Shown here: positions 1-24,273 of the stretch, one piece after another
How positions within the stretch are numbered: position 1 is the first letter of the stretch
How the letters are laid out: every line of letters starts with the position of its first letter
Source of the DNA: a virus
Taxonomy: Duplodnaviria > Caudoviricetes
IMG/VR virus record: IMGVR_UViG_3300003793_000004
Span: 1 to 24,273 of that record
Length of the DNA: 24,273 nucleotides
Strand: one strand, 5' to 3'
Translations under genes and position numbers: made by a program
The notes under the pieces: model-generated
What the model saw: only the letters and a program-made list of their open reading frames with translations
What the model was told of the DNA's origin: nothing
Database searches by the model: none

Positions 1-76
1 CGTTACCCCATTCCCCAACCCCCACAAAAAATAATAATCTCAACATCAACCACTTAAAATATCTCTTTGGAATCAT
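1..76 (-). CDS. possible N-terminal fragment of a leftward ORF (MIPKRYFKWLMLRLLFFVGVGEWGN...)
   Basis: ATG at 76-74 just downstream of the leftward promoter, open to the window edge; only 25 codons visible. Confidence 0.2.
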   Translation of the reverse strand, partial: MIPKRYFKWLMLRLLFFVGVGEWGN

Positions 77-90
77 TAAAAGAACTGATG

Positions 91-123
91 CAAAGTTATA
101 GGGTAAAATTAGATACAGACAAA
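91..123 (-). promoter_or_regulatory. Bacteroidota sigma-70 type promoter firing leftward out of the window
   Basis: CAAAGTTA at 91-98 (TAACTTTG on minus, matches -7 TAnnTTTG) and CAAA at 120-123 (-33 TTTG), 21-nt spacer. Confidence 0.6.
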
Positions 124-168
124 TATTTGTTTAGTCCGTATAATTTGCAACGATGATGCAAAAATAGT

Positions 169-220
169 ATGATACTTTTTAGGTATTAAAGATGTTGTTG
201 ATGATACCTTTTGAGTATGA
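169..220. repeat. two imperfect palindromic operator-like direct repeats
   Basis: ATGATACTTTTTAGGTAT (169-186) and ATGATACCTTTTGAGTAT (201-218), 15/18 identical, 32 bp apart. Confidence 0.5.
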
Positions 221-536
221 ATAAATGCAACTATGTTGCAAAAATATGTTGTTGTTGTAAATGTCGGCTGATTTTAGTACTTGAAAATCTATACTTGTCA
301 CTGGTGACAACAATAGAATTGCTAAAAATTCCTCTGAAACTCAATGTGGGTAAGGCTTTCAGAGGATTGAAAAGCGTTTTAAAAAATGTATATTATATAT
401 ATATATCGAAAATATTTTCTCAATTTTGGCTTGAAACCCATACTGGGCTTATCATATGATAGAAATAATTAATTAGCATTGGTGACAAGTTTAGCAAAAT
501 ATGCAATAATTGCACGTTTGTTGAATTATTTAATAT

Positions 537-566
537 TTTGACAAGTATAGATTTGTATTATCTTTG
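537..566 (+). promoter_or_regulatory. Bacteroidota sigma-70 type promoter for the rightward early/middle operon
   Basis: TTTG at 537-540, 18-nt spacer, TATCTTTG at 559-566, followed by an A-rich leader and ATG at 592. Confidence 0.7.
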
Positions 567-591
567 TAATCCACAAACAAAAAGAGATAAT

Positions 592-885
592 ATGTTACAT
601 GAAGAAAGTATGTTAAAAGCGAAAAAACCTTCAGCTTTATTGGTTGATATTAGGAATCAGTTTGAGAAAAAGATAGTTGCTCAGCTTGTGTTGATTTCCG
701 CTATTCGTATGAAGATTGAAGCGATAAAACCGTTTGAGCCTATACCTGTTGATAATGGTATTTCTTGCCTTCATCGCAATCCTGATACAGGTGTTGTTAC
801 TGACCTGCAATTAGCATTGCGACAGTTGGATGTTAATTATACCGAGTTGAACATTATCCTGGAACATTTGAGTACGATTGTGTAG
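592..885 (+). CDS. hypothetical phage protein (97 aa, helical)
   Basis: ORF track gives TTG at 538, but that lies inside the promoter; in-frame ATG at 592 has an A-rich leader. Confidence 0.7.
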   Translation: MLHEESMLKAKKPSALLVDIRNQFEKKIVAQLVLISAIRMKIEAIKPFEPIPVDNGISCLHRNPDTGVVTDLQLALRQLDVNYTELNIILEHLSTIV

Positions 886-927
886 TTAATTCTTCCCTAT
901 TTCTGTTAAAATGACAAATGAAAGTTT

Positions 928-1158
928 ATGGATATGGCATTCTGCTTATTTCTGTTTTTTACTATAATTTATTTAGCAAGTTGTTTCTTGTTAATCAATT
1001 GGATAAATGAGAATCCGGATGCTGTTGATTTTATAAGAATGGAATTGTCTGAATATGAAGATGATAAAGTTTGCCTTGTGATTCGGATTTTCCCTTACAT
1101 CCCACTTTTGAATACTTACCTTGTATTGGATTACATTTTATTCAGAAATAAATTATAA
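928..1158 (+). CDS. small membrane protein
   Basis: N-terminal hydrophobic helix (AFCLFLFFTIIYLASCFLLI) and a second hydrophobic segment near the C-terminus; tight operon spacing. Confidence 0.65.
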   Translation: MDMAFCLFLFFTIIYLASCFLLINWINENPDAVDFIRMELSEYEDDKVCLVIRIFPYIPLLNTYLVLDYILFRNKL

Positions 1159-1164
1159 CTATTT

Positions 1165-1497
1165 ATGACACACAAATTCAGTGAAGCGTTTGTAAATTAT
1201 GTTGGACAGTTTTTGTATGCTGATTCTAAAGAAGGATGGTGTATGGAAATGTTAAATAGGTTTTCAGGCGAAGTCTTTGAGGACGATTCGTTGATTGAGG
1301 ATTTAAGAGGGTTGGAGAGACGTCAGATACCCATCTCACCCGATGCCGCATTTATGAAACCGTTAACTACAAATTTACAAAGAGTAGACGTACGGCCAAG
1401 TTCTTGGGGTATAGGTAGTGTTAGTTACGAAAAAGTTTACAAGCAGTTGCATATAAACAACATCCGCACAAAATACAAACAGTTTATCAAAAAGTAA
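1165..1497 (+). CDS. hypothetical phage protein (110 aa)
   Basis: Co-oriented ORF with 3-6 bp intergenic spacing. Confidence 0.7.
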   Translation: MTHKFSEAFVNYVGQFLYADSKEGWCMEMLNRFSGEVFEDDSLIEDLRGLERRQIPISPDAAFMKPLTTNLQRVDVRPSSWGIGSVSYEKVYKQLHINNIRTKYKQFIKK

Positions 1498-1500
1498 CCT

Positions 1501-1692
1501 ATGGAAATGCAAATAACTTTTCAGTTACCGAATGGGTATAAGCATATTATTGAGCATTGGAATGTAATTGCGCTTCCGAATATTGGCGATGAAGTTGTTT
1601 TGAGTATTGATAGTAAAGATTGCGTTTATAAGGTTTCTTCTAGGCATTGGAGAGGTGATAAGCCAGAAAGGGTAACAATTAAGGTAAAGTAA
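1501..1692 (+). CDS. small beta-rich hypothetical protein (63 aa)
   Basis: LPNIGDEV...YKVSSRHW pattern typical of small SH3/KOW-like phage proteins; operon packing. Confidence 0.7.
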   Translation: MEMQITFQLPNGYKHIIEHWNVIALPNIGDEVVLSIDSKDCVYKVSSRHWRGDKPERVTIKVK

Positions 1693-1693
1693 T

Positions 1694-1933
1694 ATGGAGA
1701 TATACAACAACTTTTCACCTTTAGACAAGAGGTTTATGGGGCGTAATTACTCTGTTATGTTCGGATTGTTTTGCGTTCATGTTGGGCATTATATAGGGTG
1801 GTTGCGATTGTTTGGCTATGGTATTGCGTGGAAGAATACTGAGTATCATCCATATCTGTTCTCTGAGAGGTTTGGTTATACAAAGACATTGAAGATTGGT
1901 GATTGGAGTTTTAAAATTTTAAAAAAGAAGTGA
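1694..1933 (+). CDS. hypothetical phage protein (79 aa, aromatic-rich)
   Basis: 1 bp after the previous stop; its stop overlaps the next start (GTGATG). Confidence 0.7.
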   Translation: MEIYNNFSPLDKRFMGRNYSVMFGLFCVHVGHYIGWLRLFGYGIAWKNTEYHPYLFSERFGYTKTLKIGDWSFKILKKK

Positions 1934-2466
1934 TGAGAGTATTTATTGGGATTGATGTTGGCAAACAAGGTGGGATTGTTTTGATTAAGGATAATGGTGT
2001 TATCGAGACTTTTAAAACGCCATTGGTAGCCAACGAAATTGATTTGAATGAGATTATGTCGATGATTGGATCATATAGTGATGTGATTGTAGGCATTGAG
2101 AATGTGGCAAACATATTTGGTTCATCTAGTAAGAGTAACTTCCAATTTGGCAGGGCTTTAGGGTTAATAGAAGGGCTTATTACAGGCATTGGGCTTCCAT
2201 TTGTTAAGGTGCATTCTAAGGTGTGGCAAAAACTAGCTTTTGAGGGTATTCCCGTTGTTTATAAACCAGGTAAAGTTAAAGTTAATAAGAAAACGGGCGT
2301 ATCAGAGGAAACAAAGAAAGTTGATACTAAGGCTATGGCTTTACTCGCTGCTAAGAGACTGTATCCTAAAGTTAATTTATTGGCTACTGAGCGTTCTAAA
2401 ATCCCACATGATGGCATTGTTGATAGTTTGCTTATTGCGCATTACTTAAAACAAACTAATAAATAA
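1930..2466 (+). CDS. ruvC: RuvC-like Holliday junction resolvase
   Basis: Motifs IGIDVG, VGIENV, FQFG..G, WQK and HDGIVDSLLIA carry the RNase H-fold acidic residues; start may be ATG at 1933. Confidence 0.88.
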   Translation: MMRVFIGIDVGKQGGIVLIKDNGVIETFKTPLVANEIDLNEIMSMIGSYSDVIVGIENVANIFGSSSKSNFQFGRALGLIEGLITGIGLPFVKVHSKVWQKLAFEGIPVVYKPGKVKVNKKTGVSEETKKVDTKAMALLAAKRLYPKVNLLATERSKIPHDGIVDSLLIAHYLKQTNK

Positions 2467-3023
2467 TGGGTAGACGTCCTGTTACACCTCGAACATTTAA
2501 TCCAGCTAAGATGGGGAGTAATCCTTTTCTGAGGGATTATACTTTGAAAGTGATGGAAATGAATGTGAGTAAGGAGTTAAGTTCTGTTAAAAGAAGCGAA
2601 GGGATTATTACGGATATAACTGCCACGGGGAATATCAATAACAGGTATTACATCGAGACTACGCCGTATGCCAGGTTGTATAAGGTACCGGCGCATCTGA
2701 AAGAGTTGGTTCAGTGTACAGGCGCTACGTTGAAGTTGCTGATATGGATAATGATTAAAGTCGAAGTTGGCAGCGATTATATCGTGGTTGATATTGAAGA
2801 TTTTAAGAGACGTGCTTCTTGTAGCCATAGTAGTTATTGCAGAGCGGTTGCGGAATTAACGGGGTTGTATTTCATTATGAGGCAGAAACAGCCGAATGTC
2901 TTTTGGATTAATCCTTCTTACTTCTTTTCCGGCAATGCAATTACTAAGTATGCTGATAATATGCAGGTGGTAGCGGTCAATGTAGAGGATTTGAAGAAGA
3001 AATATACTGATGAATTAAAATAG
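2466..3023 (+). CDS. RepL-like winged-helix replication/maintenance protein
   Basis: LLIWIM...HTH (SHSSYCRAVAEL) followed by FWINPSYFFSGN, a RepL-type C-terminal motif; TAATG-coupled to the resolvase. Confidence 0.7.
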   Translation: MGRRPVTPRTFNPAKMGSNPFLRDYTLKVMEMNVSKELSSVKRSEGIITDITATGNINNRYYIETTPYARLYKVPAHLKELVQCTGATLKLLIWIMIKVEVGSDYIVVDIEDFKRRASCSHSSYCRAVAELTGLYFIMRQKQPNVFWINPSYFFSGNAITKYADNMQVVAVNVEDLKKKYTDELK

Positions 3024-3028
3024 GGGGT

Positions 3029-3274
3029 ATGATTGAACTACCGATATTTTGGCAAGGAGAAACGTTAAATCAGTTGGAAGATTTAGGCGTTGAAATAGAA
3101 CGTGATTTAACTGATACTGAGTGTCGTACAGTAGCTTTTTTTAAAGTAGATAATGTACAGACCTATGAAGAAGATGGAATCGAATACAGTATCGTTAATT
3201 CAGGCGGAAAGGAATTTATCTGTAAGTATAACTATGAGACAACCAAGGATTTAGTGATTAAAAATTTAAAATAG
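3029..3274 (+). CDS. hypothetical acidic phage protein (81 aa)
   Basis: Co-oriented ORF in operon. Confidence 0.75.
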   Translation: MIELPIFWQGETLNQLEDLGVEIERDLTDTECRTVAFFKVDNVQTYEEDGIEYSIVNSGGKEFICKYNYETTKDLVIKNLK

Positions 3275-3280
3275 CAAACA

Positions 3281-3673
3281 ATGATTAAACTATCAGCAAT
3301 TGGACATCTAGGTAAAGATGCAACTACAAACACAGTAAATAGTAAGACGGTGATTAATTTCTCACTTGCTCATTCAGAGAAGTACAAAAACGCACAAGGC
3401 GAACAGGTTGATAAATCTATATGGGTAGAATGCGCTTATTGGCAAGATAAAACAAGTATTGTTCCGTATTTGAAAAAAGGCACGTTGGTATATGTTGAAG
3501 GTCAACCCGAAGCTCAGAGTTATCAAAAGAATGATGGTAGTACTGGAGTAAAATTAGTATGCCGTGTTTCTAATGTTCAGTTGTTAGGCAGTAAGGATAG
3601 TGATAGTGGTAATGCTAGTGCGCCACAACAAGCGAGTGAACCTTCTAAATTGATAGATGATACTCCTTTTTGA
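3281..3673 (+). CDS. ssb: single-stranded DNA-binding protein
   Basis: IGHLGKDA, NFSLA, W..C..W, YLKKGTLVYVEG OB-fold motifs and acidic C-terminal DDTPF. Confidence 0.95.
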   Translation: MIKLSAIGHLGKDATTNTVNSKTVINFSLAHSEKYKNAQGEQVDKSIWVECAYWQDKTSIVPYLKKGTLVYVEGQPEAQSYQKNDGSTGVKLVCRVSNVQLLGSKDSDSGNASAPQQASEPSKLIDDTPF

Positions 3674-3690
3674 TATTAAATCGGATTATT

Positions 3691-4059
3691 ATGAAAAGTA
3701 ACATTATCTCCGCAATCCACCATTTACGAATGGCAAAAGAACACTTTCAGGACTTGCAACGTGAAATGCCTGATAGCCTTGGAGAAAAGATGGGTAAGAA
3801 GTATGAAAGTAAAGTCGATTGGATTTATACTGATTTTATTACTAACCATTTGTTTCCAAAAGAAGTTAGAGAAGGTTGTCGTAACGAATGGGAAAGCGAT
3901 GTGTTTGCTGTACCGGCTATCACGGATAAGATTGCTTTGTTAGATCCAAACTTTAGGGATTTATTAGAAAGTGTTATTGATGCTAAGTTGGCAGGTGAGG
4001 AAATAAGCATTATTGATAAACCATTAAAAAAAGAATATGAAACAGTTGAACAGCATTAA
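3691..4059 (+). CDS. hypothetical phage protein (122 aa, helical)
   Basis: ATG at 3691 (attattATG) preferred over TTG at 3670; overlaps next gene. Confidence 0.75.
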   Translation: MKSNIISAIHHLRMAKEHFQDLQREMPDSLGEKMGKKYESKVDWIYTDFITNHLFPKEVREGCRNEWESDVFAVPAITDKIALLDPNFRDLLESVIDAKLAGEEISIIDKPLKKEYETVEQH

Positions 4060-4345
4060 GCAGTTTACAGTAAAGTTATTCCGAAAGGTATTTAAGCCTA
4101 AAGAAAAGGTTGAAGAAACTTTTTACAGACTGAAACAGGATAGCGGCCAATCTTGCTATGAGTTAAACCTGCACACTAAGGTATTGAAGTTTGCGAGTTT
4201 TGAAAGTTTTAAAGTTGATGGCATAGTAAAGAAGCGGTTAAAGGTGAATGCTAATTGTATTTATTGTATTGCTATCAATGAGAAAAACGCTATCCGTAAA
4301 TTCAGGCAACAGGTATCAGCAATGTTAAACAACAAAAAACAATAA
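4037..4345 (+). CDS. basic hypothetical phage protein (102 aa)
   Basis: Lys-rich ORF with C-terminal AINEKNAIRKF; operon packing. Confidence 0.75.
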   Translation: MKQLNSIKQFTVKLFRKVFKPKEKVEETFYRLKQDSGQSCYELNLHTKVLKFASFESFKVDGIVKKRLKVNANCIYCIAINEKNAIRKFRQQVSAMLNNKKQ

Positions 4346-4347
4346 TT

Positions 4348-4623
4348 ATGAGTGATTTTTTTTACAAGCCTTTGCACGAAAAGGTATTAGTACTTCCTAA
4401 AGAAAGGGATACAAAAACAAGTGGCGGCATTATTAAAGTTGCTGACGATGCCAACATCCCGGATTATGGGGTGGTAGTAGCTGTGTCTGATTTAGTAGAC
4501 TACATAAAGTTGGGGGATACTGTTATGTATGAGCACGGTGCGGGCAAGCCCATTGTGCTGCAAGATAAAAAGTATGTGTTGTTAGATTGCAGTCAACATG
4601 GAAGTGTATTAGGGATAGTTTAA
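4348..4623 (+). CDS. groES: GroES/Cpn10-like co-chaperonin
   Basis: KPLHEKVLV, mobile loop KTSGGII, GVVVAVS, IKLGDTVMY, terminal VLGIV. Confidence 0.9.
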   Translation: MSDFFYKPLHEKVLVLPKERDTKTSGGIIKVADDANIPDYGVVVAVSDLVDYIKLGDTVMYEHGAGKPIVLQDKKYVLLDCSQHGSVLGIV

Positions 4624-5012
4624 TACCCCAACTCACTAAGTTTAATCATTGGTTTTTTATTATAAGTCAGATTGATAGCATTAAGTATCAGTCTGGCTTT
4701 TGTCATTATACGCTTAGGCAACTCTGACCCTTCTGCAAACGCATCATTCTTTTCGGCAGCATCTTCCCATTCGTACGCTTTCTTGAAGGTGTTCAGGTGG
4801 CGGGTGTATGCAACACGCTCGATGCCGATGTGCTTTCTGATTTCGTTGTCGGTAAAACCATTCATGTGCGCCACACCTGCAAAAACGACCATGCCGATTG
4901 TCGTCTCGGTGTTGGTGCTGCCAGAGGCGTTTACCACATTCCATTGCCTGCCAGGTGCTTTGTCCCACAAGAATTGCGGGCGTGTCAGTTCTTCAAGTTG
5001 CTGTAGTGTCAT
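4620..5012 (-). CDS. hypothetical protein, possible HTH DNA-binding regulator (130 aa)
   Basis: VFAGVAHMNGFTDNEIRKHIGIERVAYTRHL resembles a helix-turn-helix; 4-bp overlap with the upstream minus ORF. Confidence 0.7.
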   Translation of the reverse strand: MTLQQLEELTRPQFLWDKAPGRQWNVVNASGSTNTETTIGMVVFAGVAHMNGFTDNEIRKHIGIERVAYTRHLNTFKKAYEWEDAAEKNDAFAEGSELPKRIMTKARLILNAINLTYNKKPMIKLSELGY

Positions 5013-5272
5013 TTGCTTTTATTATGTTTTTGTAATGGTGACAATCCTTCTTCACGCAAAGCCCTCAACGTAAGATGTTCCTCCACCCCGAACGTCCTGA
5101 AAAGTTTGCCCCAATCGTATGTGTAGACCAAGGCATCGCCTACTTTATGTGAACCCACTTGGAAACGGAGGCAAAAAGTCGGTTGCGTATCAAGCAAAAA
5201 CCTCCTTATCTCGTCCAAATTAAACGACTTACGGTGGATACAAATAGTATTTGAGGCAAAATTAACCCTCAT
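5009..5272 (-). CDS. hypothetical protein (87 aa)
   Basis: ATG with aacaacaATG leader directly downstream of a minus-strand TAAATTTG element. Confidence 0.7.
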   Translation of the reverse strand: MRVNFASNTICIHRKSFNLDEIRRFLLDTQPTFCLRFQVGSHKVGDALVYTYDWGKLFRTFGVEEHLTLRALREEGLSPLQKHNKSK

Positions 5273-5288
5273 TGTTGTTATGTTTCAG

Positions 5289-5310
5289 CAAATTTACAAG
5301 TATATGTTTG
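5289..5310. promoter_or_regulatory. back-to-back divergent -7 promoter elements
   Basis: CAAATTTA 5289-5296 (TAAATTTG on minus) and TATGTTTG 5303-5310 on plus, in the 90-bp gap between divergent genes; -33 elements not clearly at consensus spacing. Confidence 0.5.
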
Positions 5311-5362
5311 TATTTGGGTTAATTTTACAAATATTTCGTTTGTAAGCTGCCACTTTTGTGCT

Positions 5363-6232
5363 ATGGTTACTACGAACTCGATATTTGTTACGGTAGATAA
5401 GGCATTAAATGATGAAATTGTTACCAATGGTGGCATAAAGTTTTATATAGACCCAACATATAACCCTGAGTGGAACGTATCTGTAACGGGGAAAGTAGCG
5501 GCTATACCGAAATACATAAAAGGCTCAAACTCAGCCAAGTTGGCAAGATTGAAAGAGGGAGATGAAGTCGCATTTGATTACTCGGTAATCAGCGAAATGA
5601 AGTTTAATGAAAACCCTGAACTATACCAAGAAACTTTAGATGTACCGGGAAGTTTAAAAAGATTTGAGAACTCTAAAGGTAAAATGATTTCAATATTTTG
5701 CTATGATGGGGCTATTTCTAAAAGATGGGGTTGCTCGCTATACGATAAAAATAGCCGTACTATAATTGATGGAAGGGACAATATCAACGAATCAGAGAAA
5801 GACAGATGGCTTGCACAATTTCACTTTGGTGGCGTGCAGGATTTTAGATTTAAGAACTTACTAGAAATAGAAAGTAAAAAATCAGGTACCGAAATACAAA
5901 CCGATGATTATTGGAATGTTAGTATGGATAATATTCTTGCTATTAAAAAAGGTGATGACGTAGTATCTGTTTCTAACTATGTTATTGCTACTCCTTTAAT
6001 GGTAGATGCTACTTCATCTTATAACTTTCAGAATGGCGTTATGCTGCCTCCAATGAGTGTATGCTTTGAATTAACAGACAGGGCTGAGGTTGCATCCGAT
6101 TATCCTGAACTGGGATTAAAAAAAGGCGATATAGCTTCTACTGAAGAAATGTATATATGCAGATATGATTTGTGGGGTAAAAAGTATTTCCTAATCAATA
6201 AAAACAGGATACTAGGCACATGGCACAAATAA
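5363..6232 (+). CDS. GroES-like protein with two Cpn10-like modules and an insertion (289 aa)
   Basis: N-module IVTNGGIKFYID...GKVAAIP...LKEGDEVAFDY; C-module NYVIATP...DRAEV...LGLKKGD...GKKYFLINKNRILG. Confidence 0.65.
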   Translation: MVTTNSIFVTVDKALNDEIVTNGGIKFYIDPTYNPEWNVSVTGKVAAIPKYIKGSNSAKLARLKEGDEVAFDYSVISEMKFNENPELYQETLDVPGSLKRFENSKGKMISIFCYDGAISKRWGCSLYDKNSRTIIDGRDNINESEKDRWLAQFHFGGVQDFRFKNLLEIESKKSGTEIQTDDYWNVSMDNILAIKKGDDVVSVSNYVIATPLMVDATSSYNFQNGVMLPPMSVCFELTDRAEVASDYPELGLKKGDIASTEEMYICRYDLWGKKYFLINKNRILGTWHK

Positions 6233-6906
6233 ACGAGATACATGATTTTATTCACCTTATCGAAAGAAAGGAACGGGGCGGGTTCACATCCGATGCCGAG
6301 ATAGATATGTACCTCGACAGGGCGCAAATGGAGTGCTTTACGGAGTACTTTAAGCAATACGGGAATACGCAGATTGTACATGATGCACTTACTATCTTCA
6401 AGGTGACATGGGCGTTTAGCTATGTAGACTGCCCCAATGGCTTGTTGAACTACCCAGACGGGTACACACACCTTTTAGGGTTATCAGTTATAGGCTACGA
6501 CAATGCCACATCGGCACAGACTTTCAATGAGGTAAGGTACATGAATGAAAATCAGTTGGCTAATGCTGTAAAAAGCGCATTACGCAAACCAACTGTTACT
6601 GCCCCTATTGGAGTCGATAAAGGTTCAAGCGATGCCAATGGTAACTATGAGATTTACACTCAGATATACCCGAAAGTGCCGTATGCGGGCGAGATGATTT
6701 ATCTAAGGAGACCTGCAAAGCCTAAGTATGGCTTTACGCAAAGCGGAAGAACGATTACTTATGATCCAACAACAAGTGTTCAGTTAGAATGGACGAATAC
6801 TTATGTGTCGAAGATTATTGGCAGGGCGATGATGTACTTAGGATTGAATATGGATGAAAAGGATTTTATCGAATTTGGTGCAATGGAAGCAAATAAAATA
6901 CAGTAA
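6220..6906 (+). CDS. putative head-tail adaptor / tail ring protein (228 aa)
   Basis: EIDMYLDRAQME helix, YPDGY, IYLRRPAKPK and LEW + terminal helix pattern typical of P22 gp4/T7 gp11-like and crAss-like ring proteins; synteny. Confidence 0.65.
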   Translation: MAQINEIHDFIHLIERKERGGFTSDAEIDMYLDRAQMECFTEYFKQYGNTQIVHDALTIFKVTWAFSYVDCPNGLLNYPDGYTHLLGLSVIGYDNATSAQTFNEVRYMNENQLANAVKSALRKPTVTAPIGVDKGSSDANGNYEIYTQIYPKVPYAGEMIYLRRPAKPKYGFTQSGRTITYDPTTSVQLEWTNTYVSKIIGRAMMYLGLNMDEKDFIEFGAMEANKIQ

Positions 6907-7316
6907 TGCCTACAAGTAAAAGGAAATTAGCGGAACAAGTGCTTTATCGTCTTTACGGCGGTGTGAATACATCATCTTCACCTGTACAGATTGAGGATGT
7001 GTATGAAGCGATTAATCAGAAGATAAATGCTTTGATTAAGGCGGAAGTGTTTTCTGTTACTCTGGCTAGTGGCGATACAATACCGGAAGGGTTAATGACC
7101 GCTACTTACGAAAATATTCCTGTTGTACCGTATGGTAAAAGAAGCAAAGCTATTTTACCTGCCATGCCTGTAAGATTACCTCGTAATATGGGTGTGTTTG
7201 AGATATGGAATGATACAATTTCTGATGGGTTTGACACAGAAATGCCTGTTAATTACTTGCTTACTGAAGATAGAATTGATATTACAACAGAAGATGGGAA
7301 AATTATAACAACATAA
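6906..7316 (+). CDS. N-terminal half of a putative tail ring protein with a C-terminal LLTED..I.TEDG extension
   Basis: Helical N-terminus then LPAMPVRLPRNMGVFEI; lacks the ring C-terminal elements, which appear in 9285..9620. Confidence 0.6.
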   Translation: MPTSKRKLAEQVLYRLYGGVNTSSSPVQIEDVYEAINQKINALIKAEVFSVTLASGDTIPEGLMTATYENIPVVPYGKRSKAILPAMPVRLPRNMGVFEIWNDTISDGFDTEMPVNYLLTEDRIDITTEDGKIITT

Positions 7317-7325
7317 AATTAAAAG

Positions 7326-9272
7326 ATGAAAAAAGGGTTATTTGTTTTGATGGCTTTATGCCTAAGTTTTTATGGTAAATCGCAGATTGCTATTTCTGCT
7401 TTACCAACTTATACCGGCAGTGTTAATGGGGGCTATGTACCTATTGTAATTGGAGGTGTTACTAAAAAAGTAGATGGTAGTAAACTAGGTCAGGTTACTG
7501 ATTCTTTAAGAATACCATATTTAAGTAAAAATAATGTTTTTACAGGAGTAAATACTTTTCCGGCAATAGTTTTAGCAAGCGGTGGTAGTGATACAGTTGC
7601 AACTAAATCGTACGCTAGAAGTATAACAGAAGGTAAATTAATAGATAGTACTAGGATACCATACCTTACAAAAAACAACGCTTTTACGGGTAATAATACA
7701 TTTCCCAATATAAACGTAAGTAACAATAACGATGCAAGTGGGTTATCAATAAATGGAGATATTACTACAATAGGAGATATTAACAATAATGATGCAGGAA
7801 CTACCCTATCAATAGACGGGCATTATAATACATTGACAATAAATGGTCTTTGGGGGTTTACTAGCGGGCAATCAGTATCATCAATATCTACCGATACCGC
7901 AATGACAAGTAATTCAAATGCAATATTACCTACTCAAAAAGCAGTAAAGTCGTATGTTTTGAATCATCAGGGAAGTGGTGGCGGAAGTGGTTACCAAACT
8001 ACTGCGAATTTGTCTAATGACGGCACAATGGCTGCAAATTCAGTAACTTTGTATCCTTCCCAGCAAGCTACCAAAACCTATGCAGATGGGTTAGTAGTAG
8101 GTTTATTAAATGATAGAGGTAATTATAATGCTAGTGGCAATGTTTACCCGTCAACTGGCGGAAGTGGTACGTCAGGCGCAATTAAAAAGGGGGATTTATG
8201 GTATATAAGTACAGCAGGTACTTTAGGGGGCGTATCGGTAGTTGTAGGTTCTTCTATTAGAGCTTTAACAGATGCGCCGGGGCAAACTTCAGCTAATTGG
8301 AATGTATTGAATGTTGGATTAGGATATACGCCCGAAAATTCAGCTAATAAATCAAATTTATTAGCAAGTGATAGTTCTAGCACAGTTAAATATCCAACAG
8401 TTCAATCAGTAGGAAGATATGCACAAGCGTTAAGTAATTTATCGAATAATCTAACTACTGATAGTGCATCCACGACAAAGTACCCTAGTGTACAAGCTAT
8501 TACAAGATTTGTAAAAGCGAATAGTGGAGTAATTCCTTTAGTCTCTTACCAATTATCTGTTACAGGTACTAATTATTCAAATTCTAATCTAATCCCTACA
8601 AATTTTACTCAGATATACGGTAGTGGTAATTCAGTAAAATTGCCTAATAACCCACCAAGTGGTACACAGATATATATAGCTTCTGCGATAGATTGTAATA
8701 TATATTCTTTTGATAATTCAACTAATATTATTTATGGGACGTATCAAAGTCAACAATCATTAAAAAGTGGCAATTATTATCTTTTTACTTTTATAGATAA
8801 TGATTTTGGTTGGAAAATGCAACTTATTGATGATAATACAATTCAATTAAACGCAAATTTATCGAATAATATAATAGCAGATAGTGCGAGTACTACCAAA
8901 TATCCTAGTGTAAATGCAGTAAAGAATTATGTCCAAGCAAATTCTTCGTCATTACCATATACAGAGTATGCTTGTTTAATAACGCAAGTTAGTACGTCAG
9001 CCCCCGTATTAACAGTATTGAATAATAATACAGGCGGCACTTTTACAGCAACAAGGCTATCTTCTGGCTTATACAGTATAACATTTAGCGGTATATCCAC
9101 TAGCACATCTAAAATGTTACCGATTATATCTTGCAATAATGCGTCAGGATTAATTGTGAGTGCATATAGTTATACATCAACAATAGTTCGTATTAAGTCT
9201 TTAAATTTAAGCGGAATTCCTTCAGACGACACGTTAACCAATACTCCTTTTTTCTTGCGCATTTACCCTTAA
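7326..9272 (+). CDS. tail-fibre-like repeat protein with N-terminal signal peptide (648 aa)
   Basis: MKK + hydrophobic core + KSQ; ISALP...GVTKKV fibre N-terminal motif; Ser/Thr/Asn/Gly-rich; YP(S/T)..AV..YV repeats; LGYTP; C-terminal beta domain ending LRIYP. Confidence 0.75.
   Translation: MKKGLFVLMALCLSFYGKSQIAISALPTYTGSVNGGYVPIVIGGVTKKVDGSKLGQVTDSLRIPYLSKNNVFTGVNTFPAIVLASGGSDTVATKSYARSITEGKLIDSTRIPYLTKNNAFTGNNTFPNINVSNNNDASGLSINGDITTIGDINNNDAGTTLSIDGHYNTLTINGLWGFTSGQSVSSISTDTAMTSNSNAILPTQKAVKSYVLNHQGSGGGSGYQTTANLSNDGTMAANSVTLYPSQQATKTYADGLVVGLLNDRGNYNASGNVYPSTGGSGTSGAIKKGDLWYISTAGTLGGVSVVVGSSIRALTDAPGQTSANWNVLNVGLGYTPENSANKSNLLASDSSSTVKYPTVQSVGRYAQALSNLSNNLTTDSASTTKYPSVQAITRFVKANSGVIPLVSYQLSVTGTNYSNSNLIPTNFTQIYGSGNSVKLPNNPPSGTQIYIASAIDCNIYSFDNSTNIIYGTYQSQQSLKSGNYYLFTFIDNDFGWKMQLIDDNTIQLNANLSNNIIADSASTTKYPSVNAVKNYVQANSSSLPYTEYACLITQVSTSAPVLTVLNNNTGGTFTATRLSSGLYSITFSGISTSTSKMLPIISCNNASGLIVSAYSYTSTIVRIKSLNLSGIPSDDTLTNTPFFLRIYP
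7500..7706 (+). repeat. 21-aa intragenic repeat x2
   Basis: DSLRIPYLSKNNVFTGVNTFP (7500-7562) and DSTRIPYLTKNNAFTGNNTFP (7644-7706), 144 bp apart. Confidence 0.9.
7884..8933 (+). repeat. five copies of a ~25-aa fibre shaft motif
   Basis: ISTDTAMTSNSNAILPTQKAVKSYV; LSNDGTMAANSVTLYPSQQATKTYA; KSNLLASDSSSTVKYPTVQSVGRYA; LSNNLTTDSASTTKYPSVQAITRFV; LSNNIIADSASTTKYPSVNAVKNYV. Confidence 0.85.
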
Positions 9273-9284
9273 TAAATAAAAACA

Positions 9285-9620
9285 ATGAGTTCACCACTAT
9301 TTATACCACTACAAGGAGGGCAAATAAACCTGATAGAAGGACAAAAAGTCTTGTCTAGTCTGTTAGGTCATATCGGTTATGAAGTAAGGGGTAGTGAGGT
9401 TGTATTCAACACAGATATTACGATTGATGGCATTAATACAGTCAATATGCGATTGGTAATTTCTGATATTGGTCAATATGGCGAGTACGATACATTACCG
9501 ATAAGCTCAGATATGGAAATGCAGGTGGTTGAGGATTTGATTAAGCAGTTTGCGCCTTCACCGGAAGCGGACAAAGCGAGCGATAATTTTTCTAACGGGC
9601 AAAAACAAGGAGGTAACTAA
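9285..9620 (+). CDS. C-terminal half of a putative tail ring protein (111 aa)
   Basis: FIPL...GYEVRGSEVVF...VNMRLV...DTLPISSDMEMQVVEDLIK: beta strands plus LP-helix typical of ring-protein C-termini. Confidence 0.6.
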   Translation: MSSPLFIPLQGGQINLIEGQKVLSSLLGHIGYEVRGSEVVFNTDITIDGINTVNMRLVISDIGQYGEYDTLPISSDMEMQVVEDLIKQFAPSPEADKASDNFSNGQKQGGN

Positions 9621-10390
9621 TGACATATACAACCCTTGACAGTATTGTAAGAAAGTTTCTGATAGACAATGGTTATCCGATTCATTGGTATATGCAGACG
9701 TTGTCTAATTCCGTTGAGATTTTGCGTGAGTTGAATTTCGATGTGCTTAAAAACGTGAACACCACCACACTTACAATCAATAGCTATCACGCCGCAGACT
9801 TACCCGATGATTATGTAGACTTCACAAAAGTTGGCGTTATGGTTGGACAGTTTGTTCGTCCGTTGGTTCAGAGGGAAAGCATCAACCGGATGCGTAATGT
9901 AGTTAATAACGAGTATGTAGATTTTCCTAGCGGCAACAGCGGTGAAGGGGTTTATTACCCTAACGGCAGTCCGGGCTTTGGCTTTTATTGGGGAACGAAT
10001 ATTTGGGATACTTGGGGCGAAAATACAGGTAGGCAGTATGGTATAGGTGCAGGCGACCAAACAGATACTTACAAAGTAATACCCGAAAGAAATCAGATAC
10101 AATTCAATCAAAACTTCAAAGTTGGTTCGCAGGTCGTATTGGAGTATATCAGTGATGGAACGAGTTGCGATACGGCCACTATGGTCGACCCGTATGCACA
10201 GGCTTGTATCAAGGCTTATTGCTTATGGAAAATGGCAGAACAGAACAGAACTAAATCACTAGTCGAAAGACAGATGCTTAAAAGCGAGTACGACTTACAA
10301 TACAGGCGTTTAAGAGCAAGAAAAAGCGGTTTGACTGTTGATGATATTAAACGAATTTTTGAAAAATCTTACACTTCATCACCTAAGTAA
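9620..10390 (+). CDS. putative tail tubular/ring protein (256 aa)
   Basis: YTTLDSIV, LRELNFD, LPDDYVDFTKVG, VVLEYISDG, AQACIKAY; immediately upstream of the muzzle-like gene. Confidence 0.75.
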   Translation: MTYTTLDSIVRKFLIDNGYPIHWYMQTLSNSVEILRELNFDVLKNVNTTTLTINSYHAADLPDDYVDFTKVGVMVGQFVRPLVQRESINRMRNVVNNEYVDFPSGNSGEGVYYPNGSPGFGFYWGTNIWDTWGENTGRQYGIGAGDQTDTYKVIPERNQIQFNQNFKVGSQVVLEYISDGTSCDTATMVDPYAQACIKAYCLWKMAEQNRTKSLVERQMLKSEYDLQYRRLRARKSGLTVDDIKRIFEKSYTSSPK

Positions 10391-13300
10391 TGATAAATCA
10401 GAAGAAGATATTTACGGGCGGAATGGACAGCGACACAGACCCACGATTCATAGGCGAACACGACTATCTGAATATGGAGAACTGCCGTGTTGGTGTAAGT
10501 GCGAACGGTAAAACTACCCGTATTGAAAATATGCCTGGAACCATACAGATTACAAATACCAATCTGCCCACAACAGGAAGTAACACCTGCATTGGAACGG
10601 CAGTTGATGAAGAAAGAAGAAGGTTAGTATATTTTATCTATAACAGTGCAGGCTACAACCGTATTTTCTTGTACGACACGATTGCCGCCACGGTTTCGGT
10701 CTTGTTGAAAGAAAGCGATGTAACAGGGGGTTTAGGCTTTCAGCTATCTAATTGTATCGACAGAAATGCAAAAATTATTGACAATCTTCTTTATTGGACT
10801 GATAATGCAGGTGATGTTTGGAGTATTAATATACAGGCGGCGTTAAATATGCAAGCAGGTACAGGTACACCAATTTATTCTTCGCCTATTAATGCTGACC
10901 TATTAAAGGTAATTAAAAAAGCCCCAGCATACCCACCTGCAATACTAAAGTCATACGATAGCGGCTTTGTAGGCAATTTTATTTACAACGAAGGGTTTAA
11001 GTTTTGTTGGAGGTTTACATATATAGATAACGAAGTATCGGTACTAAGCCCTTACAGTTTGTTGGCACCAATGAACAGCGCAAATGACAACTTCAATAAT
11101 ATCGCTGTAACACTGCCTACTACTCAAACGATATGGCAGACAGTTCAGACAGTTGATTTGGTTGTTATTTACTCTAGCAGTAATGTTTACTACATTATTA
11201 AGACTTGGGATAAAGCTATTGCTGCTGATGCTACGGCTATTGCCAATCATAATAGCGGAACACCATTAACTTATGCTTTCTATAACAATCAGATAGGTGA
11301 GGCTTTAGATAGTGCATACGCATCGAAATACTTCGAAGTAATACCAAACAATGCTAAGACATTAGAACTAGCTAGAAACAGGGCTTTTTTAGGCAATGGC
11401 ACTTATGGGTATAATACGCCGAAGCAAACATCGTTAAGTTTAAGTTTAAGTAATGTAAGCCTAGTTAACCTATCAAGTGTTCCTGTAACAAGAATACATA
11501 CTGCTGTTAAAAATGCTGGTGGTACACAATACACGATATTTTTTGATGTTTTACATATTGTAAACGATACTGTTGGGGGGATGCCTACCGGATATTATGC
11601 TTTTACATATCAATCGCATAATTGGGCTTATATTATTTCAGAAACCTCTGGATTAGATAGTAGAGGTGTGCCTATTGTTGGAGACCAGAATTTTATAGAT
11701 TTTGTTTATGCCGGATCAGACATTCAGAGTATTCCGGGTACTTACTTGCAGATTTATACAGATAGTACATGGTATGTTGATACAACTTATTCTATCACAA
11801 CTAATGATAAAACCCCTATTACATTACAAGGCGTCCCTGCTTTTTATAATAACAAAACATTATTTGCACATAACGAATCAACTTATGACGCATCTGTAAC
11901 CTTTTATGATAAATATCAAAGAAAATGCGGGAATAGCCCAATAAAAAGCATATATGTGCCTGATGCAATATATAGTTATCCGTTTACTAATTTGTATGCG
12001 CAAGTTAATTGGTCATTAAGTAATACAAATGCTTTATCTGAGATACCGAATTGGGCATACTATTACTCTGTTAATGTATCTAAAAACCTAACTAAATCAT
12101 TCTTTTTTCAAGGGTATTCTAGGAGGCAAGTATTTTATTCAGTAGATGCAACAACTGGTGCTTATGTTTTTAATACTACTGATATAAAAGGCGTTACCTA
12201 TGGGACAGACAAAAAAGGAATTGCTTTTGATATATCTGATATGATTAGCTTTGGTATAGGATATACTTTTAATGAAGGTGATTTATTAAAATACGGGACG
12301 TCTTATACTGGCAGTATCACTTCTTGGAGTGGAGATAACCCTCTTAGGGTTGTGGGGCAAAGCGGTAATTGGGTTTTATGTGAATTAAGAAATATCTATT
12401 TAGGTACAACTGGCTCTCCTGTCACCTATGACCTTAAAATGTTTGAGATTTATACTCCTTATAAGGCAAGTGCGAATGAACCTATTTACGAAGAAGCTAA
12501 TATTTACCCTATAACAAATGCAGACACAGATACTAGGGTATATAGCACATTATCCGGCAAATTACAGGGGGATACATACATTATAAATAGGATTGGTAAT
12601 ATATCAACTGCCATTTCGACTGGATTAACATATTTTGCTTTTCAATTCCCTTTTAAAGCAATGTCACCCGTAGATTCTTATTGGCAACATTGGTACACAG
12701 ATGCAGGTCGTTCAAATTACATTGATAAAATTGGTCAAAAATATTTACCAAACCGAATATCCTTCTCTAATACTTATCTAGCAGGAACGCTTACAAACGG
12801 GCTTTCTTCTTTTGATGCTTTGAATGTGGCAGATACCTATATCGAAGATGGCGCAATACAAAAGTTGCAACTAGCAAATAAGCAGAAGCAGGAGGATGGT
12901 GCCGTATTACTAGCGATATGTTTAGGGGGTACTATCAGTATTTACCTTGGCGAAACACAACTTGTCAGCCAAACGGGTAATGCCTTCTTAGGTCAATCAA
13001 ACGGTGTGATAGGTACAATGAACGACTTGAAAGGAAGTTTCGGTACAGAAAACCCTGAAAGCGTGTTCACATACCTTGGTGAAGTCTATTGGGTAGATAA
13101 CTACAATGGGGTGATGGTTCAGTATAGCACTAACGGTTTATTCCCCATTAGTAGCTATAAAATGGCATCATATTTCTTAAAGGCTTTAAAAGAGTATTTG
13201 AATACCGGAACCCGAATAGCCGCAGCGTTTGATCCAACTAATAAAGAAGCATTATTTGTTATGCCTGCAATAGATGATGTAAGCATAAATTTACCTAGTT

Positions 13301-13914
13301 ATTCAGGCGATGTTCCAGATGGGGCGACAACTATACAAAATAGGTTTAGTCCTTTTGATGGAAATAATAAAACGTTAGCGTTCAGACCTGCTGAAAATAA
13401 ATGGAGTAGCGCTTATGAGTTTGCGCCGGAATGGATGGAATCAGTTGATGTTACACTATACGGTTTCCAAAACGGGCAACTATGGAAACACAATGCCGAT
13501 ACAAGCAATTACAACAAGTTCTATGGTGTTAACAAGGCTCAGAGAATAATGTTCGCTGTAAACGATAATCCGTTTGATATAAAGGATATGCTTACAATAG
13601 CAATAGAGGGTAAGCAATCACCTTCTTACGCATTTATATACACGACATATCCTAACGAACAAATAACCGATTTGATTGGCTCGGATTTCGTTTTAAAAGA
13701 AGGCATTTACTACGCAAGTATTCTTCGTGATAGGTTAAGCCCTAATGCCGGTAGCAGTAACCCCGATGTATGTTTATTGCAAGGAGACCCAATTAAATCT
13801 GCAACACCGTTCATTTGGGTTGAATTTCAAGTATTTGATAAAATGCTAGAAGTAAACTTTGTAGATGCAGGATATGCTGTAAGTAGAGGACACAATACTA
13901 TTTTAAAAAAGTAA
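10390..13914 (+). CDS. tail muzzle / DNA stabilisation protein (P22 gp10-, T7 gp12-, crAss muzzle-like beta-propeller; 1174 aa)
   Basis: N-terminal FTGGMDSDTDPR....YLNMENCRV, LLYWTD, ENPESV...VYWVD, W..AYEFAPEWM..LY.F.NGQLWKHN, KEGIYYA. Confidence 0.8.
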   Translation: MINQKKIFTGGMDSDTDPRFIGEHDYLNMENCRVGVSANGKTTRIENMPGTIQITNTNLPTTGSNTCIGTAVDEERRRLVYFIYNSAGYNRIFLYDTIAATVSVLLKESDVTGGLGFQLSNCIDRNAKIIDNLLYWTDNAGDVWSINIQAALNMQAGTGTPIYSSPINADLLKVIKKAPAYPPAILKSYDSGFVGNFIYNEGFKFCWRFTYIDNEVSVLSPYSLLAPMNSANDNFNNIAVTLPTTQTIWQTVQTVDLVVIYSSSNVYYIIKTWDKAIAADATAIANHNSGTPLTYAFYNNQIGEALDSAYASKYFEVIPNNAKTLELARNRAFLGNGTYGYNTPKQTSLSLSLSNVSLVNLSSVPVTRIHTAVKNAGGTQYTIFFDVLHIVNDTVGGMPTGYYAFTYQSHNWAYIISETSGLDSRGVPIVGDQNFIDFVYAGSDIQSIPGTYLQIYTDSTWYVDTTYSITTNDKTPITLQGVPAFYNNKTLFAHNESTYDASVTFYDKYQRKCGNSPIKSIYVPDAIYSYPFTNLYAQVNWSLSNTNALSEIPNWAYYYSVNVSKNLTKSFFFQGYSRRQVFYSVDATTGAYVFNTTDIKGVTYGTDKKGIAFDISDMISFGIGYTFNEGDLLKYGTSYTGSITSWSGDNPLRVVGQSGNWVLCELRNIYLGTTGSPVTYDLKMFEIYTPYKASANEPIYEEANIYPITNADTDTRVYSTLSGKLQGDTYIINRIGNISTAISTGLTYFAFQFPFKAMSPVDSYWQHWYTDAGRSNYIDKIGQKYLPNRISFSNTYLAGTLTNGLSSFDALNVADTYIEDGAIQKLQLANKQKQEDGAVLLAICLGGTISIYLGETQLVSQTGNAFLGQSNGVIGTMNDLKGSFGTENPESVFTYLGEVYWVDNYNGVMVQYSTNGLFPISSYKMASYFLKALKEYLNTGTRIAAAFDPTNKEALFVMPAIDDVSINLPSYSGDVPDGATTIQNRFSPFDGNNKTLAFRPAENKWSSAYEFAPEWMESVDVTLYGFQNGQLWKHNADTSNYNKFYGVNKAQRIMFAVNDNPFDIKDMLTIAIEGKQSPSYAFIYTTYPNEQITDLIGSDFVLKEGIYYASILRDRLSPNAGSSNPDVCLLQGDPIKSATPFIWVEFQVFDKMLEVNFVDAGYAVSRGHNTILKK

Positions 13915-13924
13915 AACATAGGTT

Positions 13925-14590
13925 ATGGCAGGAATAGGCGGATTATTAGGAGGTGTTGCAGGATTTGCACTAGGCGGACCGCTTGGGGCATCACTTGGCG
14001 CAGGGTTAGGTAGCGGGATTGAACAAATTTCCGATTCTAATAAAATAAACCCACAGTATCACCCTTATCAGATTAGCGATTACGCAAAACAACGTTTAGG
14101 ATTAGCGCAGCAGTTATACAATGGTCGTATGGCAGGTGCAGCTAATCAAGAACAAAATATTGCCAACAACCAGGCTAATACAATGGCACAGGCTGCTAGA
14201 GGTGCTAGTAATGGTGCGCAGTTGCTTTCATTAGGCGGTGCAGCACAAGGTCAATCAAATAAGGCTTATGCTGATTTAGGTGTTCAAGAAGCTCAGAATA
14301 AAATGCAACAAGCTCAGAACCTTAATGGTGCCTTAGATAATATGTCGCAAGAGGAGTATAAGGTATATCAAGACCAACTCAATCAATATCAACTACAGCA
14401 ACAACAAAAAGCAGGATTGACCAGCGCAGGTTTAACCAATGGCATCAACGCTTTACAAGGGCTTTATAGTGCGAATAAAATGGGTGATTTTAGGGGAAGT
14501 ACACTTGGCGGATTACTTGGCGGTGGAAAATATAGAAAAGCAATTGCTTATGATGGAGGACAAGACCCTACATATACAGGTGATTATTAA
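13925..14590 (+). CDS. putative ejected (DNA transfer/pilot) protein (221 aa)
   Basis: Gly-zipper hydrophobic N-terminus GIGGLLGGVAGFALGGPLGASLGAGLG, Gln/Ala-rich coiled coil; first gene after the muzzle, as in podoviruses. Confidence 0.7.
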   Translation: MAGIGGLLGGVAGFALGGPLGASLGAGLGSGIEQISDSNKINPQYHPYQISDYAKQRLGLAQQLYNGRMAGAANQEQNIANNQANTMAQAARGASNGAQLLSLGGAAQGQSNKAYADLGVQEAQNKMQQAQNLNGALDNMSQEEYKVYQDQLNQYQLQQQQKAGLTSAGLTNGINALQGLYSANKMGDFRGSTLGGLLGGGKYRKAIAYDGGQDPTYTGDY

Positions 14591-14604
14591 AAACTTAATT
14601 AATT

Positions 14605-16494
14605 ATGGCAGCTTTCGGTAGTAATAATGCGGATATGGCGGTTGTGCTTCCTAGTTATGGGATGTCACCCGCACAGGCGGATATGTTTCAGGCGCAAATG
14701 GCAGCAAAACAGCCAAAAGTAAAGCCGTATCAAACACCTGCTATACCATTAACGCCTAATAAGTACAATGATAATACCGTTCAAAATATCTATAATGATT
14801 ACCTAGCTAAAAAAGCAAAGGAGTATCAAGATTGGGCTGTAACCAACAGGGCATCTGAGGCAGATTTGAAGAACCATATTTTGGCAGATAATGATTTTAA
14901 AGACAGAGTTTCAAATTTCGATAATTTAGATAAAATGTATTCTGCTTTACCTACTCAGTCTAAAGTATTGCAGCAAACTTATGGTACTGATAACAATCTA
15001 CCATTTTTGAATAAAGCTATTGAGAACTTTCATAACACATTTTTTGATAAAGATGCAACAGGTAAACCTATTGCACCTAAACCTTCATCTCAGGTAGACC
15101 CTACAACATTTAATCCATTTAATGGAACTGAGACAGACGATTTCCTTCAAAATAGCTTTAATAATAGAAATAAAGCAATTGATGCCCACTTAAAATCATT
15201 GCCAGCTTCAGACATTACAAAAGATTACGAGGTTAGGGATAAAGCTGGTAATGTAACAAAGAAAAATTTCAATGCTAAGACCAATGCGTTTATGAATGTG
15301 AATTATGATGAAAATGGCAGACCTATGGGATTAGCCGTTCCATCATCACAAGTTGAGTTGCCTAATGCGCAAGATGTAGCACCCGTTGATAATACTCAGT
15401 CAAATAGTCCTTTAAGCAGCAATTTCTTAGCAAATAATTTGCAGTATCAGCAAATACCTCAAAAGCAGACTTTACAAGTTGTGCCTCCTGAGTTACATCA
15501 AACTATTGCAACAGACCCTAAAATGAGATTTGATTTGCTTCAACTAGCTAAAGAAAAGCAAGCTGAACTGCAAAAGCAATATCCAACAGCAGACCCATCT
15601 TTATTGCATGCAAATGTTTTACATGATTACATTTCAGGTAATAATAAAATGGATGATAATGGCCAGATAACATCAAACGGATTGATGTCTACAATGTATA
15701 AGACAAATGATGCGCAAAAAGCACCAATTACTAAAAATAATTTCACTATTAATCTAGGGGAAGGCGGTAAAAATCCTCAACCTTTTGCTAGTCCTAATAG
15801 CCTGACTAATCTTTTGACACATCCTACTTATGCGGTAACGAATAAGGATAAAGAAGATCCTAACAACTCTTCAATACAACAGGCATTTAATCACTTCGCT
15901 GTAATGAATGCTGCTTCAAAAGATAAAGGCGAAGCACTAATCCCTGTACCATTAATTGTAAATACAAGGGATTTATCCCCTAAAACAAACAGTCTTATTT
16001 CTAAAAGTATAGATAAGTTTAACGACTTAACCATGCACGATAGAAAGCCAGAGGATAACGAGCTAATTGCCAAGGTTAAAAGTGGAGATACAAATGCAGC
16101 CGCAGATCTTTATGCGCAATTAATGACTAGGCACAACAAAGCAAATGGTATTGATGAAGTGTTTACTGCAAATGATGTGAAAGAAGCGGTACCTGTTCTT
16201 AGAACATTTAATGCACCTAAAACTGACGAGAAAGGTGAGATTATTTATGACCCTTCAACTAAAAAGCCTATTACAGTTCAGAAAACAGCATTCTTACTTC
16301 CAGGTTCTAATGAGTTTAGAAATGCTGCTCAGGATAGGATTAACGATGTTCAAAGCGAAAAGGATAATCAGTTGATGCACACTTTGAATGCTGATATTGT
16401 TAAGCCAAGGGTAGTTAAGCCAGTTTCAGCACCCGTACAAAAACAAGCATTAGCACAACCAAAAGTTACACTTAAAAAAGGAATACTAGACTAA
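14605..16494 (+). CDS. putative ejected internal virion protein (629 aa)
   Basis: Cys-free, Asn/Gln/Lys/Pro-rich; middle position in a small-medium-large gene trio. Confidence 0.6.
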   Translation: MAAFGSNNADMAVVLPSYGMSPAQADMFQAQMAAKQPKVKPYQTPAIPLTPNKYNDNTVQNIYNDYLAKKAKEYQDWAVTNRASEADLKNHILADNDFKDRVSNFDNLDKMYSALPTQSKVLQQTYGTDNNLPFLNKAIENFHNTFFDKDATGKPIAPKPSSQVDPTTFNPFNGTETDDFLQNSFNNRNKAIDAHLKSLPASDITKDYEVRDKAGNVTKKNFNAKTNAFMNVNYDENGRPMGLAVPSSQVELPNAQDVAPVDNTQSNSPLSSNFLANNLQYQQIPQKQTLQVVPPELHQTIATDPKMRFDLLQLAKEKQAELQKQYPTADPSLLHANVLHDYISGNNKMDDNGQITSNGLMSTMYKTNDAQKAPITKNNFTINLGEGGKNPQPFASPNSLTNLLTHPTYAVTNKDKEDPNNSSIQQAFNHFAVMNAASKDKGEALIPVPLIVNTRDLSPKTNSLISKSIDKFNDLTMHDRKPEDNELIAKVKSGDTNAAADLYAQLMTRHNKANGIDEVFTANDVKEAVPVLRTFNAPKTDEKGEIIYDPSTKKPITVQKTAFLLPGSNEFRNAAQDRINDVQSEKDNQLMHTLNADIVKPRVVKPVSAPVQKQALAQPKVTLKKGILD

Positions 16495-19400
16495 TGGCAG
16501 AAGATACTAACATACCACAAGAGGCTGTACAAGATGCACCTCAACCTATTGATAATCTAGGTAAGTTATACAGTGTAGTTCATGAAGCAGGTTTATTTAC
16601 TAAGCCTATTAATGAATTTAGGCAGAAGTATAGTGAACCTAGTTCTATTGACAAGTTGTATAATGTTGTAAATGAAGCAGGTTATTTTACTAAGTCAAAG
16701 GATGATTTTTATCAAAAATACTATCCTGACTTAAAAAAAAAAGACGTTTCGCAACCTTCTTCAGTTGGTGGCGGTCAAAGTTCCCAATTACCATTACCTG
16801 CACAATTACCTTCGGGCGTTCCTCAAACTCCTGATGAAGTATTAAAAGCAGGGCTTAGTGGGAATGGGGTACAACCTGTAAATGCGCCACAAGCGGTAGA
16901 ACAGGCAGCGCAACAACAACCTTTAATTAAACCCGTTGTAAACAATGGACAACACTTCCTTCAAGGGATAGGTCAAGCTATTACTCAGCCTGTAAACCCT
17001 AATGCGCACGGAGTTAAACCCGCTAAAAGTGAAGCCCCTAGTATAGAGGATGCTATAAATAATACCGTTGAGAATAATATCAGGCAAAGACGTGGTGTTT
17101 ATGACAGTACACTTCCTGCTATTACCAAGGACGAAATAAATAAGGAAAAAGAAACGGTTATAAATGCCTATAAAAACGGTGATTTAGTCCCTCAGAAAGA
17201 AGGGGATAGGTCAGTATTAAAAAGAACGGGTACTGTTGCAGAAAACTTTTTAAACGGGCTTAATCAGGCATACCTTAATAATCAAAAAGCAGCTTTGTTG
17301 ACCAATGCTTCCAAAGAAGATGCGATAGACTTTTTAAATAGGGATGCTAAGGGACAAGTTAAGGCTTTTGAGTTAGGGGAAAACGATAAGGTTGCGCCTA
17401 ATGGAATGGCTGATGAAGCTGCAAAATATGTAGGTGAACAAGCAAATGCTTTATTAAAAGGAACTATTGGTGCAATGGCAGGTGCGGCTACTCCATTTAC
17501 AGGTGGTGGCAGTTTTGGTATGTTTGCATCCACGGCTAATGAAATGGCTAACCAAGGGTATGCAGATGCACTTGCAAAGAACTATTATGCTATAAAACAG
17601 CAACATCCTGAGCTAGATGATAGTGATGCGTATGACCAAGCTAAAAAATCGGCATTAGTTGGTGCCGCTATCAACTTAGGTACAAGTGCTTTGTTGTCAC
17701 ACGAAGTTGCCCCAAAAATACCAACCCCAACAGTAGAAGTTAATGGCGTAATTGATGGGATAAAACAATCTTTGACACACGCTGTAACATCTTCACCAAA
17801 AGTGATAGGTTCTTTTGCAGGTGGTTCTGTATTGAACGATTTAACTTCAAAAGTAGTAGGTAACGATGTATCTACAAAAGAGATATTAGATAATGCAGGT
17901 GAGGCTGCCAAAAATGGTGCTGTAATGCACTTTGGTATGTGGGCTTTAACTGAACCTGCTAAAATACCTTCATATATAAGACCTCAGATTGAAAACGTTG
18001 TTGCTTCTGCACCAAGGGAAGAAGTTAAGAAAGTGTATCAAGATGCGGAAGATGCAGGTCAGTTACCACAAGGTACTACTGATAATGTTATAAATACACT
18101 AACAGCATTCGATAAACAGAAAGCGATACTTGCACCATTTGCTATTTCAGAGGAAAAGAAAGCGGCTATTGCAGGAAAGTTAGTGCAGAAAGAAGCGTTG
18201 AAAACTCAATTAAAAGAATTATCTAGTCACGAAAATGCGTTCCCTGATAAAATACAAGAAATCAAGCAACAGATTGAAGGTATAGATAGCGATATAGCAG
18301 AAATGTATAAGGCTAAAGATGTGTTCTCTAAAGAGAAAGATAGCCTTACAGGTGACAGCCCAAAAACAGACATTTCTTCACCTCAAAATAGCGACAATGG
18401 CGAAATCAACGAAGCCGATGCCAAAACCCAAGCCGAAGAAGGGCAGCAAGGGGTATTAAGCGATCAGGCGCAAACGGGCAATGAAGGATTAAAAGATACA
18501 TTAGGTAAAAATGTTAAGGCTAATTCATTGCCAATAGATATATATAATGCAGTTGATAATGAAATTATATCTCACGACAAAATTGTAGGTGGTAGTGATG
18601 GGATTGAAATTAAGGTTAATAAAATTAACTATGATGAAAATGAGATACCTCGTTATATTGAAGGGGTAGTAACGTTTAGATTTAAAGGTGACAAATTTGA
18701 TACAGCGAAAAAAGTAGTAATTCCTATTGATGAATCTAAATTAACAAGTGAAGTATCTGTACCTAAAGAAGAAGTATCTGCACCTGTTTTGGAAGAAACT
18801 ACTATTGAAAAACAACCTCCTTCTGAGCCTGTACAAGAGGAACAACCTGTTGAAAAGAAGTTCACCGAAAGTGAGGATATTAACAGGATATATAATGAGT
18901 TGAAGGATAATTACGGAGAAAAAGATGGTGCAAAATATTATCAAGCAGCAATAAGATTAGTAAATCCTAATGAAAATACTATTGTAGATATACACAGAGG
19001 CGGCGTAGTCGTAAAAGAAGGAGATAGGTATATACTAAAACCTTTCTATGATACTGATGGCAGTTCTAAGAATATAAAAATACTAAAAAATGGTAATGAT
19101 GTTACGGATATATATGGTAAAAAAGAAGAACAGCCGCAAGTAAGCACCAAGTCGGCACCAAGTGAGGATGGCAATACCAATGACATAACCACAGTTAGGC
19201 ATCTAGCAGATTTAGAAGCAGAACAACGACAAGGGTTATTATCAGGTGCCGTATTCTCTTCTTTAGAAAAGGGCGATAAATTTAAAGTAGGCGGAGTTGA
19301 ATATACTGTTGAAGGCAAAACAAAGCCTACTACAAAATCTTATGTAGACAAAAACGGCAAAACAGTTGAATATAAGAGTTCGTCTATAAAGATTAAAGGT

Positions 19401-22400
19401 ACAGATGGCAAGCCTATTACAGCAGAGTTTAGAGAATACGAAAACGGTTCCGGAAGTTGGATGGGTAGAGGTCAGACAAGAGACTCAGATAGATGGGGGC
19501 AATTAAGCAGAAATATTGAAGGGGATATATCTGTCGACCTTTTAAATGAAAATAATCCATTCCACGATAAGTCTGATAGTTTTAAGTTAGCGCAAAAGAA
19601 TATTGACAAGATAAACGAATTGACTAATAAGGAACAACCACAAGAAGAGCCAAAATCTGAAACTAAAGCGCAAATAGGGAAAAATGTTGAGGTCAAGCAT
19701 TTAGATGCTACATACCGAATAGCCTCATTACGAGATACAGACCCCATGTATAAACAAGGTTTTAGGTACGAGGTAACAATATATTACCCCGAATCTTTGG
19801 GGGAAAATGGGAATTATTCAGATGGAAACTTATATAAAGAAGTCCCTACTGAGCAGCAAATTACAAAAGATATAACCTCTACTATTAATTATGAACTTGA
19901 ACAGTTAAATGAAAAAGACTATTTATCTGGTAGAGAAGAAAAAATAAAAGAAGCCCTTAAATCAGTTAAGGAATCATTAGATGGGAATACTAAAGAACCC
20001 TCCACCTCAAAAGGTAGCGACATTTCAAAAGATGATTTTAAAAACCATATTTTAGATGTAGTTGCCAATGTAAAAGATAATCACTTCACGCACAGAATAA
20101 CCGTTGAAGGATTAAATCAAGCAGGTATCGAACAAGCGGTAAGAAATATTAGAGAAGGAAAGAATACTGCTGCTGCTAGGAAACTTCTTGCTGCCATTGA
20201 TGATATGTACGAGAATAAGTACGTTCCAATGAATACCTCAGCAGGTGGTTTATCTGATAGAATAGGTATCCCATTTGATGAATATTTCGATGCTACTCCG
20301 CAAGACCTAAGCGATGCTTTTAACCTTATCAAAACAGTTCCAGAAGAAAGTTTAGATAAGGCAGCAGAAATTATGACCAAAGAGGGCATAAATTCGCAAA
20401 ATATTAATTCACCCGAAATTAAAAATCTCTTTTATGAGTTCGATAGCGACTACACCCCCGATGACTACAACGCAATCAAGCAAAAATTATCAGAAAGCGT
20501 TGATAATAGCGAAAATGATAAACAAGGCAAAGAAGAACGGAACAGTACCACCGTTGAACAGCCAAAGTCGGAATCTGCCTCACCTTCCCAAACCACCGAA
20601 GGAGAAACTACCACACGAGGCACTACCGAAGGAAAGGCTACCGAAGATGCCAAAAGTGAATCCGACAAACAACGTACAGCAACCGTCGACACAGGAACTG
20701 AAACCGGCAAGGGAACGGGCGATGGGAAGCAGTCAGGACAGTCCGGACGTGAATCCGTAGAGAAAGCAGGTGAGGTTAAAGAAAAGTTTTATAAGGCTGC
20801 TGAAAAAATCCGTAAGGGAAAAATTGATGATGATATTTTAATGAGTGGTATTCCATTTGCAAAAGAAGTATGGAATGGCGCAGTTGATGTGTTTGCAAAT
20901 ACCATTGAATTAACAGGAGATGCAGCACAAGCGTTGTCTAACGCTTTAGACCATATCCGTGAATCAGACTGGTATAAAGGTTTAGCCACTAACGAACAAA
21001 GAGAACGGGCTGAAAGTAGATTTAAAAAAGACTATGAAGAAGTAGATGTCGAAAATTTGGTTAGTGGTGGCGGTGGAAATACTATCGGCGTAAACCACGC
21101 TTCGCTTAATGATTTAGCAGAAAGATTAGGATTACCACCAATAGAAAGGGGAACTATATTAACTCCAGAGCAATATGCTGATAGGGGTAGGGCTTTATTA
21201 AATGCAGGGGCAGACCCGTACAATCTTGACGAATATAAGGGAGAAATAGAAGATAAGATTTCTATTGCCAGAGCGCACGAGGAGATACTTGCCAAAAAAG
21301 CCGATGCTATCAAGGATAAGAATAGCCAAGAGTATAAAGATGCTGCAAAGGAACTTTATAACTACTCTAAAGATGTTGTAAAGCCATTAGGAACAAAGTT
21401 TGCTGCAATAGGTACATCATTACAAGGTGTTAGAAACATTGACACAGATAGCTTCACTTCTGTTAGTCGTCAAGTGCAAGATAATAGCGGTAGCGACTTA
21501 ACCCCTAAGCAAACCGCAGATATTGAAAAGCTAACTAACACAATCAAAGACTTAAAAACAAGGCTAGAGCAAGCCGAAAATAGGTTTAATGATGCGGCAG
21601 ATGCTGTACATAACAATCCTGATACTGTTGATAATGCCAAAGCGTTAAAAGATGCTGAGGATAAATTCAATAACCTACAAAAAGAACACGATGCAATAAA
21701 AGCTGAACTTGAAAAGCTAAAAGAGCAAAATAACAAGCCAAAAGAAAATACCCCTGCTAAGGGTAAATTTGAGGAAAGAAAGGAAATAAGGAAGGAACTT
21801 GTAGAAAAGATTGATAAGAGATTGAAAGACAAATTTCAGTCTGTAAGGGATAAATTGAAAGCTCAAAGAAGTCAATTTAATGCCAATCCTATTCCATTGG
21901 ATATTGTACCTGATTTAGTTCATATCGCAAAAGATTTAGTTGCTAAGGGTGTGATAAAAGCTGCCGACATAGTTGATACTATTTATCACGAATTAAAAGA
22001 AGATTTAGGCGATGCAACTGCAAGAGATTTAAGGGATGCTATTAGTCAATATGGCAAAATAACTAAACCTAGTGAAGATCCAAACGACAAAGCATTCGCA
22101 GAAGCTAAGGCTACTATGCGTTTATTATCTGCTATTGAAGATGCAAATAACGGTACACCCCCATTAAAAAGTGGTTTTCAAAGACCAGAACCTTCTCCGG
22201 ATTTAAGAGATTTGCGTAAACAACTTAACGATGCTATTAAGAAAAATCAGATAAATGCTATTGATGGCGAAAAGCACATGAAGTCTTTGCTTGATGCCGC
22301 TAAAAAACGTATGCAAAATGCTATTGATGATTTAACTAGGGCTATTGATAATAATGAAAAGCTTCCTAAGCGTGAAAGTGGTATCAAATATGATGAGGAA

Positions 22401-24179
22401 GCCAATAAGTTAAGAGAAAAGCGAAAAGAGCTTAGAAGCCAATACGATAAAATGTTCGGTACTGATAAAGAACTTACGCCGGAAGAAAAAGAACAGCGTA
22501 GGTTTAATCAGTTGCAAGCACAATTAGAGGATTTACAAAATGGCGTAGTTAAAAATAAAAGTACAGACAAGATTACATCTGATAGGATAGAAGAATTGAA
22601 AGCTCAAATAGCTAAGATAAAAGGAGATAATACTTTAAAATCCCTACAAGCCCAATTTGCAGACAAGCAGGATAATAAATTTACGCCTCAGCAAGCAAAA
22701 GATATTTGGAACTATATGAAAGAAAACTACCTTAATAAAGGGGTAAAATATGTAGATGCCATAAAACTTGTTGGGAATGATTTAGGGCTATCTTTTAATC
22801 AAGTTAGTCACGCTATTGTAACTCCTAAACTAAAACCTATTATGGATGCAGTTTGGAAAAATAGAAGCGATTTGGCAAAACATAGGGCTGCTACTCAAAG
22901 GTATATTAGTGAACAACAACAGAACCCGGCATTAAAGGCATTTAAGAAAATTACCAATGGTATAAGAGAGGCTGCTGTGTTTGGTCACGGTGGGGTATTT
23001 GTAGGCACTCACGCAGGTATGACGATGTTTGACAATCCGACAAGAGCAATACATACCATAAAAGCTTTTTTCAATGCGTATAAGTTAGCGTATGGTAAAA
23101 CTGCAACCTATGAAAAAATGATGACTGAACTTAAAAATGAAGATAACTATGTGATGGCGCAAAGGGCGGGGCTTAAAAACAATCCTGACCAAATAAATTC
23201 AGATAGCGAAATTCATAAGCCAATGTTTGGCAGACTTTCAGAATCAGGCGTAAGAGGGTTTAATTCTATTAAAATACTAAGACAAGCACTATTCGATGCG
23301 CATTGGAATAACTTATCTGCCGCAGATAAAGCGGTAGTAGGTAAAGATGGAATTTCATTAGCAGCTAAAGAAATAGCTAGAGAAATAAATCTTGCTACTG
23401 GTGCCACAACAGTTAAACTTCCTGAAGTAGTTAACGATGTGACATTTGCAGGTGGCATGGAAGCAGCTAGATGGCAAAAGCTATTACAAAACCCTGTATT
23501 AGCAGCTAACTCTGCATATAAAATACTCCTTAATCCAAGTAAAGCCACTGTTGCAGATAAAGTGTTTTTAAAAGTATGGGCTAGTAGGGTCGGATGGCAG
23601 TTAGGATTATATGCAGCAGCATTGGGCGTAAATGCAGCTATTCAAAGTCAAAAAAATCCAAATAATAAAGTAAACTTTACTGATTGGAAAAAATCAGATT
23701 GGTTGAAATATAAGTTTGGTGATAAAACAGTAGCAGATGTTACTTCAGGAATGCTTTCTCCTATACATTTATTGGCTATGTTACAACAAGCAGGGAGTAG
23801 TACAAGAAAAGAAAGACATGGCGATACTGAGGCACAGGCTTATGGAAATACAATGTTCCATTATGTGAGAGGTAAATTAGCTCCTGGATATTCTTTAATG
23901 ACAGACTTAGCGACCAAACATGACTTTATGGGCAATACGCTTCCTTTTTATAGCGAAAATCCTGATAACAAGTTTAGTCACAAATTGACTTATCCTGAAT
24001 ATTTATGGAGTAAAGCTCCATTGCCTGTTGCAGAAGCAGCAAAGATTACTTATGAAAGCGCACACGATAATGGAGTAGATGATAAAACATTCAAAAATTT
24101 TTGGAAAGGCGCAGGATATGGTGCGTTAAGTGGTACAACAGGATTTAAGGTTTATGAAAATAATAACCATACTAAATAA
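16494..24179 (+). CDS. giant ejected / large polyvalent virion protein (2561 aa)
   Basis: Cys-free; N-terminal repeats, Gly/Ala hydrophobic helices, acidic linkers, long coiled coils, C-terminal KLAPGYSLMTDLATKHDFMGN reminiscent of LPD38-type termini. Confidence 0.8.
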   Translation: MAEDTNIPQEAVQDAPQPIDNLGKLYSVVHEAGLFTKPINEFRQKYSEPSSIDKLYNVVNEAGYFTKSKDDFYQKYYPDLKKKDVSQPSSVGGGQSSQLPLPAQLPSGVPQTPDEVLKAGLSGNGVQPVNAPQAVEQAAQQQPLIKPVVNNGQHFLQGIGQAITQPVNPNAHGVKPAKSEAPSIEDAINNTVENNIRQRRGVYDSTLPAITKDEINKEKETVINAYKNGDLVPQKEGDRSVLKRTGTVAENFLNGLNQAYLNNQKAALLTNASKEDAIDFLNRDAKGQVKAFELGENDKVAPNGMADEAAKYVGEQANALLKGTIGAMAGAATPFTGGGSFGMFASTANEMANQGYADALAKNYYAIKQQHPELDDSDAYDQAKKSALVGAAINLGTSALLSHEVAPKIPTPTVEVNGVIDGIKQSLTHAVTSSPKVIGSFAGGSVLNDLTSKVVGNDVSTKEILDNAGEAAKNGAVMHFGMWALTEPAKIPSYIRPQIENVVASAPREEVKKVYQDAEDAGQLPQGTTDNVINTLTAFDKQKAILAPFAISEEKKAAIAGKLVQKEALKTQLKELSSHENAFPDKIQEIKQQIEGIDSDIAEMYKAKDVFSKEKDSLTGDSPKTDISSPQNSDNGEINEADAKTQAEEGQQGVLSDQAQTGNEGLKDTLGKNVKANSLPIDIYNAVDNEIISHDKIVGGSDGIEIKVNKINYDENEIPRYIEGVVTFRFKGDKFDTAKKVVIPIDESKLTSEVSVPKEEVSAPVLEETTIEKQPPSEPVQEEQPVEKKFTESEDINRIYNELKDNYGEKDGAKYYQAAIRLVNPNENTIVDIHRGGVVVKEGDRYILKPFYDTDGSSKNIKILKNGNDVTDIYGKKEEQPQVSTKSAPSEDGNTNDITTVRHLADLEAEQRQGLLSGAVFSSLEKGDKFKVGGVEYTVEGKTKPTTKSYVDKNGKTVEYKSSSIKIKGTDGKPITAEFREYENGSGSWMGRGQTRDSDRWGQLSRNIEGDISVDLLNENNPFHDKSDSFKLAQKNIDKINELTNKEQPQEEPKSETKAQIGKNVEVKHLDATYRIASLRDTDPMYKQGFRYEVTIYYPESLGENGNYSDGNLYKEVPTEQQITKDITSTINYELEQLNEKDYLSGREEKIKEALKSVKESLDGNTKEPSTSKGSDISKDDFKNHILDVVANVKDNHFTHRITVEGLNQAGIEQAVRNIREGKNTAAARKLLAAIDDMYENKYVPMNTSAGGLSDRIGIPFDEYFDATPQDLSDAFNLIKTVPEESLDKAAEIMTKEGINSQNINSPEIKNLFYEFDSDYTPDDYNAIKQKLSESVDNSENDKQGKEERNSTTVEQPKSESASPSQTTEGETTTRGTTEGKATEDAKSESDKQRTATVDTGTETGKGTGDGKQSGQSGRESVEKAGEVKEKFYKAAEKIRKGKIDDDILMSGIPFAKEVWNGAVDVFANTIELTGDAAQALSNALDHIRESDWYKGLATNEQRERAESRFKKDYEEVDVENLVSGGGGNTIGVNHASLNDLAERLGLPPIERGTILTPEQYADRGRALLNAGADPYNLDEYKGEIEDKISIARAHEEILAKKADAIKDKNSQEYKDAAKELYNYSKDVVKPLGTKFAAIGTSLQGVRNIDTDSFTSVSRQVQDNSGSDLTPKQTADIEKLTNTIKDLKTRLEQAENRFNDAADAVHNNPDTVDNAKALKDAEDKFNNLQKEHDAIKAELEKLKEQNNKPKENTPAKGKFEERKEIRKELVEKIDKRLKDKFQSVRDKLKAQRSQFNANPIPLDIVPDLVHIAKDLVAKGVIKAADIVDTIYHELKEDLGDATARDLRDAISQYGKITKPSEDPNDKAFAEAKATMRLLSAIEDANNGTPPLKSGFQRPEPSPDLRDLRKQLNDAIKKNQINAIDGEKHMKSLLDAAKKRMQNAIDDLTRAIDNNEKLPKRESGIKYDEEANKLREKRKELRSQYDKMFGTDKELTPEEKEQRRFNQLQAQLEDLQNGVVKNKSTDKITSDRIEELKAQIAKIKGDNTLKSLQAQFADKQDNKFTPQQAKDIWNYMKENYLNKGVKYVDAIKLVGNDLGLSFNQVSHAIVTPKLKPIMDAVWKNRSDLAKHRAATQRYISEQQQNPALKAFKKITNGIREAAVFGHGGVFVGTHAGMTMFDNPTRAIHTIKAFFNAYKLAYGKTATYEKMMTELKNEDNYVMAQRAGLKNNPDQINSDSEIHKPMFGRLSESGVRGFNSIKILRQALFDAHWNNLSAADKAVVGKDGISLAAKEIAREINLATGATTVKLPEVVNDVTFAGGMEAARWQKLLQNPVLAANSAYKILLNPSKATVADKVFLKVWASRVGWQLGLYAAALGVNAAIQSQKNPNNKVNFTDWKKSDWLKYKFGDKTVADVTSGMLSPIHLLAMLQQAGSSTRKERHGDTEAQAYGNTMFHYVRGKLAPGYSLMTDLATKHDFMGNTLPFYSENPDNKFSHKLTYPEYLWSKAPLPVAEAAKITYESAHDNGVDDKTFKNFWKGAGYGALSGTTGFKVYENNNHTK
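16563..16721 (+). repeat. 30-aa-period tandem repeat x2 at N-terminus of the giant protein
   Basis: KLYSVVHEAGLFTKPINEFRQKY and KLYNVVNEAGYFTKSKDDFYQKY, 90 bp apart. Confidence 0.9.
18397..18459 (+). CDS. candidate overprinted basic micropeptide MAKSTKPMPKPKPKKGSKGY (+1 frame)
   Basis: ATG with A at -3 and A-rich leader; 7 Lys and 4 Pro in 20 aa; local GC-richer codon shift confined to this interval. Confidence 0.5.
   Translation: MAKSTKPMPKPKPKKGSKGY
20515..20760 (+). CDS. candidate overprinted Lys/Pro-rich protein (+1 frame, 81 aa; frame open from 20434)
   Basis: MINKAKK...LPHLPKPPKEKLPHEALPKERLPKMPK; coincides with a GC-richer low-complexity stretch of the host ORF. Confidence 0.4.
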   Translation: MINKAKKNGTVPPLNSQSRNLPHLPKPPKEKLPHEALPKERLPKMPKVNPTNNVQQPSTQELKPARERAMGSSQDSPDVNP

Positions 24180-24208
24180 AAAACCTCCCGTATAAAAATA
24201 CAGGAGGT
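24172..24208 (-). terminator. intrinsic terminator hairpin
   Basis: ACCTCCCGTAT-AAAA-ATACAGGAGGT (24183-24208); on the minus strand the C/A mismatch becomes a G-U pair and the stem is followed by UUUUUUAUUU. Confidence 0.7.
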
Positions 24209-24273
24209 ACGCTATTCATTTATGAAAAAAATCTAACCCAAAACAAAAGTAAGCCTATTTTGTAAATAACAAA

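Follow-up and report, generated by a model that had tools for sequence, protein, structure and literature searches.

The window, by which we mean the whole stretch of 24,273 nucleotides analyzed here, carries a giant late gene in which, judging from the sequence, a separately translated mini-gene at 18397–18459 is probably nested in the +1 frame. If the nested gene is real, it is very short: its 20 codons are a size that gene callers skip, and trypsin would cut its product to pieces. The original prediction of a separately initiated small basic gene receives indirect support from look-alike peptides in the head modules of other phages, from the first rank of the nested peptide among comparable ORFs, from the wobble choice in the host codons, and from other nested genes in the relatives.

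The nested ORF and its host gene

The ORF spans 63 bases, from an ATG at 18397 to a TAA ending at 18459, and is thus a complete ATG-to-stop frame lying on the same strand as, and in another frame inside, another gene, which is what defines a nested gene. Its Lys/Pro-rich product has a net charge of +7, compared to −4 for the host-frame residues encoded by the same bases. The codons and the peptide had been predicted exactly, but the start had been placed at 18385, so that 12 upstream bases were included, and two further in-frame ATGs, at 18319 and, internally, at 18418, were absent from that description. The features of the region are as follows.

18397–18459, plus strand: nested +1-frame ORF, candidate gene; 20 aa, MAKSTKPMPKPKPKKGSKGY, net charge +7
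18376–18396, plus strand: putative initiation region of the Bacteroidota type; rich in A, including the base at −3, and lacking a Shine-Dalgarno sequence; middling score
18319–18459, plus strand: longer 46-aa version from the upstream in-frame ATG; less likely start
16494–24179, plus strand: host gene, giant protein of 2561 aa; closes the tail/internal-protein module; product probably carried in the virion and injected
18354–18533, plus strand: acidic low-complexity linker, host-frame aa 621–680; starts right after the conserved N-terminal domain
20434–20760, plus strand: second +1 ORF, 108 aa, within another linker; codon anomaly the strongest in the gene; no homologue found

The start context was scored against a yardstick of 28 real starts, whose leave-one-out median was 1.4. 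The ATG at 18397 scored 0.24, which ranked 19th among the 141 ATGs of the +1 frame and was the best of the three in-frame ATGs (0.24 vs −4.1 and −6.0). The ATG at 18319 (−4.1) ranked 72nd of 141, and the 46-aa version opens with 26 residues that do not resemble the stand-alone peptides described below. The folding energy at the nested start (rank 48 of 140) was uninformative. A sigma-70 scan gave 2 sites against 3.4 expected, and TAnnTTTG, the Bacteroidota promoter consensus, was not found within 800 bases upstream of the nested ORF.

The conserved N-terminal domain of the host protein ends 15 codons before the nested ATG. The host stretch of aa 621–680 is acidic, with 13% hydrophobic residues, and this composition agrees with the disordered linker that had been predicted here. 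The giant protein itself had no Pfam or PHROG match. Among the 12 homologues found, three (P0007, P0011, and P0012) carry ddrB-ParB, ART-PolyVal, or Kinase-PolyVal domains. As polyvalent proteins are a class proposed to enter the cell together with the phage DNA (PMC5512222), the giant protein is likely to be injected; the earlier term "ejected protein" is thus reasonable, given these domains in three homologues and a gene order like that of phi38:1.

The genes upstream of the giant gene match virion-structural PHROGs and, below the Pfam cut-off, a crAss muzzle C-terminal domain, and the gene order is syntenic with gp96–gp101 of phi38:1. The giant gene is letter-identical on a 66.6-kb contig (L008), where terminase and portal genes come next. 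As the only cultured matches of a 256-aa structural protein were the Cellulophaga phages phi38:1, phi40:1, and Calle (7 records, 25% identity), the phage is presumably a Bacteroidota-infecting podophage. The N-terminal region of the giant protein had no match in the Cellulophaga phages, and no relatives of the giant gene were found in cell genomes. Elsewhere in the window, a small ORF at 4348–4623 (GroES-like by eye) and a 289-aa protein at 5363–6232 with an N-terminal GroES match (phrog_13932) parallel phi38:1. Two minus-strand ORFs (130 and 87 aa) at 4620–5272 break the otherwise plus-strand window, and the GC content climbs to 0.45 at 4501–5000.

Look-alike peptides and host codon choice

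A pattern consisting of the last 8 residues of the nested peptide plus the stop, and thus taken from the query, matched 13 viral loci, compared to 1 for the reversed pattern. An ATG was present 3–17 codons upstream in 9 of the 13 viral matches. Lys and Pro made up at least half of the unforced residues in 8 of the 13, these 8 representing about five independent lineages, and in none of 30 matches from cell genomes, which were scanned with a slightly stricter pattern (stops TAA/TGA only) and included 8 from one gene family. In several of these 30, the terminal motif was a +1 by-product of host EEG..R.L motifs, indicating that this motif alone can arise by chance in cell genes. A scrambled-order control pattern was dropped, as 3 of its 7 matches were the same kind of Lys/Pro peptide; therefore the reversed pattern and the cell-genome scan served as controls.

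For eight of the nine ATG-bearing viral peptides, a capsid, scaffold, adaptor, or terminase gene is found no more than about 2 kb away, the exception (L031) being near an endolysin. The stand-alone look-alikes are 11–25 aa long, and several have purine-rich, Shine-Dalgarno-like leaders by eye; the closest to the nested peptide is L040, MAKKSTPKSKPMPKPPKKGGKGC, and another, L038, comes directly after an MPFKS-type gene. The unforced codons of two related pairs, a small sample, showed 4 synonymous and 0 replacing changes in one pair and 3 synonymous and 2 replacing changes in the other. A second pattern gave 13 matches, of which 4 were one 21-aa peptide two genes after a major head gene; most of the remaining 9 were the N-terminal ends of longer proteins. 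Two further pattern scans (7 and 5 matches) yielded nested versions, namely a 28-aa peptide in the tail of a portal gene (L050), a 15-aa peptide inside a gene of >1000 codons (L046/L047, one sequence twice), and a doubtful one with a GTG start (L053). The 1280-aa ORF of L053 also contains, in its +1 frame, a nested ORF of the MPxxSxKQ type and, shortly after it, a short Lys-rich one that ends in KKGKKY.

The exact core pattern KPMPKPKPKK had 0 matches in viral contigs. When the unforced half was compared with residue shuffles, only L040 stood above them (1.4% of 2000), while the other five pairs gave 7–54%, so that order-specific similarity was seen in one of six pairs. The 11–28-aa Lys/Pro phage peptides ending in K[GK][CY] are a real group, of low complexity and with a likeness that is mostly compositional. 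In the literature searched, which left aside most subscription journals and supplements, we found no description of this group; an earlier one is possible.

To score the fit of the nested peptide, a composition model was built on 114 unforced residues from 11 hand-selected members (nine from the first pattern, L016, and L045). The nested peptide ranked first of 625 +1 ATG-to-stop ORFs of 11–32 aa in 47 long frames, with 20.7 bits against 4.8 for the next independent ORF, and first of 3395 six-frame ORFs from the window, the relatives, and cultured phages (24.3; next 12.4). It begins with M[AK]K, consists of Lys and Pro to at least one half, ends in PKKGxKG[CY] and a stop, and is shorter than 30 aa, where the end motif is query-derived and only start, length, and composition are independent. 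The wide margins of both first ranks, and the agreement of start, length, and end with the stand-alone group, count against the reading that the ORF is an untranslated chance by-product of an Asn/Glu/Ala/Gln/Thr linker with C-ending codons, its ATG and stop being accidental. We consider this reading unlikely, though the +1 frames of such linkers are indeed Lys-rich throughout, as the original prediction had warned. The warning, which extended to Pro, is answered in part, as linkers seldom yield a +1 frame this rich in both residues: a survey of 905 +1 segments from 111 long frames with 199 linker-like blocks found Lys+Pro of exactly 0.5 in six other segments and no other above 0.5.

Scans against Pfam and PHROG gave no match for the peptide in its 20-aa or 46-aa version, and membership in the MPFKS-type families phrog_2423/phrog_1375 was rejected on this ground. 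A tblastn search of 50,697 phage records with the low-complexity filter on gave no match, and both the nested peptide and its closest stand-alone look-alike were absent from a collection of about 15 billion proteins. Three unnamed 26–30-aa clusters in the Atlas, at 0.85–0.87, are a lead only.

A local switch of the host codons to C/G endings had been predicted, and it is present but modest. GC3 was 0.48 over the 21 codons of the ORF, compared to 0.257 gene-wide, and 86 of 2541 windows of the gene reached 0.48 (the top 3.4%). The codon-surprise score at the nested ORF (z = 1.5) was equaled or exceeded in 224 of 2540 windows, and the best window overlapping the ORF (2.6) was only the sixth peak of the gene. 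C-ending codons also extend upstream, making up 7 of the 24 codons immediately before the ORF, as a chance origin would allow. GC3 alone was rejected as proof of a nested gene.

The choice of individual wobble bases is more specific. All four Ala/Thr host codons inside the nested ORF end in C, and for this reason the +1 peptide has its four prolines. Four C-ending Ala/Thr codons in a row occur at only two places in the giant gene (3 of 380 runs), the other falling within the second long +1 ORF. We calculated, for unchanged host residues, the probability P that the +1 frame resembles the family as closely as it does here; it was 4.4e-7 under gene usage, 2.7e-6 under uniform usage, and 2.1e-7 under flanking usage. 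Under these three nulls (P 2e-7 to 3e-6) the host codon choice appears constrained by the nested product, and a chance origin in which flanking codon usage accounts for the four Pro codons fails (P 2e-7). Under the codon usage of the most C-rich stretch of the gene, however, P was 1.9e-4, or about 0.1 after 509 windows (not significant), and aa 1312–1330 of the giant protein reached 1.9e-7 through C-ending codons alone, without family likeness, a point in favor of chance. The wobble statistic is therefore not proof.

The second linker has a +1 frame with 122 open codons (20392–20760), in which the 108-aa ORF starts at 20434. The two strongest codon anomalies of the gene (z 5.2 and 4.5) fall within this stretch, and the ORF had no homologue and no Atlas match. 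Either a gene is nested here, or the sequence is locally rich in C for some other reason.

Nested genes of the relatives and the other explanations

The relatives comprised nine distinct giant-gene loci, or 15 including duplicates and the phage itself, some of them incomplete, with about 35–49% identity in the best-matching segment of the giant protein. The nested Lys/Pro peptide was found in none of the nine, as would be expected of a chance by-product; their linkers could not be aligned with that of the window. It was also found, by pattern or by score, in none of four whole records. Four public DNA runs over 17400–21400, two of which cover the nested ORF, showed no letter differences.

The relatives nest other basic genes in their linkers. 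MP[FY]KS-type +1 ORFs were present in four of the nine; that of L013 matched phrog_1375 (E 1.5e-6). In L001, a nested +1 ORF matched phrog_2423 (E 5.3e-5). A complete relative (G002) has the MPFKS-type gene as a stand-alone gene at the record end (L063, 72–215) and none nested in its giant gene. A further nested +1 family, found in five of the nine, showed stronger conservation in the +1 frame than in that of the host (e.g., z 9.4 compared to 1.0). Four of its members, when scanned, had no PHROG match below E 0.01, and a 30–97-aa search with one member gave no stand-alone homologue. The nested ORFs of these relatives are as follows.

L001, 14962–15159 and 15169–15330: nested +1 ORFs in tandem within a single linker, 65 aa and 53 aa long; the latter matches phrog_2423
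L001, 11190–11387; L007, 11739–11921; L011, 6881–7081: "..QKSL....MN.." +1 family, 45–65 aa, after the conserved N-terminal domain
L013, 12147–12314; L014, 6234–6389: the same family, size, and position

Among cultured phages, the giant structural gene gp90 of the Flavobacterium phage elemoA_7-9A contains an unannotated MPFKS-type +1 ORF (L055, 9001–9129) and, upstream, a second basic +1 ORF (L055, 7987–8109), and MW202828 has a nested MPFKS-type ORF in its giant structural gene (L056, 9001–9132). In G003, a stand-alone 83-aa Lys/Met-rich ORF ending in MSKLKY (L069, 3773–4024) lies among small basic genes. The nesting of other basic genes in the relatives' linkers raises the prior for a nested gene at 18397 but is no proof of it.

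The five relatives with the "..QKSLS..MNL.." family in linkers after the same domain also bring in the reading that the ORF is a relic, either a once-functional gene captured by read-through of the giant gene or a stop-truncated remnant of this family, perhaps no longer expressed. The giant genes of this group do split and fuse, and the L013 member begins with MKPKPKQKSL and aligns loosely with the nested peptide, but the similarity to the family was not significant (z at most 2.3), and drift would erode the ATG, the stop, and the near-maximal family score (20.6 of 25 possible), all of which are intact. A relic is therefore quite improbable. Still less credible is a +1 frameshift in the linker that would give a shortened giant protein of about 655 aa with the +1 stretch as its basic C-terminus. 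In its favor, no stop interrupts the +1 frame over 53 codons from 18298, and in four relatives the N-terminal part is a protein of its own, with 783–1161 aa. Against it, such an open stretch is unremarkable (P 0.095), likeness to the family begins exactly at the ATG (MAK) and not in the preceding 26 residues, and no shift site was obvious by eye.

Possible role and comparison with known systems

For the preferred reading, a separately translated mini-gene, we propose internal initiation on the late mRNA, with ribosomes using the ATG at 18397 as an A-rich start of the Bacteroidota type, free of a Shine-Dalgarno sequence. Each +1 codon would combine bases 2–3 of one host codon with base 1 of the next, so that the third host base would pick the peptide residue. 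The giant protein could tolerate this arrangement, as the same bases can encode both an Asp/Glu/Gln/Ala/Thr linker in frame 0 and, one base further on, a Lys/Pro peptide in the +1 frame. The product is predicted to be an unstructured polycation of 20 residues, which would bind DNA while the head is being assembled or packaged. Provided that the gene is real, we tentatively suggest that the peptide serves, within the head or around it, as a bulk counter-ion or as a filler that compacts DNA; DNA binding and charge balance are proposed by analogy with phiX174 J and with the counter-ions inside phage particles, which include Mg2+ and polyamines (PMC7096446). It would then be a testable question whether double-stranded DNA phages use peptide counter-ions besides these.

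A real gene would also connect the tiny peptides of head modules with the tendency of giant virion genes to harbor nested genes. More doubtful is a broader proposal, that tailed phages share an overlooked class of 11–28-residue Lys/Pro/Gly polycation genes that move between head-module gaps and the +1 frame of acidic linkers in portal or giant injected proteins, with such linkers as general slots and the products acting as virion counter-ions or DNA-compacting peptides. The phage elemoA_7-9A, with its nested MPFKS-type ORF in gp90, offers a cultured test bed for the architecture.

The phages phi38:1 and Calle (Pervagoviridae) resemble the phage in gene order, with a giant structural gene at the end, but they are distant, and no nested basic ORF above the filter was found in gp100 or gp101. 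Polyvalent proteins (PMC5512222) resemble the giant protein in the domains of P0007, P0011, and P0012 and in their late-module position, whereas the giant protein of the window has no Pfam domain; the words "overlapping" and "linker" are absent from the main text of that source. The phrog_2423/phrog_1375 genes are likewise small and basic, have no assigned function, and occur both as stand-alone genes and nested in the +1 frame of the relatives' giant genes, but they are 45–60 aa long with a conserved motif, compared to 20 aa for the nested peptide.

The phiX174 J protein is small and basic. It is a DNA-binding protein that also binds the capsid protein F, as described in a preprint (bioRxiv 10.64898/2026.07.25.740675). 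J provides the working model, a tiny basic peptide rich in Gly and Lys that binds the DNA as it is packaged, but it belongs to single-stranded DNA microviruses and is not nested in a giant gene, and we liken the two without claiming a sequence relationship.

The architecture itself is best compared with lambda Rz1, which is embedded in Rz, spanin genes being known in embedded, overlapped, and separated forms (PMC6139136). As in Rz1/Rz, a same-strand gene lies wholly within another, in the +1 frame and over a flexible linker of the host protein, and in both cases the kind of gene also exists separated and is often missed by annotation. The two differ in that Rz1 is a lipoprotein and the lysis partner of its host gene, while the nested peptide has 20 aa without a signal or lipobox and is not known to act together with its host protein, and the linkers of the relatives contain different small genes. 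An Rz1-type o-spanin was rejected, the peptide having no hydrophobic stretch and no Cys. Rz1/Rz, as described in PMC6139136, thus already provides a case of a gene nested in the +1 frame across a flexible linker, of which separated forms occur elsewhere.
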